Shown piece by piece: positions 1 to 64,000 of a DNA stretch of 64,000 nucleotides; within the stretch, counting starts at the first letter, position 1; each line of letters begins with the position of its first letter. The position numbers and the translations under genes are program-made. Source of the stretch: Candidatus Nomurabacteria bacterium (GTDB taxonomy: Bacteria; Patescibacteriota; Minisyncoccia; Phycocordibacterales; UBA9973); the NCBI GenBank assembly GCA_052035195.1, contig JBPOHU010000001.1, forward strand, positions 104,031 through 168,030. The letters run 5' to 3'. The notes below the pieces were generated by a model that did not search any database, was not told the DNA's origin, and saw only the letters and a list, made by a program, of their open reading frames with translations.

Positions 1-347
1 CCTTCTTTCTTTTGGATATCTTTCTCTACTTTTGATTGTGTGGCGATAGCTGCATGATCTGTACCAGGAAGCCATAGTGTCCGAAATCCTTGCATTCGTT
101 TATATCGAATAAGTATATCTTCGACAGTTAGCATTAGTGCATGGCCCATGTGAAGCACGCCAGTTACGTTTGGCGGTGGCATGATGATGGTATAAGGAGT
201 AGCAGTAGGTGCGGTATGCCCGTCTGCAATCATTTTATCAGGATTGAAATATCCAGACTTTTCCCAAAGCTCATAGGCAACCTTTTCTTCAAAGGCAGGG
301 TCGTACGGTTTTAACAGCTTTTCAGGCACATTTTGAGTACTTTGCAT
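1..347 (-). CDS. valS: valyl-tRNA synthetase, N-terminal part (gene continues upstream of window)
   Basis: Reverse translation gives MQSTQNV...[48 protein letters not shown]; HMGH and [10 protein letters not shown] are ValRS class I signatures. ATG at 345-347 (minus). Confidence 0.8.
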
Positions 348-435
348 GCAAAAATAATAACATTTTTATACACTTTTGGGGAGATATATTGACTTTTAAT
401 ATAAAAATGTTTAATTTAATATAAAAAATAATTAA

Positions 436-690
436 ATGAAATTACTTGAAAGCTTAAAGAATTCGGTGTCCGTAGAATTGACAGCTAATGACCCAAAAGA
501 GATAGTTGCTGCATGGAGAGTTATGGAACTGGCATTAAATGCTACAAAAGAAAGAAGTGAGATAGAAGAAGCTCTGGTATATACGAAAAGTCAAGAGTTT
601 ATCAAGTGTGTAGCATTACCTAATAATTACAGCACTTTCATACAAGATCACTTAGATTACTTGTTCCGGAAAAAGGGTTTACAAACTTAA
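436..690 (+). CDS. hypothetical small protein
   Basis: 84-aa ORF preceded by an AT-rich TTGACT promoter-like region; no recognisable domain. Confidence 0.3.
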   Translation: MKLLESLKNSVSVELTANDPKEIVAAWRVMELALNATKERSEIEEALVYTKSQEFIKCVALPNNYSTFIQDHLDYLFRKKGLQT

Positions 691-1875
691 ATTTCCATCA
701 GCGCGCAATTCATCCGGATTGCGTGTTTTTATTTCTCCAGAGAATATTTGGAGCATTCCAGCCAAACCTATCATGACGGCGTTGTCAGTAGCTAGCCAAG
801 GCTCAGGGAAAAGAAGAGTAATATTTGGAAATTCTTTTTCAACATTCTTTTTTAATTCTTCTCTAAGGTAAGTATTTCCGGCAACACCTCCTCCAACTAC
901 TACAGTTTGAGCATTGTGTTCTCTTATTGCATTTATAGTCTTTTTTACTAGTACTTCTATCGCAGCATTTTCAAACTCACAAGCTAAAGAACCTTTTTCT
1001 TCTTCTGTTAATTCTCGAGTGTTTTGATCTGTTATGTCACGAGTCGCATAGAGTACTGCCGTCTTGATACCAGAGAAAGAGAAATCATAATCTCCACTAT
1101 GAAGCATTGGTCTAGGCAGATCAAAAAGCCTTTCTTTGTTCAAATCTCTGTATTCTTTGGCCAATCGAGATATTGCAGGGCCTCCTGGGTATGGTAAACC
1201 AAGTACTCGAGCAACTTTGTCGAAAGCTTCTCCTACAGCATCGTCGCGAGTCTGGCCTATCTTTTGATACTTTCCAAAGTTTTCAGAAAGTACGAGTTCG
1301 GTATGTCCACCAGAAACCAAAAGAGAAAGTATAGGAAGTTCTGGTTTTTCTACTTGATAAACTTTTGAGCTAGATGAGCTTTCAACTTGCGAAATCATAG
1401 CTGTCACTACGTGTCCTTCCATGTGATTGATAGGAATAACCGGTATACCCCAAACTTTTGCTAATGCTCTAGCTGTATTTACTCCCACCCACAAAGCCGG
1501 TTCAAGACCAGGACCAACAGTGACAGCAATATAGTCTATGTCTGGCTTTTGATAATAAGTTAGAAAAGGTTCAAGATTTTCTTTGAGCTGAGATTCTTTT
1601 TCATTTAGAAAAGAAAGTGCTTCTGGCGTTATATGGAGAGGAATTTCTGGTACGTCTAGTAAATAAGCTTCATCGAGCGCTTGGGTGAGCATAGGCACCA
1701 TTTTTTCAGCGTGAGCTCTTTTTGCCAAAGCAGGGAAGACTCCGCCGTATTGTGCATGTATCTCTATTTGAGAAGACAAAGCATTACCAATAAGGGTAAA
1801 GGTGTTTAATCCTGTTTGCTCTAGTATCGCAATACCTGTCTCGTCGCAACTTGTCTCTATAGCTAGTATTTTCAT
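679..1875 (-). CDS. tsaD: tRNA N6-adenosine threonylcarbamoyltransferase TsaD (Kae1/Gcp family)
   Basis: MKILAIETSCDETGIAIL N-terminus, HMEGH metal motif, GGVAGN; typical TsaD. Confidence 0.85.
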   Translation of the reverse strand: MKILAIETSCDETGIAILEQTGLNTFTLIGNALSSQIEIHAQYGGVFPALAKRAHAEKMVPMLTQALDEAYLLDVPEIPLHITPEALSFLNEKESQLKENLEPFLTYYQKPDIDYIAVTVGPGLEPALWVGVNTARALAKVWGIPVIPINHMEGHVVTAMISQVESSSSSKVYQVEKPELPILSLLVSGGHTELVLSENFGKYQKIGQTRDDAVGEAFDKVARVLGLPYPGGPAISRLAKEYRDLNKERLFDLPRPMLHSGDYDFSFSGIKTAVLYATRDITDQNTRELTEEEKGSLACEFENAAIEVLVKKTINAIREHNAQTVVVGGGVAGNTYLREELKKNVEKEFPNITLLFPEPWLATDNAVMIGLAGMLQIFSGEIKTRNPDELRADGNLSL

Positions 1876-1916
1876 AAATTTTTACCCCGCTAGAAACAAG
1901 GTTTCTGTGGGGCGCA

Positions 1917-2327
1917 TTGCCACACTATAGCAAAAATATTGATTTTTTTCAAAGCTATGGTAATGTAAGAAAAAAAGTAAAAATGCATAAATATCTTGCA
2001 CAACTATTAGTATCTTTACCTAGCGATATACCAAATTTACCTTTTTACAATCTCCATAAAAACATAGACGGTGATAGTATTGGCAGTACTTATTCTTCAG
2101 ACATTGCAAATTCTTTATTTGAAGATTTTGATACTATGTGGAGTATCAGTGATCTTCAGAAACTCATCAATAAGTTTGATTTTAAGAAATTTCGATCATG
2201 TGTGTCAATTAAAATCTACGATCGAGAGAAAGATATGATCGAGACTCAATATGGAGTAAATGGAGTTGGGGACGCAGCGGTTAACTTTTTGATTTTTTTA
2301 ATAAAAAGAAAAATAGGGCTTAACTAA
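1917..2327 (+). CDS. hypothetical protein
   Basis: 136-aa ORF, no recognisable motif. Confidence 0.3.
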   Translation: MPHYSKNIDFFQSYGNVRKKVKMHKYLAQLLVSLPSDIPNLPFYNLHKNIDGDSIGSTYSSDIANSLFEDFDTMWSISDLQKLINKFDFKKFRSCVSIKIYDREKDMIETQYGVNGVGDAAVNFLIFLIKRKIGLN

Positions 2328-2345
2328 AAAATAGTTAGGCTTTTT

Positions 2346-2795
2346 TTATTGCTCTATATTTTTATGATTTTCGTGAGCCTTAGTGTGTAGGATTTCTAGT
2401 TTTTTTGAAATAAGGATAAGCTCGTCTTTTATATCAGCAATAGCTGTCACTTCATTTTTAAGATCTTCTTCTGTTCTTTCACTAAGTTTCTTTTCGCCAC
2501 GAAGACCAGAGAGGATAAGTTCATTACCAATAAAGCTAGAAGTGAATGCTCTAGTGAAGTACAAAATAATAAAACCAATTAAAAATGATAGTGGTCCGTC
2601 CCACCAAAGGCCAGATGGCAAACTCAAAGAAGAAGATAGAGATAGGCTACTAATCATTTCATGAAGGTAGTCTGCGCTGTGCCATACTCCACGCCAAAAT
2701 AAGACTATACCTATTCCAACTATTAGAGCGTATGTTTTTGGGTGATGACTAAGCTTTTCTTGGATTTTATGTTTTGTTTTTTTGAAGATACTCAT
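2346..2795 (-). CDS. hypothetical membrane protein
   Basis: 149-aa ORF with hydrophobic segments (IVGIGIVLFWRGVW, LIGFIILYF). Confidence 0.35.
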   Translation of the reverse strand: MSIFKKTKHKIQEKLSHHPKTYALIVGIGIVLFWRGVWHSADYLHEMISSLSLSSSLSLPSGLWWDGPLSFLIGFIILYFTRAFTSSFIGNELILSGLRGEKKLSERTEEDLKNEVTAIADIKDELILISKKLEILHTKAHENHKNIEQ

Positions 2796-2821
2796 GTTTC
2801 TATTTTACACTTTTTATTTTG

Positions 2822-2895
2822 TGCGCGATACAGGGATCGAACCTGTCACCTCAGCAATGTCAATGCTGCGCTCTAACCATATGAGCTAACCGCGC
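2822..2895 (-). tRNA. tRNA-Val (anticodon GAC)
   Basis: Reverse complement folds as a cloverleaf: acceptor GCGCGGT/ATCGCGC, D-stem GCTC/GAGC, anticodon stem CAGCA/TGCTG with loop TTGACAT, T-arm ACAGG-TTCGATC-CCTGT. No encoded CCA. Confidence 0.8.
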
Positions 2896-2983
2896 GAGTT
2901 GGTCAAAAAATTATAACAGGAATATCAAATATTTGCCAATAATAATATTTTGTGGTATAAAAAACTAAACTAAAACCATTATT

Positions 2984-3472
2984 ATGGAACTGAAAACCAA
3001 TGTTCTTTGCGATCTGCGGGGCGCAGATATAGCACTTTTTCCTCTGTTTGATAAAAACGGGATTGAATATAAAAAGTTTATTTCGAAAGAAGTCTCAGAG
3101 TGGGACATTATCGGAGTGGCTAGCCTGCCGCCATTTTTTTTGAACCGTTTAAATTTTTATGATGAAAACGGCAAAACTTATTTTAAGGACAAGGGAAAAG
3201 AAGTACCCGTTGTGATTTCTTCTATTAATTATGAACAACTTGAAAAAACCACCGTTTCCGAATTTTGGAACCAGTGCATGATGGTCGCTCATAAGGGGGT
3301 TCGGCCTCGTATTTGGATTCTGGCCCCAGATGATGTATGTAAGTACATCATTAGTCAATACATAGGAGAGGAGACTGCTGGCTTCTATCTCCATAATGAA
3401 GACACGGAGATCAACCTTTACTATGCTATCGAAAAAATTGGTAGCACAATAAAGGCCCATAAGATGTTTTAA
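2984..3472 (+). CDS. hypothetical protein
   Basis: 162-aa ORF between two tRNA genes; no recognisable domain; followed by a strong terminator. Confidence 0.4.
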   Translation: MELKTNVLCDLRGADIALFPLFDKNGIEYKKFISKEVSEWDIIGVASLPPFFLNRLNFYDENGKTYFKDKGKEVPVVISSINYEQLEKTTVSEFWNQCMMVAHKGVRPRIWILAPDDVCKYIISQYIGEETAGFYLHNEDTEINLYYAIEKIGSTIKAHKMF

Positions 3473-3482
3473 AATAATCAGC

Positions 3483-3508
3483 CACCCCAAGTAAGGGGTG
3501 GTTTTTTG
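3483..3508 (+). terminator. rho-independent terminator
   Basis: CCACCCC-aagtaa-GGGGTGG followed by TTTTTTG. Confidence 0.7.
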
Positions 3509-3559
3509 ATTTTTTAGGAACTCATGTTAGAATGTTTTCGCTCATAAGGCACAACTTAT

Positions 3560-3631
3560 GGCCCTATCGTCTATCGGTTAGGACGAAAGCTTTTCAAGCT
3601 TTAAAGCGGGGTTCGACTCCCCGTAGGGTCA
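3560..3631 (+). tRNA. tRNA-Glu (anticodon TTC)
   Basis: Cloverleaf: acceptor GGCCCTA/TAGGGTC, D-stem GTCT/GGAC, anticodon stem AAAGC/GCTTT with loop TTTTCAA, T-arm CGGGG-TTCGACT-CCCCG, discriminator A. Confidence 0.8.
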
Positions 3632-3643
3632 CAACGCAAAAAG

Positions 3644-3667
3644 AAAAACGCCTTCCAGGGCGTTTTT
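3644..3667. terminator. bidirectional intrinsic terminator nested in a longer inverted repeat
   Basis: AAAAACGCC-ttccag-GGCGTTTTT; the outer arms GGGTCACAACGC (3626-3637) and GCGTTGTGACCC (3669-3680) are also inverted. Confidence 0.6.
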
Positions 3668-3828
3668 CGCGTTGTGACCCTAAGTAAAACAACTGCTTGT
3701 TTTACGGCGGGGAGGCGAACAGCGGAGCTATATTTTTCTAGCAAGAAAAATAGGCGAGCTGGTGCCCAGACAAAATTTTTTGACTGAAAAAGTTTTAATC
3801 GAGGGAGACAAATGAAATGATCCCCGTA

Positions 3829-3855
3829 GGGTCACGAATTTGGGTAATAAAAAAG
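3829..3855 (+). repeat. repeat module M1 copy 1 (GGGTCACGAATTTGGGTAATAAAAAAG), preceded by duplicated tRNA-Glu 3' end
   Basis: Near-identical copies at 5160-5186 and 5799-5825. At this copy the 5' side extends to TCCCCGTAGGGTCAC (3821-3835), identical to tRNA-Glu 3' end 3618-3632. Confidence 0.8.
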
Positions 3856-3880
3856 CCTACAATGTTTTCATCATAGGCTT
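3853..3880 (-). terminator. intrinsic terminator of cassette gene A (minus strand)
   Basis: Minus-strand read: AAGCCTA-tgatgaaaacattg-TAGGCTT followed by TTTTTTATT. Confidence 0.6.
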
Positions 3881-3898
3881 TAAGTTCAGTAAAATACA

Positions 3899-4666
3899 TT
3901 ATGCAGGTATTGAGAACAGTTCCAGGGATTTTTTAACATAATCTCTGGCTGTTTCAATATTAAGGCTATCGTATTCTTTGTTACGCAGCCGTCCTTCTGC
4001 ATCAATGCTTAGGTCCGGGAAATCTTTTACCAACGGCTCGATCAGGTCAAGCGTTGTCGGGCTCAGTCCACCAGCTACACCCAGGCCGAAGTCATTCGGT
4101 TTTACACTTAATGCTTCCAGGTAGCTTCTGGCAATGTCAGGGTTAAATGGCTGTCCTGTTCCACCGCTCGGATCGAGCAGAACGTAGTCAATAAGACCAG
4201 CATATTCGCTGTGTACCTTGTCGGCCAACTTCTTTGGTGAATGTGATATTTCTTCAAAGGCACCACCGCCAATCTGCAGAACAATACTTTTGTCAGGATG
4301 CAGTTCTTTGTAATCCTCCAGTACTCTTACTGAAGGCCATGCGATGTTCAGCTGGAACCCGTTGAAGTGATTACCGGCGAGTTCAGTTACCAACAAAAGT
4401 TGTGGTAGCAGGCTTTCAGGTTCTTTGGTGTTGAAGTGCACCAGGTTCAGGCAGTCTTCAATGTTAGGAAAAATGTTTACCACTTCTCCGATTGCCGGAT
4501 AACGGCCGGGCCATTTGTTCGGAATTCCTTGCAGACTTTTACTGCTTGCGAGAACTCCCACCATCAACATCCTGTCTGCCTTTTTAAGGTCAGTACTGTC
4601 CAGGACGCCAAAGACTTCGGTAGGGGACATAAACCCCGTGATGCCAACATAAGGTTTCTTTTTCAT
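3899..4666 (-). CDS. phosphoribosylanthranilate isomerase (TrpF)-like TIM-barrel protein; cassette gene A
   Basis: MKKKPYVGITGF..., LLDPSGGTGQPFNPD and GLGVAGGLSPTTL match TrpF motifs (KICGIT / LLDxxGGTGxxFDW / LAGGL). Visibly higher GC than its neighbours. The ORF-finder's TTG start at 4723 probably just reads through the conserved leader. Confidence 0.5.
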   Translation of the reverse strand: MKKKPYVGITGFMSPTEVFGVLDSTDLKKADRMLMVGVLASSKSLQGIPNKWPGRYPAIGEVVNIFPNIEDCLNLVHFNTKEPESLLPQLLLVTELAGNHFNGFQLNIAWPSVRVLEDYKELHPDKSIVLQIGGGAFEEISHSPKKLADKVHSEYAGLIDYVLLDPSGGTGQPFNPDIARSYLEALSVKPNDFGLGVAGGLSPTTLDLIEPLVKDFPDLSIDAEGRLRNKEYDSLNIETARDYVKKSLELFSIPA

Positions 4667-4689
4667 TGTTAAATTTTTCTTTACATTAA

Positions 4690-4737
4690 CATTTCCATTA
4701 GATTCGTCAATATTAGGTTCCAAAACTCACTATAAAG
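4690..4737 (-). promoter_or_regulatory. conserved promoter/leader module M2, copy A (minus strand: TTGACG-N16-TGnTAATGT)
   Basis: Minus-strand read: ...GTGAGTTTTGGAACCTAATATTGACGAATCTAATGGAAATGTTAATGTAAAG..., near-identical to copies at 5752-5799 and 6443-6467, always directly upstream of a start codon. Confidence 0.6.
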
Positions 4738-4749
4738 TCTTGTGAACAA

Positions 4750-4785
4750 GAAAGCCGCCCATTTTATGGACGGCTACAACTTCAA
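4750..4785 (-). terminator. intrinsic terminator of the 79-aa gene (minus)
   Basis: Minus-strand read: GCCGTCCA-taaaa-TGGGCGGC followed by TTTCTTGTT. Confidence 0.5.
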
Positions 4786-4793
4786 AATCTTTT

Positions 4794-5033
4794 TCACAAT
4801 TTAACTGAAAGCAAAACCTTTGCAACCTCAACAACTTCTTCCAGATTTGAATATAAACCGTTTGCTATGCTTTCTACAAAATCTGTATAAAGATAGCATT
4901 CCGGTTCATTATCTCGTCTTTCGTTCATTGCACGTGATAGTCTACTAAGAGATTTTATGCTTTCAATTTCTTTAACTACTGCTTCTTTGGTTAACTTTTC
5001 CATGATTATTTGTTTTGTTTTCGCAACTAACAA
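4794..5033 (-). CDS. small hypothetical protein (79 aa; 69 aa if the ATG at 5003 is used)
   Basis: ORF with SD AAGGAAAC 9 nt upstream of the TTG at 5033; own canonical promoter and own terminator; sits between cassette units. Confidence 0.4.
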   Translation of the reverse strand: MLVAKTKQIIMEKLTKEAVVKEIESIKSLSRLSRAMNERRDNEPECYLYTDFVESIANGLYSNLEEVVEVAKVLLSVKL

Positions 5034-5065
5034 ATCAAAAAAGTTTCCTTAAAAGCCTTTAATTA

Positions 5066-5094
5066 ATATTAGCATATTATTAACACTTTGTCAA
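5066..5094 (-). promoter_or_regulatory. sigma70-type promoter TTGACA-N17-TAATAT (minus strand)
   Basis: Minus-strand read: TTGACAAAGTGTTAATAATATGCTAATAT. Confidence 0.55.
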
Positions 5095-5143
5095 TACTAT
5101 GTTAAACTGCATAAATAAATTAATACTTTTAACTATTAGTTTT

Positions 5144-5186
5144 CAAAACTCACTATAAAGGGTCACAAATTTGGGTAATAAAAAAG
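5144..5186 (+). repeat. M2 3' part fused to M1 copy 2 (CAAAACTCACTATAAAGGGTCACAAATTTGGGTAATAAAAAAG)
   Basis: Direct sequence identity with 5781-5825 and partial identity with 3829-3855 / 4721-4737. Confidence 0.8.
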
Positions 5187-5203
5187 AACTGAATAATCAG
5201 TCC
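5186..5203 (-). terminator. intrinsic terminator of cassette gene B (minus)
   Basis: Minus-strand read: GGACTGA-ttat-TCAGTTC followed by TTTTTTATT (the T-tract is the M1 A-run). Confidence 0.55.
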
Positions 5204-5229
5204 TTTAAAAAAATACTTTAGATTTAAAT

Positions 5230-5727
5230 CTATCTCTTTCCAACAAGGAATCTTGCTGTTGGGGATAAGGATATATTTTTATTTACCTCAATAAAACCAA
5301 GGTTGTAAAGACAACCGTTTCCATCTGGTTGTAAATAAACTATTCCCGGTATACCGTCACCATCGGATACATCATCCATTAGTGACACAATAGCTGTTCC
5401 ACGATCAAAATTAGTAGTTCTTAAGTGGTTAATGTAGTTAATAACATAAGTAACACTAATTTTTGAGTAACCCATCTGGAGACTTTTTTCTATTACGTCT
5501 TCCATTGTAAAAGTGTCACCGAGACCGAGATCGTTTTTATCAATAACACCTATTTCGCTCAATGGAGCAATAGGATTCTCGAGGGGTACATCTACCAATC
5601 TGCTGACGCTACCACCAGTCATTAGGTCTCCATAAATATCGTCTACATTTCTACTTTTTAATATTTTTTCTGCCTCTTTTACACTGAGGAATTGAGAAAA
5701 CCCATCTGTTCTAATTGTATAGTTCAT
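5230..5727 (-). CDS. hypothetical protein, cassette gene B
   Basis: 165-aa ORF, ATG directly downstream of M2 copy B with SD AAGGAAAA; AT-rich; no recognisable domain. Confidence 0.5.
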   Translation of the reverse strand: MNYTIRTDGFSQFLSVKEAEKILKSRNVDDIYGDLMTGGSVSRLVDVPLENPIAPLSEIGVIDKNDLGLGDTFTMEDVIEKSLQMGYSKISVTYVINYINHLRTTNFDRGTAIVSLMDDVSDGDGIPGIVYLQPDGNGCLYNLGFIEVNKNISLSPTARFLVGKR

Positions 5728-5751
5728 GTTAATAAATTTTCCTTACCTTAT

Positions 5752-5799
5752 CATTTCCACGATATTCGTCAATATAGGTTTCAAAAACTCACTACAAAG
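5752..5799 (-). promoter_or_regulatory. conserved promoter/leader module M2, copy B
   Basis: Minus-strand read: GTGAGTTTTTGAAACCTATATTGACGAATATCGTGGAAATGATAAGGTAAGGAAAATTTATTAAC-ATG; -35 TTGACG, 16-nt spacer, extended -10 TGATAAGGT. Confidence 0.6.
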
Positions 5800-5825
5800 G
5801 GTCACAAATTTGGGTAATAAAAAAG
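5799..5825 (+). repeat. repeat module M1 copy 3
   Basis: GGGTCACAAATTTGGGTAATAAAAAAG identical to 5160-5186. Confidence 0.8.
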
Positions 5826-5864
5826 CCCACATAATTGCGGACTTGTATAGATTTTTTTACAGAG

Positions 5865-6404
5865 CTATTTAGCTAAAAGCGCTTTCATTACCAATAAATG
5901 TGCGGCATCCTTTAATAACCCTGGAGCATTCAATATCATACCTTTCGGTTTAATATGACCAAAGTGTGTACTAGGAACTCTTCCCAATGAATTTATTCCG
6001 TTTAAAGGATCAAGAAAAAGGTTTTTTTCTTTAAGTAGGCTGACGCCTCTTCCCCAAAGTATTTCAGCCGTATGACTGAAATCCCATCTTGTTACAACAA
6101 CTGAGTAACGTCTACCATTGCGTTTACAATGTTTCCTTTGAATTGTAATAACAACATCAGATTCTACTTCATTTTTTGCTACTTCAAAAATAGGCGTATC
6201 AAATTTATGTATTCTTTCGATAGTATCTAAGCGTTCCTGTTTGGCAAGTTGCAATAAATTGCAATTTGGACCGATACAGGGTTCTTTTACAAATACTTTC
6301 AATTTGATATTTTTAAGCTCAAGATTAGGAATAGATATTCCGGCAATTTCTGCACAAGTGTACAACAAGGTATCTGGGTTTGGGGATAATATTAATGCAT
6401 CCAT
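5865..6404 (-). CDS. hypothetical protein, cassette gene C (contains an Rx4H motif RWDFSH)
   Basis: ORF with in-frame ATG at 6404 (MDALILSPNP...). The finder's longer version starts at 6485 inside the M2 leader and would overlap the HxlR stop. RWDFSH resembles a HEPN Rx4-6H motif, but this is tentative. Confidence 0.45.
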   Translation of the reverse strand: MDALILSPNPDTLLYTCAEIAGISIPNLELKNIKLKVFVKEPCIGPNCNLLQLAKQERLDTIERIHKFDTPIFEVAKNEVESDVVITIQRKHCKRNGRRYSVVVTRWDFSHTAEILWGRGVSLLKEKNLFLDPLNGINSLGRVPSTHFGHIKPKGMILNAPGLLKDAAHLLVMKALLAK

Positions 6405-6442
6405 ATAGACTGTTTTTGTGTAAAGATTTTTTACCACACTAC

Positions 6443-6467
6443 CATTTCCATGATATTCGTCAATATA
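6443..6467 (-). promoter_or_regulatory. conserved promoter/leader module M2, copy C (partial, abuts HxlR stop)
   Basis: Minus-strand read: TTATATTGACGAATATCATGGAAATGGTAGTGTGG; same -35 / conserved spacer GGAAATG / extended -10 TGGTAGTGT. Confidence 0.55.
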
Positions 6468-6469
6468 AC

Positions 6470-6757
6470 TTATTTCTTCCCCCAAGATTCCATAGCATCG
6501 ATAACTTTTTTAAGTTTTTTACCATTTGGAGTTAGGGCGTAGTGAAGCTCATCTTTTTTATAGATTATTTTCTCAGCTTCTAGTCTTTTGAGTTTTAGAG
6601 TTAGAGTTCTAGTGCTTATGCCTGCGAGAGATCGCTCTAGTTCACAAAACCTCATAGGATTATTTAATAAGTCACGAATAATAAGCATAGTCCATGTATC
6701 AGATAGGAGAGTCGCTGTTTTACTAACAGCACAAGATGTATGAGTAGAAGGCTTCAT
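6470..6757 (-). CDS. HxlR-family winged-helix transcriptional regulator
   Basis: CAVSKTATLLSDTWTMLIIRDLLNNPMRFCELERSLAGISTRTLTLKLKRLEAEKII matches the HxlR family pattern; divergent from a YceI-like gene. Confidence 0.65.
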   Translation of the reverse strand: MKPSTHTSCAVSKTATLLSDTWTMLIIRDLLNNPMRFCELERSLAGISTRTLTLKLKRLEAEKIIYKKDELHYALTPNGKKLKKVIDAMESWGKK

Positions 6758-6861
6758 ATAGACAAATCTAACATGTGTGCTGTACCATGTAAAGTACTGT
6801 ACAAAGTAAAGCAATAATATATACTCTTTTTATAACAATTATTTTTTAAATACAAAAAATT

Positions 6862-7389
6862 ATGAAAACATGGAATATTGATACAACTCATTCAGAAATA
6901 GGGTTTAAGGTTAAACACTTGATGATTTCAACTGTTAGAGGACTTTTCTCTTCTTTTGAAGGGTCTATCAGTGCGCAAGACGAAAGCTTTGATAATGGAC
7001 AAATCAGCTTTTCCGCTGACGTAAGCAGTATTGATACAAAAAATGCACAACGTGATGGGCACCTCAAGAGTGCTGACTTCTTTGATGCTGAAAACTTTCC
7101 TAAACTTACTTTCTCTTCAACTTCTGTAAAAAAAGTAGGGGATAACAAACTGGAAATCACTGGAGACCTCACTATGCGAGGAGTAACAAAATCAGTGAGT
7201 CTAAATGCTTCAGTCACAGGCGTAGTTAAAGGTATGGACGGAGCCCAAGTAGCTGGTTTTGAAATTTCTGGAAAGATAAATCGATCTGAATTTGGACTAG
7301 TTTGGAATGCACCACTAGAAACAGGCGGAGTAGTAGTCAGTGACTCTGTCACAATCGAAGCCTTAATAGAAGCAAAAGAACAAGCTTAA
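6862..7389 (+). CDS. YceI-family polyisoprenoid-binding protein
   Basis: WNIDTTHSEIGFKVKHLMISTVRGLFSSFEG...DGHLKSADFFDAENFPKLTF matches YceI-like domain signatures. Confidence 0.75.
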   Translation: MKTWNIDTTHSEIGFKVKHLMISTVRGLFSSFEGSISAQDESFDNGQISFSADVSSIDTKNAQRDGHLKSADFFDAENFPKLTFSSTSVKKVGDNKLEITGDLTMRGVTKSVSLNASVTGVVKGMDGAQVAGFEISGKINRSEFGLVWNAPLETGGVVVSDSVTIEALIEAKEQA

Positions 7390-7399
7390 ATTAATAAAA

Positions 7400-7429
7400 A
7401 AACACCCTAAATTAGAGGGTGTTTTTTTA
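7400..7429 (+). terminator. rho-independent terminator
   Basis: AACACCCT-aaattag-AGGGTGTT followed by TTTTTTAT. Confidence 0.7.
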
Positions 7430-7489
7430 TTAAGTCAAGATTAATTGACTTGCTAGTGGTTACAACGTACCATTCTCAAAAAACTGTAT

Positions 7490-8632
7490 ATGGCTCAACA
7501 AAAATTGTTCGTTGATTCAAATAAAAAACTCAAAAAGGTTCTTCCAAAAGAACATGCTTATGATGAAGAGTTCAAAAGCTTAGATTTTATAATTGTTCCG
7601 TATGCATTTTTATTAGGGATTAAGAAAAACCATAAATTACAGCCTATTATTGAAAATAAAATACTCTGTGAACTTTTTTCTAAAAAAGGATCAGGGGATG
7701 TTGATTTAATCAATTTATTTATCAAAAAAGAGGCGCTTTGGTTTAAAAAAGATCCATCAAAAATGTCTAAGGCAAACAATCTTTTATCAGAAGAAGAATT
7801 AAGACGTATCTTTATTTCTGGAGCACTTGAAATAAAATTTCGTCATAAAAGCATTTCTTCATTAAGAAGGTTGTTTAGGAAAAAGCTTCCTAATTCAAAA
7901 CCACCATTGGTTTTTGGTAAAATTGCTCGTTATATCAACAACGGTGCTAGTCACGAATTTTGGTATGAGGAAACAGGAGAAGAAATAGCTCAATTGTTTC
8001 CAGAATTTAGCCCTGAGCTCATTAAGGCTCTTTTGGCTATTACTTCTATAAGAGCAACGCTTCCTTCGAACGTTACAAAGTCTTTTAAGGCTTTGGATCA
8101 GTTCCATCGAACTGAACAGTTTGAGGTTCCTTTTGGTAAAAAGGGAGACAAGAAGATGATTAAAAGTAATTTTAAGGGTTTTCTTGATGCCCAGCTTCAT
8201 CATTTGAATTTACTTAAAAATGGGCAGTCTCTAACTGATCCAAAAAACCTACTAAAAAACGGGCGAAAGATTAAAATGTTTGCCAGTGCAATGGGGTCAG
8301 TTGAAGATGCTATTGTTGACGATGTTTGGATTACCAGAGCTTTTGGTTGCGACAGAAAAAGAGTTTTTGAAAGTCGTATAACTAGTCAGTCTCCCTCTAA
8401 GGCAATCTATGATGCAACAGAATGGTATTTACAAACTATTTCTAAGCTTGTAGATAAAAAACCAAGAGGTGTATGCGCGATGATTTGGGCGGGTATACGG
8501 CAAGAAACAAACAAAGAAACAGCCCGTTATACTGACCCAATAAAAAATCGACTAAACCATGGACTTTTTTCTGAGCAGTATGGAAACCTGAAACCCTCAA
8601 AAAAAGGAGGGATTGAGTTTGAATTATTTTAA
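7490..8632 (+). CDS. hypothetical protein (380 aa)
   Basis: Long ORF with its own terminator (AAAACCCTTT-aaacaa-AGGGTTTTTTT at ~8630-8660); no motif recognised. Confidence 0.4.
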   Translation: MAQQKLFVDSNKKLKKVLPKEHAYDEEFKSLDFIIVPYAFLLGIKKNHKLQPIIENKILCELFSKKGSGDVDLINLFIKKEALWFKKDPSKMSKANNLLSEEELRRIFISGALEIKFRHKSISSLRRLFRKKLPNSKPPLVFGKIARYINNGASHEFWYEETGEEIAQLFPEFSPELIKALLAITSIRATLPSNVTKSFKALDQFHRTEQFEVPFGKKGDKKMIKSNFKGFLDAQLHHLNLLKNGQSLTDPKNLLKNGRKIKMFASAMGSVEDAIVDDVWITRAFGCDRKRVFESRITSQSPSKAIYDATEWYLQTISKLVDKKPRGVCAMIWAGIRQETNKETARYTDPIKNRLNHGLFSEQYGNLKPSKKGGIEFELF

Positions 8633-8729
8633 AACCCTTTAAACAAAGGGTTTTTTTATATACCTTTTTATCTTTTGGCAATCTTACGGATAGCAATTAT
8701 TTCTATATAATTTAAGCAAATATACACTA

Positions 8730-9914
8730 ATGAGAAATAGTACTTTAAAATCTGATTCAGAAGTGTCTAATCAAAATTTTCAAGAACAAAGTCATGTTTG
8801 GTCAAATGCCTGGCTGCCTCTTGATTTAGTTATTAAGTTTCCTCAAGTACGCAAAACCTTTGAAAAGGAATCATTGCAAGAGTTAGCTGATGATATAGCA
8901 AAAAATGGGCTTATACAGCCACCGATGATTGCTAAGTTATCAAAAGAAAATTTTGCAAAATATGTTGAAGTTTTTGAAAAAATATCAAAAACAAAACTTT
9001 TGCAATCAAGCTATCAATTTGAGGAAACTAATACTGGTGAAGTTTGGTATCATGTTTTAGTTGCCGGAGAACGTCGCTACAGAGCACATATGATTCTTTG
9101 GGAAACTGGTTGTACTGACTGCATAAATTCTGCAAGAGATAATAAAAAAACTCTTGAGAAAGGAGAATGCTTTTCAAAGCACTTTCCTCAGCAGTTAATG
9201 GAATCAAGGGTTGGTATTAATATTGACCCAGAAAAAGCAAAAAGTATTCAGTTTCGTGAAAATCATCATGTCAGACCTCCAGCCCATGAAGAAGCTTATG
9301 GTTACCGGGATTATTATGATCACCTGAAAACACTTAATCAAAAACTCACCCTTAAAGAATTTGCTGAAAGGGTAGGAGTTTCAGTTGAAAAAGTTCGGAG
9401 AGCCATATGGTTCTGTGAACTTCCAGACAGATTACGCCAAACAGTGGAAGACAAAATGATTTCGTACTCAAATGCCTTGGAGTTAAAACGTATCCTTCAA
9501 ATAGAAAGCATTGGTTTTAAAGAAAGAATTAAGATTATTAACAACGAAGTAGACTTCCTTCTTATTCATCAAAAGATAAAGAATGAAGATTACAAAAAGA
9601 GAGTCGATAATCTTATTTCTAGTTTTCAAATGCTAACATTGTTCGATACTAAAGAATTTGAAATGGGTAAAAAAGAGAAGCGCAAAGTAGTAAACGAAAA
9701 CCTACTTAAGGGTATTATCCTAATGAGGGGGTATATGACCAAGCTAAACGCTATTATTCCTATGGGAATTATTGGTAAAGGTAGGGTGTATTCAGGTATT
9801 TCTCCAACTAACCAGGTTAAGTTCATCGTTGAAGAGCTCCAAAAAATTATTCCCGGGTTTAAACCTACGAAGCAACAACTGGAACAATTCAAAAAAATTG
9901 ATTTAGACATTTAA
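8730..9914 (+). CDS. ParB/Srx-like nuclease-domain protein with HTH and a Cys-rich insert
   Basis: VLVAGERRYRAHMIL (the ParB GERRxRA box) and KLTLKEFAERVGVSVEKVRRAIWF (ParB-type HTH). Extra CTDC...C cluster between them. Terminator AAAACCCCTCA-ttcg-TGAGGGGTTTTT follows. Confidence 0.55.
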   Translation: MRNSTLKSDSEVSNQNFQEQSHVWSNAWLPLDLVIKFPQVRKTFEKESLQELADDIAKNGLIQPPMIAKLSKENFAKYVEVFEKISKTKLLQSSYQFEETNTGEVWYHVLVAGERRYRAHMILWETGCTDCINSARDNKKTLEKGECFSKHFPQQLMESRVGINIDPEKAKSIQFRENHHVRPPAHEEAYGYRDYYDHLKTLNQKLTLKEFAERVGVSVEKVRRAIWFCELPDRLRQTVEDKMISYSNALELKRILQIESIGFKERIKIINNEVDFLLIHQKIKNEDYKKRVDNLISSFQMLTLFDTKEFEMGKKEKRKVVNENLLKGIILMRGYMTKLNAIIPMGIIGKGRVYSGISPTNQVKFIVEELQKIIPGFKPTKQQLEQFKKIDLDI

Positions 9915-9942
9915 AACCCCTCATTCGTGAGGGGTTTTTATT

Positions 9943-10872
9943 TTATTTACTATGTTTTATCCAAAGATAAGCGTCTTCTATGGCTTTGACGGCGTCTCCT
10001 GCGGCAATATTGTTCTGGTGGTAGCGGATATTGGTGATATCTCCAGCAGCCCAAATACCTTCTATAGAAGTTCTTTGAGTCCAAGGGTCTATGATTATCT
10101 TACCTGTTTGGTCTATATCAACTATATCTTTCATAAAGCCACCATTAGATATTTGTCCTATCTCTACAAAAACCCCAGAGATATTTAACACTTCTTCTTG
10201 CCCGGTATTTTTGTGTAGTATCTTTATCCCAGAAACAAAATTTTCTCCCAAGACTTCTTGAGTATCAGCATCAGTGATGATGCGAACCTTTGGGTCTGAT
10301 TTTATTTTTTCTACTGTTATTTCATCTGCTTTGAAAGTAGAGTTTCGGTGAACTAGTGTCACGCTTTTACAATATGCAGAGAGTTGCGCTACTGTTTCAA
10401 AAGCAGCATTACCTCCACCAATCACAACAACATCCATACCAGAGAAAAGAGGGCCGTCACAAGAAGCACAATAAGTCAGACCTTTGTGTTCCAGTCTGTC
10501 AGCACCAAATGCTTCAAGCTTTCTACGGCTTGATCCAGCTGTTACCAAAAGCGCCTTGGATGAGAAAGTTTCTCCTGAATCAAGAGACACTTCAAAAGAG
10601 CCATTTTCCCGGGATACCGCTGTGACTGTCTTGCCTTGAGAAATCTCTACGTAAGAGCCTTTGTAGGCCTCTACGTGAGCTTTTAGGCTATTGGCTAGCT
10701 CTGCACCACTTATGTGGGGTGTACCAATCCAGTTTTGGATATCTTCAGAAACAATACTTTGACCACCAAATTCTTTTGCTACCAAAAGGGTTTTTATTTG
10801 TTTTCTAGCGGCATAAACAGCGGCACTACATCCTGCCGGTCCACCACCGATAATGATAAGTTCGTATGTCAT
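9943..10872 (-). CDS. trxB: thioredoxin-disulfide reductase
   Basis: MTYELIIIGGGPAGCSAAVYAARK FAD motif, CASCDG redox centre, VVVIGGGNAAFE NADPH motif. Confidence 0.85.
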   Translation of the reverse strand: MTYELIIIGGGPAGCSAAVYAARKQIKTLLVAKEFGGQSIVSEDIQNWIGTPHISGAELANSLKAHVEAYKGSYVEISQGKTVTAVSRENGSFEVSLDSGETFSSKALLVTAGSSRRKLEAFGADRLEHKGLTYCASCDGPLFSGMDVVVIGGGNAAFETVAQLSAYCKSVTLVHRNSTFKADEITVEKIKSDPKVRIITDADTQEVLGENFVSGIKILHKNTGQEEVLNISGVFVEIGQISNGGFMKDIVDIDQTGKIIIDPWTQRTSIEGIWAAGDITNIRYHQNNIAAGDAVKAIEDAYLWIKHSK

Positions 10873-10940
10873 AAACAAGATTATATCACAAAACAAAAAG
10901 CCCTCTTTTGAGGACTTTTTGCAAAATAGAGAGTATAGAA

Positions 10941-12110
10941 TTATTTCTTATTTCTTCGCAAGAATGCTGGTATTGCGCCCCAGTCTTCTTCAGTACCTTC
11001 ACCTTCAACTATTTCAGTATCTTCTGTACTTTTAATTTCTGGCTTTTGAACCATAGGATTTATTACTTCTTTTTTCTCTACTTCAGCAGGTCGTGAATTG
11101 TTGAAAAGTTGTTGTGCGGTTTGTCCAGCAAAAAGATTACTCTTTTTTGTGCCTTCTGTTGGGAAGCCCGTAGCTATAACAGTGATTTTCATTTCACCTT
11201 TTTTGATACGCTCATCAAATATGGTTCCGATAATCACACGAGCGTCTTTATCGATACTCTCTGTGATAACCTTAGCGGCTTCTTGGAATTCAGCCATAGT
11301 TAGGTCGTCATTTGTAGAGATGGCAAAGAGAACACCTTTTGCTCCATTGATTGAAATATCAAGAAGGGGAGAGTTGATAGCCTGAACAGCTGCTTTTTCT
11401 GCTCGATCTTCTCCAGAAGCAAATCCAACACCCATAAGAGCTGTTCCTGCATCTGTAAGAACGCTTTTCATATCAGCAAAGTCTACGTTGATGATACCAG
11501 GAGAAGAAATAAGTTCTGAAATTCCTTCAACTGCTTGTCTTAGAACTTCATCACACTTTGCAAAAGCATCTTTGAAAGTAGTGTCCTTACCAGCTATTGC
11601 TAGAAGTCTATCGTTTGGAATAACGATTATGGCGTCAACTTCTTGCTCAAGCTCTTCAATACCTTTGTCAGCAATGCGCATGCGTTGGTTGCCTTCAAAG
11701 AAGAAAGGCTTTGTAACAACAGCAACAGTTAGGATACCTTGTTCTTTTGCAGCACGAGCTACAACTGGAGCTCCTCCAGTACCAGTACCACCCCCCATAC
11801 CACAGGCGATAAATACCATATCAGCACCTTTAACGGCGTCTTGAACTTCTGCTTTTGTTTCTTCAGCAGCTCTCATACCAACCTCTGGATTCATACCAGC
11901 ACCAAGACCCTTGGTAAGGTTTTTACCTAGGTGAATTTTTTTCTCTGCAGCACTTTTGTGCAAGTCTTGCACATCAGTATTCATTACAATAAATTCAACA
12001 CTTTTAACCTTTGCATTTATCATGTGATTAATAGCGTTGCAACCAGAACCACCCACACCAATGACTTTGATGCGCGCAGCTGTTTCAATTTCAGGATTTA
12101 TTTTGGCCAT
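10941..12110 (-). CDS. ftsZ: cell division GTPase FtsZ
   Basis: IKVIGVGGSGCNAINHM, GMGGGTGTGGAPVVA tubulin signature; start MAKINPE at 12110. Confidence 0.9.
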   Translation of the reverse strand: MAKINPEIETAARIKVIGVGGSGCNAINHMINAKVKSVEFIVMNTDVQDLHKSAAEKKIHLGKNLTKGLGAGMNPEVGMRAAEETKAEVQDAVKGADMVFIACGMGGGTGTGGAPVVARAAKEQGILTVAVVTKPFFFEGNQRMRIADKGIEELEQEVDAIIVIPNDRLLAIAGKDTTFKDAFAKCDEVLRQAVEGISELISSPGIINVDFADMKSVLTDAGTALMGVGFASGEDRAEKAAVQAINSPLLDISINGAKGVLFAISTNDDLTMAEFQEAAKVITESIDKDARVIIGTIFDERIKKGEMKITVIATGFPTEGTKKSNLFAGQTAQQLFNNSRPAEVEKKEVINPMVQKPEIKSTEDTEIVEGEGTEEDWGAIPAFLRRNKK

Positions 12111-12211
12111 AACATTCTCCTTTTTTCTTCCACTTATTACTATACCGAACATAGTACCAGAGTGTAGAAAAAGGGCAATGGATATTGACTAAAAAGTACT
12201 TTACTGTTGTA

Positions 12212-13375
12212 TTAAGGCATTAATTGCTTAAAGAAGTTTTTGATGACAGCAACGAATCCTTCACCTGCATTATTTAATGATTGTTTATTTTGTTTTCCTC
12301 CTATTTCAGAATTTGTAGAAGCTAAAGCATAGGCTACAAGAAGCTTTTGATCTTTTATTATTCCTTTTGTACTTGGAATATCAAAGTGTCCAATACGAAC
12401 AGGTATCTTAAGCATTGTTTTAGCAACACTTTCTATGTTATGAAGATTTGACCCACCTCCAATAATAATAGCTCCGGCTGGAAGTAATCCACTGCGACCC
12501 ATTTTTTTCAAATATTTGTCTACTAGTTCAAAAATATCAGAAAGTCGAGCTTCTACTATCTCATCTATTTTCTTTTTAGGTACTGATTGGAAGTTAACAA
12601 CACCTGTTTTGATACTTTCTGCTTCTTCTGGGGTGATACGGAGGCCGAGTGCTAAGTCTTTTGTAATATTTAAAGATCCAATATCAAAAACATGTAAAGA
12701 GATAAGAGTATTGTTTTCAAAAACTGATACAGAAACTGTTTCAGCTCCAATATCTATAAGCGCACAACCAAAATTTCTTTGTAAATCTGTCAGTAGTAGA
12801 GACTGAGCAGATAGAGGAGTTGCAGTAAAACCTAAAACTTTTATTCCGGCATCTCCTATAACACCAAGCAAATCATCTAGATGTTGTTGGAAACATGTTA
12901 TAAACAAAGTTCTCACTTCTAATTTCAAACCTTCTATTCCTTCTGGTCTAACAGGGTATTCTTTGCCATCTATTTTGAAAGAAACAGGGTAAGCGTGAAG
13001 CATTACTTTATTTTTAAGTTCAAGAGAAACCTCTGCATCGCTTATAGCTTTCTCTATATCTAGTTTTGAGATTATTCCATCTGCTCTTGAAACAATAGAA
13101 GACCCTACAGAGTATTGGGCGTCGAGGCCTATACCACCAATAGCAATATTTGCTTGTTTGATTTTGATTCCACTATTAACCTCTGCATCACGAATTGCCT
13201 TTTTAAGACTAGTTAAAACTGCATCTCGATTTACTACATAACCATGTCTAACTCCTTGAGTTTCAGAAATACCAAAGCCGAGTATCGCTGGGCTAGCATC
13301 AACGCGTTGTTCACATACAACAACTCGTGTAGTAGAAGTACCTATATCAATACCAACAGTTATAATTTGTTTCAT
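12212..13375 (-). CDS. ftsA: cell division protein FtsA
   Basis: MKQIITVGIDIGTSTTRVVV actin-fold N-terminus; sits immediately upstream of ftsZ. Confidence 0.85.
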   Translation of the reverse strand: MKQIITVGIDIGTSTTRVVVCEQRVDASPAILGFGISETQGVRHGYVVNRDAVLTSLKKAIRDAEVNSGIKIKQANIAIGGIGLDAQYSVGSSIVSRADGIISKLDIEKAISDAEVSLELKNKVMLHAYPVSFKIDGKEYPVRPEGIEGLKLEVRTLFITCFQQHLDDLLGVIGDAGIKVLGFTATPLSAQSLLLTDLQRNFGCALIDIGAETVSVSVFENNTLISLHVFDIGSLNITKDLALGLRITPEEAESIKTGVVNFQSVPKKKIDEIVEARLSDIFELVDKYLKKMGRSGLLPAGAIIIGGGSNLHNIESVAKTMLKIPVRIGHFDIPSTKGIIKDQKLLVAYALASTNSEIGGKQNKQSLNNAGEGFVAVIKNFFKQLMP

Positions 13376-13383
13376 TTTTTATT

Positions 13384-13773
13384 TTACAAACGGAAAAAAG
13401 CAAAATAATGTTGCTCCTTGTCTTCCATTGTACTCCCATGAACGAATCCTTTCAAATGCAACATGCTGTGGATGAGTAAAAAAATAAGATAATTGTTATA
13501 AGTGAGATTAAATTTTTTGTATTCTTTTTTAATTGCAGGTATACACATAACTATTTCTCCACTTTTTTTTGTTAAAGAAAAAGAAAGAGTGTTAGGTATA
13601 TATGTTTTGTTGCGATGTTTTTTATTTAAAGATTTTGCTGTTTTTTCATCAACAAAAGAAACAGATAGGTCATAAGACTTACCTAAAACTTTTTCTTTGA
13701 TAGCCAAAAATGGCACGCGAGGGAGCGTGCCATTTTTATTTACTATTAGATTCTTTTCTTCAAGAAGAGCCAT
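13384..13773 (-). CDS. ybeY: rRNA maturation endoribonuclease YbeY-like
   Basis: SFVDEKTAKSLNKKHRNKTYIPNTLSFSL and HSMLHLKGFVH resemble the YbeY HGxLHLxGYDH region. Confidence 0.55.
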   Translation of the reverse strand: MALLEEKNLIVNKNGTLPRVPFLAIKEKVLGKSYDLSVSFVDEKTAKSLNKKHRNKTYIPNTLSFSLTKKSGEIVMCIPAIKKEYKKFNLTYNNYLIFLLIHSMLHLKGFVHGSTMEDKEQHYFAFFRL

Positions 13774-13781
13774 TTTATAGA

Positions 13782-14024
13782 TTATCGTGACTCACGAGTT
13801 TCCATTTTTCCTAGCTTTTTAAGCTTTTCTACTTCTGCTCGACGAGCGATTCTTCGTAGGGCTACTACTTTTTCAGAAAGTTTAGACATTGGTCGCTCAC
13901 TGTAGCGCTTGCCCTTAACTTTTATGATGATTCCAGACTCCTGGATCTTACGAGTAAAACGTCGGATCAAGTTTGTCGCGTTTTCGTGCTCGTTTTTCTT
14001 TAGTTCGACATTTATCATTGGCAT
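13782..14024 (-). CDS. rpsU: 30S ribosomal protein S21
   Basis: MPMINVELKKNEHENATNLIRRFTRKIQESG...YSERPMSKLSEKVVALRR matches the S21 pattern MPxIxV...RRFKR...YEKP. Confidence 0.7.
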   Translation of the reverse strand: MPMINVELKKNEHENATNLIRRFTRKIQESGIIIKVKGKRYSERPMSKLSEKVVALRRIARRAEVEKLKKLGKMETRESR

Positions 14025-14080
14025 GGGCGTTATCGTACCACGAGAGCCTTGTAAGCGCAATACTTAGCTATAAAATAGGC

Positions 14081-15934
14081 CTATAAACGAGCAGGATTTA
14101 TCAAAAAAGTATAAGGAAATCGTAGTTCTTGCAAAAAGGCTTGTATTTCATCGCAGTTTTCTTGAATGAAGTTTTCTTCTCTTTGAATAATCCAAACACA
14201 TAAAAGCTTCATACTATCTGGACTTATACGGCGAACTGGCAGGAGCGTTATGTCACTTTTATCGAAGAAATTCTCTATTTTTTGCACCAAGATCTCTCTG
14301 TGAGCACTTGGAACCGTTATTGACAACTTCATTAGAGAACCAAATGGCGGATATTTTAAAAGAGTGCGAGATTCCATGTCGTTATCAATAATTTCTTGAA
14401 TCTTTTTTGTTGCTAACTGTTTTGTAATAATAAAATCCGGTTTTTTTGTACAAAGAATCAGAGTGTCTTTTACTTTTTCATTACAAACCATGATAAGCCT
14501 GAGAACTTCTTCTATAGCAAATGGTGATGGGATAGATAAAAGTCGATCAAAAAAAGGAATAGCGATGAAATCAACTTGTTTTATATAAGGAAGCATTTTT
14601 TGAGTTCCAACCATAACAAACCATTTTTGTTTTTGTATTTCAGAGAGTAGTCCATCTACATTTTTTGAATCAGGGGCTATGTCATCGTCTATTGTTATTA
14701 TGTTTGAAGGTTCAATGATATTTGATAATGCTTCATAAATACTTTCTGTGCCTACAGAAACAGGGGTAATATTCCAACTAGCACAGTAGTCACAAACGTG
14801 TGTAGTAGGTAAGGTGTCTCCACAATTTGTACAGATAAAAATCCTCTGACGAGTTCCATCTACTGTTTTGTAGCGAAGCACTACTGGTAGTCCACAAGTC
14901 TTACAATCAACACTAGTTCCACAATCAGCACATCTAGATATAGGGGCCAATCCTTTTCTGTTTGTATAAATAAAAAGACTTTTCTTGTTTTTTTGACAAT
15001 ACCTGACAAGTTCTATCGTTTCTGTTGGAAGTATTGTTCTATATGTCTCTGTTGGTACTATTACGAGTTTTTCCGGAGTAAATGATCTAGCTAGGTGCAT
15101 AGAGTTTGATTTATATAATGTCTCAAACCTAGGAAGAGTGTCTCCAAAAACTATATTTAAGTTCAAAGATTGATAGATAGACTCTATCACTATTCGCATA
15201 TCTGCTTCATACCGATCACTTGTTTTATAAAGAGAACTAGTCTCATCTTCAAGGATGATAGTGGAGATATCATTTCTAGGAACACATGAGTACTGAGGTG
15301 TAGTACATATAAAAAGAGGTCTTTCAGAATTTTTTATTGTAGTTAGTGCGTTTTTTTGATCACGTTTTGTTATTTTGCTATGCAATATGACACTATGAGA
15401 AGTGATACCTTTTTGTAGAGAGTTATACCAATACTCAACAGACCGAATAGAAGGAGCTACTAAAACAATACTTTTCTTTTCAGCAAATGCTTCTCTGATA
15501 ATCCTTTTGTAATTATCTACTCTATCTAAAACGATTCCGTACACAGCCTTAGGAGGCTTTTTTTCTTCTTCTACTATTTCTATACTTGGTATTTTTTGAA
15601 ATATATCTATATAAGCATCATTTATAACAATACCCGCAAGAGATCCAATAGGTGTTAATGTTTTAGTACTTGCTGTACGCAAGCCTTCTATCAGAGCTCC
15701 ATAATAAGAAGAAAATCCTATAACTGATTTTATTTTCTTTAAAGAAAAAGTGGCTTGTTTGATACTGGTTTTTGCTTCTATCAAAGAAGTGCTTTCATAA
15801 ACTATCCCTTTGATAGCTTGTTTTCCAAGTGGAATCTCTATCAAAGTTCCAGGCGAAAGAGCGTCAGCACTATAATAACTAAGTGTGTTAAAGGGGATAC
15901 CTCTTGAAATTGGAATAACTGAAAGTATATACAT
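14081..15934 (-). CDS. priA: primosomal protein N' (PriA)-like, apparently lacking a canonical Walker A
   Basis: N-terminal 3'-DNA-binding-like region, IILEDETSS (DExx), CADCGTSVDCKTCG...CTNCGD...CDYCAS zinc-finger cluster typical of PriA. No GxxGxGK(T/S) was seen. Confidence 0.55.
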   Translation of the reverse strand: MYILSVIPISRGIPFNTLSYYSADALSPGTLIEIPLGKQAIKGIVYESTSLIEAKTSIKQATFSLKKIKSVIGFSSYYGALIEGLRTASTKTLTPIGSLAGIVINDAYIDIFQKIPSIEIVEEEKKPPKAVYGIVLDRVDNYKRIIREAFAEKKSIVLVAPSIRSVEYWYNSLQKGITSHSVILHSKITKRDQKNALTTIKNSERPLFICTTPQYSCVPRNDISTIILEDETSSLYKTSDRYEADMRIVIESIYQSLNLNIVFGDTLPRFETLYKSNSMHLARSFTPEKLVIVPTETYRTILPTETIELVRYCQKNKKSLFIYTNRKGLAPISRCADCGTSVDCKTCGLPVVLRYKTVDGTRQRIFICTNCGDTLPTTHVCDYCASWNITPVSVGTESIYEALSNIIEPSNIITIDDDIAPDSKNVDGLLSEIQKQKWFVMVGTQKMLPYIKQVDFIAIPFFDRLLSIPSPFAIEEVLRLIMVCNEKVKDTLILCTKKPDFIITKQLATKKIQEIIDNDMESRTLLKYPPFGSLMKLSITVPSAHREILVQKIENFFDKSDITLLPVRRISPDSMKLLCVWIIQREENFIQENCDEIQAFLQELRFPYTFLINPARL

Positions 15935-15982
15935 CGATATCTTGGGCCTAGTACTCTTATGCTACTATAATAGTACAGTATC

Positions 15983-17002
15983 ATGTGGAACTTTCCTGTG
16001 GCAAAAAAAATAGGTATTGATTTGGGTACCACAAACACCCTGGTTTTTGTTTCTGGCAAGGGGATAGTGCTAAATGAGCCTACGGTTGTAGCTGTAAACC
16101 AAGCAACAAAAAAGGTTGAGGCTATAGGACTTGAAGCAAAAGCCATGCTTGGAAAGACGCCAGACTCAATAGTTGTTTATCGACCAATGCAAGACGGAGC
16201 TATAGCTGACTATCATGTCACGCTCTCAATGCTTAAATATTTTATTACAAAAGCCTTAGGGAAAAATTCTTTTTTCAAGCCTGATGTTTTAGTTTCAGTT
16301 CCGGCTGGTATTAGTAGTACTGAACGTCGCGCTGTTATTGAAGCTACTATAAAAGCTGGGGCCAAAAGTGCTGTTTTAGTGAAAGAGCCTATTCTTGCAG
16401 CTCTTGGTGCAGGAGTAACTATCAATGAACCTCGTGGCCACATGGTTATCGACATAGGAGGAGGCACTACAGACGTAGCTGTTATATCTTTGGGAGGAGT
16501 TGTTGCTTCAACTTCTGTTAAATGTGCAGGAAACAAAATAGATAAAGCTATCGCTGAATATCTAAGAAAAGCCTACAACGTTTCTATTGGAGACCAAACC
16601 GCGGAAGATGTGAAAAAGACTTTGTGTTCAGCTTTAGTGGTAAATCCTGATGTAAAAGGAGATGTAAAAGGTAGAGATATTGTTTCTGGTCTTCCAAAAA
16701 CAGTGACTATTTCAACAAATGAATTAGTAAAAGCTATTGATTACGAATTGAAACAAATAGTTAAGGCTATAAAAGAAGTACTACAACAAACTCCTCCAGA
16801 ACTAGCATCAGATATTATTGATCACGGTATTGTAATGACTGGTGGAACAAGTCAGCTTAAAAATTTAGATAACCTAATAGCTAACCAAACAGGAGTTTCT
16901 GTGAGAGTAGCAGACGAATCTCTGTATTGTGTTGTTAATGGTACAGGAGTACTACTAGCACACTTAGCTGATTATCAGCGTTCTATTTTAGCTAAAAGAT
17001 AA
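15983..17002 (+). CDS. mreB: rod-shape determining protein MreB
   Basis: [42 protein letters not shown] actin-fold motifs. Confidence 0.85.
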   Translation: MWNFPVAKKIGIDLGTTNTLVFVSGKGIVLNEPTVVAVNQATKKVEAIGLEAKAMLGKTPDSIVVYRPMQDGAIADYHVTLSMLKYFITKALGKNSFFKPDVLVSVPAGISSTERRAVIEATIKAGAKSAVLVKEPILAALGAGVTINEPRGHMVIDIGGGTTDVAVISLGGVVASTSVKCAGNKIDKAIAEYLRKAYNVSIGDQTAEDVKKTLCSALVVNPDVKGDVKGRDIVSGLPKTVTISTNELVKAIDYELKQIVKAIKEVLQQTPPELASDIIDHGIVMTGGTSQLKNLDNLIANQTGVSVRVADESLYCVVNGTGVLLAHLADYQRSILAKR

Positions 17003-17015
17003 TTCTCAAAAAAAT

Positions 17016-17624
17016 ATGCATGAGACTCTTGCAAAACTCGCACCGCAACAAGTTTTCTTAATTCAAGGAAATAGAAATACATTTGAATCTCTTTTTAATG
17101 ATTTAAAAAACAATTCAAGTTCTATTGAAGGGGAGATGCTTTCTCGTTTTACAATGGAAGATGCGAATAATATTGTCTCTTTCAACCTACAAAGAGGGGC
17201 AGGGTCTTGGTACGTTGTTTATTTTGATGTTTTTGTAAATGATGCATCACAAGTACTTCTAAAAACCCTAGAAGAACCTAACGAAGGTGTAAATATTGTT
17301 TTCATCACCCCGCACCCATACTTGATACCTCAAACTATTCGCTCTAGAGCGAGACTTATGAGTATTGATTTACAAAGTGAAATACCAAGCTATCTCTCTT
17401 CAAAAAAAGATATCGTTGAGTACGTAAAAGAAGTTTTTGGAGATGATAGTGTCGAGGCTTCTATTCGTAGAGCAGAAGCTACGGTATTTTTAGACCAATT
17501 GGAACAATACTTCAAAGATAGTCCAGAAAAAATAAAATACATTTACGAAGTCAAAGACATGCTTTTCAAAGCCAATATGCCGACCAAGCAGGTAATAGAG
17601 TACTTAATTTCAATGATTTATTAG
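17016..17624 (+). CDS. holB: DNA polymerase III delta'-like (HolB-like), short form
   Basis: LLKTLEEPNEGVNIVFIT and TIRSRARLM correspond to clamp-loader delta' motifs. Confidence 0.5.
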   Translation: MHETLAKLAPQQVFLIQGNRNTFESLFNDLKNNSSSIEGEMLSRFTMEDANNIVSFNLQRGAGSWYVVYFDVFVNDASQVLLKTLEEPNEGVNIVFITPHPYLIPQTIRSRARLMSIDLQSEIPSYLSSKKDIVEYVKEVFGDDSVEASIRRAEATVFLDQLEQYFKDSPEKIKYIYEVKDMLFKANMPTKQVIEYLISMIY

Positions 17625-17666
17625 CTTTTTGGCATAAAAAGCTTCATTTATAAGGGGTTTTTACTA

Positions 17667-17695
17667 TTGACAAATCTATATTTATATAGTATACT
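17667..17695 (+). promoter_or_regulatory. sigma70-type promoter TTGACA-N17-TATACT
   Basis: TTGACAAATCTATATTTATATAGTATACT; followed by a ~100-nt leader containing GATATC-TGCG-GATATC and CCACGTGG palindromes. Confidence 0.6.
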
Positions 17696-17798
17696 ATATA
17701 TGAATCGTCCGCAAACCAGTGGGACGTAAAAGATATCTGCGGATATCCACGTGGTGATTAAAAACCATAGAAGAACTGGATTGTTGTTTTAAAAATTA

Positions 17799-18674
17799 TT
17801 GAACATGAAAAAGAAAAGAATTATCCTGTTTATCGCAATGATCCTTGGATGCATTGCTTTCCCTATCTTTTTTTGGAAATCATTGAGTGTCTGGCTAACC
17901 CCGTTGTTTCCGATCGCATTGACGCTTTATGTTTGTGCAATCAAAAAATACCGGAGATGGGTCTATGTAGAGGAATTGAAAGGAAACATTTTCCTGTACA
18001 TTACTCTTGTAGCAGCCTTGGTCAGTACCACTCTGCAGTTCTGGCAGCAGATTATCATTACCCTTTCTCAATTCATAAAATATATGAATGAACCAGCCTT
18101 TATTTGGGTAATGGGAATTCTCGCTATTCTCGTAGTTATTGCACTCGTTGTGCTTATCATAAGAGAGTATCGAGAAAAGAAGGCTGACAAAAAAAGAGCA
18201 TTAGTGTGTAAAGCACAAAATGCTGCTGACGAAATTAAAAGGCAAACCAAAAATGAAGAGCGGAAAAAGATGAAAGAAGAGGGGCAACAAATGCTCCGTG
18301 CACTCATGATCAAAAGCTCAGAACTATCCTGGAAAGACCTGTTAAAGATTATGGACAAAGGAGTCCAAATTCCCGATGAGATGGTGTTGCGTGCAAACTT
18401 CTTTGACTTAATTGAAGTGTCGAATGTGAAGAATCAAATCTTCTACAATCCTCATTTGATCAGACAAATGGTCTCTGCGCTCGGTCAGGCGGCAGATGAT
18501 TGTCACAATGACAGTCATTTGCAAAGAGTAAGGGTTCAACTGGAAAAGTTGAGAACCTTGAGCCCTTATCTCGGATATAATAGTCTTATGGCTATTTTCA
18601 GAAAAAATGAGTATCTCCTGAATACCTTCGGGAATATACACTGGCTTGAAAAAGAAAGCGTAAATGTTCAATGA
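17799..18674 (+). CDS. hypothetical membrane protein
   Basis: N-terminal TM helices, charged coiled region, then a C-terminal soluble domain; GC slightly above the local average. Confidence 0.4.
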   Translation: MNMKKKRIILFIAMILGCIAFPIFFWKSLSVWLTPLFPIALTLYVCAIKKYRRWVYVEELKGNIFLYITLVAALVSTTLQFWQQIIITLSQFIKYMNEPAFIWVMGILAILVVIALVVLIIREYREKKADKKRALVCKAQNAADEIKRQTKNEERKKMKEEGQQMLRALMIKSSELSWKDLLKIMDKGVQIPDEMVLRANFFDLIEVSNVKNQIFYNPHLIRQMVSALGQAADDCHNDSHLQRVRVQLEKLRTLSPYLGYNSLMAIFRKNEYLLNTFGNIHWLEKESVNVQ

Positions 18675-18683
18675 TGTTATGCG

Positions 18684-18714
18684 ATCCCCTCTGTAAAGAG
18701 GGGATTTTTTATTT
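18684..18714 (+). terminator. rho-independent terminator
   Basis: ATCCCCTCT-gtaa-AGAGGGGAT followed by TTTTTTATT. Confidence 0.7.
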
Positions 18715-18793
18715 GCTCCGAACTTGGGACGATGTTCGAATTTATTTGGTAAATAAAAAAAGCCTCTATTTTATAAGGCTTTTTATTGCGATC

Positions 18794-19000
18794 TTACTGC
18801 CAATAGTAGTATCCGTTTTTATCGTGATCTCTATATACTTCTTTTGTTACTGATGTATGAGCATAACAAGCCTTTTCTGCCTCTTTTGCATTTTCAAAAT
18901 CTTTGTCATAGAAATATACTTTTGTGGCATAGTGTTTTTGGTCATACACATAATCAGGGCTACTACCTTCTTTTTTAAGTGTGTCGCTATTATTTCCCAT
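18794..19000 (-). CDS. small Tyr-rich hypothetical protein
   Basis: 68 aa ending in YYYWQ; flanking bidirectional hairpin AAGCCT...AGGCTT at 18760-18790. Confidence 0.3.
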   Translation of the reverse strand: MGNNSDTLKKEGSSPDYVYDQKHYATKVYFYDKDFENAKEAEKACYAHTSVTKEVYRDHDKNGYYYWQ

Positions 19001-19119
19001 AAAATAATATTTAAGCGGTTTTCTTTTAAAATATCATAAAATATAAAAAAGTCAAATGATGTTTTCTAATAAGAACCTTATAAACTATTTTAATCACAGC
19101 TCGTGTTATAATACCCTCC

Positions 19120-19656
19120 ATGTATAACTTAGATTCATTTAAGCAAGAAATGAAAGGCGCTTTGGAGTGGCTTTCAAAAGAATATAGTCAAATTCACACT
19201 GGACGAGCAAATCCGGCCCTTTTAGATGGGGTTCACGTGGATAGCTATGGCGTACTTCAACCACTTAAAAATACTGCTTCTATTTCTATAGAAGACCCAA
19301 AGACTCTTCGAGTTGTCCCTTGGGATAAAAGTATGAACAAAGGTATTGAAAAAGCGCTTCATGAAGCAAATTTAGGATTTTCCATAGCGGTTGATGATGC
19401 TGGTGTACGAGTTATTATCCCAGCCCTTACTACAGAGACTCGTGGACGTCTTGTAAAAATAGCGAAAGAAAGAATGGAAGAAGCACGTATTACTGTTCGT
19501 AAGGCAAGAGAAAGTGTTTTGACATCACTCAAAGACCAAGCATTACCCGAAGATACTTTTATAAGAGCAAAAGAAGAAGTACAAAAAATAGTTGATGCTT
19601 CAAATGCCTCTCTAGAAGGACTCTTCGAAAAGAAAGAGGGTGAAATTCTAAGCTAA
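19120..19656 (+). CDS. frr: ribosome recycling factor
   Basis: Full-length match to the RRF pattern (HTGRANPALLDGVHVDSYG...ITVRKARE). Confidence 0.85.
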   Translation: MYNLDSFKQEMKGALEWLSKEYSQIHTGRANPALLDGVHVDSYGVLQPLKNTASISIEDPKTLRVVPWDKSMNKGIEKALHEANLGFSIAVDDAGVRVIIPALTTETRGRLVKIAKERMEEARITVRKARESVLTSLKDQALPEDTFIRAKEEVQKIVDASNASLEGLFEKKEGEILS

Positions 19657-19661
19657 ATATT

Positions 19662-20711
19662 ATGACAATTATTCTTTTTATTATTGTTTTACTTGTAACC
19701 GTACTTGTTCATGAGTGGGGGCATTTTATTGCTGCTAAAAAAAGTGGGATGTTAGTTGAAGAGTTTGGCTTTGGTATTCCTCCCAAGCTTTGGTCTTTCA
19801 AAAAAGGAGAAACAACATATTCTATAAATGCATTACCTTTTGGTGGTTTTGTAAAAATAGCCGGAGAAAACGGTATAGAAAGTGGCGTACCGGCAGATAG
19901 ACAATTTGAATCAAAACCTTGGTACAAACAAAGTATCGTTCTTGTCGCTGGAGTAGTTTGTAATATTTTATTAGCAATATTACTTTTTACTATTTCATAT
20001 AGTTTAGGAACTCCAACTCTTAGTGATTCTGGTACTCCTACTGTTTTACATGTCACAAAAGGAAGTCCGATTGATGAAGCTGGTATAAAAGTAGGCGACA
20101 CTATTACAAAAGTTGTTAAATACGATAAAGAGATAATTGTTATAAACACAGAAAACCTTAAAAAGGCAATCAATGATTCAATAGACCCTCTGACTATTAG
20201 TTTTGTAAGTAATAAAAAAGAAACAACTGTAGAAGTTTCTCCTAAAAAACAAGACGGAGTCACAGCGCTCGGAATAGGAGTAGAGAAAATCGCATTAGAA
20301 AAAACTTCTATAACAAAAGCCTTCGTTCGCGCAACAGAGCAAACTGTTTTTATTACTAAAAGTATCTTTGGTACTGTCGGACATTTAATAGGTTCTCTAT
20401 TTATAAAAGGGGATGAATCACAAGAAATCATAGGGCCTATAGGACTTGCTAATGAGATCAAAAATGCGTCTTCTATAGGCTTTGGCTACCTTCTTGCATT
20501 TACTGCCATGATTTCTATAAACCTTGCAGTTATCAACATTTTGCCTTTTCCAGCACTCGATGGAGGACGCCTAGTAATCGTTCTTTTAGAGAGAATTTCA
20601 CGTAAAAAATTCTCAAAAACATTCATAAATATCATACATGCCAGTGGGTTTATTCTACTTATTGGACTTATGATTTTCCTTAGTATTTCAGATATTGGTC
20701 GGCTTTTTTAG
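19662..20711 (+). CDS. rseP: RIP zinc metalloprotease RseP (site-2 protease)
   Basis: HEWGHFIAAK HExxH, PDZ-like middle region, LDGG motif near the C-terminus. Confidence 0.8.
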   Translation: MTIILFIIVLLVTVLVHEWGHFIAAKKSGMLVEEFGFGIPPKLWSFKKGETTYSINALPFGGFVKIAGENGIESGVPADRQFESKPWYKQSIVLVAGVVCNILLAILLFTISYSLGTPTLSDSGTPTVLHVTKGSPIDEAGIKVGDTITKVVKYDKEIIVINTENLKKAINDSIDPLTISFVSNKKETTVEVSPKKQDGVTALGIGVEKIALEKTSITKAFVRATEQTVFITKSIFGTVGHLIGSLFIKGDESQEIIGPIGLANEIKNASSIGFGYLLAFTAMISINLAVINILPFPALDGGRLVIVLLERISRKKFSKTFINIIHASGFILLIGLMIFLSISDIGRLF

Positions 20712-20792
20712 AGAAGTTGACTAATTGTTGACTTTTTCTACATCCATGATAAAGTTGTTACATTGATACGTTAAGTTTAGATTAAAAAACAT

Positions 20793-21833
20793 ATGGCAGT
20801 TATAAGCTTCAAACCAAAACAAGTCACAAAAAGGTTACTCGGAACCCTTCAAGATCGCGCCCATGATATTATCGTAAATCGATATGGTCTTGGTGACGAC
20901 GCTGATTCAAAAACACTAGAAGCAATAGGAAAAAAATACGGTATTACTAGAGAGCGAGTAAGACAAATCGAAAATGCGGCTCTTTCTGCCATCCGCAAAA
21001 GCGATAATTTCAAATCTGAACACAAAACTTTTTCTGAACTTAAAGACTTAGTTCAAAGTATGGGTGCTCTTGTACACGAAGAAGATTTTCTTTCTTCTGT
21101 GGCAAAAGACACAATGACTCAAAACCACATTCATTTTTACCTAGTTCTAGGTGATGAATTTAAAAAACTAAAAGAAGACGACCACTTCAAGAGTCGTTGG
21201 ACAATAGACGAAAAGCTCTCTGATGTAGTTCACGACGCTCTTCATAGTGTTTACAAAAATCTAAGTGACAAAGATCTTCTTTCTGAGAATGATTTAGTAA
21301 TAAGGTTTATAGATGAGTTAAAAGACGTTTCTCAACAATACAAAAACGAAGAAATTGCTAAAAGATGGCTTTCTATTTCAAAGAAAATCGCCAAGAACCC
21401 TCTTGGAGAATGGGGTCCTTCTGACTCTCAAAACGTAAAAACTCGTGGTATCAAAGACTTTGCATACTTGATGATGAAAAAACACGGTTCTCCTATGCAC
21501 TTCCGTGAAGTAGCAAAAGCTATAGTTGATACTTTTGGACGAAAGACACATGTAGCAACAACTCACAATGAGCTTATTAAAGACCCTAGATTTGTTTTAG
21601 TTGGACGTGGATACTACGCACTAGAAGAATGGGGATACAAGCCTGGAGTAGTTAGAGATGTTATCGCTGAAATATTACAAAAAGAAGGACCTCTAACAAA
21701 AGAAGAAGTTGTTGACCGAGTTCTTAAAGAACGTTTTCTAAAGAAAAATACTATTCTAGTAAATCTACAAAATCCTGCATACTTTACAAAGCAGTCAGAC
21801 GGTAAATACACTGTTGCTAGTAAGAAAAAATAA
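20793..21833 (+). CDS. sigma-70 region-4-like HTH fused to a HARE-HTH domain
   Basis: GITRERVRQIENAALSAIRK (sigma region 4.2-like) and GSPMHFREVAKAIVD...DPRFVLVGRGYYALEEWGY (HARE-HTH pattern). Confidence 0.55.
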   Translation: MAVISFKPKQVTKRLLGTLQDRAHDIIVNRYGLGDDADSKTLEAIGKKYGITRERVRQIENAALSAIRKSDNFKSEHKTFSELKDLVQSMGALVHEEDFLSSVAKDTMTQNHIHFYLVLGDEFKKLKEDDHFKSRWTIDEKLSDVVHDALHSVYKNLSDKDLLSENDLVIRFIDELKDVSQQYKNEEIAKRWLSISKKIAKNPLGEWGPSDSQNVKTRGIKDFAYLMMKKHGSPMHFREVAKAIVDTFGRKTHVATTHNELIKDPRFVLVGRGYYALEEWGYKPGVVRDVIAEILQKEGPLTKEEVVDRVLKERFLKKNTILVNLQNPAYFTKQSDGKYTVASKKK

Positions 21834-21845
21834 TCTTATTTTATT

Positions 21846-22346
21846 ATGGCAGATGCACCATCAGGCGGAGGATCAAGTTGGGGAGCATTCGAAGTAATTC
21901 TTGCCCTTCTTTTAGGTATTGCACTTCTTTCAGCTATTTCTAATAAAGGCGTAGCTACTCCACCATTTAAAGAGACTACAAAAAAAGAAACGATTTCTAA
22001 AGTAGACGATAGTGCTAATCGTTGCGGGCTTTCTATTAGCGCACCTCTTTCTATGCAAAAAACCTATGGAAGTGTTAGATTGTCTGGTCTTACATCTGGT
22101 TGTAATTGGCCACTAGAAGGTACTACAGCATTATTTGCTCAAGTTATAAACGGAGCAGGCGTTCCTGTTTCTGATTTCATCACTGTACAAAAAAATGATT
22201 CAGATATTCTCAATAATGCCTTTGATACAACAATACAAATAAATGGAAATCCAACTGGAACAGGTTACCTCATTTTGATTCCTGCAAAACAACAAGAAGG
22301 TAAATCAATCACTGTTCGTATTCCACTACAATTTGTTCGAAACTAA
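21846..22346 (+). CDS. hypothetical secreted/membrane protein
   Basis: N-terminal hydrophobic helix FEVILALLLGIALLSAI; no recognised domain. Confidence 0.35.
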   Translation: MADAPSGGGSSWGAFEVILALLLGIALLSAISNKGVATPPFKETTKKETISKVDDSANRCGLSISAPLSMQKTYGSVRLSGLTSGCNWPLEGTTALFAQVINGAGVPVSDFITVQKNDSDILNNAFDTTIQINGNPTGTGYLILIPAKQQEGKSITVRIPLQFVRN

Positions 22347-22371
22347 TACTTCATAATGCTATACTAAGACA

Positions 22372-23640
22372 ATGCAATCGTCTGTTAGCGCAATTTCATT
22401 TTTAAACCAAATTGCTATTTTCATCGCAGTACCAATTTTAATAATTGTTGCTTGGAATCTATGGCTCAGCTACATTCAAACTGTTTTTCTAAAAGGTCTA
22501 AAATGGACACTGTTAGAAGTTAAGCCTCCAAAAGAAGTTTTCAAATCTCCAGCGGCAATGGAGCTAGTTCTCAACTCTCTTTATGCAGGAGCTCAAGGTG
22601 GAGACTGGTATACAAAATACTGGAAAGGAGAAGTGAGCTTGTGGCATTCTCTTGAAATTATTTCTATTGAGGGACAAGTTAGGTTTTTTATCCGTACTCC
22701 AGAAAAATTCAAAAAGATGGTGGAAGCTCAGATATACGCTCAGTACCCTCAAGCTGAGGTTTTTGAAGCTGAAGATTATACAAAATCAGTCCCTAATTAC
22801 GAAAAAGATAGTACATTTAATATTTGGGCTTGTAACTTTGTGCTTTCAAAAGATGATATATACCCTATAAAGTCTTATGTGGACTATGGGCTTGATAAAT
22901 CCGTAGGATCTTTAGAAGAAGAACAACGTATAGACCCTATAACCCCTATGATTGAATTCTTGGGGTCTCTTAATCTAGGAGAGCAAATTTGGTTTCAAAT
23001 ACTGATACGACCAGACACAAAAAGATTTTCTATAAAAGGAAAAGAAGGAAAAATAGAAGAAGGTAAAGACTGGAAAGCAAAAGCCCAAGAAACAATAAAA
23101 GAACTAAATGAAAAACTAAAAGAAAAAGACGCGGATGGTAAAACAGTTGTAGGTAAACCAACAAAAGCTCAACAAGGTATTATTGAGGCTATAGAAAGAC
23201 ATGCTGCAAAATTTGGCTTTGATGCTCATATACGCGCTTTATATATTGCTGAGAAATCTGCTTTTAATGCTGGAACAAGAGCGCCTTCTTTAATAGGATC
23301 ACTGCGACAGTATGCATCAAGCGATTTAAATGGTTTTAAACCAGATAAGGCTACAAAGGTTGATTTTCCTTGGCAAGATATATTTGGAACCAAAGTGGCA
23401 AAAATGAAATCAGGATTTTTAAAAAAATACAAATCAAGAGGATTTTTCTATGGAGGATTTGATTTCAAAGAAATAGGAGCTTACTTTACTCACCCAAATA
23501 AAGATGGTGGAAAGCCTTATATTCTCTCAACAGAAGAGCTTGCTACTATATTTCACCTTCCAGGAAAAGTATCAGAAACTCCTACATTTACTCGTATTGA
23601 GTCTAAGAAAGCTGAACCACCAGCAAATCTTCCTATTTAA
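22372..23640 (+). CDS. hypothetical membrane-anchored protein
   Basis: 422 aa, N-terminal TM helix; no recognised domain. Confidence 0.4.
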   Translation: MQSSVSAISFLNQIAIFIAVPILIIVAWNLWLSYIQTVFLKGLKWTLLEVKPPKEVFKSPAAMELVLNSLYAGAQGGDWYTKYWKGEVSLWHSLEIISIEGQVRFFIRTPEKFKKMVEAQIYAQYPQAEVFEAEDYTKSVPNYEKDSTFNIWACNFVLSKDDIYPIKSYVDYGLDKSVGSLEEEQRIDPITPMIEFLGSLNLGEQIWFQILIRPDTKRFSIKGKEGKIEEGKDWKAKAQETIKELNEKLKEKDADGKTVVGKPTKAQQGIIEAIERHAAKFGFDAHIRALYIAEKSAFNAGTRAPSLIGSLRQYASSDLNGFKPDKATKVDFPWQDIFGTKVAKMKSGFLKKYKSRGFFYGGFDFKEIGAYFTHPNKDGGKPYILSTEELATIFHLPGKVSETPTFTRIESKKAEPPANLPI

Positions 23641-23648
23641 AATAAACT

Positions 23649-24614
23649 ATGGACTCTAAAAAATACATTAATCGTGTAGTCGTATTAGGAATAATAGTTC
23701 TAGCTCTTTATGGCGCTATTAGCGCTGTAAACTGGGTAATACTTCCTCCGTCCACTTTCCCAACTCCTTATCGTGTAACAATAAATAGCGGGCAATCTTT
23801 ATTTTCTATATCAGAAGAGCTATCAAAAGACGGAGCAATCAGATCAAAGCGCGTATTTGAAATGCTAATGATGACTTTTGGAAGTGATAAAACAATAAAC
23901 AAAGGAGAGTACTACTTTGAAAAACCTATTAGTGTTGTCGGTGTGGCTCTTAGAATATCAGGTAGAGATTTTGGTGTTGATAGAAAAAAAATTACTTTCC
24001 CAGAAGGTTTTACAAATAAACAAATTGCTATGCGTTTGGATAAAGAGCTCAGTGATTTTGATAGTAATCTATTTTTAGAACTTGCAAAAGACAGTGAAGG
24101 ATATCTTTTTCCTGATACTTATAACTTTTTTCCATGGTCAACACCTGAAGTTGTCTTGAGTACTCTTAAAAAAACATTTGAACAAAAAACAGAGTCTCTA
24201 AACGACGAGGTTTCTAAATCAAAACGTTCATTAAAAGAAATTATGATTATGGCTTCTCTTATAGAAAAAGAAGCGAGAGGAGAAGAAGATAGATATATTA
24301 TTTCTGGTATTTTATGGAAAAGAATAGAAAAAGGTATTCCTTTGCAAGTAGATGCACCATTTCTTTATATCTTAGGCAAAGAAAGTAGCGAGCTTACAAT
24401 AAGTGACTTATCAACAAATTCACCTTTTAACACTTACCGATATAAAGGATTACCGCCTGCTCCTATTGGAAACCCTGGTTTAGAATCAATAAAAGCCTCA
24501 CTTCGACCAACCAACTCACCTTATCTCTATTATTTGCACGACAAGAATGGTAATATCTACTACGCTAAAACTTATGATGAGCATAAGCAAAATATAAAAA
24601 AGTACTTAAAATAA
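23649..24614 (+). CDS. mltG: endolytic murein transglycosylase MltG (YceG-like)
   Basis: N-terminal TM helix, FPEGFTNKQIAMRL, SLIEKEARGEEDR...QVDAPFLY, NTYRYKGLPPAPIGNPG are YceG/MltG signatures. Confidence 0.75.
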   Translation: MDSKKYINRVVVLGIIVLALYGAISAVNWVILPPSTFPTPYRVTINSGQSLFSISEELSKDGAIRSKRVFEMLMMTFGSDKTINKGEYYFEKPISVVGVALRISGRDFGVDRKKITFPEGFTNKQIAMRLDKELSDFDSNLFLELAKDSEGYLFPDTYNFFPWSTPEVVLSTLKKTFEQKTESLNDEVSKSKRSLKEIMIMASLIEKEARGEEDRYIISGILWKRIEKGIPLQVDAPFLYILGKESSELTISDLSTNSPFNTYRYKGLPPAPIGNPGLESIKASLRPTNSPYLYYLHDKNGNIYYAKTYDEHKQNIKKYLK

Positions 24615-24615
24615 A

Positions 24616-25155
24616 ATGTTAAATCAAACTCTCGCTTTTATAGATATTGAAACTACTGGACTAGACAGAGACACTCATGAAATTATTGAGCTTGGTGCTG
24701 TTATTGCACGAATGAAAGATGGTGAATTTGTTGTAACAGATGAGCTTAACCTTAAAATTCAACCAAAAAACTTAGAGAAAGCTGAGCCTCAAGCTCTTCG
24801 TATAAACGGCTACAATGAAGCAGACTGGTTATTTGCTGTCTCTTTAGAAGATGCGATGAAAGAACTAGCCAAAAAAGCTGACGGGGCTGTATTTGTGGCT
24901 CACAATGTGACCTTTGATTATGGCTTTATAGAAAGTGCTTTCAAAAAAACAAATATTGAAAACAAAATGCATTATCACAAAATAGATACTATATCTTTAG
25001 CTTTTGGGATACTCCATAGTAACGATGATCTAGGCAAACTTTCTTTGAAAGCCTTATGTGAAAAATATGGTATTGAAAATAAAAAAGCGCACAGTGCCTT
25101 TGCAGACGCCTATGCAACTTACGAAGTATTTAAAAAACTAATGAATTTAAAATAA
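24616..25155 (+). CDS. DnaQ-like 3'-5' exonuclease (DEDDh)
   Basis: IDIETTGLD, VAHNVTFDYGFI, HSAFADAYATYEVF exo I/II/III motifs. Confidence 0.7.
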   Translation: MLNQTLAFIDIETTGLDRDTHEIIELGAVIARMKDGEFVVTDELNLKIQPKNLEKAEPQALRINGYNEADWLFAVSLEDAMKELAKKADGAVFVAHNVTFDYGFIESAFKKTNIENKMHYHKIDTISLAFGILHSNDDLGKLSLKALCEKYGIENKKAHSAFADAYATYEVFKKLMNLK

Positions 25156-25175
25156 GACTGTGTTAGTATCTCGTT

Positions 25176-26222
25176 GTGAAAGAAAAAACTAAAAAAATAT
25201 TTGTAGGTATCTCTGGTGGGGTAGACTCATCTGTTGTCGCATATTTACTTAAAAAACAAGGCCGCGATGTACACGGGGTCTTCGTAAAGACATGGTCACC
25301 AGAGTGGATGCCTTGTACCTGGATAGATGAAAAGCGTGATGCTATGCGTGTTTGCGCTGCATTAGATATACCATTTCATTATTTGGACGCTGAAGAAGCC
25401 TATAAACAAGGCGTGGCTGACTATATGATTGCCGAGTACAAAGCAGGTCGTACTCCAAACCCTGACGTATTGTGCAACCGTATTATCAAATTTGGTGTAC
25501 TTTGGGATTATGTGAAAAGCCAAGGAGGGGAATATATCGCCACTGGTCACTATGCACGTACTGATAGTGCTCACTTAATGAAAGGAGTAGACGAATCAAA
25601 AGACCAAAGTTATTTCCTTTGGATGCTTTCAAAAGAAGAGCTATCTCATATTCTTTTCCCAATTGGTCACCTACAAAAGTCTGAGGTACGAACCTTAGCA
25701 GAGAAAGCAAATCTTTTTACCAGTGAAAAGAAAGACAGCCAGGGTATTTGTTTCTTAGGAGATGTTGATATGAGAGAATTTTTATCTCACTACATAGAAC
25801 AGAAAAAAGGTCTTGTCATTGATACTGATGGAAATACTATAGGAGAACACAACGGTATCTGGTTTTATACACTAGGGGAAAGACATGGCTTTAAACTATC
25901 TAAACAAACAACAGACCAAAAGCCTTACTATGTGGTAGCAAAAAATCTTGAAACAAATACTCTTGTCGTATCTCATGAATCAGTAAAAAGGTCTGATTCA
26001 TCGAACCAAACAATTACTCTTAGAGATACTTCGTGGTTAGAAAAAATAGAGGGAGACTGTGAAGCCCAGATCCGCTATCACGGAGAGTTAATCCCGGCAA
26101 AAATAATAAATGGTTACACTGTTGAGCTCTCATATCAAGGAGTTATTGCTGAAGGCCAATCTCTTGTTTTATATAAAGACGAAATACTTGTGGGAGGAGG
26201 AGTGATAGAAAAAGTTTTATAG
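25176..26222 (+). CDS. mnmA: tRNA-specific 2-thiouridylase MnmA
   Basis: GISGGVDSSVVAYLL PP-loop, CNRIIKFGVLWDY, ATGHYAR. Confidence 0.85.
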   Translation: MKEKTKKIFVGISGGVDSSVVAYLLKKQGRDVHGVFVKTWSPEWMPCTWIDEKRDAMRVCAALDIPFHYLDAEEAYKQGVADYMIAEYKAGRTPNPDVLCNRIIKFGVLWDYVKSQGGEYIATGHYARTDSAHLMKGVDESKDQSYFLWMLSKEELSHILFPIGHLQKSEVRTLAEKANLFTSEKKDSQGICFLGDVDMREFLSHYIEQKKGLVIDTDGNTIGEHNGIWFYTLGERHGFKLSKQTTDQKPYYVVAKNLETNTLVVSHESVKRSDSSNQTITLRDTSWLEKIEGDCEAQIRYHGELIPAKIINGYTVELSYQGVIAEGQSLVLYKDEILVGGGVIEKVL

Positions 26223-26255
26223 ATTTTTGATATAAATACAAGTATACTTGTTTAT

Positions 26256-26732
26256 ATGCAAAATTTTTTAAACATACTAAGTACTGATATCTTTTTAAGT
26301 CTTTTTATTGCTATGGCTCTTGGTATTGTTATTGGTGTAGAGCGTTTTATAGCAGGTAAAACAGCGGGCATGCGTACTTATACACTTATTTCTATGGGAT
26401 CTGCTCTTTTTGTTATTATTTCTCAAATGGTTACTTCTAGGCTTATTGATCAAACTTTTGACCCAATGCGTATAGCAGCCCAGATTGTTGCAGCTGCCGG
26501 CTTCTTGGGTGTTGGAGCTATTTTTCATAAAGATAACCAAATTAGCGGGGTAACAACTGCCGCTGGACTTTGGGTATCCGCAGGAGTAGGTATGGCTTGT
26601 GGTTTTGGTTTATACCAACTTGCAGTAACAGTTACTTTGCTCACACTTTTCACCTTTATTGTTTTGTGGTTTATCGAAAAACAAATTCGTAAATTTTCTA
26701 GACAAGACGACCAAACATCTCATTCCCTTTAG
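26256..26732 (+). CDS. MgtC/SapB-family membrane protein
   Basis: GIVIGVERFIAGKTAGMRTYTLISMGSALF matches the MgtC pattern GxxIGxER...AGxRTh. Confidence 0.6.
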   Translation: MQNFLNILSTDIFLSLFIAMALGIVIGVERFIAGKTAGMRTYTLISMGSALFVIISQMVTSRLIDQTFDPMRIAAQIVAAAGFLGVGAIFHKDNQISGVTTAAGLWVSAGVGMACGFGLYQLAVTVTLLTLFTFIVLWFIEKQIRKFSRQDDQTSHSL

Positions 26733-26759
26733 TCTTTTTTATGGTAAAGTGTTCTACAT

Positions 26760-28508
26760 ATGAAATCTTTTGAGGTTCGTAAGCGATTTTTAGACTTTTT
26801 TGAGAAACGTGGACATGCGATTATACCTAGTGCTTCTTTGGTGCCCAAAAATGACCCTTCTGTGCTTTTTAATACTGCTGGTATGCAACCACTCGTACCA
26901 TATCTTATGGGTGAAAAACACCCACTAGGAAGTCGTTTAGCAAGTTGTCAAAAGTGTGTTCGTACTGGGGATATAGAAGATATTGGGGACGCTAGACACC
27001 TTAGTTTTTTTGAAATGCTTGGTAACTGGTCTTTGGGAGATTATTTCAAAGAAGATGCTATTGCTTGGAGTTTTGAATTTTTAACTTCAAAAGAAGAGGG
27101 TTTAGGTCTTGATCCAAATCGTTTATATGTAACTGTCTTTGAAGGAGACGAGGATGCACCAAGAGACTTGGAAGCAGTAGAAATATGGAAAAAGTTTATT
27201 CCAGAGCATCGCATTTATTTCCTACCAAAGAAAAACAACTGGTGGAGCCCAGGAGACAATGGTCCGTGTGGACCTGATACTGAGATGTTCTATGATGTCA
27301 CTGAAAAAGGTCTAGGAGATATGACTCATGAAGAGTATGTAGATGCTGATGATAGGGGAGCTATTGTTGAAATCTGGAACGACGTATTTATGGAATACGA
27401 GAAGAAAGATGGCAAAGTAATAGGGAAGCTCAATCAAAAAAACGTTGATACAGGGAGCGGTCTTGAGCGCATAACAATGATTGTTCAAGGTAAAACAAAT
27501 GTTTACGAAACAGATGTTTTTTCTTCAGCAATAGAATTCATTGACCTTAATACCAAAGGAATACCAGATGAGCGTAGCTCTCGTATTATTGCTGATCATG
27601 TACGCAGCGCAACAATGCTTATCGCAGACGGAGTTTTCCCTTCAAACAAAGACCAAGGCTATGTACTTAGAAGATTTATTCGCAGAGCAGTAGTCCAAGC
27701 AAAAAATATCGGTTTTTCTTATGAGCTTCTTGGTGTATTACAAAGTGGCTTCATGGCAAAATACGAAGACATATATGAAGAACTTAAAGAAAATATAGAA
27801 GGACAAAAAGAAGTATTCAACAAAGAGGTAGAGAAATTTATCAAAACACTTGAAGCAGGATTAAAAGAGTTTGAGAAGGGAACAGATCCATTCATACTAG
27901 CTACTACTTATGGTTTTCCTATTGAAATTACAGAAGAAATAGCAAAAGAAAAAGGTATTTCTATAGACAGAGAAGACTTTGATACAAAAATGAAGGCTCA
28001 CCAAGATGCGTCTCGTGCAGGAGCAGAACAAAAGTTCAAAGGAGGTCTCGCAAACACAAGCGAGCAAACTACCAAGCTCCATACTGCACACCACCTACTT
28101 CTTAAGGCTCTTCAAGAAGTCGTAAATCCTGATATCCACCAAAAAGGTTCAAATATTACAGAAGAACGCCTGCGTATAGATTTTAACTTTGATAGAAAGC
28201 TGACAGAAGAAGAAAAGACTGCTGTTGAAGAGCGGGTTAACATATGGATTGCGTACGATCTTAATGTTGTGAAGCGTGATATGCCTAAAGAAGAAGCCGA
28301 AAAACTTGGTGCTGAAATGGAATTTGGAGTTAAATATCCTGATATTGTTTCTGTTTATTTTATTGAAGACAAAGAAGGTAATCATGTCTCTAAAGAATTT
28401 TGTGGTGGACCACACGTAGAGCACACAGGATTACTAGGAGTTTTCAAAATCCAAAAGGAAGAAGCCTCCTCTGCTGGAGTACGCCGTATAAAAGCGATCT
28501 TACAATAA
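26760..28508 (+). CDS. alaS: alanyl-tRNA synthetase, compact form (no C-Ala domain)
   Basis: MKSFEVRKRFLDFFEKRGH...FNTAGMQPL...FFEMLGNWSLGDYFK class II AlaRS core, plus editing-domain motifs HTAHHLL and GGPHVEHTG. 582 aa versus ~870 typical. Confidence 0.8.
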   Translation: MKSFEVRKRFLDFFEKRGHAIIPSASLVPKNDPSVLFNTAGMQPLVPYLMGEKHPLGSRLASCQKCVRTGDIEDIGDARHLSFFEMLGNWSLGDYFKEDAIAWSFEFLTSKEEGLGLDPNRLYVTVFEGDEDAPRDLEAVEIWKKFIPEHRIYFLPKKNNWWSPGDNGPCGPDTEMFYDVTEKGLGDMTHEEYVDADDRGAIVEIWNDVFMEYEKKDGKVIGKLNQKNVDTGSGLERITMIVQGKTNVYETDVFSSAIEFIDLNTKGIPDERSSRIIADHVRSATMLIADGVFPSNKDQGYVLRRFIRRAVVQAKNIGFSYELLGVLQSGFMAKYEDIYEELKENIEGQKEVFNKEVEKFIKTLEAGLKEFEKGTDPFILATTYGFPIEITEEIAKEKGISIDREDFDTKMKAHQDASRAGAEQKFKGGLANTSEQTTKLHTAHHLLLKALQEVVNPDIHQKGSNITEERLRIDFNFDRKLTEEEKTAVEERVNIWIAYDLNVVKRDMPKEEAEKLGAEMEFGVKYPDIVSVYFIEDKEGNHVSKEFCGGPHVEHTGLLGVFKIQKEEASSAGVRRIKAILQ

Positions 28509-28530
28509 TTTTTTATATAACGAGGATATA

Positions 28531-28591
28531 GTACTATTACTTTTGCATTGAGGACTCTGCGTAGGCATCCGCAAAAAGAAAGTAATGGTAC
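28531..28591 (+). other. 13-bp stem-loop (GTACTATTACTTT ... AAAGTAATGGTAC) between alaS and the PilM-like gene
   Basis: Inverted repeat with one G-U position enclosing a 35-nt loop; no U-tract, so not a classic terminator. Confidence 0.45.
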
Positions 28592-28623
28592 TGTATCCGA
28601 GTGTAATGCTATACTATATACAC

Positions 28624-29796
28624 ATGGCAACTTCTACAAAGATGATTCCTATTGCTGTTTTTGATATTAGTTCAAGCTCTATTGCTGGAGCTCATGTTTT
28701 AATCCCAAAACATCAGGAAAAAGATTCAAAGGTTTCTATACTTGCTAGTACCAGAATAATATCTGAACCAAAAGAAGAATTAGATATAGAAAGATTTGTA
28801 AATAATGCTCTAACTGGACTAGAAAATACAATATCAATCATCAAAAAAGCAGACAATCATCGCCCAGAAAAAATACAGGTCTTACTGGCTTCTCCTTGGT
28901 TTGTATCTCAAACAAGAAGTATTTCATATAACAAAACTACTGATTTTGTTTGTAATCAAAAACTTATTGATTCTCTAATAGATAAAGAGATTGATTACAT
29001 TATCAAAAATGACATGGAGAGATTTGGCTCAATGGGAGGAGAAGGTCTAATTATAGAAAAACAAATTTCTCAAATTAAACTAAACGGGTACCCAACAGCA
29101 AGTCCTTTTGGTAAAAAAGCTCAAAGTTTAGAACTCTTTTTGGTAGTTACCGTTTCTCCTAAAACTATAGTTGATAAATTTAAAGAGGTTTTTCAAAGAA
29201 ACTACTCTACTACTCCAATAATTTTTACAACTAGTCCATATGCGACCTATATAGTCACTAGAGATAATTTTAATGCACCAAAAGAACTGCTCTTGGTTGA
29301 TATAGGAGAAGAGGTTACTGATATAGCCTGTATTAAAAATGATTTATTCTTATATCAACACTCTTTTCCTGTTGGAACACATCATTTATATAGAACTATT
29401 GTAGGAAACGGTGCTACAACCCTAACAGAAGCCCATGCAGTGGTTCAGTCTTTTAGGCTTGGTAAGCTTAGCGCGATTATGACAAGTAATGTTCAAAAAT
29501 CAATGGATTCTTTTGGGGCGACATGGATGCGATCGTTTCAAGAGTTAATAGAAAAAGGTCAAAATACAATAAAACTTCCAGAGAACTCTTATATAACTTC
29601 TGACTATAGATTTGGAGACTTTTTTGCAGACCTTTTAAAACAAGACGTATTCTTCCAGCACACCACAGGATCAGCTAGTCCTTCTGCAACACATATAACA
29701 TATGAAATGCTTTCTCCTCACAGTTCATCGATAGATTCTGATCGTATTGATGAAACTATCATAATAGGCTCTTTATTTGCTTCTAGATTAATTTAA
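28624..29796 (+). CDS. PilM-like actin-fold ATPase (type IV pilus assembly-like)
   Basis: MATSTKMIPIAVFDISSSSIAGAHVL resembles the PilM N-terminus (GIDIGSSSIK). The ORF-finder start at 28585 is probably an extension. Confidence 0.45.
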   Translation: MATSTKMIPIAVFDISSSSIAGAHVLIPKHQEKDSKVSILASTRIISEPKEELDIERFVNNALTGLENTISIIKKADNHRPEKIQVLLASPWFVSQTRSISYNKTTDFVCNQKLIDSLIDKEIDYIIKNDMERFGSMGGEGLIIEKQISQIKLNGYPTASPFGKKAQSLELFLVVTVSPKTIVDKFKEVFQRNYSTTPIIFTTSPYATYIVTRDNFNAPKELLLVDIGEEVTDIACIKNDLFLYQHSFPVGTHHLYRTIVGNGATTLTEAHAVVQSFRLGKLSAIMTSNVQKSMDSFGATWMRSFQELIEKGQNTIKLPENSYITSDYRFGDFFADLLKQDVFFQHTTGSASPSATHITYEMLSPHSSSIDSDRIDETIIIGSLFASRLI

Positions 29797-29799
29797 AAA

Positions 29800-31038
29800 A
29801 TGAAACTTTACGATGTTATAAAAAAAGAACACTCCAAAGCAGAAGAGCCTGTGGAAGAGCGCGTTTTTATTCCAACAGAAACTCCTGTTAAAAAAAGACG
29901 TTATATTTTTATAATGATAATCACTATATTTTGTTTAGTGATTATTTATATAGCTGGTATTTATATATCTAGAGCAAAAGTGATTATTGATGAAAGGGAA
30001 ATACCTTTTTCACTAGAAAAATCAACAATAGACCTGCCTCATGAGACAAAAACAGACAAAGAAAGACTTTCTTTTCAAACAATGACAGTTTCAACTGAAA
30101 TTCGCAGAGAAATATTCGGCTCAGAATTAAAAGAAGTTACAGGTAAAGCAAAAGGGAGTGTTGTATTTTTTAATGAATACAGTAAAACATCTATAACAAT
30201 AAAATCTGGGACAAAGCTTATAGGTAGCAATGGAAAAACATATCAAACCCAACAAACATTAACAATACCTGGCTATACATTAGATACTAAAAAGAAAAAA
30301 GTTCCAGGAACGTCTCCCTCAATATCAATAATAGCGATAGAAGTAGGCCCAAATTCAAACAGTGAAGGATTGTCTTTTACTATTTCAGGATACAGTGGAT
30401 CAAAAAAATCACAAATATATGCTCGTAGTGCTAGTCCTTTAACAGGAGGAGAGTCCGGAATGAGGCATACCGTTTCAGAAGCAGAAAGACCAGCTCTTTT
30501 AGAGTCCCTAAAAACACAATTAACAGAAAGACTAAAGAGGGAAACACGAGCGCAAATCCCTCCAGAGCTTATAACTTATCCAGATTTACAGTTTGTCTCA
30601 ATTGACACTGATAGCCTTCGTTTAGAAGGTGAAGGTGTTAAGTTTACCGCACAAATAAAAGGAACAATGGTTTCTTATTTGATGTCTAGGTCTCTTTTTG
30701 AATCTGCCATAGCTAAAGACGTATTAAGTGATCATTCATATACAGCGGTTACTATTCCGTCTGTAGCTTCTCTAAATGTAAACCCAAAAAGCTCTATCCC
30801 TGCAAATCCTACGACGCCACCAGACTTAATTTCTATAGAAGTTTCTGGTAACGGCTCTATAATAACCAAAGCACCTATCCAAAGAATAAAAGAATCCCTA
30901 ATAGGAACAAAAAGAGGGTCTTTTGACTCAATAATAAGCACATTTCCTGAAGTTTCTTCAGCCTCTTTTAAGATTAGACCATTTTGGGCTCCATTTTTCC
31001 CTAAAAAAGATAGCTATATAAAAGTTAATATCAAATAA
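29800..31038 (+). CDS. hypothetical single-pass membrane protein (possible pilus-assembly partner)
   Basis: TM helix IFIMIITIFCLVIIYIAGIYI then a large extracytoplasmic domain; its start is 4 nt after the PilM-like stop. Confidence 0.35.
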   Translation: MKLYDVIKKEHSKAEEPVEERVFIPTETPVKKRRYIFIMIITIFCLVIIYIAGIYISRAKVIIDEREIPFSLEKSTIDLPHETKTDKERLSFQTMTVSTEIRREIFGSELKEVTGKAKGSVVFFNEYSKTSITIKSGTKLIGSNGKTYQTQQTLTIPGYTLDTKKKKVPGTSPSISIIAIEVGPNSNSEGLSFTISGYSGSKKSQIYARSASPLTGGESGMRHTVSEAERPALLESLKTQLTERLKRETRAQIPPELITYPDLQFVSIDTDSLRLEGEGVKFTAQIKGTMVSYLMSRSLFESAIAKDVLSDHSYTAVTIPSVASLNVNPKSSIPANPTTPPDLISIEVSGNGSIITKAPIQRIKESLIGTKRGSFDSIISTFPEVSSASFKIRPFWAPFFPKKDSYIKVNIK

Positions 31039-31085
31039 GATGTTGACCTTTATTTAAGGGTATAGTATTATACCCCTTGTAACTC

Positions 31086-31295
31086 ATGACAGACCAGCAA
31101 CAAGTATTACGTGGAATTATCCAAGAAGCGCTTCCAAATACAATGTTCCGAGTGGAACTTGAAACAGGAGTAGTTCAAGTTGCATATTTAGCTGGAAAAA
31201 TGAGATTAAACCGAATCAAGGTTCTTGTCGGAGATACTGTCGAAGTACTACAAGATTCTTATGGTGGAAAAGGGCGTATTGTCAGAAGAATATAA
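31086..31295 (+). CDS. infA: translation initiation factor IF-1
   Basis: LPNTMFRVELE...GKMRLNRIKVLVGD...GRIVRR matches the IF-1 S1-like fold pattern. Confidence 0.8.
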   Translation: MTDQQQVLRGIIQEALPNTMFRVELETGVVQVAYLAGKMRLNRIKVLVGDTVEVLQDSYGGKGRIVRRI

Positions 31296-31345
31296 ATAGT
31301 ATATAATAGCCCCGCCGTAAACGAGAGCGCAAATTCCTATTTTTT

Positions 31346-31456
31346 ATGAAGATTAAATCAACAGTTAAAAAAATGTGTGCGAAATGTAAGATTGTAAAAC
31401 GCAATCGGCATTTACTCGTGATTTGCGATAATCCAAAACACAAACAAAAACAATAA
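31346..31456 (+). CDS. rpmJ: 50S ribosomal protein L36
   Basis: Hand-translated [36 protein letters not shown]; C-x2-C...C-x-H zinc ribbon of L36. Not in the ORF track (shorter than 60 aa). Confidence 0.8.
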
Positions 31457-31457
31457 T

Positions 31458-31838
31458 ATGCGTATCCTAGGTATAACTATCCCAAATGAAAAGCGTCTTG
31501 ATATTGGTCTTACTAGCCTTTTTGGGGTTGGTACTGCTACTGCTCTAAAAGTTTTGAAAGAAGTAAAAGTAGCCCCTTCTACAAAATCAAAAGATCTTTC
31601 TATCGAACAAGAAAATGCTATTCGAAAACTTATTGAAGAAATGACAATTGAAGGAAACCTCAAACGAGAAGTTGCTTCAAATGTAAAACGATTAAAAGAC
31701 ATCAAATGCTACCGTGGTGTTCGCCACATGAGAAGACTACCTGTAAAAGGTCAGCGAACAAAAACAAACTCTCGAACAGTTCGAGGAAATGTTAGAAACA
31801 CAATGGCATCAGGACGTCGTAAAGAAAGTAAAACATAA
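31458..31838 (+). CDS. rpsM: 30S ribosomal protein S13
   Basis: MRILGITIPNEKRLDIGLTSLFGVG...YRGVRHMRRLPVKGQRTKTN. Confidence 0.9.
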   Translation: MRILGITIPNEKRLDIGLTSLFGVGTATALKVLKEVKVAPSTKSKDLSIEQENAIRKLIEEMTIEGNLKREVASNVKRLKDIKCYRGVRHMRRLPVKGQRTKTNSRTVRGNVRNTMASGRRKESKT

Positions 31839-31841
31839 CAT

Positions 31842-32276
31842 ATGGGAAAAAAACGAATCGCAACTCAAGAAGGTCAATTGGTGGACGCAGACAAGCGCTC
31901 TAGAGCTACAGCGCGTACCCCAAAGAAAAAGCTTACTACGTGTATGCTTTCTATCGAATCAACTTTTAATAATACAAAAGCTGTAGTAAGTGATGTTAAA
32001 GGTAATGTACTATTTTGGTCATCATCTGGATCACTTGGATTTAAAGGGGCAAAAAAGGGAACTCCTTTCGCTGCTTCAAAAGTAGGGGAAATACTAGCTG
32101 AAAAAGCAGTAACTGCTGGTATCAAAGAGGTACACGCAGTAGTAACAGGTGTTGGTTCAGGTCGCGAACCACTTATTCGAGCATTCGTTGCTCCTGGAAT
32201 TGAGCTTTTATCAATCAAGGATCGAACTCCTGTGCCACACAATGGTCCAAAGCCTAAGAAACCACGAAGAGTATAA
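31842..32276 (+). CDS. rpsK: 30S ribosomal protein S11
   Basis: Conserved S11 pattern including AVVTGVGSGREP. Confidence 0.9.
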   Translation: MGKKRIATQEGQLVDADKRSRATARTPKKKLTTCMLSIESTFNNTKAVVSDVKGNVLFWSSSGSLGFKGAKKGTPFAASKVGEILAEKAVTAGIKEVHAVVTGVGSGREPLIRAFVAPGIELLSIKDRTPVPHNGPKPKKPRRV

Positions 32277-32280
32277 AAAT

Positions 32281-32892
32281 ATGAAAACAGTTGCTAAATA
32301 TAAAATGTGTCGAAGATTAGGAGCAGGAGTGTTTGAAAAGTGTCAAACACAGAAATTTGCTGCAGTTGAACAAAAAACTGTTCGAGGTGGAGCAAATGCA
32401 AAAAGACCAAAAGCTCCTTCTGGTTTCGGTCTTCAACTTCTTGAAAAACAAAAAGTGCGTTTTTCTTATGGTATTAGTGAAAAACAACTTCAAAACTATG
32501 TAGAGAAAGCTAGTCATGCAAAAGGTGGATCTGTAACAGATAAACTAAATGAAATGCTAGAAACTCGTCTTGATAATGTTATTTATCGATTAGGTTTTGC
32601 TCCTACACGAAGACAAGCTAGACAAATGGCTTCTCATGGACACTTCACAGTAAATGGCAAGAAATCAACTATTCCTTCACAGGAACTCCATATAGGAGAT
32701 ATTGTAGCTGTTCGAGAAGGTAGTCGCGGGTCTGCTCTTTTTACTGACTATGCAAAGAACATGAAAGATAGAACATATCCAACATGGCTTAAACTTTCTC
32801 CTGAACAAATGCAAGCTGAGGTAGTTGCAAAACCGAAAAACGAAGAGCAATTCCTCAAATTTGAGACTGTGCTTGAGTTCTATAGTCGTTAA
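32281..32892 (+). CDS. rpsD: 30S ribosomal protein S4
   Basis: MKTVAKYKMCRRLG...LETRLDNVIYRLGFAPTRRQARQMASHGHFTVNGK (S4 domain). The ORF-finder start at 32149 overlaps rpsK and is rejected. Confidence 0.9.
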   Translation: MKTVAKYKMCRRLGAGVFEKCQTQKFAAVEQKTVRGGANAKRPKAPSGFGLQLLEKQKVRFSYGISEKQLQNYVEKASHAKGGSVTDKLNEMLETRLDNVIYRLGFAPTRRQARQMASHGHFTVNGKKSTIPSQELHIGDIVAVREGSRGSALFTDYAKNMKDRTYPTWLKLSPEQMQAEVVAKPKNEEQFLKFETVLEFYSR

Positions 32893-32942
32893 TAACAACA
32901 CAAAGTTGCAAAAATTACAAAATAATTGTATTATTTAAAACC

Positions 32943-33938
32943 ATGAGCCAGCAAACAATCATACTTCCATCAAAACCAAAAGCAGTACTTGAAGAGGGAT
33001 TCAAAGGTGTGTACGAGATAGACGGTCTTGTCCCAGGATACGGATACACCCTTGGAAACTCACTTCGCCGAATTATCCTTTCATCACTTCGAGGTGCTGC
33101 TGTTACAGCAGTTAAAATCGATGGTGTAAGCCACGAATTTTCTACTATAGAAGGTGTTAAAGAAGATGTAATAACTATATTACTTAACCTAAAAAATATC
33201 AGATTTAACCTAACAGGAGAAGAAGCTCAAAAAGTTACTCTATCTGTTAAGGGGCCAAAGATTGTTACAGCAAAAGACATTTCTGCAAACGGAGCTGTTG
33301 AGGTAATAAATACTGACCAATATATTTGTGAAATTACAGGAAAAGCTAACCTTGAAGTAGAACTAACTATCGAAAAAGGTCTTGGTTTTGTACCACGAGA
33401 TCAACAAAATAAAGGTAAGGCTGACATAGGAACTATTTTCCTTGATGCTATCTTTTCTCCAATTCGTCGTGTTTCTTATGATGTTGAAGAAATGCGTGTT
33501 GGAGACAAAACAAACTTCAACCGACTAAGAATGACTATCGAAACTGATGGTACTATCTCTCCAAGAGAAGCTCTTGAACAGTCTGTTCACACAATGATAG
33601 AGCAACTTGCTGCTATTATTTCTGTAGAAAGCCAGAAGATTATTGATGAAATTCAATCAAGTGTTTCTTCACCTAAAACAATGGTTGAAACAGGCTCAGA
33701 GGAATCTTCTGAAGATGGCGAGGATGTAGACGTAACCGATGTTTTGAAAAATCGTATCGATACTATCGGACTTTCAACTCGAACATTGAACGCTCTCTCT
33801 GCTGCAAACATTCGAACAGTAGGAGGTATTGCTAGAAAGAAAATCGAAGACCTTCTTGAGATAGATGGTATTGGAGATAAGGGTATAACAGAAATCAAAG
33901 AAGCCCTATCTACATTTAACTTGTCACTTAAGGATTAA
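32943..33938 (+). CDS. rpoA: DNA-directed RNA polymerase alpha subunit
   Basis: GYGYTLGNSLRRIILSSLRGAAV, N-terminal dimerisation domain and C-terminal alpha-CTD (RTLNALSAANIRTVGGI). Confidence 0.9.
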   Translation: MSQQTIILPSKPKAVLEEGFKGVYEIDGLVPGYGYTLGNSLRRIILSSLRGAAVTAVKIDGVSHEFSTIEGVKEDVITILLNLKNIRFNLTGEEAQKVTLSVKGPKIVTAKDISANGAVEVINTDQYICEITGKANLEVELTIEKGLGFVPRDQQNKGKADIGTIFLDAIFSPIRRVSYDVEEMRVGDKTNFNRLRMTIETDGTISPREALEQSVHTMIEQLAAIISVESQKIIDEIQSSVSSPKTMVETGSEESSEDGEDVDVTDVLKNRIDTIGLSTRTLNALSAANIRTVGGIARKKIEDLLEIDGIGDKGITEIKEALSTFNLSLKD

Positions 33939-33961
33939 TCTGCTAATCTACTTGAACTATT

Positions 33962-34318
33962 ATGAGACACCACAACGCAAACAGAACATTTGGAAGAAGT
34001 AAGAATGGACGTTCAGCCCTCCTCAAGGGTCTTGCCGCTTCTTTGATTGAGCACGGTAGTATTTTGACTACTGAAGCTAAAGCAAAAGAACTTCGACCAA
34101 AGGTAGAGAAAATGGTGACAAAAGCAAAGAATCCAACTCTTTCAAACCGAAGACTTCTTCTTTCTTCTCTTTACAACAATGACTCTGTAGTGGACAAGCT
34201 TATATCTGATGTTGCTCCAAAGTTCTCAGATCGAGCAGGTGGATACACTCGTATCACCAAGATAGTACAAAGAAAGGGCGATGCAAGTAAAATGGCAGTA
34301 ATTGAGTTTGTGAGTTAA
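33962..34318 (+). CDS. rplQ: 50S ribosomal protein L17
   Basis: MRHHNANRTFGRSKNGRSALLKGLAASLIEHGSILTT...GGYTRITK. Confidence 0.9.
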   Translation: MRHHNANRTFGRSKNGRSALLKGLAASLIEHGSILTTEAKAKELRPKVEKMVTKAKNPTLSNRRLLLSSLYNNDSVVDKLISDVAPKFSDRAGGYTRITKIVQRKGDASKMAVIEFVS

Positions 34319-34323
34319 TTATT

Positions 34324-34671
34324 ATGGAATACACAGTAGATGCAACAAATAAATCTCTAGGTCGCGTAGCTACAGAAGTAGCGTCTCTTTTGATGGGTAA
34401 AAATACTACTTCTTTTGTACGAAATGCAACTCCAAAAGTAACAGTAAGACTAACAAACGCTTCAAAGATAACTATCCCAAACCAGAAAAAACTTTTAGAA
34501 AAGACATACAACTCATTTTCTGGATATCCAGGAGGTTTGAAACAAAGTACTATGGCTCATGTTATCAGTACTAAAGGCTACGCTGAGATTCTAACTCAAG
34601 CTGTAAAAGGAATGCTTCCAAAAAACAGACTTCAAAATGATCTTATGAAGCACTTGATAGTTACTGAATAA
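34324..34671 (+). CDS. rplM: 50S ribosomal protein L13
   Basis: LGRVATEVASLLMGK...SGYPGGLK...AVKGMLPKN. Confidence 0.85.
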   Translation: MEYTVDATNKSLGRVATEVASLLMGKNTTSFVRNATPKVTVRLTNASKITIPNQKKLLEKTYNSFSGYPGGLKQSTMAHVISTKGYAEILTQAVKGMLPKNRLQNDLMKHLIVTE

Positions 34672-34689
34672 TTTTTATACAGAAATAAT

Positions 34690-35094
34690 ATGGAAAAAAC
34701 AAAGAAAACATACATAGAGACTATCGGCCGACGCAAAACATCAACTGCGCGTGTTCGAATGACTCCTTCTACAAAACAAAGTTTTGAAATCAATGGTAAA
34801 GATCTTGCTACATACTTTGCAACAGAAGAACTTCAAAAGATTGTTACTGATGCTTTTACAGCATTAGAATCAAAAGGTCACTTCACTGTAACTGTTAAAG
34901 TAACAGGTGGTGGTATTCACTCTCAATCTGAAGCAGTTCGTCACGGTATCTCTCGAGGACTAGTTAAGGAAGATGAGTCTCAAAAGACTACTCTTAAAAA
35001 AGCTGGATTCCTAAAGCGTGATCCTAGAATGAAAGAGCGACGTAAGTTCGGTCTCAAGAAAGCCCGAAAAGCTCCACAGTGGTCAAAACGTTAA
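34690..35094 (+). CDS. rpsI: 30S ribosomal protein S9
   Basis: GRRKTSTARVRM...GGGIHSQSEAVRHGISRGL...RDPRMKERRKFGLKKARKAPQWSKR. Confidence 0.9.
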   Translation: MEKTKKTYIETIGRRKTSTARVRMTPSTKQSFEINGKDLATYFATEELQKIVTDAFTALESKGHFTVTVKVTGGGIHSQSEAVRHGISRGLVKEDESQKTTLKKAGFLKRDPRMKERRKFGLKKARKAPQWSKR

Positions 35095-35166
35095 AACACT
35101 CAAAACATCCTCGAAAGAGGGTGTTTTTGCATAGAAAACTATCTCGTGCTATAAAAAAGAAAAAAT

Positions 35167-35442
35167 ATGTTACAAACAGAAACACATCCGCTCAATGAGT
35201 GGGTAGAAGCTCTCAAAAAAGAAAACATAGACTTTGAGAGGTTTGAGGACCATTTGTACGCAAAAATTGATAAAAGAGATGCTGAAGGACATCATTCAAT
35301 GCAAATGAACATATACTACAATGAACAGAACGGGGTATATGCAAACTTTAGTGCGCTAGGTGAAAGTATCTCTAAGCTCGATCCTGAAGAAGCTATTTCA
35401 AAATTTAAAACTTATTACCTTACTTTCTTTAACAAAGAATAA
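35167..35442 (+). CDS. hypothetical small protein
   Basis: 91-aa ORF between rpsI and grpE with its own terminator (35443-35480). Confidence 0.3.
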   Translation: MLQTETHPLNEWVEALKKENIDFERFEDHLYAKIDKRDAEGHHSMQMNIYYNEQNGVYANFSALGESISKLDPEEAISKFKTYYLTFFNKE

Positions 35443-35592
35443 GTTTACTGAAGCCCCTCTTACGAGAAGGCTTTTTTTATTATCAAAAATCAGTATAATA
35501 ACGGCGTACCTGTCCCGTTAGAATCTATATAAAACGGGCAAGGAATTATTACTAAGGTCGTAAACAAATAATTAAAGCTACTATAAAAAACT

Positions 35593-36177
35593 ATGAACAA
35601 TTCTAATGGGATGAACGAAGAAGATATCACTATTGAAAATGAAGGAGAGGATGTTGTCTTTGAGGAATCTACCGAAGAAGGAGAGGCTCTTTCTGCTGGT
35701 AATAAAGTAAAGAAACTCCAAGAGCAAATAAAGACTCTTCAAAAAGAAAAGCAGGAATACCTCGATGGTTGGCAACGTTCTCGCGCTGATTATGCAAACC
35801 TACAGAAGTCTACTGACGAAGATAGAAAAAGAATGCGTACGCTCATAGAAGAGAGCTTCATCGAAGAACTTCTGCCAACAGTAGATAGCTTTCTCATGGC
35901 TATGAGCAATAAAGAAACTTGGGAGAAAGTCGATCCTGCATGGCGCACCGGCGTAGAGTATATTTATGGCCAACTCATGAATACTCTCGAATCTCACAAT
36001 TTAAAAATCTTTGGTGAAATAGGAGAGACTTTTGATCCGGCTCGTCATGAAGCAGTAGGAGAAGAAGCGACAGAAGATACTAAACTCGACCATACTATTG
36101 CAAAAGTAAACCAAAAAGGTTTTATGCTTAGTGAATCAATACTCCGACCTGCGAGAGTGACTATTTTCAAGTCATAA
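35593..36177 (+). CDS. grpE: nucleotide exchange factor GrpE
   Basis: Coiled-coil N-terminus (LQEQIKTLQKEKQEYLDGWQRSRADYANLQK) and the GrpE C-terminal beta domain. Confidence 0.85.
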   Translation: MNNSNGMNEEDITIENEGEDVVFEESTEEGEALSAGNKVKKLQEQIKTLQKEKQEYLDGWQRSRADYANLQKSTDEDRKRMRTLIEESFIEELLPTVDSFLMAMSNKETWEKVDPAWRTGVEYIYGQLMNTLESHNLKIFGEIGETFDPARHEAVGEEATEDTKLDHTIAKVNQKGFMLSESILRPARVTIFKS

Positions 36178-36197
36178 ATACATAGTATAATTTTGAT

Positions 36198-36572
36198 ATG
36201 AAAAATATAATTATTATTATTCTTGTTGTACTACTAGGAACGTCTCTTTATACAAATTTTAACTCTAAAAAGAATACTGATCCAAAAATATCTATGGTTG
36301 CAGTAGCAAACTACGATCAGGGACATATCGTTGGTGGTAATTCTCAATATTTTGATCTAACGTTTACTTCTGATACCGATATAGGGGCCGCATCAATAGT
36401 ATTCACTCAAAGTTCTTCAGCGGTAGTACCAAACCCAGTCTCACAGATTTCTGAAGTGCAAAAAGATATAGTTATTAAAAAAGGAAATACAAAAATAAAC
36501 AAAGTACTTTTAGCACAAATAACAAAAATAACCGTGAATGGAAAAAGTGTTCCTTTCACTCAGACCTACTAA
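36198..36572 (+). CDS. hypothetical secreted protein
   Basis: Signal-peptide-like N-terminus IIIIILVVLLGTSLY; no domain recognised. Confidence 0.35.
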   Translation: MKNIIIIILVVLLGTSLYTNFNSKKNTDPKISMVAVANYDQGHIVGGNSQYFDLTFTSDTDIGAASIVFTQSSSAVVPNPVSQISEVQKDIVIKKGNTKINKVLLAQITKITVNGKSVPFTQTY

Positions 36573-36582
36573 AAATAATAAA

Positions 36583-36614
36583 TAAAAAAACATTCAATAC
36601 AGAATGTTTTTTTA
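36583..36614. terminator. bidirectional intrinsic terminator
   Basis: AAAAAAACATTC-aataca-GAATGTTTTTTTATTT. Confidence 0.65.
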
Positions 36615-37151
36615 TTTCACCAACTCAAAAAATACTTGTTCAGTTTCTGGATCTATTTTGTCAGTTACGAAAACCATTAGTTCAGTAATGAGTCCAAAGT
36701 CTTTTTTGATATTAGTGAATAGGTGTTCATAAGGGAAAGGGGAGATCCAAACACTATTTTTAAGACACAAGAATCCTGCTTTTTTTAGAAGGTAGCGAAA
36801 GCTCTCCCTCTCGTCTTTGCGAGATTCTGGTAGGTCGAGCAATACGATACGCCATTTACCGTCCCATGCAGGACTAAGGGCACTTGTGTCTCCAAGGACT
36901 AGACTATGAACCTTCTTTTTACCTTCTTTGGTAAGGCGCGCGTACTGATTCTGTCCAGAGAAGGTTTGCTCTATGAGCCCGGTATCCCGAAGCCCTTTTA
37001 AAGAGCGAGAAATCGCGCTAGCGCCCCGCAAAGCCTTGGCGTCGTAGGGAAAGTCACCTGAGACGTTTTTGATGAGTTCAGGCACTGAAATAGCCGGTTT
37101 TTCAGCCAATAATTTCAATATTTTCTTTGAAAATCCGCCATTTGTTGACAT
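36612..37151 (-). CDS. PaaX-family-like transcriptional regulator
   Basis: N-terminal wHTH (KILKLLAEKPAISVPELIKNV...LRDTGLIEQ) and DGKWRIVLLDLPESRKDERESFRYLLKKAGFLCLKNSVWISP, matching the PaaX C-terminal pattern. Divergent from dnaK. Confidence 0.5.
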   Translation of the reverse strand: MSTNGGFSKKILKLLAEKPAISVPELIKNVSGDFPYDAKALRGASAISRSLKGLRDTGLIEQTFSGQNQYARLTKEGKKKVHSLVLGDTSALSPAWDGKWRIVLLDLPESRKDERESFRYLLKKAGFLCLKNSVWISPFPYEHLFTNIKKDFGLITELMVFVTDKIDPETEQVFFELVK

Positions 37152-37271
37152 AAGAATATCGTATCAGGTATGATATGAACATACAAGTATTTCGTGACCG
37201 CTAAAAGACTGTTAAATACTTGATTTTGGATTATTTGAAACAACTTATTAGCTCTTAAATTAAATAAAAAT

Positions 37272-39146
37272 ATGGGAAAAATTATTGGAATTGACCTTGG
37301 AACTACAAACAGCGCTGTTGCCATCATCGAAGGTGGACAGCCAAAAATTATAGAAAATATCGAAGGTGCACGTACTACTCCATCTATTGTGGCAGTAGGC
37401 AAAAACGGTGACCGCCTTGTTGGACTTCTTGCAAAGCGACAAGCAGTAACTAATCCTCAAAATACTATCTATGGCGTGAAGCGCTTCATGGGACACAAGT
37501 ACGATGATCATGGTATGGAAAAGGTGATCAAGACTTCTCCTTTTACTGTTTCAAAAGACAGTAACGGTGGTGCTCTCATCAAACTCGCTGACAAAGACCA
37601 ACGCCCAGAAGAAATCTCAGCAATGATTTTGCAAAAGATTAAAGCAGATGTTGAAGCAAAGCTTGGCGAAAAAGTAACTGAAGCTATCATCACTGTACCA
37701 GCGTATTTCAACGATGCACAAAGAAAGGCTACCAAAGACGCCGGTGCTATCGCAGGTCTTGATGTGAAGCGTATCATCAATGAACCAACTGCTGCAGCTC
37801 TTGCATATGGATTCAATACAAAGAAAAATGAAAAGATAGTTGTTTATGACTTTGGAGGTGGAACATTTGATGTGTCTGTTCTTGAAGTAACAGAAGATGT
37901 TATTGAAGTTAAGAGCACTGACGGAGATTCTCTCATGGGGGGCCGTGATATTGACCTCAAGATCATCAACTGGATTGCTGAAGAATTTAAAAAGCAAAGT
38001 GGAGTAGATGTATCAAAGGATCCACTAGCTCTTCAGAGACTCGATGAAGCGGCTGAAAAGGCCAAGATTGAGCTCTCTACAACACCAGAGACTGAAATCA
38101 ATATTCCATTTATTACTTCGACTGATGCAGGACCACAACACTTGCTCCTCAAACTCTCTCGCGCAAAGCTTGAAGAGTTAGCTGATGAATTCATCGCTCA
38201 ATCTATTGCTATCACAAAACGTGCTATCGAAGCTTCTCCATTTAAAAAAGAAGAAATCAATGAAATCATAATGGTTGGAGGCCAAACTCGTATGCCAAAG
38301 ATTATTGAAGAAGTACAGAAGTACTTTGGCAAAGAACCAAACCGTTCTATCAACCCAGATGAAGTTGTAGCTCTCGGAGCTGCGGTACAAGGTGGAGTAC
38401 TCCAAGGAGATGTGCGTGACGTGCTTCTTCTTGATGTGATTCCTCTTTCTCTAGGAATAGAGACTATGGGAGGAGTAGCTACAAAGCTCGTAGAACGCAA
38501 TACAACTATCCCTTCATCAAAGAGTCAGATATTCTCAACGGCTTCTGATAATCAAACTTCTGTTGATATTCATATCGTTCAAGGAGAGCGACCAATGGCA
38601 AGTGACAATAAATCTCTTGGAAGATTTGTTCTAGAAGGTATCGCTCCAGCTCCACGAGGTATTCCTCAAATCGAAGTATCTTTTGATGTTGATGCTAACG
38701 GTATTCTCGCAGTGAAAGCCAAAGACAAATCAACAGGCAAAGAACAATCTATACGTATCGAAGCTTCTTCAGGACTCTCAGCAGATGATATTGAAAAGAT
38801 GAAAAAGGATGCAGAGCTCCACGCTGAAGAAGATGCCAAGAAGAAAGAGTTAGTAGATACTAAAAATACTGCTGATCTTACAATCTTCACAGCAGAGAAA
38901 GCATTGATGGATCATAAAGACCAAATCACAGAAGATATCAAAAACTCTGTAGAAGACAAAATCAAAGCTCTTAAAACTGCAAAAGATGAAACTGATAAAT
39001 CAGCCATCGAAACTGCAATACATGAACTATCTACTGAAATGCAAAAGATAGGGGAGGCAGTTGCAAAACAAGGAGAAGAAAATAAAGAAAGCCCTCCTAA
39101 TGAACCAAAAGAAGCCGAAGCTACCGAAACTTCAGAAGAAAAATAA
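37272..39146 (+). CDS. dnaK: chaperone DnaK (Hsp70)
   Basis: [36 protein letters not shown] and full-length Hsp70 architecture. Confidence 0.95.
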
Positions 39147-39162
39147 AATACAAATAACAAGA

Positions 39163-39190
39163 AAAGCCCTCATTTCTGAGGGTTTTTCTT
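39163..39190 (+). terminator. rho-independent terminator after dnaK
   Basis: AAGCCCTCA-tttc-TGAGGGTTTTTC. Confidence 0.65.
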
Positions 39191-39194
39191 TATA

Positions 39195-39223
39195 TTGACA
39201 AATATACTATAATATGGTATTAT
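39195..39223 (+). promoter_or_regulatory. sigma70-type promoter TTGACA-N17-TATTAT
   Basis: TTGACAAATATACTATAATATGGTATTAT. Confidence 0.55.
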
Positions 39224-39260
39224 ATAAAAGATAACGTACCTTTTAACAAAAAATTCTTTT

Positions 39261-39377
39261 ATGAAAACTTTAGTAATTCTTTTAGTTTTATCTGTATTTG
39301 TCGTTTCTTGCGCCCGGGACATTAGTCCCTACAAGGCCGCAAATCACAGCGGCAAAGCCTATAAGTGCCACAGATAA
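39261..39377 (+). CDS. candidate 38-aa lipoprotein-like small peptide (or small RNA)
   Basis: Hand translation MKTLVILLVLSVFVVSCARDISPYKAANHSGKAYKCHR; signal peptide with a lipobox-like VVSC; no SD. Hairpin AAGGGCTGC...GCAGCCCTT at 39440-39470. Confidence 0.3.
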   Translation: MKTLVILLVLSVFVVSCARDISPYKAANHSGKAYKCHR

Positions 39378-39516
39378 AACTTGACATAGGATACCAGGCA
39401 TGCTATGCTGGTATCAGAATTTAATGGGTTAGTAAGTAAGAGGGCTGCCGTCAATAGACGTGCAGCCCTTATTTTGTTTATAGCTTTTTATATATTTTAT
39501 GCTAAAATAGTACCCA

Positions 39517-39655
39517 TGAATCACGTACGAAACCGCGGTCACGGTTACGTATAGTGGTACAAAAATTATATTTCTAAATTAGACTTTTATTAATCCTATA
39601 ATAATTAAAACAGAGAGTAGACCGCGACCTGTTTCGTACGTGATGAATAAGAAGC
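39517..39655 (+). repeat. long imperfect inverted repeat (arms 39517-39545 and 39626-39655) around an 80-nt AT-rich loop
   Basis: ATCACGTACGAAAC is perfectly inverted (14 bp) and continues with CGCGGTC on both arms. The right arm overlaps a 25-aa basic mini-ORF (MNKKRKIAAKKKRKADGKTVSLRHR, 39643-39720). Confidence 0.5.
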
Positions 39656-39725
39656 GTAAAATTGCAGCAAAAAAGAAACGTAAAGCTGACGGCAAAACAG
39701 TCTCTCTACGCCACAGATAAATAAA

Positions 39726-39757
39726 ATCCTTGAGTCAAAGCTCAAGGATTTTATTTT
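39726..39757. terminator. bidirectional intrinsic terminator
   Basis: ATCCTTGAG-tcaaag-CTCAAGGAT followed by TTTATTTT. Confidence 0.65.
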
Positions 39758-40500
39758 AAGAACCACCCTTTTATCAGAAACTCTGTCTCTTCTGGACTCT
39801 TCACTGCAATAGTATCTATACCGGTACTTTTAACCGGATAATCATTGCCACCCACATCAAGCTTATCCCCGATAAACAATATCTTTGATATTGGAATATT
39901 AAGACTTTCAGAAAACCTATTAGCCCCATAAGCCTTGTCTATTCCTTTCTTAGTGATATCTATAGAAGTCATTCCACCCATAGTCAAAGTGTATTCTGGT
40001 AGCTTAGGAGATAGAAAAGAAATAATATGTTTTCTTTTCTCCATATATGGATCCCAAAGCATTTTGTTTTTTATTGGAGCACTATTACCAAGTCCTGAAA
40101 ATGTTATCTGGCTTCCGCGATCTTCTATTATCTCTCCGAAGGTTTCTTTTTCTTGATAACCAGCTTCTTGCAAAGTAGTCTTGAGTATCTCAATAACCTT
40201 ATTTCTTTCTTCTTCTGAGATGGATTCATCATAGAGAGTTATCCATGAGTTCTCTTCGAAAGACTTAAGGGCTGTCCCGGTAGTCGGTAAAACAAAAAGA
40301 TTTTTCCAAAGCTCTTTGGGTATAAAAGATATAAGCTGTTTTTCAAATTGTTCAAACTTGCCACCAGAGATGACTGCTACTTTTTTATTTTGAAGTAAGA
40401 GACTTAGACACTCTGCCATATCCAAAGATATAGGTCCCTTACTTTGTGCAAGAGTTCCATCCATATCAAACATGACACAGTCATACTTACTTATATCCAT
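39751..40500 (-). CDS. HAD-superfamily hydrolase (subfamily IIB; Cof/phosphomannomutase-like)
   Basis: CVMFDMDGTLA DxDGT motif at the N-terminus; GDKLDVGGNDY region near the C-terminus. Confidence 0.6.
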   Translation of the reverse strand: MDISKYDCVMFDMDGTLAQSKGPISLDMAECLSLLLQNKKVAVISGGKFEQFEKQLISFIPKELWKNLFVLPTTGTALKSFEENSWITLYDESISEEERNKVIEILKTTLQEAGYQEKETFGEIIEDRGSQITFSGLGNSAPIKNKMLWDPYMEKRKHIISFLSPKLPEYTLTMGGMTSIDITKKGIDKAYGANRFSESLNIPISKILFIGDKLDVGGNDYPVKSTGIDTIAVKSPEETEFLIKGWFLK

Positions 40501-40503
40501 AAA

Positions 40504-42384
40504 TTATTTATTTTCTAAATAAGAAAGTACGGTTTTTAGTGGAATAGTAGCCGCGCCTATGTATTTGTCGGCAGCACCATAATAAATATAAAGAAGTCCT
40601 TTTCGCTCTACTACTCCACAAGGGAAAACTACATTTGAAACTACCCCTTGAGATTCATACTCAGCATCTGGCTCAAAGAATGGCGCCGCTGTTCTAGAGA
40701 GAACTATTGTCGGGTCTTTAAGATCAAGCAAAAGAGCTCCTACACGATAAACTCCACTCCAAGAAATACCATGATAGAGCATCAACCAACCTTTTTTTGT
40801 TTTAATTAATGGACAAGATAGTCCTATACGAACTGTATCCCACATACCATTTCTAGGATCTGTAATGTCTATACACTTTGTTATTTGTTCTGTTGCAAAA
40901 TCAAGAGTAGGGAAATAGTCTCCACAAATACCATTTCCGGCTCGATGGATTATCAAATATCCTTGAGAAAACTTCTCTGGAAGAACTGTCGCATCTTTAT
41001 CAGGAATACTATCTGGACTAAGTACTGCAGGAGCACTCCATTTATCCCAAGCTTTTGCTAGAAAATCTTTTACAGATATAGAAGTCGCTACTATTCTAGG
41101 TACATAGCCGTTAAAGCCTGTATACATCATATAGATGGTATTGCCTATACGAGTAAGGCGAGGATCTTCACAACCATGAGACTCAAAATCAGCCCTAGGA
41201 GAATAAACAGGATTATCAGACCGCTCATTTATGAAAAATCCATCTTTAGAGTTCGCATAACCAAGAGTTGAAACATTGTCGACTGTGGCTGCGCGGTATA
41301 GGAAATGTACTGTTCCATCTATATCTATAGCAGCCGGGTTGCATACGCCTCCAGCCTCCCAAGCCAAACCTTCTCTAGGAGAGAGGATAGGATTTTTCTT
41401 ATGTCTTATGATTTCAGGTTTTGTTGTTAGGGACTTAAGGAAAGGGTCAAGAGGGATAGTAGCTTTGGCACAAAACGTATCTGCTCCTCCATAATAAACT
41501 TCGAGCATATTTTTCTTTACTATAGCTCCAGTAGGGAAAACTATATTTGGTACTTGTCCTATTTTTTCGTAGTACCACTCAGGAGTAAGGAATGGCCCCT
41601 TGGTTCTACCTATTATTTTCTTAGGATTATTTGTTTCAAGCAGTATTGCTTCAACCCCAAACATTGGATGATCAGTCCAATAATTTTGAATATGACAATA
41701 AACAGCAAGCCAGCCACTCTTTGTAAGTACTGGTACAGCACCGAGCTCTACATGATCTTTTTCTTTTCTTCTTAGGACTATTTCGTATTTATCTTTCTCC
41801 TGATACCATTTTTGCCATTTCTTTTGATCCCAGATCTCTTCTAAAGTACTAAAATTTCTAATACAGAGCTTTGATGGACCTGGATCAGTATCGATAGTTA
41901 TAAAAGCAGTGTATTTATCTCCAATCTTTTTAGGGAAGAGTGCCATAGCCTTGGCATTGAAAGGTGTTACCAAATGCTTTGCATAAATAGTTTTCAAATC
42001 TTTACTAAGAGCTACTGCAGTTTTGATGCAATGTGGACCAAAAGGGTAGTCACTAAGAGCTGTATAAAAAATATAATAAGTGTCCCCAATCTTTGTAACA
42101 CGAGGGTCTTCACAGCCATACTTATCAAAGTCTTCACTAGGAGCAATCAAAACTGCTCTATCAGAAAAATCTTCACCATTTTTTGAAAAAGCCACACCAA
42201 TAGTTGAAATAGAAATGTGTGGCTTTCTAACAGGATCTTCATTTGACATTGCTCTATAAACTAAAGCAGTAGTTTTACTATCAATCACAACAGGACAACC
42301 ATTAAATGTTGCCTTTGATTCCCATGAATGATTTTTTAAAGGAGAAAGAATTGGATTTTTTTCGCTTCTATTTATGTTAAACAT
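40504..42384 (-). CDS. tandem GH130-like (beta-mannoside phosphorylase / DUF377) domain protein
   Basis: Two repeats of the pattern KNPILSP...YRA...GCEDPR(V/L)T(K/R)IG(D/N)T(Y/I)Y(I/M)(F/M)YT, typical of GH130. Confidence 0.6.
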   Translation of the reverse strand: MFNINRSEKNPILSPLKNHSWESKATFNGCPVVIDSKTTALVYRAMSNEDPVRKPHISISTIGVAFSKNGEDFSDRAVLIAPSEDFDKYGCEDPRVTKIGDTYYIFYTALSDYPFGPHCIKTAVALSKDLKTIYAKHLVTPFNAKAMALFPKKIGDKYTAFITIDTDPGPSKLCIRNFSTLEEIWDQKKWQKWYQEKDKYEIVLRRKEKDHVELGAVPVLTKSGWLAVYCHIQNYWTDHPMFGVEAILLETNNPKKIIGRTKGPFLTPEWYYEKIGQVPNIVFPTGAIVKKNMLEVYYGGADTFCAKATIPLDPFLKSLTTKPEIIRHKKNPILSPREGLAWEAGGVCNPAAIDIDGTVHFLYRAATVDNVSTLGYANSKDGFFINERSDNPVYSPRADFESHGCEDPRLTRIGNTIYMMYTGFNGYVPRIVATSISVKDFLAKAWDKWSAPAVLSPDSIPDKDATVLPEKFSQGYLIIHRAGNGICGDYFPTLDFATEQITKCIDITDPRNGMWDTVRIGLSCPLIKTKKGWLMLYHGISWSGVYRVGALLLDLKDPTIVLSRTAAPFFEPDAEYESQGVVSNVVFPCGVVERKGLLYIYYGAADKYIGAATIPLKTVLSYLENK

Positions 42385-42423
42385 ATGTAAAGAGTATATA
42401 TTAAAAAAATTATTTTGTATTTT

Positions 42424-43518
42424 TTATTCTGTGTATACCAACCAAGAAAGTACATCTTGAAGTGGAGCTTGCGCAACACAAGTATGCATATCACCTCCAC
42501 CATAATAAACAAGTAACATTTCTTCACGTACTACTGCACCACAAACGTACACAATACCCGGCTTACCATCATTTTCATACCAACAATCTGGAGTAAGCAA
42601 TGGTCCAGGACTTCGTGCTATAACTTTTGAAGGATTATTTATATCTAGAAGCATTACTCCTACTTTGTATTTTTCTGATTCATGTTTTTCTACTGCATGA
42701 TAGAGAACGAGCCAGCCTTTTTCTGTTTTGATAGGAGGGCATCCTGCTCCACGAAGCCATGTATCCCAAGAATCTCTTTCGTGTCTTTTGAATTTACTTT
42801 CTATTTTTTTTGTTCCTTTAGATAAGTCTTCTAATCTCTCAATATAATCAACCTGCACAGTAGGCGAAATGCTGTGAAGTATCGCAAACTTACCATCTAT
42901 TTTCTCTGGAAAAAGAACCCAGTTTTTATGTATTTCTCCTTCGGGGGATATAAGAATAGGTTTTTTCCAATTCCATTTCCCAGCAATAAAATCTTTTTCT
43001 AAAATAGAACTCACTCCAATACGAATAAAATCCCAACCGTCAAAAGCGTTGAAAGTTAGATAGAGTGTATCTTCTATGCGTACGAGTCTAGGATCTTCTG
43101 CTCCACCCCAAGATCCACCAGAGGGATAAAGTACTGGGTCATAACGATACCTTTCATCAGAGAGACCGCGAATATTTTCCAAAAAGAAAACAGGATAATC
43201 ACCACGCTCTTCAAAATTTATTCCGTTTGTACTCTTTGAATATCCAAGTCTAGAAACACCATCAGTTCCTATTGCTCTATAAAGAAGATGAACATTGTGA
43301 TCATCATCTTTATAAGCAGCAGGATTGAAAACTCCGCACGCCTCCCATTCATTGTGAGACTGAGGAGACATTACTGGATTTTGATGAAACTTTTTTAAAG
43401 AAAAAGGTTTCTCTCGAGACTTTTGAAAACGCTCTCGCAAACGCAGAAATAAAACAACTAAAACAAAAGCAAATATAACTATCTCTAAAAATAGACGAAC
43501 GTCATGCTCAGTTATCAT
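42424..43518 (-). CDS. GH130-like glycoside hydrolase/phosphorylase with an N-terminal membrane anchor
   Basis: TM helix then NPVMSP...GVFNPAAY...LLYRAIG...GAEDPRLVRIEDTLYLTFNA. Confidence 0.6.
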   Translation of the reverse strand: MITEHDVRLFLEIVIFAFVLVVLFLRLRERFQKSREKPFSLKKFHQNPVMSPQSHNEWEACGVFNPAAYKDDDHNVHLLYRAIGTDGVSRLGYSKSTNGINFEERGDYPVFFLENIRGLSDERYRYDPVLYPSGGSWGGAEDPRLVRIEDTLYLTFNAFDGWDFIRIGVSSILEKDFIAGKWNWKKPILISPEGEIHKNWVLFPEKIDGKFAILHSISPTVQVDYIERLEDLSKGTKKIESKFKRHERDSWDTWLRGAGCPPIKTEKGWLVLYHAVEKHESEKYKVGVMLLDINNPSKVIARSPGPLLTPDCWYENDGKPGIVYVCGAVVREEMLLVYYGGGDMHTCVAQAPLQDVLSWLVYTE

Positions 43519-43531
43519 TTAGAAAAACCCT

Positions 43532-43911
43532 TTATGCTTTTTTTGAGCTTGCTTTTTTAGTTCGACCGTATGAGTCCTGTACGCGAACAATATCAGATTC
43601 TTCAAAATGCCCTGTGGCTATTTCGAGTATTTGAAGGGGAGTTTCAGCGATGATTCTGTGGAGCGTTTTCGGGGGTACTGTAAACTCCTTACCAGGCTTT
43701 GCTACGTATTTCTTTTTACCAACAACAACAAATCCTGTGCCAGAAATGATGTGCCAAAATTCTGCTCTATCATGATGATATTGAAGTGAGAGAGATGCTC
43801 CTGCTTTTACGTGTATTATTTTTATAGTTGAAGGTTCGTTATAGGTATAGCGATTAAAAAATCCCCAAGGTCTCTTTTCTGTATAGAAATTTTTGAGAGA
43901 ATTTTTCATAT
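43532..43911 (-). CDS. cupin-domain protein (mannose-6-phosphate isomerase type II C-terminal-like)
   Basis: SLQYHHDRAEFWHIISGTG...PPKTLHRI cupin motifs. Start MKNSLKNF at 43911. The finder's extension to 44347 overlaps dnaJ on the other strand and is rejected. Confidence 0.55.
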
Positions 43912-43984
43912 AAATATGTACCAAGTGTACCATACAAAAATCAAAAAATATGGTATAATACCTGTGTAAAAGTGGAGAAATACT

Positions 43985-45049
43985 ATGAGCAAGGATTACT
44001 ATAAAACATTGGGAGTAGAAAAGGGCGCATCGAAAGATGAAATAAAAAAAGCCTTCCATAAAATGGCTCACAAATACCACCCTGATAAAAGCGGTGGAGA
44101 TGAAGCCAAATTCAAAGAGGTAAATGAAGCCTACCAAACACTCTCTGACGACCAAAAAAGAGCTAGTTATGATCAGTTTGGTTCTGATGGCCCTCAAATG
44201 GGTGGTTTTGGCGGTGGAGGATTCGATGGTTTTGACTTTAGTGGTTTTGGCCAAGGTCAAGGCGGTTTTGAGTTCGACATAGGAGATATGTTCGGAGGTA
44301 TGTTTGGCGGTGGAAGAACACGCAAACCTCGTGGTAACGATCTTCAAACTTCAATGACTATAGACTTCAAAGAGTCTGTCTTTGGTGTTGATAAAGAATT
44401 AAAAGTTACCAAACCTTCAACATGCAACACTTGTAAAGGTGATGGTGCTACTCCTGGAACAAAACTTGAAACTTGTAGTACTTGTAACGGCGCTGGTGTT
44501 GTGAGAAATATTCAACGCACCATACTTGGCTCTATTGCTACAAATCAAACCTGTAGTAAGTGTAATGGTGCAGGTAAAATACCAAAAGATCCTTGCAAGA
44601 CCTGTCGTGGTACAGGAGTAATGAACGACACTAGAACTATCAAAGTCTCTATTCCATCAGGGATACAAAACGGCGAGACACTACGACTCTCTGGTATGGG
44701 AGAAGCTATCCAAGGTGGACCATCAGGAGACCTATATGTACATATGTCTGTTGCTCCACACAAAACTATTTCAAGAAAAGGAACAGACTTATATACCAAT
44801 CTAGATATTAAGCTAACTGACGCCCTACTCGGAGCACAATACTCTATCGAGACACTCGATGGTAATGAAGTTATTTCTATACCAGCTGGTACCAAAATAG
44901 GTAGTACTGTCATAATCAAAGAAAAAGGCGTACCACTATCTAAATCAAAAAGAGGAAACTTTATCGTACAACTAAATATCAAACTCCCAGAAAAACTTTC
45001 AAAAGAAGCAAAAGCAATAATCGAAGAGCTTAAAAAGCAGGGGATATAA
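43985..45049 (+). CDS. dnaJ: chaperone DnaJ
   Basis: J-domain with HPD, a G/F-rich region and four CxxCxGxG zinc-finger repeats. Confidence 0.9.
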   Translation: MSKDYYKTLGVEKGASKDEIKKAFHKMAHKYHPDKSGGDEAKFKEVNEAYQTLSDDQKRASYDQFGSDGPQMGGFGGGGFDGFDFSGFGQGQGGFEFDIGDMFGGMFGGGRTRKPRGNDLQTSMTIDFKESVFGVDKELKVTKPSTCNTCKGDGATPGTKLETCSTCNGAGVVRNIQRTILGSIATNQTCSKCNGAGKIPKDPCKTCRGTGVMNDTRTIKVSIPSGIQNGETLRLSGMGEAIQGGPSGDLYVHMSVAPHKTISRKGTDLYTNLDIKLTDALLGAQYSIETLDGNEVISIPAGTKIGSTVIIKEKGVPLSKSKRGNFIVQLNIKLPEKLSKEAKAIIEELKKQGI

Positions 45050-45078
45050 AAAAACGGGCTTGGGCCCGTTTTATTTTT
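45048..45078. terminator. bidirectional intrinsic terminator
   Basis: AAAAAAACGGGC-ttgg-GCCCGTTTTATTTTT. Confidence 0.65.
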
Positions 45079-45586
45079 GATTAATATGTTTGTGCGGTAT
45101 GAGATGAGAGAGTATACAACCAAGCACACCCCCGACCACAAAATAAACCATTAATGAATCGTCATGACTAGCATGCTCTGTAAATGTTTGTATGTATTTT
45201 GGTATGAATACATAAATAGAAGCAATGGCTACCATGCTAGATAGGAATAGCGGTCTTTTTGCGTTAGGGAAGTGGCGCTTTGTTTCGCCCCAAAGGAAGA
45301 TTACATCCATAAGTACATGAACGAGGAACCAAAATATAATCACATTAGAGTATTCGTTGCTATGAGCACTGAACTCTATAGCCTCGATCACCATATGCGC
45401 TAATAAAAACAACAAACTCAGAACATGGGCTTTTCTATGGGCAATAAGCGCAATTAGAAAACCACCGGTTATCAAAATAAATGACCAGATATTTCCAAAA
45501 TCCATTTCAGCAACGTGAAATGAAATGGCAATAAGATATACCACCAAAAATAGTTTCCAGAAAATGTCTTTGAAATCGTTTATCAT
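45071..45586 (-). CDS. His-rich polytopic membrane protein (possibly YdjM/DUF457-like metal-dependent hydrolase)
   Basis: Multiple TM helices with many His (AHRKAH, LAHMVIE, HLIPHKH); divergent from a Fur-family gene. Confidence 0.3.
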   Translation of the reverse strand: MINDFKDIFWKLFLVVYLIAISFHVAEMDFGNIWSFILITGGFLIALIAHRKAHVLSLLFLLAHMVIEAIEFSAHSNEYSNVIIFWFLVHVLMDVIFLWGETKRHFPNAKRPLFLSSMVAIASIYVFIPKYIQTFTEHASHDDSLMVYFVVGGVLGCILSHLIPHKHINQK

Positions 45587-45616
45587 AAATAAATCTATTT
45601 AAGGCCATTCTACACC

Positions 45617-45637
45617 ATTTGCAAGTTGTTTGCAAAT
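45617..45637. promoter_or_regulatory. perfect 8-5-8 palindrome ATTTGCAA-gttgt-TTGCAAAT (candidate Fur-family operator)
   Basis: Lies in the divergent intergenic region. A second TATTTGCAAATA palindrome sits at 45694-45705. Confidence 0.5.
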
Positions 45638-45654
45638 AGTATAAAGTACTCCAC

Positions 45655-45981
45655 ATGAGAGTCTCAAAATACAAAAATGATATCGTTGGCTTATTTGCAA
45701 ATAGTCACACTTTAAACATCCAAGCTATTTTTGAAAAATTAGGCAAGCCTGATTTCTCAACAGTGTTTCGTAATGTTGAGCAACTTTGTTCTGAAGGAAT
45801 CCTAAAGAAAATAGTAGTAGATTTAAAAACAGTAGTTTATGAACTAGCTTCTCATGCTCATGGGCATTTTATTTGTACAAATTGTAAAAAAGTCTCTGCT
45901 ATAGATATAAAAATACCAAAAATAAAAGAAGGTACACCTTCTGATATTACTCTTTACGGATCTTGCCAAAAGTGTAAATAA
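45655..45981 (+). CDS. Fur-family metalloregulator (short)
   Basis: wHTH N-terminus, HAHGHFICTNCKKV and C-terminal CQKC metal-site pattern of Fur/Zur/PerR. Confidence 0.6.
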   Translation: MRVSKYKNDIVGLFANSHTLNIQAIFEKLGKPDFSTVFRNVEQLCSEGILKKIVVDLKTVVYELASHAHGHFICTNCKKVSAIDIKIPKIKEGTPSDITLYGSCQKCK

Positions 45982-46015
45982 AAATGAGCCTTTTGAGGGG
46001 CTCGTTGTAAAGTAA

Positions 46016-46360
46016 TTAATTTAAAATTTTTTTGGTGTACAGTTTCAAAATTTCCACAAGATCATCACTCACGTGGTAGTAAACACCGGTTCTATTGAGG
46101 TAACCTGAGTCTACTAAGCTATGCAAAGTGGCCAGAACTTCTTTTGGCAGGGGAGAAATGTTCTTACTCTTTGCCAGCTCTTCTGCCGTGAAGTAGGTCC
46201 ATTTTTCAGGATTTTTCTTTTGCTGAAATTTTACAATTTCCTCCAAAAGCGTCTCGGCATCCTCTTTAAAATAAGGTGCAACCTTAAAGTTAGGGACTAC
46301 ATTCAGAGGTAATACTTCGGGGTTAATTAATCCGGTCGAATAACTTACGTGCGGTTCCAT
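46016..46360 (-). CDS. hypothetical protein
   Basis: 114-aa ORF; no domain recognised. Confidence 0.3.
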   Translation of the reverse strand: MEPHVSYSTGLINPEVLPLNVVPNFKVAPYFKEDAETLLEEIVKFQQKKNPEKWTYFTAEELAKSKNISPLPKEVLATLHSLVDSGYLNRTGVYYHVSDDLVEILKLYTKKILN

Positions 46361-46453
46361 TTAATGGGGTTTTGGTTTTTAAAATTTTTTAAAATACTAT
46401 CATAAATATTCAAAAAGTCAAAAAATATGCTTAGATAGAGGGCTTATTCTATA

Positions 46454-46572
46454 TTGACAAAACACTCTAAATATGCTATTATATAGATATAGCTCTTTGA
46501 GATGTTTTAGTTGGTTTTCCAGAGTTTTCATCCGCCAACTGGCGGAAGGTTTTGGTAAATCAACTAAACAAT
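46454..46572 (+). promoter_or_regulatory. promoter (TTGACA-N17-TATTAT) plus ~85-nt conserved leader, copy 1
   Basis: About 85-90% identical to 49071-49192 from the -35 element to the start codon; flanking DNA is unrelated. Confidence 0.7.
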
Positions 46573-46911
46573 ATGCTACTTAAAATAATTAAAACCTTTT
46601 CCACGCTACTTATGGTGATTGCTATTATTTATCTTTCTTGGTTTATCTATCATCAAATAAAATATTCCAAACAAGAAAAAGTTATAGTGTCACTCGAAGC
46701 AAAAAATGAACAGAACAGAGAAGAATTTTACAAATTATCTGATTTGCGACATGAAATCAAAATGAATGACTATTTTGCGAAAACCGATAGTTTAGACACT
46801 GAAATATCAAAAAGAAACAAAATCGGAGAAAAAATTCTCCAACAAATAGACAGTGTCCGTAACGTCAAACGAGAGATTAATGCAAAAAGTACTTTCTGGA
46901 TAGTAAGGTGA
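46573..46911 (+). CDS. small membrane/coiled-coil protein
   Basis: MLLKIIKTFSTLLMVIAIIYLSWFIY TM helix then a charged coiled region. The finder's TTG start at 46552 is in the leader. Terminator AAGCCTCC...GGAGGCTTTTTTTATT at 46928-46958. Confidence 0.4.
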   Translation: MLLKIIKTFSTLLMVIAIIYLSWFIYHQIKYSKQEKVIVSLEAKNEQNREEFYKLSDLRHEIKMNDYFAKTDSLDTEISKRNKIGEKILQQIDSVRNVKREINAKSTFWIVR

Positions 46912-46977
46912 TTAAAAAACTATTAGCAAGCCTCCAAACAAAACGGAGGCTTTTTTTATTGCTTTATATATTACACA

Positions 46978-47006
46978 AAATAAAAAACTAGCATTTCTGC
47001 TAGTTT
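46978..47006 (-). terminator. intrinsic terminator of the ABC transporter (minus)
   Basis: Minus-strand read: AACTAGCA-gaaa-TGCTAGTT followed by TTTTTATTTT. Confidence 0.55.
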
Positions 47007-47011
47007 CGTTT

Positions 47012-48781
47012 TTAATTAATTGCAAGACCTTTTTGCCATAAAACATTAAATTGTTTATTAGATGACAAAAGATCACTGAGAGTTCCAGCGCCTACAATTC
47101 GTCCCTCGCTAAAGAAATATATCTTTTGGAATAAAGGGAGCAAATGAAGACGATGGATAGTTGAGATAACTGTTTTACCTTCAAACTCTTTAAAGATGTT
47201 TTTATAAACCTCCATTTCAGTAGCAGTATCTAAACTACTTGTAGGTTCATCGAGTAAAACAATATCTTTGTTATGACTAGCAAGAAGACCTCTTGCTAAA
47301 GCCAAACGTTGTTGCTGTCCACCACTGAGATTAACACCTTTTTCTTTGATAGAGGTGTCAAACTTTTTTGGTAATTTATCAGCAACCTCAGTAAAGCAAG
47401 CCATGTCGGTATACTTTTTAACAAAATCCATTTCATATTCTGCTCCTAATGTAATATTTTCAATTATTGTAGTTGCAAATATTTCTGGATTTTGTGGCAC
47501 CAACGAGATTGCCTGACTTATACTCTCAAAACCATCAGATAAATCTTGCCCATCTACTTTTAAATGAATACTTTTTGGGCAATATAAATCCCTAACAACC
47601 TTTAATAAGGTTGTTTTACCACTTCCTGTTTCTCCAACAAGTGCAATGTGTTCACCTTTTTGTATAGACATAGAAATGTCTTCCAGGTGTAACTCGCAAG
47701 ACTCTTCATTGTGGTAAGAAAAATTAAGATTTTTAATTTCCAACTGTTTCCAATCTTTAGGTAATAAATGATTGGTAAAGTTTTCTATCTTAAAATCTTC
47801 TGTTAATTCTTCTGAGTTAACTACCTTGGCCTTACGATGCAAAGTGTCTCCGTACATGCTAGTAAATTTAAAAAATAATTCACTAACCCTGCCTAGATAA
47901 TTGATAAGAAGATAAACACTTCCTACCAAAACACCTTGTGTAGTTCCTATGTGTTGCCAAAAATAAACAGCCAAAACGATTACTGTCATACCAGAGCAAC
48001 ACATATTTGTCAGAAACCATTTAAGTTCAACCAAGCGATTGTTCTTTTTGAAGAGTTCATACGGCTTTTCTACCTTGCTAGCAATAGCGCTAAAGACCAA
48101 TCTTTCAACCCTAAGAATGATAACTGTTGTGATATTACTAATAGCGTCAAAAACACTTTCAGAAACATTATTTTCATAACGATTCAGTTGTTTATATTGA
48201 TCGATAATAACTCGATCAAATCGCATAGTTATCCAAATACTTATCAGTATCATTCCTAGTACAATAAAAGATGACGAGGGACTAAAATAAATAAGCATAG
48301 CGTAGCTTACAACAAACTGTACAATTGCTGAGATAACTAAAAAAGAATTCTCAGAAAATGAATACAGCCCGCTCGCTCCTTTTTCTATTCTATCTATCGT
48401 ATCTCCCGAATGATGGTCAACGTGCCACTCCATAGGAAGCGACATTACTCCTTTCAACAAGTGTTTTCGATAACTTGCCCTAGCCTTAAAAGCATTAATA
48501 CGCTCTATAAGCCTAGCAGGACCATGGAACCCCCAAAATAGTACATCGATAAGTACAGTGAGGGACAAGAGCGTCAGAAGTAAACCAATATTTTCTTTTG
48601 TAATTCCTTGCTTGGTAATTACATCAATTATCTTGGCCCATATTATAGGACCAGGAACTAACTCAACTATATTTGCTGTGATAAACATAGCCCAGTACAG
48701 TACAATTTTACTTTTATTACCGTCTGAATACTGCCATGTTTTTCTAAGCAAATAGGAGAGTGGGTTTTGATTTTTTCTCAT
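47012..48781 (-). CDS. ABC transporter, fused permease/ATP-binding protein (MsbA-like exporter)
   Basis: Six-TM N-terminal domain; Walker A GETGSGKTT, signature LSGGQQQRLALARGL, Walker B VLLDEPTSSLD. Confidence 0.8.
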   Translation of the reverse strand: MRKNQNPLSYLLRKTWQYSDGNKSKIVLYWAMFITANIVELVPGPIIWAKIIDVITKQGITKENIGLLLTLLSLTVLIDVLFWGFHGPARLIERINAFKARASYRKHLLKGVMSLPMEWHVDHHSGDTIDRIEKGASGLYSFSENSFLVISAIVQFVVSYAMLIYFSPSSSFIVLGMILISIWITMRFDRVIIDQYKQLNRYENNVSESVFDAISNITTVIILRVERLVFSAIASKVEKPYELFKKNNRLVELKWFLTNMCCSGMTVIVLAVYFWQHIGTTQGVLVGSVYLLINYLGRVSELFFKFTSMYGDTLHRKAKVVNSEELTEDFKIENFTNHLLPKDWKQLEIKNLNFSYHNEESCELHLEDISMSIQKGEHIALVGETGSGKTTLLKVVRDLYCPKSIHLKVDGQDLSDGFESISQAISLVPQNPEIFATTIIENITLGAEYEMDFVKKYTDMACFTEVADKLPKKFDTSIKEKGVNLSGGQQQRLALARGLLASHNKDIVLLDEPTSSLDTATEMEVYKNIFKEFEGKTVISTIHRLHLLPLFQKIYFFSEGRIVGAGTLSDLLSSNKQFNVLWQKGLAIN

Positions 48782-49019
48782 ATTTTTTTATTTAGTTGTG
48801 AAAAGAACATTTTTATTGCTCAACAAAAAATTCCAGCTTCTGCCGAGCTGGAATTTCTGTAGTAAAAGAGAAACTAAAAGCTAGGCACAAACCTATTGTT
48901 GGCGTCAAAAGAGACGAGGAAGGTGAGTTGACCCTTCCAAGGCATTCGCGCGATGTATTGGTTTGTATTGCTTTTTTTCATAACCCTTTGATAATAGCAT
49001 ATTTTATAAAAATGTAAAG
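48782..49019 (-). promoter_or_regulatory. promoter (TTTACA-N17-TATTAT, minus) and ~200-nt structured 5' UTR with an attenuator-like hairpin+U-tract
   Basis: Minus-strand read: hairpin AATTCCAGC-tcggcagaa-GCTGGAATT then TTTTTTG ~40 nt before the start codon. Upstream candidate P1 ACAAACC/GGTTTGT encloses a GGAAGG...CCTTCC hairpin. Confidence 0.45.
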
Positions 49020-49070
49020 AATAAGTAAAAAATCACTTAATTTTATTGGCTAGAATGTACAAAATAATGT

Positions 49071-49192
49071 TTGACAAAACACTCTAAATATGCTATTATA
49101 TAAGTATAGTTCTTTGAGATGTTTTAGTTGGTTTTCCAGAGCATTCTTTCTACCAGACAAAAAGTTTTGGTAAACCAATTAAAATTTAGTTT
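49071..49192 (+). promoter_or_regulatory. promoter plus conserved leader, copy 2
   Basis: TTGACAAAACACTCTAAATATGCTATTATATAAGTATAGTTCTTTGAGATGTTTTAGTTGGTTTTCCAGAG...GTTTTGGTAAACCAATTAAA matches copy 1. Confidence 0.7.
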
Positions 49193-49363
49193 ATGAAATA
49201 TTTAACCCCTGTTGGTATTTTTTTAATTTTTTCGTTTATCGTAATATTCATTGTTGCGGCAGCTACGAAAAATTTTTACGCTTTCGGTTTTAGCGAATTG
49301 TGCGCCCTGGCTGGTATTGCCTGTGTAGCAAAAGCAAACAGAAAAGAAAAAACACCGGCGTAA
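49193..49363 (+). CDS. 56-aa small membrane protein
   Basis: Hand translation MKYLTPVGIFLIFSFIVIFIVAAATKNFYAFGFSELCALAGIACVAKANRKEKTPA. Followed by terminator GCCTTCTCC-aaaa-GAGGAGGCTTTTTTT (49385-49413). Confidence 0.35.
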   Translation: MKYLTPVGIFLIFSFIVIFIVAAATKNFYAFGFSELCALAGIACVAKANRKEKTPA

Positions 49364-49445
49364 TGTACCCACAAAAAATACAAAGCCTTCTCCAAAAGAG
49401 GAGGCTTTTTTTATTGCCTTTTTTATTGTAAAATACACCTTATAT

Positions 49446-50906
49446 ATGGCATCGCTAGAAGAGCTCCGAGAGGAGAGACTAAAGAAGAAAGCTATTCTCG
49501 AGGAGAAAGGCTTTGATACTTATCCTGCAAAGACTGAGCGTACTCACACTATATTTCAGTTCAAAACCCAATTTGAAGCTCTTGCAGAGAGCAAAGAACA
49601 AGTAACTCTAGCTGGGCGTATCATGAGTGCTCGTGGACAAGGAGCCCTAGCTTTTTCTGATATTTTTGATGGATCAGGAAAGACACAGCTTTTCTTGAAA
49701 AGTGACGAGATGGATGCGGAAGCTTATGCACTCTGGAACGAAACTACCGATGTCGGAGATTTCGTTGAAGCAACAGGTATTGCATATATGACAAAAAGAG
49801 GCGAACAAGCTCTATTTGTCTCTGGGTGGCGCATGCTTACCAAAAGCCTTCTTCCTCTTCCTGAGAAATGGCACGGCATCACTGATCCAGACGAGAGATA
49901 CCGCAAGCGATACCTAGATATCCTCACTGATTCAGAACTCCAAGATCTCTTCTACAAGAAGTCACAATTTTGGGAAGTCACTCGCAACTTTATGAAAGAA
50001 GCTGGTTTTCTAGAAGTAGAAACTCCAACAGTTGAAGTAACTACCGGTGGAGCAGAAGCCAATCCTTTCAAGACACATCACAACGACTTTGATATCGATG
50101 TCTTTATGCGTATCTCTGTCGGAGAACTCTGGCAAAAGCGATTAATGGCTGCAGGCTTCGCCAAGACATTTGAAATAGGACGCGTATATAGAAATGAAGG
50201 CTCAAGTCCTGACCACCTCCAAGAATTCACCAATATGGAGTTCTACTGGGCTTTTGCTGACTACCAAATGGGTATGGACCTTGTAGAGCGACTATATAAG
50301 AAAATAGCAGTGGACGTATTCGGCAAGACTGAGTTCACAACTCGCGGACATACTTTTGATCTCGGAGCAGAATGGAAGAAAATTGATTACGTAGAGGAAG
50401 TAGAAAAGCAAACAGGTATCAATGTACTCGATGCATCTGACGAAGACATGAAAGCCAAGCTCGATGAACTCGGTGTGAAATACGAAGGTGCAAACAGGGA
50501 ACGCCTCACTGACACACTTTGGAAATATTGCCGAAAGAATATCTCTGGTCCTGCATTTCTCGTACGCATTCCAAAACTCGTCTCACCGCTAGCAAAAGCA
50601 TGTACTGATGATCCAAGAGTAACAGAAAGATTCCAAGTTATGCTTGCCGGAAGTGAAGTAGGGAATGGCTTCTCAGAACTCAATGACCCTATAGACCAAC
50701 GTGCTCGCTTTGAACTCCAACAAAAGCTCATAGAAAGTGGCGATGAAGAAGCAATGATGCCTGAATGGGAATTCGTAGAAATGCTAGAGCATGGCATGCC
50801 ACCTACTTGTGGCTTTGGCTTCGGTGAAAGACTCTTTGCATTTCTTGTAGACAAACCACTTCGCGAGACTCAACTCTTTCCACTACTTAAGCCTAAGAAT
50901 GAGTAA
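49446..50906 (+). CDS. lysS: lysyl-tRNA synthetase (class II)
   Basis: N-terminal OB anticodon-binding domain; class II motifs including FRNEG (IGRVYRNEGSSPDHLQEFTNME) and GFGFGERL. Confidence 0.9.
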   Translation: MASLEELREERLKKKAILEEKGFDTYPAKTERTHTIFQFKTQFEALAESKEQVTLAGRIMSARGQGALAFSDIFDGSGKTQLFLKSDEMDAEAYALWNETTDVGDFVEATGIAYMTKRGEQALFVSGWRMLTKSLLPLPEKWHGITDPDERYRKRYLDILTDSELQDLFYKKSQFWEVTRNFMKEAGFLEVETPTVEVTTGGAEANPFKTHHNDFDIDVFMRISVGELWQKRLMAAGFAKTFEIGRVYRNEGSSPDHLQEFTNMEFYWAFADYQMGMDLVERLYKKIAVDVFGKTEFTTRGHTFDLGAEWKKIDYVEEVEKQTGINVLDASDEDMKAKLDELGVKYEGANRERLTDTLWKYCRKNISGPAFLVRIPKLVSPLAKACTDDPRVTERFQVMLAGSEVGNGFSELNDPIDQRARFELQQKLIESGDEEAMMPEWEFVEMLEHGMPPTCGFGFGERLFAFLVDKPLRETQLFPLLKPKNE

Positions 50907-50908
50907 GT

Positions 50909-51523
50909 ATGAGAAACTGGTTAAAAGAAATTGGTAATAAAGTAGTTACTAACCTTGCCGGAACTCTTATTTTAGCTGTACTAGCATTAATAGTACCAAC
51001 AACAAGAAACCTTCTAAAACTATACTGGAAACAAATACTATTTTTTATCGTATTAACGGCGTTAATATATATTGTCTTATATTTATTTAAAAAAAATAGA
51101 AAAAATGAGTCTGACATATCAACATTAAAAGCTGATATATATGATATAAAAAACAAAAAACCTCTACCAAAAGAATCCGGTTCAGCAGAAATTGAAAATC
51201 TGAATAGGAAAGTAACTAAAATAGAGGATGACTTATACGAACTAAAAAGGTCTAACTTCTATAAAAAAGCAGAAGATTATGAAAAATCTGAGAAACGTGG
51301 AGCCCTATTATGTAGACTAGATGTTATTGATCTAGATATTAAAAAAGGTTATGAATTTAATCTAGAAGAATCCTTGGAGGATTTGTTTAGATATGTTAAA
51401 AAACAAACAGGTTTTCTTACACAAGATTTATCTGATGTAAAAAATTGTTTAAATAAAATATCAAATGATGGACATAAGGAAGTTGTCGATCAAATATTAA
51501 GTCAAATTAAATCAAAAATTTAA
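50909..51523 (+). CDS. hypothetical membrane + coiled-coil protein
   Basis: Two TM helices then charged coiled-coil; very AT-rich; the stop overlaps the next start (TAATATG). Confidence 0.4.
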   Translation: MRNWLKEIGNKVVTNLAGTLILAVLALIVPTTRNLLKLYWKQILFFIVLTALIYIVLYLFKKNRKNESDISTLKADIYDIKNKKPLPKESGSAEIENLNRKVTKIEDDLYELKRSNFYKKAEDYEKSEKRGALLCRLDVIDLDIKKGYEFNLEESLEDLFRYVKKQTGFLTQDLSDVKNCLNKISNDGHKEVVDQILSQIKSKI

Positions 51524-51524
51524 T

Positions 51525-52055
51525 ATGAAAAAACCAACCCTTCTAGTAACCTTTGGTTTTCCTGGTTCTGGTAAATCATATTTTTCTGAAAAACTTTCAA
51601 AAGAAAAAGGTTTCTTTCATATCAATTCTGATGTCATACGATTTACACTTTTTAAAAACCCTTCGTTTACAAAAGAAGAACATGAAGGGGTTTTCGCGCT
51701 CATGGATCTTATAACTGAAAATTTACTCAAATCTGGAGTAAGTGTTATCTATGATTGCAATACAAATCTTAGTTCACACCGAACAAGAATAAGGAACTTG
51801 GCAAAGAAATCTAAGGCTAATCATTGCTTAATTTGGATAAAAACAGATATAAAACTTGCTGAGAAAAGACTAGAAAAGAGGTTTGAAATAAAAGATGGAA
51901 AAAAGAAACTTATGTACAGACCCGTCACACTTGAAACTCTCCACAAGTTAAAAAATGAAATGCAAATACCAAAGGGTGCCGAAAAATTTATAATAATAGA
52001 AGGACACTTACCATTTTCAAAACAAATTAAAACATTAGAAAAAGTGCTAAAATAA
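51525..52055 (+). CDS. P-loop kinase (AAA_33 / polynucleotide-kinase-like)
   Basis: LLVTFGFPGSGKSYFS Walker A at the N-terminus; ~175 aa. Confidence 0.55.
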   Translation: MKKPTLLVTFGFPGSGKSYFSEKLSKEKGFFHINSDVIRFTLFKNPSFTKEEHEGVFALMDLITENLLKSGVSVIYDCNTNLSSHRTRIRNLAKKSKANHCLIWIKTDIKLAEKRLEKRFEIKDGKKKLMYRPVTLETLHKLKNEMQIPKGAEKFIIIEGHLPFSKQIKTLEKVLK

Positions 52056-52059
52056 ACAT

Positions 52060-52629
52060 ATGAACCAAGTCATTTTAATTCACGGCATGCCGGATAAAGA
52101 AGAGTATTATGACCCAAACACTGAGTCTTCTTCAAATCGTCAATGGTTACCATGGGCACAAAAAGAGCTTTCAAAGAAAGACATTCTTACCCAAGCACTA
52201 GAAATGCCACACCCTTACAACCCTGTATATGAAGACCATTGTGAAGTTTTTGAGCAAATGAAAATCTCTAGCGAAACTATCCTTGTAGGGCACTCTTGCG
52301 GAGCGGGGTTTTTGCTTCGATATTTTTCAGAACATCCAGAACTAAAGCCAAAGAAAATAATCCTTGTCGCTCCATGGATAGACCCAGAACCTCATGAGCT
52401 CGATACAGGATTTTTTGATTTCACTATAGACGCATCTCTCACAGATAGAACTAGTCTTGTTGTATTTTATTCTACAGATGATGACGATGTTTGCGTACGT
52501 TCAGCAGAAATAATTAAAGAAGCACTTCCAAATGCTACATATCACAAATTTGATAACAAAGGTCACTTCACAAAAGGCGACCTCGGCACCGAAGAATTCC
52601 CTGAACTCCTAGAGGAGGTATTAAAGTAA
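52060..52629 (+). CDS. alpha/beta hydrolase (YdeN/RBBP9-like serine hydrolase)
   Basis: ILVGHSCGAGF nucleophile elbow GHSxG; ~190-aa fold typical of the YdeN family. Confidence 0.5.
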   Translation: MNQVILIHGMPDKEEYYDPNTESSSNRQWLPWAQKELSKKDILTQALEMPHPYNPVYEDHCEVFEQMKISSETILVGHSCGAGFLLRYFSEHPELKPKKIILVAPWIDPEPHELDTGFFDFTIDASLTDRTSLVVFYSTDDDDVCVRSAEIIKEALPNATYHKFDNKGHFTKGDLGTEEFPELLEEVLK

Positions 52630-53253
52630 TTCTTTTATTTCACTCAAGTTCTCTACATGCTTCCAGGCAAACTCTTTGAGTGGTTCATAACTACCTATTT
52701 GAATAGCTTTCTTTGTGCGTTTAAATATCTCTAGATCATTTCCACCATCACCAACCATAATAGTCTCACTTGGGTCTACGCCATGCTCGGCACACACTCT
52801 TTCAAAAATACGTAGCTTGGCAGGAGCTTCATCTTTATCATTTGCAATATCTTCAAAAGTGCCGTCATCACGAAATACTATCTCAGAACAAGTGTATGAC
52901 AAGTCGATTCCTAAACGCGCACGGAAACTTTCAGCAATTTGCTTCATTGTTCCAGAAACAATGATTGTAGTATAACCAAATTCTTTACAAGCATTTATTA
53001 GGTCCTGTGTCTCAGGGCGGGGGAGTATAGAGTTTGCAAACTCTTCTACCTTTTCTTTTGTACAAAGATTTTTCTCTCTAATAATTTTTACAATCAAATC
53101 ATCCCACTGTTCATAAGTAAGAATTCCGCGCTTATACCAATCAAACATTACATTGTCCTCAGCTTCAGACATTCCAAAAGCAAGATTAAATAAATACCAA
53201 CTATTAGTAGGTGAAAGAGTGCCGTCTAGGTCAAAAAATATAAGCTTTTTCAT
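52621..53253 (-). CDS. HAD-superfamily hydrolase (subfamily IB, phosphoserine-phosphatase-like)
   Basis: MKKLIFFDLDGTLSP DxDGT motif; GDGGNDLEIF motif IV. The finder's extension to 53361 is rejected. Confidence 0.6.
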   Translation of the reverse strand: MKKLIFFDLDGTLSPTNSWYLFNLAFGMSEAEDNVMFDWYKRGILTYEQWDDLIVKIIREKNLCTKEKVEEFANSILPRPETQDLINACKEFGYTTIIVSGTMKQIAESFRARLGIDLSYTCSEIVFRDDGTFEDIANDKDEAPAKLRIFERVCAEHGVDPSETIMVGDGGNDLEIFKRTKKAIQIGSYEPLKEFAWKHVENLSEIKELL

Positions 53254-53314
53254 AGGTAAATCATAACATAGGGCTTGCCCTGAGCTTGCCGAAGGGTTTT
53301 CCCCACCATTTTTC

Positions 53315-53343
53315 TTGCATGTGAACGATTGTTCACATATAAT
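53315..53343 (+). promoter_or_regulatory. SOS-regulated promoter: TTGCAT-N17-TATAAT with a Cheo-type LexA box GAAC-GATT-GTTC in the spacer
   Basis: TTGCATGTGAACGATTGTTCACATATAAT; box 53323-53334 lies within the perfect palindrome ATGTGAAC-gatt-GTTCACAT. Confidence 0.7.
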
Positions 53344-53418
53344 AAAAACATACAAGTTCATCCCGCTACGGCGGGAAGTAATAAATAAAAACCCACGCCA
53401 TTAGCGGGGCAAGCATAT

Positions 53419-53613
53419 ATGACAACTGCACAATATCAAAAAAGTTTACAAAGAGAACTAGCAAAGCTAAACCAACGCATCGATATGATGATCATAAAAG
53501 GTCAATCATACGTAGCGGAATCAAAGAAGCACAAGATGTTGCTCCGACAACTTCGAAGTCTACAAGGTCAGAGCTTCTTTAGTAGATTTATGACAAATTC
53601 AATGAGTTTCTAA
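53419..53613 (+). CDS. small hypothetical protein (64 aa, MTT...), first gene of the lexA operon
   Basis: ORF ~75 nt downstream of the SOS promoter. Confidence 0.35.
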   Translation: MTTAQYQKSLQRELAKLNQRIDMMIIKGQSYVAESKKHKMLLRQLRSLQGQSFFSRFMTNSMSF

Positions 53614-53614
53614 T

Positions 53615-53803
53615 ATGACTACAAGCCCACAGTTTCGCCAAGCCATAGCCAGCAATCTAGAGAGACTGAACTCTCTGACTTTCAGATCAGAACCCCATGC
53701 TACACTTCATATGTACCTACAAGACTATGCCAAGAGAAACTATCTCCGCAAACAAAAGTCTAACAATATTTTGACTTCTTTCTTTTTGCAAAAAGTCTTC
53801 TAA
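53615..53803 (+). CDS. small hypothetical protein (62 aa, MTT...), possible paralogue of the preceding ORF
   Basis: Starts 2 nt after the previous stop; similar N-terminal pattern MTTxxQ(F/Y)...L.(K/R)LN. Confidence 0.35.
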   Translation: MTTSPQFRQAIASNLERLNSLTFRSEPHATLHMYLQDYAKRNYLRKQKSNNILTSFFLQKVF

Positions 53804-53808
53804 TACAT

Positions 53809-54375
53809 ATGACCAGCGACCCCACCGAACAAATCAAAAGTTTCTATCATCAACAAAAACGCATGCCTAGTTATAGCGAGATGATGGAACTTTTCGGTTT
53901 CAAATCTAAAAATGCGGTTTATCGACTAGTAAGAAAAATGCTAGACGCTGGAATAGTTGCCCAAGACCATATAGGCCGTCTGCTTCCTACATCACTTTTT
54001 AGTGACATACCAGTAGGCGGACTTGTGAAAGCAGGACTACCGTCATCAGTCGATGCTCAAAGTGAATCTATCAATCTAAACGATTTACTTATTAGTAAAA
54101 AGAGTGAGACTTATATTTTAGAAGTAGACGGGGACTCAATGATAGAAGCTCACATAGAGCCAGGAGACATGGTAATAGTAGAGAAGAGAAATACTGCCAA
54201 AGAAGGCGAAATAGTCATCGCGATGGTAGACGGCGAGCACACTATGAAATACTTGCGCAAAGACAAATCTGGCAAAATGTATCTAGAACCAGCCAACAAA
54301 GCTTATAAAAATATTTACCCTACACAATCATTAGAAATCACCGGAGTAGTAAAAGGGGTAGTGCGTAAATACTAA
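53809..54375 (+). CDS. lexA: LexA repressor (S24 peptidase)
   Basis: N-terminal wHTH (MMELFGFKSKNAVYRLVRKM) and C-terminal GDSMIEAHIEPGDMVIVEK...K Ser/Lys dyad region. Confidence 0.8.
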   Translation: MTSDPTEQIKSFYHQQKRMPSYSEMMELFGFKSKNAVYRLVRKMLDAGIVAQDHIGRLLPTSLFSDIPVGGLVKAGLPSSVDAQSESINLNDLLISKKSETYILEVDGDSMIEAHIEPGDMVIVEKRNTAKEGEIVIAMVDGEHTMKYLRKDKSGKMYLEPANKAYKNIYPTQSLEITGVVKGVVRKY

Positions 54376-55289
54376 GGAGTACCGTATAATTCTTCAAGTA
54401 TATAATCACGCTCTTCTTGCTTCTTTTGGATATCCTCTAAAAGAGGTTTTATTTTTTCTTGCAAAGATTCTAAACTAATTTTTGTAACGTTAGGATCTTC
54501 TGCCAATTTCTTCCATGGAGCAGTTTGCCCAAAAATATAATCTCCGAAAATAAGCACTGGTGTACCCTGAGCTAGAAGTTTCTCTTCTTTTGATAATACC
54601 CAAGTATTTACCCAATCATAAAACCATAATGCATCTTTGGCAGAGAGTCTGACACAAGAGTGCGACGCAGGGTAACCAGGCAAATCATATTCATGAATAC
54701 CAATACCGTCTTGATTAGCAATATTCACATTCCATTTCATTATCCAACCATCATCCACAGTACTTGTGACTTCTTTACCTTTCCAGTTGGCATAAAAGAG
54801 CTTACTAGTGGTAGGGGTAGATTTCTTGCCAGAACTAAGTCCTCCAAAGCGTACAAGCTCTCCATATTCATAAGCGCCAAACTCTTGTTCTTTTTGTGCT
54901 ATGAGCATCATCTTTGGAACAGTAGAAAGCTCTGGAATATTCTCTGGGAAAGAAGAGAGAGCAAAAAGGTCATCATAACGATCTGGATAAACAATAACCA
55001 TGCCTTTTTGGAAATGCTTTTGATCTATTCTATTTAGCGACAAAACTACATCTAGATTTGCAAAACCTACCGCATCAGAGACTTCTTTGCCGGGCTTATC
55101 TGATACAAGAGTAATACTTTTATAGCTTATAGGCTCCTTTTTAGGTTCTTCTATTGGAATCACAGGTGGAGGATTATCTTGTGACGGGATGACAGAAATA
55201 GAAGGCTTATTTGTATATTTATTATAAAAAAATACCCCAAAACCAACGAGTACTAAAATAACAAAAGATGTTTTGAGTGCTGTTTTCAT
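54372..55289 (-). CDS. L,D-transpeptidase (YkuD family)
   Basis: GIGIHEYDLPGYPASHSCVRLSAKDALWFYDWV catalytic His/Cys motif; N-terminal signal anchor. Confidence 0.7.
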   Translation of the reverse strand: MKTALKTSFVILVLVGFGVFFYNKYTNKPSISVIPSQDNPPPVIPIEEPKKEPISYKSITLVSDKPGKEVSDAVGFANLDVVLSLNRIDQKHFQKGMVIVYPDRYDDLFALSSFPENIPELSTVPKMMLIAQKEQEFGAYEYGELVRFGGLSSGKKSTPTTSKLFYANWKGKEVTSTVDDGWIMKWNVNIANQDGIGIHEYDLPGYPASHSCVRLSAKDALWFYDWVNTWVLSKEEKLLAQGTPVLIFGDYIFGQTAPWKKLAEDPNVTKISLESLQEKIKPLLEDIQKKQEERDYILEELYGTP

Positions 55290-55307
55290 TAATACAGTGT
55301 AGCAGGT

Positions 55308-55334
55308 AAAAATAAAAACCCCTCGAAAGGGGTT
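55308..55334. terminator. bidirectional intrinsic terminator
   Basis: AAAAACCCCTCGAAAGGGGTTT. Confidence 0.6.
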
Positions 55335-55348
55335 TGAAAATGAATAGA

Positions 55349-56299
55349 CTAAGCAACCAACTGTCCGTCTCTTGTAATGAGAGATGGTTCTGGAAGCCCG
55401 ATTTTGTGCTTTGAAGTACCAATCTCAAAAACCAGGATTGAATCTTTTTGTCTGGTATCCTTCTCATTGAAATCCTTATTGAGTTTGATAATAATATCAT
55501 TACCCAACTCATCGAGAACTCCAAAATAAGGTCCGTAAAGTTCTTTATGAACCTTCACATAGCAGGGGATATAAAATCCTTTTGGAGCTTTCGGAAAATA
55601 AGAAGGAGAGAGCATCATTATCCGCTCAAAACCATGCCCCTGGCATTGCCAGACAATAGTATCCTTGCATTGTTTATCAATCCAAAAAGGATTTGGTTCC
55701 ATGAGTATTTCATTACCGATTTTTATGTCCAGAAACTCCTTTTCGTGAGTTATAGCTTTTCTAGTAAAAAGCACCACAGAATTAGACTGATTATCAAATT
55801 CTTTTACAGCGATTTCTATTCCATTAATAGATACGATCGGAAGTATAAACTTTTGATTTTTATCTTTAATCAATGGTTTATCCAAAAAAAGTTGGAAATT
55901 GAAAGGGTTTTCAGCGGTATTACTAAAATCGATAGAAACTGGTTTATAACCTGTTCGCAAAACAAAAAAATCCTGTTTTGTTTTTTGCTGGATTTCGAAT
56001 AATCTTCGTTCTTCTTCTCTTTTTTTATTTTCATAGTGTTTTAATATCATGGCAGCAACAACCACATCCCAGCGTCGCAATATGCCAATAAAAACAGTCA
56101 GTCCAAATAAAAACAGAGAAAGAATTATCCAGGTCCAGAATATAGCAATAAACTTATCTTCAGAATAAATATTTCGGTCAAACAGGAATAAAAACTGTTG
56201 AAACAAAAATATTAGAACCTGAGAAAGAAAGAACGAGAACAAAACGATAATAGTTCTCGCATAAATTAAACAGCGTCGGTTTTGGGTTAGTTTTTTCAT
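55349..56299 (-). CDS. hypothetical membrane protein
   Basis: Three N-terminal TM helices followed by a ~200-aa soluble domain; no motif recognised. Confidence 0.35.
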   Translation of the reverse strand: MKKLTQNRRCLIYARTIIVLFSFFLSQVLIFLFQQFLFLFDRNIYSEDKFIAIFWTWIILSLFLFGLTVFIGILRRWDVVVAAMILKHYENKKREEERRLFEIQQKTKQDFFVLRTGYKPVSIDFSNTAENPFNFQLFLDKPLIKDKNQKFILPIVSINGIEIAVKEFDNQSNSVVLFTRKAITHEKEFLDIKIGNEILMEPNPFWIDKQCKDTIVWQCQGHGFERIMMLSPSYFPKAPKGFYIPCYVKVHKELYGPYFGVLDELGNDIIIKLNKDFNEKDTRQKDSILVFEIGTSKHKIGLPEPSLITRDGQLVA

Positions 56300-56431
56300 C
56301 TATATAAATTTAATGAGCATTTTTTGAGCGCCTAACCACTCAAAAATGAAAGGTTAGTTATAGAGGTTAGGTAACAAAATTTTTATGATAATAAAGTAAA
56401 AAGTCTTTTATGTCAATATAGAACTGAATCA

Positions 56432-57229
56432 ATGCCTTATACAGCCGGTCTGTTGTATAATATAAAACATATGAAATTGATCACACTTAACACTTGGGCA
56501 GGAAGAGTCAAAGAGCCTTTTGATGCTTTTTTGAAAAACAAAATGGATGAAACTGATATTTTTTGTTTCCAAGAAATATTTAATGATTTAGATGAAGATA
56601 TAGCTACTGATATATATGTTAATCACAATGAGAGCAATCGTCATATTCTCAAAGAGATTGCGGACATCCTAAAAAATTTTGATGTTTATTTTTGCCCGGT
56701 AGTTGAAAATACTTATGGTATCGCTATTTTCTTGAAAAAAGATTATGAAGTTGTCGGTAGTGGGGAAGTAATACTCTATGAAAATCCCACTTTTAATCCT
56801 GATGATGAAAACAATGACCATACAAGAAAAATGCAATGGGTCCATATCAAACATGGTCGCAAAGATGTCATGATTATGAATGTTCACGGACACTGGAGTG
56901 CAGAAGGCAAAAGTGATAATGCCAACAGAATAGAACAGTCAAAAATACTTGTTGATTTCATAAAAAACTCTGGGCCTGTACCAAAGATTCTTGTAGGGGA
57001 CTTCAATCTACTTCCAGATAGTGAAAGTATCAAAATGATAGAAGGACACTTCACAAACCTTATTACAAAATACAATATTCCTACAACTCGCACAGAACTC
57101 TACAAGGGCGATGATAAACACGCTGACTATGCTTTCGTTTCCGAAGAAGTTCTAGTAGAAGGATTCGAGGCTTTGCCTGATGTAGTCTCAGATCACACTC
57201 CGTTAGCACTACAATTTGACGTTTTCTAG
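56432..57229 (+). CDS. endonuclease/exonuclease/phosphatase (EEP) family protein
   Basis: ILVGDFNLLPDSE and SDHTPLALQFDV C-terminal EEP motifs. Confidence 0.6.
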   Translation: MPYTAGLLYNIKHMKLITLNTWAGRVKEPFDAFLKNKMDETDIFCFQEIFNDLDEDIATDIYVNHNESNRHILKEIADILKNFDVYFCPVVENTYGIAIFLKKDYEVVGSGEVILYENPTFNPDDENNDHTRKMQWVHIKHGRKDVMIMNVHGHWSAEGKSDNANRIEQSKILVDFIKNSGPVPKILVGDFNLLPDSESIKMIEGHFTNLITKYNIPTTRTELYKGDDKHADYAFVSEEVLVEGFEALPDVVSDHTPLALQFDVF

Positions 57230-57291
57230 TATATATTTTCTAATACAGAGATAGGGAACAGAAAGCTTATTTTGGAGTAGTATAGAGTGGT

Positions 57292-57699
57292 ATGAACGAA
57301 ATCACGAACAAAACTCTTTTTAAGACTATGATAATTGTTGGGGCTATAATTGCTCTTATGATTATTCCTCTTTATGGTAGTAGAAACTTGTTTAAAGTTA
57401 ATTCTTTGGGAGCTACTGCTTACACAAATTATTCTGACAATAACTCAATAATTCCTCTCAGAAAAAGGTCTGGTACCTACATCCCAAATCTAGATACAAA
57501 CTATAGTGTTGCTCCTTACCAGTATTTAAATACTCAAACTACTACTTCTTATACAACTCCTAGTACAACCAACTCTTACTATTACACTAGTTACGAAGAA
57601 GATACTAGCTACCAATACACAGATAGCTACGGCTATACACCCGCCGGTTGTGAAAGTGGTACTGACTACAGCCTAACTACAGGAGAAGCTTGCGGATAG
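57292..57699 (+). CDS. secreted Thr/Tyr/Ser-rich hypothetical protein
   Basis: Signal anchor, then TTTSYTTPSTTNSYYYTSYEEDTSYQY and C-terminal GCESG...GEACG. Terminator AAAAAACCCCACAAGGGGTTTTATTTT follows. Confidence 0.3.
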   Translation: MNEITNKTLFKTMIIVGAIIALMIIPLYGSRNLFKVNSLGATAYTNYSDNNSIIPLRKRSGTYIPNLDTNYSVAPYQYLNTQTTTSYTTPSTTNSYYYTSYEEDTSYQYTDSYGYTPAGCESGTDYSLTTGEACG

Positions 57700-57724
57700 A
57701 AAATAAAAAACCCCACAAGGGGTT

Positions 57725-58438
57725 TTATTTTGTTGAAGCAGAAAACATTTCAAATCCTTTCGAAACATTTTCAACCTGGACATGTGCACTATTGAGAAGC
57801 TTGCAAACTTCCTCAAAAAATTCAGGTGTACAACCCAAGCTGTATGGGTTTTTAACCACCTGGTGGAAGTTCAGGATAAGCCAAAGGTCATAACCTTGAG
57901 CAGTTATTATCCAGCTCTTAACATCTTCAATTGTTGTATCTTTTCTTACAACCTTACAGCTAATTTTGAAAGGGTTGACTCTGTGAGGATTAAATCCGGG
58001 AAATTCTCCATAAAAATGGTTTTCTGTTGTGCGAGCATTTTTGTATCCCGCATCAGATACCATTTTTATTATCTGTTTATTAAACCTGCCACCGTATGGA
58101 TAGGCAAATGATTTAACTTCTTTCCCCGTAAGACTTTCCAGGACTTCTTTCGATTTCCTTATGTCTTTTTCTTTTTTGAACCAGAGATAGTAAGGAAAAA
58201 GAGAACGATTTAACCCATTAGAGCCAATCTCGTGATCGAAACTGCTAATCTCATGATTGAGACCGCTGATAATCTCAACCTGATTGGGCTTCATATACAG
58301 AAGCCCGCCACTTTTCATATTGTTTACAACAATATAAAACGTACCAGGGAGCTTGTAATCCTCCAGGAATGGCAGGGCATTCTCAAACTGAGAAAGCCAG
58401 CCATCGTCAAACGTTAAAGAAACAATTTGTTTTTCCAT
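57725..58438 (-). CDS. polysaccharide deacetylase (CE4 / NodB homology)
   Basis: VSLTFDDGWLSQ (TFDDG motif), HEISSFDHEIGSNGLNRSL, YGGRFN. Confidence 0.7.
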   Translation of the reverse strand: MEKQIVSLTFDDGWLSQFENALPFLEDYKLPGTFYIVVNNMKSGGLLYMKPNQVEIISGLNHEISSFDHEIGSNGLNRSLFPYYLWFKKEKDIRKSKEVLESLTGKEVKSFAYPYGGRFNKQIIKMVSDAGYKNARTTENHFYGEFPGFNPHRVNPFKISCKVVRKDTTIEDVKSWIITAQGYDLWLILNFHQVVKNPYSLGCTPEFFEEVCKLLNSAHVQVENVSKGFEMFSASTK

Positions 58439-58522
58439 TTGTGTTGTTTTTGTTTACATTACAACTAAAGTACCAATTTGTCAAAATAAAAATCCCGAGC
58501 TTTTCAGCTCGGGAAATTGAAA

Positions 58523-58897
58523 CTATTTAGGAGACACTAAAATAAAAGAAAAACTAATACGGTGTGACTCCTTTACATTCATTTTACCATTCAAGGCAAC
58601 TGCACCGCCCCATGCAGACAAAAGTCTTTCGATTGCGTTTTTGATCGAACTTCTTGTTTTAAACACACCGATTTTCAGGCGGATACAAGTAGAAACATTA
58701 CCGTATTCTACCAGGTCGTTTACAATAGCCTCATCTTTAACCAGTTCTTTAAGGTCATCAGGTGTTAAAGACAGAAACATCGCCTTAAGATCCTTTTTTA
58801 TGGCAATAAGGCCTTCTGTTAAATCAGTGATTTCTTTTATCTTTTTTATCTTCTTTTCTCTTTCAAGAAGAAGGGTTTTCAAAGTATCCATATTCAT
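58523..58897 (-). CDS. hypothetical protein
   Basis: 124-aa ORF; flanked by hairpin TCCCGAGC...GCTCGGGA at 58490-58515. Confidence 0.3.
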   Translation of the reverse strand: MNMDTLKTLLLEREKKIKKIKEITDLTEGLIAIKKDLKAMFLSLTPDDLKELVKDEAIVNDLVEYGNVSTCIRLKIGVFKTRSSIKNAIERLLSAWGGAVALNGKMNVKESHRISFSFILVSPK

Positions 58898-59010
58898 TTA
58901 TTTTTTTTCACATTAAATCATTTTAATAACTTTGTCAATAGTACGTAATAGGGAGGTTGGAGGCAAAAGGTGGTAACATTTAAAGATTAAAATAAAAAAA
59001 ATAATTAGAA

Positions 59011-59796
59011 ATGGAAGAATATTTAGAATTTGCAAAGAAGCTTGCCAAAGAAGCTGAAATAATAGCTTTGAAATATTTTAGTTTTGAAGTTGAAAAAACA
59101 TGGAAAGAAGACGATACTCCATTAACACTAGCTGATACAGAAATTAATGACCTGGTTATAAAAAGAATAAATGAATCTTATCCGGAACATAGTATTTATG
59201 GAGAAGAAAAAAGTGAGATAAAAGAAAACTCTAAATACATATGGGTTTGTGATCCAATAGATGGAACCTCAGGATTCTCATTAGGATTACCAATTTTTGT
59301 TTTTTCAATAGCTTTAGTAGACCAACAAACAGGCATGCCGATACTTGGTTTAATCAACGATCCAGTTATGAAAAATATGTACTGGGCCTACAAAGGATCT
59401 GGGGCTTATAGAAATAATCAAAAAATATCTGTATGCAAAAATGACACGCTAAAAAATTCTTATTTGAGTATTGGTGCTTCTGGTAAGAAAATTATGTTTT
59501 CACCAGTAAAACCTTTTGAAAAATTAATTGAAAAAAACTGCAAACAAATGAAGCTACCATCTTTTATTTATGGAGGCGTTCAAGTAGCAAATGGAAAATT
59601 TATTGGTTCTATATTTTATGCCGAAAGTGGTCATGACATAGCAGCTTTAAAAATTATTACTGAAGAAGCTGGTGGTAAGGTTACTGATTTAAACGGAAAA
59701 GAAAGAAGGTATGATAAAGATGGCGTTGGTTGTATTATCTCTAACGGAATATTACATCAAGAAATATTAGACATAGTCCAATCTGGAAAAAAATGA
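59011..59796 (+). CDS. inositol monophosphatase family protein
   Basis: WVCDPIDGTSGF metal-binding motif and GEEKSE region of the IMPase family. Confidence 0.7.
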   Translation: MEEYLEFAKKLAKEAEIIALKYFSFEVEKTWKEDDTPLTLADTEINDLVIKRINESYPEHSIYGEEKSEIKENSKYIWVCDPIDGTSGFSLGLPIFVFSIALVDQQTGMPILGLINDPVMKNMYWAYKGSGAYRNNQKISVCKNDTLKNSYLSIGASGKKIMFSPVKPFEKLIEKNCKQMKLPSFIYGGVQVANGKFIGSIFYAESGHDIAALKIITEEAGGKVTDLNGKERRYDKDGVGCIISNGILHQEILDIVQSGKK

Positions 59797-60064
59797 TTTT
59801 CACTAGGGAAGTGGTAAAAATGATGTTTTAGACAAGGGCCTCAAATGAGGCTTTTTGTGTATTTGAGTGATAAATAAGTCAGGGAATTAAAATAAAAAAA
59901 TAGCCTCAAGTAGGTAATAAATTGATCTACACCTCAAACTTCAAAATAAGCCCCGGGGAAGTGCTCTTTATAGAATAAGGGTATTTCGCCCCTTGCAATG
60001 TCGTAAAAGATATATTGTGCGACACTATATAATTTATAAGGACTCTACCCCCGACTAGACAAAC

Positions 60065-60865
60065 CTACTGAAAAGTGGCGATGCATTTGTTGAAGTTTCT
60101 AACTTCAATATTGTAAGAATCTATTTTCTGTCGTGACAATGCCAATTTTTTATTATATTCATCAACATTGTTGTTAAAGATTTTTATATTGTTTTGGTAA
60201 GCAGGATCATTCTGAGCCCCTGGTGCCTCTAGTGTCTTTTTGAGTTCCCCTATTACCCTCTCTTCTTCCCGTAGGTCATTATTAAGGTCATCAATTTCTT
60301 TTTTAAGTTCTTCATTTATAGGAGGACAAACGACTCTACTTGTACCAAAATGTTGAACAGCAAACCAAACCTCTTTGCCTTCATACAAATCCTTCTTTAC
60401 AGAAACACCGATATCTTGATACTTAGTATTTAAAATATTTGCTTTATGTCCTTCACTATTCATCCAAGCTTTGACCACATCGTTGGCATCAATAAATTCT
60501 CCGAGAGCAAGATTCTCTCCCATGATTACATAGTCATATCCTGTCTTTTTTCCCAAATCAGAAACGCCTTCACCTGTTGGAGATTGGTGCTCAAAGTATT
60601 GTCTATCTATCATGTCTAAAACTTTTAGATCAGCTGATTCGTTAAGATTTGTATTTGTAGAAAGAGGCGGTAATCCTATTGCTACACGCTCTTTATTTGT
60701 TGCTTCAATAATATCAGTCGCTGTTATCAGTACTTCTCTTATTTGTGGTTTTGTAGATACCCAAGATAAAACACTTTTTGATTCAGAAAAAATAGCATCA
60801 TGATTTATCACAAACCACAGTGATGCCCATAGAGCTATTATTATGAGAAGTGTTTTCTTTAGCAT
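60065..60865 (-). CDS. secreted CAP (SCP/PR-1-like) domain protein
   Basis: Signal anchor MLKKTLLIIIALWASLW; GENLALGE...WMNSEGHKANILNTKYQDIGVS resembles the CAP GHYTQVVW region; coiled C-terminal tail. Confidence 0.55.
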   Translation of the reverse strand: MLKKTLLIIIALWASLWFVINHDAIFSESKSVLSWVSTKPQIREVLITATDIIEATNKERVAIGLPPLSTNTNLNESADLKVLDMIDRQYFEHQSPTGEGVSDLGKKTGYDYVIMGENLALGEFIDANDVVKAWMNSEGHKANILNTKYQDIGVSVKKDLYEGKEVWFAVQHFGTSRVVCPPINEELKKEIDDLNNDLREEERVIGELKKTLEAPGAQNDPAYQNNIKIFNNNVDEYNKKLALSRQKIDSYNIEVRNFNKCIATFQ

Positions 60866-61245
60866 GATCCTTTTGTATACCCTTGTAGCGTAGCATCTTC
60901 TACGCTCTGAAACCAAATATAATTCTCTGGTTTTATACGATTTGTACCACTACACCCCGGAGTATAGTACTTTGTTCCATTTTTTGAGCCAACATAAAGA
61001 CCCTTTTGATTATTTTCTTTTATTTCTTTTGTAGTCTCTACACTTTCAGCACTTACCCCGGCAACCTCTGGTGTAATAGGTATTTTTTGAATATTAAGAA
61101 GGTCTGGAGAGCAAGAAAATACAATCCCCTTATCACTAAGCCCCTGCAACCCTACCTGTCTCCCTGTCAAAAAAGACAAGATTATAATCGTGGCTAAAAA
61201 AATAAGAAAAATGGCATTATAGTTAGACTCTACAAATTGCTTCAT
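60859..61245 (-). CDS. membrane-anchored protein with a C-terminal Ada-like Zn-binding motif
   Basis: TM helix; C-terminus YYTPGCSGTNRIKPENYIWFQSVEDATLQGYTKGSC resembles the Ada N-terminal Zn-binding motif (YHRPDC..VKPENRVFF..AEAAGYRPC). Confidence 0.35.
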   Translation of the reverse strand: MKQFVESNYNAIFLIFLATIIILSFLTGRQVGLQGLSDKGIVFSCSPDLLNIQKIPITPEVAGVSAESVETTKEIKENNQKGLYVGSKNGTKYYTPGCSGTNRIKPENYIWFQSVEDATLQGYTKGSC

Positions 61246-61413
61246 ATACTACCTATATTATATAGCAAAATAGCCCTTTAAACATGGCTAAAATAGGCCC
61301 ATATCCCCTATTTTTGACAAAAATAGCTGTTATTGGGCAAGTGAACCACTTTGTTGACAGAATTAGCTATTTCATATATTATTAGCTCCTAACAAACATT
61401 ATTTTCTAAGAAT

Positions 61414-61692
61414 ATGGCACATAAAAAGCAGGGGGCTGCATCAAAAAACCTTAAAGATTCAAATCCACAATATCTTGGTACAAAGATATACGATGGCGGA
61501 CTAGCAACAGCTGGAGCTATTATCGTACGTCAAAGAGGTACTAAAATCCTAGCTGGAGCAAACGTTGGTGTTGGAAAAGACCATACTTTATTTGCTCTTA
61601 AACAAGGTGTTGTAAAATTTTCAAATAAAAGAAAGTTGAACTTCGATGGCACAACAAGTACTCGAAAAGCTGCTCACGTTATAGAAAAATAA
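61414..61692 (+). CDS. rpmA: 50S ribosomal protein L27
   Basis: [10 protein letters not shown]...[27 protein letters not shown]. Confidence 0.85.
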
Positions 61693-61735
61693 TCCTCAAA
61701 TAAAAAATCCTTAACAAATTGTTAAGGATTTTTTA

Positions 61736-62179
61736 TTATTTAGAACTTGTTATCAGGACTGTTATAGAACCTTTATAGTCACCTTCTTCTATAGAGACAG
61801 GATAAGATCCAACTTCTTTTATTGGTTCTTTTAAGACTATATTTTTAACTGAAATATTAACTCTCTGTTTTGATAGGGCTTCCACTATCTCAGATGCTCC
61901 TACTTTTGAAAACAAGTGACCCTTTTCATTGGCTCTCATTTCTATCTTTACCGTCATGTCTGGCAGGCTCTTTATAGCTGCCTCCAAAAGGCCGTGCTCT
62001 AAAGCTTTAGACGCTTTATCTGATTCTATCTTTCTGTTTAGTGCTTCAAGATTTTTGGCTGTTGCTGGTATAGCTTTCTTGTTTGGAAAAAGTGCGTTAG
62101 CGGCATAGCCATCACTAACTTCTATTACTTCTCCTTTCTTCCCTACTTTTGGTATTTGTTGTAACAGTATTACTTTCAT
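61736..62179 (-). CDS. rplI: 50S ribosomal protein L9
   Basis: MKVILLQQIPKVGKKGEVIEVSDGYAANALFP; bidirectional terminator TCCTTAACAA-at-TTGTTAAGGA at 61700-61735. Confidence 0.85.
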   Translation of the reverse strand: MKVILLQQIPKVGKKGEVIEVSDGYAANALFPNKKAIPATAKNLEALNRKIESDKASKALEHGLLEAAIKSLPDMTVKIEMRANEKGHLFSKVGASEIVEALSKQRVNISVKNIVLKEPIKEVGSYPVSIEEGDYKGSITVLITSSK

Positions 62180-62180
62180 A

Positions 62181-63404
62181 TTATTTTAAATAATTAATTG
62201 CCTCTTGTAGTTGAACATCTTTTTCCTGATCTTTATTTGGTTCAAGAACTACTTTAGGAGCAAGTCCGCTATCTGATATAGAGACACCGTTTGGTGTATA
62301 CCATTTTGCAATGGTGATCTTTATAGAGGTATCACTTGTTAAACGCATTAACTCTTGAACAGAACCCTTACCAAATGTTTGCTCTCCTACAAGTGTAGCT
62401 ACTCCGTGCTCAGAAAGCGCTCCGGCTAATATCTCAGAAGCAGAAGCTGAACCCTTGTTTACAAGTACAACCATTTTAATTTTGCCATTAAAGATACCTG
62501 GCCCCTTACTTTTATGCAAAACAATGTCTTTATCTGTTTTACCTATTTCTTTAACTATAACCTTACCTTCTGGTAAAAACCATCCCGCCATCGATACTGC
62601 AGCATCCAAATATCCACCTGGATTATTTCGCAAATCAAGAACAAGTTTTGTATAACCAGAATCAGCAAATTCTTTTAATGCATTTTGGAATAAAGATGGA
62701 GACTGAGCAGAAAAACTATAAAGCTTAATAACAAAAACTCCTTCTGCTTCATGGCGCTCTGTATCTACGGTAGGAATAGAGATTTTAGCTCTAGTTAATG
62801 GAATAACTTTTGGCTGTGCTAGTCCTTCTCGAACAATAGTAATATTAAGAGAAGTACCAGGCTCTCCCCTAATCATATCTATAGCTTTATCAACACCAAT
62901 ATCAGCACTGAGAGTATCATTTATTTTAACAACCTTATCTCCAGACATAATGCCGGCTTTAAAAGCAGGAGTGTCTTTAAGAGGTGCTACTACAGTTAAC
63001 ACTCCATCTTTTTGGGCTAACTCCATACCAACACCACCAAACTCCCCTGCTATTTCACTTTCAAACATCTTACTTTCTTCTGGTGTAAAAAATGTTGTGT
63101 AAGGATCCCCAAAAGAAGCTAGCATTCCTTTTATAGCACCATAAACGTGTTCTTGATTTGTAGTTTTGTCTGCCCCAGGGTACTTCTCTTTTACTAGTGC
63201 CCAAGCCTTCCAAAAGGGTTCGAAGTCTGTGGCTACAGATAATTCATTTGGTACTTCTTGATTTATTATTCCTACTACTTTTTGAGAAGAAGGTCTGTTT
63301 TCAAATCCAACATAAACACCTAGAAAAAAAACACCCACTACAGATAGAACAATTGCAAAAGTACGGAGCCCAATATGATAATGTTTTTTATTTTGATCTT
63401 CCAT
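62181..63404 (-). CDS. ctp: carboxyl-terminal processing protease (S41, with PDZ)
   Basis: PDZ (GIMSGDKVVKIND) and S41 catalytic region VLVNKGSASASEILAGAL...GEQTFGKGSVQ. Confidence 0.8.
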   Translation of the reverse strand: MEDQNKKHYHIGLRTFAIVLSVVGVFFLGVYVGFENRPSSQKVVGIINQEVPNELSVATDFEPFWKAWALVKEKYPGADKTTNQEHVYGAIKGMLASFGDPYTTFFTPEESKMFESEIAGEFGGVGMELAQKDGVLTVVAPLKDTPAFKAGIMSGDKVVKINDTLSADIGVDKAIDMIRGEPGTSLNITIVREGLAQPKVIPLTRAKISIPTVDTERHEAEGVFVIKLYSFSAQSPSLFQNALKEFADSGYTKLVLDLRNNPGGYLDAAVSMAGWFLPEGKVIVKEIGKTDKDIVLHKSKGPGIFNGKIKMVVLVNKGSASASEILAGALSEHGVATLVGEQTFGKGSVQELMRLTSDTSIKITIAKWYTPNGVSISDSGLAPKVVLEPNKDQEKDVQLQEAINYLK

Positions 63405-63406
63405 GG

Positions 63407-63622
63407 CTACATTTGAGTTACATTATCATTAGTAGAAGATTCTGCTCTTTTGAGTTTTAGTTTTAAAATTCTGATTGATTTTTTCAAAGATAGAGCAAGT
63501 AAAATAATACTTAGTCCAAAAACAAACAAGATTATTGTTTTAATATTGCGAGGAAAGCCCAATATTGGCAAAGCAGTAATAACAATACCTATAAAAATAA
63601 GTAGCTTTAATTTACCTTTCAT
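63407..63622 (-). CDS. small hypothetical membrane protein
   Basis: 71 aa, two hydrophobic helices. Confidence 0.25.
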   Translation of the reverse strand: MKGKLKLLIFIGIVITALPILGFPRNIKTIILFVFGLSIILLALSLKKSIRILKLKLKRAESSTNDNVTQM

Positions 63623-63665
63623 AACTATTATTATACCAAATTAAATCCCAGAATAATACTCTAAA

Positions 63666-64000
63666 TTATTTCGGTGAGACAATACAAACAAACTCCCCTC
63701 TACATTTATCTTTGTTTTCTGTGTAGTAATCAGCAAGTTCTTTTGCGAAACCAAGAATATACTCTTCAAACATTTTAGTCATTTCTCTAGCCACAAAAAG
63801 TTGCCTATCGCCCAAAATATTACTTAAGTCTGATAGAGTTTTTATTATTCTGTGTGGAGATTCATAAAAAACCACGACATGATCAGTTTCATTTATTTTT
63901 GAAAATAGTGTTTGCCTTCCTTTTTTATGGGGCACAAAACCGACAAATTCATAATGGTCCGATGGAAAGCCTGAGACAGATAATGCCGAAATAACGGCTG
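63666..64000 (-). CDS. rsmI: 16S rRNA (cytidine1402-2'-O)-methyltransferase RsmI, C-terminal part (gene continues past window end)
   Basis: VVFYESPHRIIKTLSDLSNILGDRQLFVAREMTKMFEE...GEFVCIV matches the RsmI C-terminus; the reading frame stays open to position 64000. Confidence 0.6.
   Translation of the reverse strand, partial: AVISALSVSGFPSDHYEFVGFVPHKKGRQTLFSKINETDHVVVFYESPHRIIKTLSDLSNILGDRQLFVAREMTKMFEEYILGFAKELADYYTENKDKCRGEFVCIVSPK

Follow-up and report, generated by a model that had tools for sequence, protein, structure and literature searches.

We propose that the leader of an ABC exporter gene in a Candidatus Nomurabacteria bacterium is probably a ribosome-mediated transcription attenuator, in which a leader ORF would control a monocistronic exporter gene by the classical four-segment logic of the trp/BmrB type. 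The leader lies on the minus strand of the 64,000-nucleotide stretch of DNA that was analyzed (the window), and its ORF runs from a start codon at or beside the predicted transcription start to just before an intrinsic terminator in 36/36 orthologous leaders, which is the geometry of a leader-peptide attenuator and was not considered in the original prediction. That prediction had pointed to an attenuation or a riboswitch layout; the first part stands, as the terminator, the long-range helix P1 and the antiterminator are conserved, but the second is not supported, as no Rfam match was obtained, the sequence enclosed by P1 is not conserved between subfamilies and the ORF is conserved.

The exporter locus and its promoter

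Every element named in the original prediction was recovered on the minus strand at its place. The downstream gene (48781..47012, minus strand) carries the Pfam domains ABC_membrane and ABC_tran and is therefore an ABC exporter as supposed, encoding a half-size protein of 589 aa with transmembrane and nucleotide-binding domains. The protein reaches no NCBIfam equivalog cut-off, and among solved structures, ABCB1/ABCB4 match it best in sequence. The gene is followed on the same strand by a terminator found in the terminator scan (47007..46984, a 10-bp stem and then TTATTTTG), so the unit is monocistronic. Its neighbors, which include lysS, dnaJ, an acetyltransferase and others, vary between loci. 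We also considered a separate attenuator on the plus strand, made of a small ORF and a terminator upstream of lysS. This is probably not an attenuator, as the product of the small ORF is a hydrophobic protein of 56 aa and lysS has a TAAAAT box 11 nt ahead of its ATG.

The promoter of the leader had been given as TTTACA-N17-TATTAT. Both hexamers are in place, the −35 hexamer TTTACA at 49018..49013 and TATTAT at 48996..48991 within an extended −10 box (TGCTATTAT, 48999..48991, minus strand), but the promoter scan gives a spacer of 16 nt and not 17. With a 10/12 match and the TG extension, this promoter is among the two best matches in the 3.5 kb scanned. Relatives in the window's own clade (the WIN clade) have TTGACT or TTTACA at the −35 position, and ATGCTAnTAT is invariant across the five-sequence alignment of this clade, in which the flanking bases are variable. 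In 28/36 orthologous leaders, the −10 hexamer ends 7–10 nt ahead of the leader ATG.

A conserved leader ORF

The leader had been described as a 5′ UTR of ~200 nt; a leader is indeed found, but it is probably not untranslated throughout, since a 35-codon ORF closed by a TAG (MKKSNTNQYIARMPWKGQLTFLVSFDANNRFVPSF, 48981..48874, minus strand, from the ORF listing) sits within it. The ATG lies 9 nt past the −10 box, where it is placed for translation as soon as it is transcribed, and 15 nt separate the stop codon (UAG, 48876..48874) from the beginning of the terminator stem at 48858. The predicted transcription start lies about 7 nt beyond the extended −10 box, so that the mRNA would start at, or 2–4 nt before, the leader AUG, and the ORF is thus predicted to be near-leaderless, with a 5′ UTR of only about 0–4 nt.

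Starting from the ABC protein, we collected about 36 non-redundant orthologous leaders from MAGs labelled Paceibacterota and Saccharibacteria. They share one plan, in which a promoter with an extended −10 box, a short near-leaderless ORF and P1 are followed by a stop-codon hairpin, an intrinsic terminator, a GTTCTTT motif and the ABC gene. An ORF occupies the equivalent position in 36/36 of them and ends 15–40 nt before the terminator stem; its frame is open in every case, an outcome with a chance probability of about 0.12 at each locus, while the off-frames carry 57 and 78 stops, and the ATG is invariant in the aligned leaders. In the five leaders of group C (L004, L013, L033, L038 and L045), a structured element of roughly 70 nt precedes the ORF, which there has no Shine-Dalgarno (SD) sequence, so its translation in this group is uncertain.

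Between the window and its relative L071, the ORF differs by a 3-nt indel, 8 synonymous and 5 non-synonymous codons. Substitutions in the ORF fall on codon positions 1, 2 and 3 without bias (36, 36 and 38, respectively). In L069, L024 and L045, the 3′ part of the frame is shifted even though the nucleotides stay aligned, so that the C-terminal frame is not conserved. The even spread over codon positions and the unconserved C-terminal frame suggest that translation itself matters and not the peptide.

The same ORF could be read as a gene of its own, encoding an exported peptide, a bacteriocin or a partner of the transporter, with a leaky terminator setting the ratio of peptide to transporter. 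Leaky terminators of this kind are known in many bacteriocin operons, the ORF always adjoins an ABC exporter, its counterpart in L075 was picked up as a gene by a gene caller, and the partial NCBIfam matches of the exporter include bacteriocin and type I secretion exporters. We consider this reading quite improbable, however, because the substitution pattern and the shifted frames described above speak against amino-acid-level selection, and because the apparent peptide motifs IMSQ, EWHVV and RFVPSF fall on the strands of P1 and the antiterminator. Moreover, the peptide has no Pfam match, the transporter lacks a C39 peptidase domain, no modification or immunity genes lie nearby, and a plain leaky terminator needs no conserved and covarying antiterminator. 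A lasso-peptide or bacteriocin reading of the leader peptide was likewise rejected, for want of maturation genes and of amino-acid-level selection.

No runs of regulatory codons, as in amino-acid attenuators, were found in the leader ORF. Across the leaders, codons 2–16 contain 90 Asn codons against 41 expected from composition, a count taken from related sequences in a region that doubles as an RNA helix strand.

Two alternative folds of the leader

The whole leader has an RNAfold minimum free energy (MFE) of −53.4 kcal/mol, whereas its shuffled versions average −38.5 (z −3.92; 0/200 as good), and the MFE structure contains P1, the inner hairpin and the terminator together. P1 is a long-range helix that joins the first and last codons of the leader ORF. 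In the MFE and centroid structures, it pairs segment 1 (AAAAGC..UACAAACC, 48975..48960, leader codons 3–8) with segment 2 (GGUUUGUG....GCUUUU, 48893..48876, the last six codons of the ORF), and the stretch predicted originally, ACAAACC (48966..48960) with GGTTTGT (48893..48887), is part of the RNAfold MFE. The segment 1:2 duplex in the window reaches −18.1 kcal/mol (z −4.07; 0/200 shuffles). In the WIN clade, 85% of P1 cells are paired, and the homologous helix in groups A and B has 8 pairs with compensatory changes; by the duplex test, the segment 1:2 pairing is not significant in groups B and C.

Inside P1 lies a central hairpin domain (48951..48918, minus strand, in both the MFE and centroid structures). 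Its outer helix GCGCGAA (48951..48945) pairs with 48909..48902, and the inner hairpin, GGAAGG (48938..48933), N9 and CCTTCC (48923..48918), is in the RNAfold MFE as anticipated. The outer helix is 97% paired in the WIN clade, with 3 compensatory pairs, and the inner hairpin 70% paired. Other subfamilies also have a central hairpin, though of unrelated sequence, and the sequence enclosed by P1 is not conserved between subfamilies.

The predicted 9-bp hairpin (AATTCCAGC, 48855..48847, with GCTGGAATT, 48837..48829) was also confirmed and extends to a 13-bp stem (48858..48846 with 48838..48826) with a 7-nt loop, giving an intrinsic terminator at 48858..48825 on the minus strand. Its run of six T (U6 in the RNA, 48830..48825) is followed by a G, as the predicted UUUUUUG required, and two of its bases overlap the stem. 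The exporter ATG at 48781 comes about 43–44 nt past this run, in agreement with the ~40 nt given before. Alone, the terminator folds with −16.9 kcal/mol (z −2.97), and the scan lists it among the terminator-like sites, of which the scanned region has 8 against 2.0 expected. At least seven unrelated stem sequences occupy the same position among the orthologous leaders; in groups A and B, 91% of terminator cells are paired with 7 compensatory pairs, and L068 shows a compensatory change from U-A to C-G.

The 3′ end of the ORF can also pair with the 5′ arm of the terminator, which gives an antiterminator that overlaps the ORF end and excludes the terminator. Its 5′ strand (UGCC.AGCU...AGUUUCU, 48887..48869, with the piece GCCUAGCU at 48887..48879) covers the last three sense codons, the UAG and 5 nt beyond. 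The partner is segment 3, the 5′ arm and loop of the terminator (AGAAAUUCCAGCU CGGCA, 48858..48841), which pairs either with this strand or with segment 4. In the folding model, segment 2 overlaps the antiterminator 5′ strand, and segment 1 would act as the anti-antiterminator strand. When the 3′ arm of the terminator is omitted, the antiterminator fold of the window has a modest −13.5 kcal/mol (z −2.16) and is less stable than the terminator; by the duplex test, the window antiterminator is not significant (z −0.4).

Comparison of the leaders of orthologous transporters, which had been suggested as a check, found the terminator, P1 and the antiterminator kept with compensatory changes. In the WIN clade, 98.6% of antiterminator cells are paired against ≤51% with a slid partner, and support for the antiterminator in the window itself rests mainly on two compensatory pairs in L069, where GCC/GGC becomes GUU/AAC. 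In group A, the RNAalifold consensus is the antiterminator itself, with 94.1% of cells paired against ≤43.7% when slid, and the values are 91.6% against ≤44.1% on an alignment fitted to the terminator-state structure. The alignment-free duplex test gave a mean z of −3.1 for the antiterminator, with p ≤ 0.05 in 78% of leaders, and where the stop codon is UGA in place of UAA, its partner in the stop hairpin has changed from U to C. For the terminator-state structure, 79.6% of cells are paired in group A (≤47.7% slid), 85.8% in the WIN clade (≤54%, 5 compensatory pairs) and 84.9% in groups A and B together on a CM-based alignment (≤44.7%, 19 compensatory pairs, 0/500 shuffles). The covariation statistics for both states come from related sequences, for which the shuffle control is liable to overstate significance. 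The covariance model of group A recognizes the window leader with exact boundaries at only 9.4 bits, a weak score, so the placement of this leader in the group A/B family would rest on this match and on the shared architecture.

A folded domain closed by P1 and followed by a terminator might be a metabolite-binding riboswitch, in which P1 and the hairpins form the aptamer and the ligand stabilizes P1, so that segment 2 is sequestered and the terminator can form. The domain enclosed by P1 is well folded (−27.9 kcal/mol, z −2.98), compensatory changes are seen both in P1 and in the central helix, and a few nucleotides within P1 (AAUA and UUGG) never vary in group A although our model leaves them unpaired, as an aptamer would also predict. 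We regard a riboswitch as unlikely nonetheless. The Rfam scan proposed with the original prediction did not reveal one; no Rfam family matched at any threshold in the window or in 20 orthologous loci, where only tRNAs passed the gathering thresholds, and with Rfam 15 in E-value mode the best scores over 48500..49500 were ≤23 bits against gathering values of 33–119, none meaningfully on the leader. The Phe and Thr leader models gave chance-level scores only, on the other side of the intergenic region. The unconserved interior and the low score of the group A model against the window also argue against an aptamer, of which neither the frame-specific avoidance of stops in 36/36 leaders, nor an ATG fixed 9 nt past the −10 box, nor a stop codon kept as UAA or UGA in a covarying hairpin would be expected. 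Finally, a ligand-bound P1 would shut the exporter off, the opposite of what an efflux pump would need.

The spacer before the exporter gene

Between the terminator and the exporter start codon lies a conserved motif, GTTCTTTTCACAA (48808..48796, minus strand). GTTCTTT occurs in one to three copies in 30/36 orthologous leaders, often as direct repeats 9–11 nt apart, and the rest of the window shows no enrichment of it (32 matches, 23 expected). We considered an anti-SD role, as many MFE folds place the motif opposite the SD in a helix, but the genome of the window rarely uses an SD (4/50 genes) and the motif is kept all the same, so this is not a general explanation.

The attenuator that we favor leaves the conservation of GTTCTTT unexplained, and together with the almost invariant sequence of the stop hairpin in groups A and B, it could suggest antitermination by a protein or a trans-acting RNA, for example one binding the repeats or the stop-codon hairpin, with the ORF being incidental. 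We give this option little weight, since GTTCTTT lies past the terminator and therefore cannot sway the termination decision co-transcriptionally. In addition, no known leader family in Rfam (T-box, RAT, PyrR, TRAP and others) matches, no regulator gene is conserved beside the locus, and the conservation of the ORF would go unexplained.

It is very improbable that the locus has no regulation, with the ORF and hairpin forming a separate terminated unit, or the hairpin only stabilizing the RNA, and the exporter having its own promoter in the 44-nt spacer. Leaderless starts are seemingly widespread in the genome of the window, and some orthologous spacers contain TTGACA inside GTTCTTTGACA. However, the promoter scan found none between 48825 and 48781, and a covarying antiterminator would have no role in such an arrangement. 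The TTGACA in GTTCTTTGACA was rejected as a second promoter because the key base of this putative −35 can be C, G or A and it is not followed by a −10 box at a fixed distance.

Proposed mechanism

In the attenuation model, folding and covariation define segment 1 as leader codons 3–8, segment 2 as the last six codons, segment 3 as the 5′ arm and loop of the terminator and segment 4 as its 3′ arm and U tract. The pairings that they support are 1:2 (P1), 2:3 (the antiterminator, including the stop-codon hairpin) and 3:4 (the terminator). When no ribosome is on the leader, 1:2 and 3:4 should form and transcription would stop at about 48825. Once a ribosome has advanced to the UAG, it would cover segment 2 and the antiterminator 5′ strand, so that 3:4 would again form and transcription would stop. 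If the ribosome stalls in the first third of the ORF, it would mask segment 1 and free segment 2 for segment 3; the 2:3 pairing would precede synthesis of segment 4, and RNA polymerase would read through into the ABC gene. As a stalled ribosome leads to read-through, the switch would report slow translation of the leader.

For the signal, our preference is a conjecture by analogy with bmrB-bmrCD, namely that the leader may respond to general translation stress such as that caused by ribosome-targeting antibiotics. Our second preference is a shortage of one aminoacyl-tRNA; Asn codons are roughly two-fold over-represented in codons 2–16. A broader and doubtful idea is that this leader is the founding example of a CPR-wide regulatory RNA family, a leaderless or near-leaderless uORF attenuator in which the Asn-rich first dozen codons would sense Asn-tRNA charging or, more generally, translational stress and switch on a transporter of the ABC exporter fold, with the GTTCTTT repeats as a second layer of control.

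Discussion

Hardly any CPR bacteria (Paceibacterota and relatives) have been cultivated, and a conserved leader that covaries in two alternative folds offers a concrete and testable hypothesis about them. The leader could show how CPR cells sense the status of translation and when a widespread ABC exporter is needed, and it would illustrate that unannotated short ORFs located right at promoters can be regulatory in CPR genomes. Neither a description of such a leader family for CPR bacteria nor a paper linking Patescibacteria with transcription attenuation was found in the literature searched. As the mechanism is classical, the value of the finding lies in a new family and its phylogenetic setting and not in a new principle. 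If the family sensing Asn or translation stress were real, it would be the first regulatory RNA family that we are aware of for these host-dependent bacteria, and would point to a role of the transporter in nutrient or stress physiology rather than in housekeeping export.

Comparison with known systems

The attenuators of the E. coli trpL, hisL and pheL type are the classical ones of amino-acid operons and follow the logic 1:2, 2:3 and 3:4. The window leader is like them in its four segments, in an ORF that overlaps segments 1 and 2, and in a stop codon that would let the terminating ribosome block the antiterminator. It is unlike them in having no run of codons for a single amino acid, only the roughly two-fold Asn excess near the start, and they control biosynthetic operons whereas the window leader precedes a transporter gene. 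Like the transcription-terminating riboswitches of Rfam, it has a domain closed by P1 and then a platform on which terminator and antiterminator compete, but here the domain is an open reading frame and no core resembling a ligand pocket is conserved across subfamilies.

In mycobacteria, leaderless polycysteine uORF attenuators with consecutive Cys codons are reported to sense cysteine (10.1101/834739). These uORFs resemble the window leader in that the regulatory ORF begins at or beside the 5′ end of the transcript, so that the first ribosome can load as soon as the RNA emerges. The window leader differs from them in its canonical intrinsic terminator, in the absence of a run of regulatory codons and in belonging to another phylum.

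Another related system is bmrB-bmrCD of Bacillus subtilis, a ribosome-mediated attenuator of an ABC exporter that is induced by ribosome-targeting antibiotics, in which slow translation of the leader favors read-through and translation of bmrB is required (Reilman et al. 2014, PMC4191407). bmrB has 53 codons and a 5′ UTR of about 70 nt, whereas the window ORF has 35 codons and is predicted to be near-leaderless; the bmrB terminator lies inside the coding region, while the stop codon of the window ORF comes 15 nt before the terminator stem. BmrCD is a heterodimer and the window has a single half-transporter gene, no sequence relationship with bmrB is apparent, and induction by antibiotics, shown for bmrCD, is a conjecture for the window leader. 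The two systems nevertheless have in common a short ORF upstream of an ABC exporter, with a terminator, an antiterminator and an anti-antiterminator all present.

Results

The leader of the ABC exporter gene carries the elements of the original prediction on the minus strand. The claimed promoter has both boxes in place upstream of the gene, a -35 hexamer TTTACA (49018..49013) and an extended -10 box TGC-TATTAT (48999..48991), and was among the two best matches within 3.5 kb in a promoter scan, but the spacer measures 16 nt instead of 17. The P1 arms ACAAACC (48966..48960) and GGTTTGT (48893..48887) enclose, as proposed, a hairpin of GGAAGG (48938..48933), nine nucleotides and CCTTCC (48923..48918). 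The predicted terminator hairpin before the ABC start codon, with arms AATTCCAGC (48855..48847) and GCTGGAATT (48837..48829), is followed by a run of six T (48830..48825), and a terminator scan listed it as terminator-like. In RNAfold, the 209-nt leader reached -53.4 kcal/mol, where shuffled versions averaged -38.5 ± 3.8 (z -3.92, 0/200), and its MFE structure contains P1 as well as the inner and terminator hairpins. The observation is therefore correct and beyond chance, as its elements are read at their coordinates, no shuffle matched the leader and all three helices belong to its MFE structure. What had been overlooked is a 35-codon leader ORF, whose ATG at 48981 lies only 9 nt past the -10 hexamer and whose stop codon TAG (48876..48874) ends 15 nt ahead of the terminator stem.

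The downstream ORF (589 aa, minus strand, ATG at 48781) encodes a generic half-size exporter with ABC_membrane and ABC_tran domains. No NCBIfam equivalog reached its cut-off against the protein (the best, a glucan exporter, scored 204 bits against a required 733), and the top solved structures by sequence were ABCB1/ABCB4. Nearly all of its relatives at 55-81% identity belong to MAGs that carry the labels Paceibacterota/Parcubacteria, Saccharibacteria or those of comparable CPR groups; the G+C content of the window is 36%. The transcription unit is monocistronic because the gene has its own terminator by scan (47007..46984, minus strand), and a separate promoter for the ABC gene was not seen in the promoter scan. 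About 1 kb past the 3' end, the opposite strand encodes a Fur-family regulator (45655..45981, +; Pfam FUR, E 6e-13). On the other side, a divergent promoter at 49071..49099 (+) shares its extended -10 sequence (AAATATGCTATTAT) with the leader promoter and precedes a 56-aa hydrophobic ORF (49193..49363, +); a strong terminator (49382..49408, +) follows, only 38 nt ahead of lysS (49446), for which a separate TAAAAT box, 11 nt upstream of the ATG, appears to be present.

Comparison of upstream regions from about 60 orthologous loci revealed a conserved structure, with one common plan in some 36 non-redundant leaders. The plan opens with a sigma-70-type promoter whose -10 box is extended and a leader ORF of 27-49 codons, the ATG of which falls 7-10 nt past the box in 28 of 36. 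Next come a small hairpin with the stop codon in its 5' arm, a hairpin rich in G+C that carries a U tract, and one to three copies of GTTCTTT before the ABC gene, the final copy preceding (C/G/A)ACA. Terminator stems are unrelated across subfamilies (for example AAUUCCAGC, CAGCGUGCC, AACGCCGCG, GCGCCGCGGA, AAUGCCUUGC and AUAUCCUGU), their structure being conserved and their sequence not. In group C the leaders bear additional structure at the 5' end, and their ORF neither begins at the transcript start nor follows an SD sequence, so its translation is putative. Between promoter and ORF they carry an element of about 70 nt (L004:200-312, L013:2619-2731, L033:847-959, L045:2174-2286 and L038:502-614, L numbers denoting orthologous loci), in which a stem GAUUGCCCGG/CCGGGGCAAUC surrounds a GGUCC-GAAAG-GGCC hairpin and an AUAAAA bulge; the element is conserved with three compensatory pairs and had no Rfam match. 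The leader is absent from orthologues in the non-CPR bins examined (labelled Chthoniobacter, 'Acidobacteria' and Bdellovibrionales). In at least one close CPR orthologue (L034/L074, 68% ABC identity) a promoter and short UTR directly follow mraY, with neither leader ORF nor terminator, so the attenuator was lost, or never gained, in some lineages.

Two alternative folds are predicted for the leaders. In full leaders, RNAfold joined codons ~3-8 to the last ~6 codons (P1) and formed the stop-codon hairpin and the terminator; with the terminator 3' arm omitted, the ORF 3' end paired with the terminator 5' arm, giving a long antiterminator of which the stop hairpin is a part. The RNAalifold consensus of group A (13 leaders) is the antiterminator, 94.1% paired versus at most 43.7% with slid partners, with a covariation score of 0.206 versus at most 0.063 (0/500 shuffles); relatedness among the leaders inflates shuffle-based significance, and sliding the partners is the fairer control, with a clear result. 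One antiterminator column pair is U-G in seven sequences and A-U in five, and its base, the second position of a Val/Asp codon, also covaries with the terminator 3' arm (G-C in seven, U-A or U-G in five), so that one position is shared by both pairings. The middle base of the stop codon pairs as A-U in eight leaders (UAA) and G-C in four (UGA). The terminator state of group A was 79.6% paired versus at most 47.7% slid. A covariance model from ten group A leaders found group B leaders (E = 3e-9 to 6e-3), with matches that begin at the ATG of the ORF and stop where the terminator does. In a structure-based alignment of 15 leaders from both groups, the terminator state was 84.9% paired (at most 44.7% slid) with 19 compensatory pairs, a number reached by 0/500 shuffles, and the antiterminator was 91.6% paired (at most 44.1% slid) on this alignment fitted to the terminator state. 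An alignment-free test of the duplex between the ORF 3' end and the terminator 5' arm gave a mean z of -3.1 across 36 leaders, with p<=0.05 in 78%.

Protein database and contig look-ups supplied closer relatives, L071, L068, L069/L070 and L072 (96%, 81%, 77% and 71% ABC protein identity), whose leaders align with that of the window. Their terminator state is 85.8% paired versus at most 54% slid, with five compensatory pairs, among them U-A to C-G in the L068 terminator stem and three in the helix enclosing the inner hairpin. The window antiterminator (-13.5 kcal/mol, z -2.2) consists of UGCC/GGCA (48887..48884 with 48844..48841), AGCU/AGCU (48882..48879 with 48849..48846) and AGUUUCU/AGAAAUU (48875..48869 with 48858..48852), all on the minus strand; in this clade it is 98.6% paired versus at most 51% slid, and GCC...GGC becomes GUU...AAC in L069, two compensatory pairs. 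The terminator is stronger (-16.9 kcal/mol) and the P1 domain reaches -27.9 kcal/mol, a predicted ranking that is what a default-off attenuator would need. The group A model matched the window leader weakly, at 9.4 bits (E 0.026 for a 601-nt search space), and the match spanned precisely 48981..48825. The probable tie to groups A and B consists of shared architecture and this one match.

The leader frame was open in 36/36 leaders, ending 15-40 nt ahead of the terminator stem, with a per-locus probability of about 0.12 in composition-matched shuffles; across these spans, 57 and 78 stops fell in the other two frames, and the ATG is invariant. Also in line with a maintained frame, the window and L071 differ by a 3-nt indel, with eight synonymous and five non-synonymous codons. 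A functional peptide encoded by this ORF is disfavored, since minimum changes in group A spread evenly over codon positions 1, 2 and 3 (36, 36 and 38) and the 3'-end frame differs in L069 (a 1-nt deletion), L024 and L045, where the nucleotides still align. The apparent peptide motifs IMSQ, EWHVV, LRCVLS and RFVPSF are strands of P1 and the antiterminator. Together, the frame, the even changes, the frame shifts and the helix strands point to selection on RNA helices and on a frame that is open, can be translated and ends in the right place, not on the peptide, a pattern that fits a regulatory leader ORF and argues against a secreted peptide or a sequence-specific arrest peptide.

No codon run was found in the leader ORF. 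Codons 2-16 (48934..48978, minus strand, and orthologous leaders) are G-poor, with 90 Asn versus 41 expected from nucleotide composition (z 8.4, inflated by relatedness), 29 Met versus 6 expected, and Asp and Glu nearly absent; the Asn/Met excess may reflect regulatory codons or be a by-product of the G-poor helix strand and 5' end. Among 50 genes (long ORFs) of the window, 46 have no Shine-Dalgarno sequence and four an SD-like one, and 25 have a TAnnnT -10-like hexamer whose end lies 5-12 nt upstream of the start codon. This suggests that initiation in this organism is, as a rule, independent of SD sequences and leaderless, and that a near-leaderless start is thus ordinary for it. In SD-using group A genomes, such a start is a special property of the leader.

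Discussion

The evidence for an attenuator is computational throughout. What is shown is the leader ORF, the P1, antiterminator and terminator pairings, and that these pairings are mutually exclusive; transcription would start near 48984, the ORF would be translated, and kinetic logic would select the fold. A ribosome at the UAG would cover about 48891..48864, comprising segment 2 (the last six codons) and the whole antiterminator 5' strand, though not the terminator base at 48858, and the terminator would form. With no ribosome, segment 2 would be sequestered by P1, with the same outcome. A ribosome delayed in the first third of the ORF would mask segment 1 (48975..48960), letting segment 2 capture segment 3 (the terminator 5' arm and loop), with read-through into the ABC gene.

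The attenuation layout originally proposed is thus upheld by competing terminator and antiterminator folds, and its riboswitch variant, in which the leader itself would sense a ligand, is disfavored: the leader matched no Rfam family, no core is conserved across subfamilies, the ORF is conserved, and the sign of the predicted regulation speaks against it. A protein-mediated switch may act at GTTCTTT, but this element sits past the terminator and so has no part in the termination decision. It occurs between leader terminator and ABC start codon in 30/36 leaders (window copy 48796..48808, minus strand; same position in L005, L008, L011, L012, L042, L053, L061 and others), with direct copies 9-11 nt apart. 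Where genomes use SD sequences, MFE folds pair it with the Shine-Dalgarno sequence of the ABC gene, and the window's genome keeps it despite having almost no SD sequences.

The leader family is not in Rfam 15, and our literature search turned up no publication that connects transcription attenuation with Patescibacteria. Ribosome-mediated attenuation is itself a long-known mechanism class, and trp-type attenuators follow the same logic as that proposed here. General translational stress of an antibiotic-like kind would rank first among candidate signals, aminoacyl-tRNA shortage (Asn) second and something else third. Leaderless regulatory uORFs are known in mycobacteria (10.1101/834739). An ABC exporter under ribosome-mediated attenuation is already known in bmrCD, and the model proposed for bmrB-bmrCD is the same as ours: bmrB translation is required, and ribosome-targeting antibiotics raise read-through into the ABC exporter (PMC4191407).

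Follow-up and report, generated by a model that had tools for sequence, protein, structure and literature searches.

Patescibacteria form a huge, mostly uncultivated branch with tiny genomes, and we know of no mechanism by which their cell cycle is halted after DNA damage. In Pseudomonas, the division inhibitor gene sulA lies downstream of lexA. In Bacillus, Listeria, Staphylococcus, Mycobacterium and Corynebacterium, small genes adjacent to lexA encode SOS division inhibitors that are not homologous to one another (PMC6851548). The stretch of 64,000 nucleotides analyzed here (the window) carries two small open reading frames, ORF1 and ORF2, between a LexA-box promoter and lexA itself, and the question that this locus raises is what the two small proteins do. 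Our answer is a tentative one, held with somewhat less than even confidence: in this Patescibacteria (Paceibacteria) genome the locus may be the master operon of the SOS response, with the small proteins as SOS effectors. The LexA box and the autoregulation of lexA are ordinary and already known; what is new is the lexA-coupled small proteins, which belong to a large family without a name.

Promoter, operator and operon layout

Every element that an earlier note on this DNA had described is present in the sequence where that note placed it. ORF1 (64 aa, 53419..53613), ORF2 (62 aa, 53615..53803) and lexA (188 aa, 53809..54375) follow one another in that order on the + strand, with intercistronic gaps of 1 nt between ORF1 and ORF2 and 5 nt between ORF2 and lexA; these measured gaps replace the earlier figures of 2 and 6 nt. 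A terminator scan found no terminator-like site on the + strand between ORF1, ORF2 and lexA. One such site, a hairpin followed by a T-run (54419..54457, +), lies 44 nt past lexA and within the 3' end of a convergent YkuD-family gene, an L,D-transpeptidase ORF assigned by Pfam (54372-55289, - strand) that overlaps the lexA stop by 4 nt. Packed ORFs with a single terminator-like site after lexA argue, at the level of sequence, for the one operon that had been proposed. Neither ORF2 nor lexA is preceded by a Shine-Dalgarno sequence of its own and, given this together with the 1- and 5-nt gaps, LexA is probably synthesized through translational coupling to the small ORFs. Across the related loci the distance from the last small ORF to lexA ranges from -8 to +17 nt and is 0-7 nt in most. 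Co-transcription with lexA, which had been called unusual, is so by comparison with model organisms, but within this lineage it is the rule.

The promoter consists of a -35 hexamer, TTGCAT (53315..53320, +), and a -10 hexamer, TATAAT (53338..53343, +), separated by a 17-nt spacer. The LexA operator, a perfect 8+4+8 palindrome ATGTGAAC-gatt-GTTCACAT (53319..53338, +), fills this spacer, and its GAAC-N4-GTTC core is GAACGATTGTTC at 53323-53334. The term consensus promoter, used earlier, does not hold for the -35 hexamer of the window, which matches TTGACA at only 3 of 6 positions, and for that reason a promoter scan made no call at this site. In all related loci the same -35 position holds TTGACA, TTGACT or TTGCAT, and the -10 hexamer of the relatives is TATAAT, TATACT or TATGAT.

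Promoter and operator are common to 27 related Patescibacteria (Paceibacteria) loci, and a GAAC-N4-GTTC box that keeps its position in the promoter spacer is consistent with the autorepression that the earlier note had put forward. The longer form GTGAAC-N4-GTTCAC lies between the -35 and -10 hexamers in 25 related loci, with one mismatch in another (L018) and a variant in a lineage denoted L026. It occurs as a single copy in the 64 kb window, and none of 100 shuffles contained any match. Since the operator is located inside the spacer of a sigma-70-type promoter, bound LexA would block RNA polymerase.

In Bacillus subtilis and its relatives, autoregulated lexA (dinR) promoters carry a Cheo-type box, CGAAC-N4-GTTCG. 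The window locus resembles the Bacillus gene in having a GAAC-N4-GTTC operator over its own promoter and a repressor with an Ala-Gly site and a Ser/Lys dyad. It differs in that a single operator sits in the spacer and lexA comes last, after one or two small ORFs. The earlier assignment of the box to the Gram-positive or Cheo type holds for the GAAC-N4-GTTC core but not for the flanks: where the Cheo box CGAACRNRYGTTYC has C before GAAC and G after GTTC, the window has T and A, within T/G...A/C flanks (GTGAAC...GTTCAC) that are found lineage-wide, and the related lineage L026 uses GTAC half-sites.

The product of lexA combines an N-terminal DNA-binding domain with an S24 self-cleaving domain. 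Pfam Peptidase_S24 is matched at 1e-26 over residues 69-181 and LexA_DNA_bind weakly (E 0.04), and TIGR00498 (lexA), whose curated equivalog cut-off is 110.95 bits, scores 108.3 bits over residues 9-187. Residues 10-187 align to the LexA structures 3k2z, 1jhh and 7b5g, in keeping with a full-length LexA architecture, and close relatives are named LexA by public sources. VKAGLPS aligns with the UmuD cleavage site VQCGFPS and supplies the Ala-Gly site, while the Ser of GDSM and the Lys of TMKYLRK align with UmuD GDSM and TVKKL. By these alignments, both the cleavage site and the Ser/Lys dyad required for self-cleavage are present in this LexA.

The wider regulon was sought by motif search. One other GAAC-N4-GTTC is present in the window, at 28026 inside an alaS-like ORF, and one is the chance expectation; at up to 3 mismatches, further LexA boxes in the window were intragenic matches only, at chance frequency. 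Neither the window nor ~170 kb of related sequence (none with recA) yielded a second intergenic LexA box, and 37 kb from relatives around the genes of both window ends had no LexA box either. The recA gene was not found in any sequence examined, that is, in the window and the related loci. The lack of a second LexA box counts against the SOS-operon reading, for both the regulon and the identity of the box as an SOS element are drawn from the lexA promoter only. A paper by Sanchez-Osuna, Barbe and Erill (Environ Microbiol 2017), cited in PMC8565304 and PMC7739468, reportedly dealt with the SOS network of Patescibacteria.

If transcription starts ~7 nt past the -10 hexamer, at ~53350, the 5' leader (53350..53418, +) is ~69 nt long; a leader is present as had been described, and it is shorter than the ~75 nt then given. 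It can fold with a minimum free energy of -22.6 kcal/mol (z -3.2) and holds two hairpins, CCCGC-UACG-GCGGG (53362-53375, +) and, at 53392-53408, another GC hairpin, which is terminator-like on the minus strand (53408..53392). The hairpin segment is an insertion common to the window and one other locus (L007) only, leaders among the loci vary from 35 to 108 nt with unrelated sequences, and no Rfam family match was found in the leader. On these grounds we abandon the suggestion that alternative hairpins make the leader a regulatory device. We also reject a riboswitch or attenuator, given the lack of an Rfam match and the confinement of the hairpins to the window and L007.

The small proteins and their relatives

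ORF1 is basic (pI 10.7), and its family comprises 865 matches by profile search, which group at 50% identity into 348 clusters. Wherever the sources give names, the matched sequences belong to Patescibacteria only. Thirteen residues are invariant in 66 diverse members, and the polar ones include E13, N18, D22, E34, H38 and R46. An AlphaFold2 model (pLDDT 86.5) has helices at 3-27 and 32-60, so that for ORF1 the confident prediction is a basic, soluble alpha-hairpin whose C-terminal tail is aromatic and disordered.

ORF2, also basic (pI 10.4), is a clade-specific small protein. It is found only in the clade of the window, where the frame stays open, and is conserved, in 13 of 13 loci; in all 13 it begins 1 nt past the ORF1 stop and retains its length, its start and a C-terminal FFLQKVF. 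A single-sequence model gave two helices with moderate confidence (pLDDT 72.8). None of 11 ORF2 sequences is present in a collection of 15 billion proteins, and in two loci (L019 and L029) ORF2 is without a gene call, a case of conserved small genes being systematically missed by gene callers. Conservation of both small ORFs is borne out by purifying selection on each (dN/dS ~0.10 for ORF1 and ~0.22 for ORF2, with synonymous sites near saturation).

The two proteins had also been described as paralogs that resemble each other. BLASTP produced no alignment between them, and their family profiles align over the N-terminal 18 residues only (hhalign score 20.9, P 9e-4); in a control of 200 column shuffles none reached 20.9, the maximum being 17.8. 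The N-terminal resemblance is therefore upheld and a full-length one is not. ORF2 is probably derived from ORF1, as a fast-evolving extra cistron of this clade.

Neither protein could be placed in a known family. With E values of up to 0.1 allowed, Pfam and NCBIfam matched neither ORF1 nor ORF2; this covers the SulA family and, in Pfam, LysM or any other domain, and these searches, like the sequence-profile searches of PHROG and PDB, returned sub-threshold noise only. A fold search with the ORF1 model against PDB and viral structures retrieved generic helical hairpins, none at E <= 0.001, and a contig scan found no ORF1 relatives in viral contigs. No membrane-spanning segment was detected in either protein, the best 19-residue Kyte-Doolittle mean being 0.11 for ORF1 and -0.21 for ORF2.

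The ORF1 family adjoins lexA in every context examined, including the reversed gene order of L026, and this linkage holds over LexA divergence down to ~50% identity. Of the two proteins ORF1 is much the faster-evolving, with 33-40% identity in loci L012-L017 where LexA has 52-62%. A family of several hundred members that is never away from lexA is an obvious candidate, either as the missing checkpoint or as a LexA modulator that is built in, and ORF1 is short enough to be synthesized and assayed in vitro or in surrogate hosts. A prophage repressor module is rejected, as the neighbors are varied housekeeping genes among genomes and no phage genes lie nearby.

Possible functions of the small proteins

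By analogy with known neighbors of lexA, the small proteins are most likely SOS effectors that would pause the cell cycle, at division or replication, during repair. DNA damage would bring about RecA-stimulated cleavage of LexA and derepression of the promoter; the small proteins would rise together with new LexA and fall as LexA re-accumulates, and the aromatic C-terminal tail may keep this pulse brief by serving as a signal for degradation or membrane targeting. The effector role is drawn from the rule that a small, lineage-specific neighbor of lexA is an SOS checkpoint inhibitor, and the usual target of such a checkpoint exists, since FtsA and FtsZ are encoded within the window. Like YneA (Bacillus, Listeria), SosA (Staphylococcus), ChiZ/Rv2719c (Mycobacterium) and DivS (Corynebacterium), ORF1 and ORF2 are small lineage-specific lexA neighbors under a LexA box, and a C-terminal tail that could control stability is a trait they share.

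Unlike these inhibitors, ORF1 and ORF2 lie upstream of lexA and are co-transcribed with it instead of being divergent, and they are predicted, from sequence alone, to be basic alpha-hairpins that are soluble and lack both a transmembrane segment and a LysM domain. The SOS division inhibitors known from Gram-positive bacteria are anchored in the membrane (PMC6051672), and the want of a membrane-spanning segment in ORF1 and ORF2 counts against the effector reading. So do the absence of homology to characterized proteins, with fold matches that are generic, and one locus, L018, which has LexA and the operator (with one mismatch) but no small ORF. Because the small ORFs are upstream on the lexA transcript they are produced whenever LexA is, basal expression included, and such basal co-expression fits poorly with a growth inhibitor, except for one that is unstable or has to exceed a threshold to act.

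Basal co-expression would be unproblematic if the small proteins were instead accessory factors of the SOS switch, binding LexA (or RecA) and tuning operator binding or self-cleavage, which we regard as a possible but rather doubtful explanation. There is a precedent in gp7 of phage GIL01, a small protein that binds the LexA of Bacillus, enhances its DNA binding and blocks its RecA-mediated cleavage (PMC4551915). The ORF1 family is like gp7 in consisting of very small proteins tied to LexA; a gp7-like role would explain the strict linkage and the coupling, and tight translational coupling would set a fixed proportion of small protein to LexA. The linkage is invariant to ~50% LexA identity and survives the switch of gene order in L026, and stop and start codons that abut or nearly abut lexA (0-7 nt mostly) are typical of products that form a complex. 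Soluble proteins with a conserved polar surface and a pI above 10 would also face a LexA whose charge is near neutral. However, gp7 is phage-encoded whereas the ORF1 family is found on chromosomes and not in viral collections, and there is no homology to gp7 or to phage families (PHROG), nor any relative in viral contigs. The much faster evolution of ORF1 than of LexA also argues against an accessory factor, as does L018, from which it follows that LexA works without a small protein in some lineages.

We consider it unlikely that the small proteins have some other damage-related or housekeeping role, such as nucleic acid or ribosome binding or chaperoning of a repair factor, and use the lexA promoter for convenience. 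Small helical proteins that are very basic (pI above 10) often bind nucleic acids, position aside nothing ties these proteins to the divisome or to LexA, and in one lineage NUDIX hydrolases and RarA are encoded beside the cassette, suggestive of a broader repair cluster. Co-regulation would nevertheless not need an adjacency to lexA as strict as that seen in all contexts examined, and no match to DNA- or RNA-binding families was found. It is very improbable that the small ORFs are non-functional as proteins, serving as upstream ORFs or leader peptides that set lexA translation, with ORF2 perhaps a chance frame, for although lexA and ORF2 depend on coupling for want of their own Shine-Dalgarno sequences and ORF2 is missing from public protein predictions and uncalled in two loci, the dN/dS values with near-saturated synonymous sites, the invariant residues and confident fold of ORF1, and the features of ORF2 kept in 13 of 13 loci all speak against this reading.

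A DnaA-box-like element upstream of the promoter

An element resembling a DnaA box, TTTTCCCCA (53297..53305, +), lies 9 nt upstream of the -35 hexamer and matches TTATCCACA at 7 of 9 positions. Among the relatives, exact TTATCCACA is found in 16 loci and a form with one mismatch in 9 more, at 9-12 nt upstream of the -35 hexamer. When 136 kb of related loci were searched for TT[AT]TCCACA, 21 of the 23 matches fell at the lexA-operon promoter. The conservation of this putative box suggests an extra input from replication status, and, if the box is real, the SOS switch would be tied to replication status at one promoter. In the window itself the element is degenerate, which counts against DnaA input here.

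It is conceivable, though we would not favor it over its negation, that the ORF1 family with its ORF2 offshoot represents an unrecognized class of SOS proteins of the Candidate Phyla Radiation, cytoplasmic alpha-hairpins that are translationally coupled to LexA and jointly controlled by LexA and DnaA, and that act either as a new, non-membrane type of damage and replication checkpoint or as the first chromosomal LexA accessory factor. A partial parallel is Sda, a replication checkpoint protein of Bacillus subtilis that forms an alpha-hairpin of 46 aa; its promoter is activated via DnaA boxes, its C-terminal tail is a ClpXP degron and its targets are sporulation kinases. The proteins are alike as small alpha-hairpins whose C-terminal tail is unstructured and whose promoter has a DnaA-box-like element. 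They differ in sequence, with no similarity and no match to Pfam Sda; sporulation kinases are not expected here, and the promoter in the window is also LexA-controlled.

Elsewhere in the window, matches to the DnaA box with one mismatch occur about as often as chance predicts (17 observed, 18 expected), and it is exactly at the DnaA-like element that sequence conservation between the loci begins.

The lexA locus and its operator

The third gene of the operon (53809-54375, + strand) encodes a 188-aa product with an S24 peptidase domain (1e-26), with which LexA crystal structures align over nearly the full length, and in which the Ala-Gly cleavage site (VKAGLPS), the GDSM serine and a downstream lysine are all present. 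It scores 108.3 bits against the lexA equivalog model, for which the cut-off is slightly higher (110.95). The 1716 relatives found at E <= 1e-10 belong to metagenome-assembled genomes of Patescibacteria that carry the labels Paceibacterota, Nomurabacteria or Patescibacteria group, and several sources call these proteins LexA.

The operon promoter comprises a -35 hexamer, TTGCAT (53315-53320), and, 17 nt away, a -10 hexamer, TATAAT (53338-53343), both on the + strand, and its spacer is filled by the palindrome ATGTGAAC-gatt-GTTCACAT (53319-53338). The palindromic box inside the promoter and the three ORFs downstream, as described in an earlier note, are all present in the sequence. The description "consensus promoter" does not hold, since the -35 hexamer matches TTGACA at 3/6 positions, which is also why a standard promoter scan misses this promoter. 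The operator core is the Gram-positive GAAC-N4-GTTC box, with flanks T/G...A/C instead of C...G. Within the 64 kb window (G+C ~36%) GTGAAC-N4-GTTCAC is found a single time, and it was matched in 0/100 shuffles; the one further GAAC-N4-GTTC, expected by chance, lies inside an alanyl-tRNA-synthetase-like ORF. No further intergenic LexA-box site was found in the window or in ~170 kb of related sequence, and recA was not found in the window or the related sequences examined. The alanyl-tRNA-synthetase-like ORF (26760-28508) is 582 aa long, and bacterial alanyl-tRNA synthetases are longer, at ~870 aa.

For comparison, 18 genome loci from related Patescibacteria were fetched via LexA and ten more via exact-protein look-ups. 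In 25 of these loci GTGAAC-N4-GTTCAC lies between TTGACA, TTGACT or TTGCAT and TATAAT or TATACT hexamers. Locus L018 carries a one-mismatch version, and L026, from a more distant lineage, has GTGTAC-GGAT-GTACAC at the equivalent place (~1363-1378), with half-sites GTAC, not GAAC, and with TTATTCACA abutting the -35 hexamer. By this comparison the lexA promoter consistently includes the operator even where LexA identity falls to ~51%, as autorepression predicts. LexA sitting in the spacer would repress the operon that encodes it, and repression would be lifted when damage induces its self-cleavage, a mechanism that we regard as well supported; taken together, the box, the promoter and lexA fit an ordinary autoregulated SOS locus. 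The SOS network of Patescibacteria was the subject of a 2017 study, as cited in PMC8565304 and PMC7739468.

The small genes upstream of lexA

What is new here is a large, unnamed small-protein family locked to lexA, together with an unannotated second member. ORF1 (53419-53613, + strand, 64 aa) has a homologue directly upstream of lexA in 17/18 genome loci, and ORF2 (53615-53803, + strand, 62 aa; equivalents in L001-L011 and L013), which is confined to the window's clade (LexA identity at least 71%), is open in 13/13 loci there, so that the conservation expected of the small ORFs was borne out. L018 has LexA and the operator without the small ORF. In L026 (1339-3130) the order is reversed, with lexA followed by the small gene, two NUDIX genes and rarA, and lexA and the small gene are still adjacent despite this.

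A profile search with ORF1 returned 865 proteins and an exhaustive search 348 clusters at 50% identity, almost all standalone proteins of 60-70 aa. All members are labelled hypothetical, with no match to a Pfam, NCBIfam or PHROG family, and no relatives were found in viral contigs. Thirteen invariant residues are common to 66 diverse members, and the AlphaFold2 model built with an alignment of 66 members predicts an alpha-hairpin with confidence (pLDDT 86.5; helices 3-27 and 32-60), apart from the last 14 residues, where confidence is low; fold and sequence searches of solved and viral structures gave nothing beyond generic hairpins. With a pI of 10.7 the protein is basic, and it lacks any membrane-spanning segment.

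ORF2 ends in a conserved FFLQKVF-like tail. The gene calls of L019 and L029 omit it, and 0/11 of its sequences were found in a collection of 15 billion proteins. Judged by its sequence, ORF2 is a conserved yet unannotated gene, which gene finders appear to miss systematically. The suggestion that the two small proteins are paralogous stands in part: BLASTP gives no pairwise alignment, but the profiles of the two families can be aligned over 18 N-terminal residues (score 20.9, P 9e-4), a score reached by 0/200 column shuffles (maximum 17.8). From this match, ORF2 may plausibly derive from ORF1.

The intercistronic gaps, put at 2 and 6 nt in the earlier note, measure 1 and 5 nt, and no terminator-like site lies between the cistrons on the + strand. 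A terminator-like hairpin on that strand is located 44 nt past lexA, within the coding sequence of a convergent YkuD-type L,D-transpeptidase gene whose stop overlaps that of lexA by 4 nt (54372-54457). A Shine-Dalgarno (SD)-like G-rich patch precedes ORF1 in most loci of the clade. In the clade loci ORF2 always starts exactly 1 nt past the ORF1 stop. The gap before lexA ranges from -8 to +17 nt (mostly 0-7). These gaps leave no space for an SD before ORF2 or lexA, so LexA is probably translated in coupling with the small ORFs.

Possible roles of the small proteins

In Bacillus, Listeria, Staphylococcus, Mycobacterium and Corynebacterium a small lineage-specific gene adjacent to lexA encodes a division inhibitor, and the inhibitors of these five genera are not homologous among themselves (PMC6851548). 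The window carries ftsA (12212-13375) and ftsZ (10941-12152), both on the minus strand, so the target on which SOS division inhibitors usually act is present in the organism. By analogy, our favoured, if tentative, reading is that the small proteins may be SOS effectors causing a cell-cycle pause. Two points count against it: the known Gram-positive SOS division inhibitors, as described in PMC6051672, are membrane-bound, whereas the ORF1 and ORF2 proteins are not, and a position upstream of lexA on one transcript implies that they are expressed at a basal level. The main rival, possible if doubtful, is that they could be accessory factors binding LexA or RecA, comparable to gp7 of phage GIL01, which binds LexA (PMC4551915); this model gives the best account of the unbroken lexA linkage and the translational coupling. 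A different damage-related role is unlikely. That the small ORFs are non-coding upstream ORFs is highly improbable; pairwise dN/dS is ~0.10 for ORF1, with synonymous sites near saturation, and ~0.22 for ORF2, indicating purifying selection.

A DnaA-like box and the leader

Also new is a conserved DnaA-like box at the lexA-operon promoter. Conservation between loci starts at a 9-mer 9-12 nt upstream of the -35 hexamer, which in 16 loci (e.g. L005:2518, L012:2651 and L022:2413) is identical to the DnaA-box consensus, TTATCCACA, and in nine further loci differs from it by one mismatch. The window 9-mer, TTTTCCCCA (53297-53305), has two mismatches, as have those of two near-identical contigs. In 136 kb of related loci, 21/23 occurrences of TT[AT]TCCACA are at the lexA-operon promoter; elsewhere in the window one-mismatch DnaA-box matches occur at the chance rate. 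This distribution suggests DnaA input into the operon via the putative box.

The leader between promoter and ORF1 is ~69 nt, not ~75 nt as claimed, and folds at -22.6 kcal/mol (z -3.2). Its GC-rich segment (53357-53414, with an equivalent in L007) adds ~35 nt and two hairpins, one of which has a UACG tetraloop as its cap, and stands in place of the short leader of very close relatives. Alternative hairpins had been proposed here; the folding is real, but it is not conserved among relatives, and we rejected a conserved alternative-hairpin mechanism because the hairpin-bearing segment is an insertion confined to the window and L007, leaders of close relatives such as L019 are shorter and unrelated (overall range 35-108 nt), and no Rfam family matches the window leader. 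Read in minus-strand orientation, the second of these hairpins and its T-run (53408..53392) resemble an intrinsic terminator, and the segment may represent either a small element that was inserted or an insulator blocking read-through from the antisense direction. GCCCTGAGCTTGCCGAAGGG (53270-53296), immediately upstream of the DnaA-like element, is common to the window and L013, not other close relatives, and is capable of forming a short GC stem with T residues after it.
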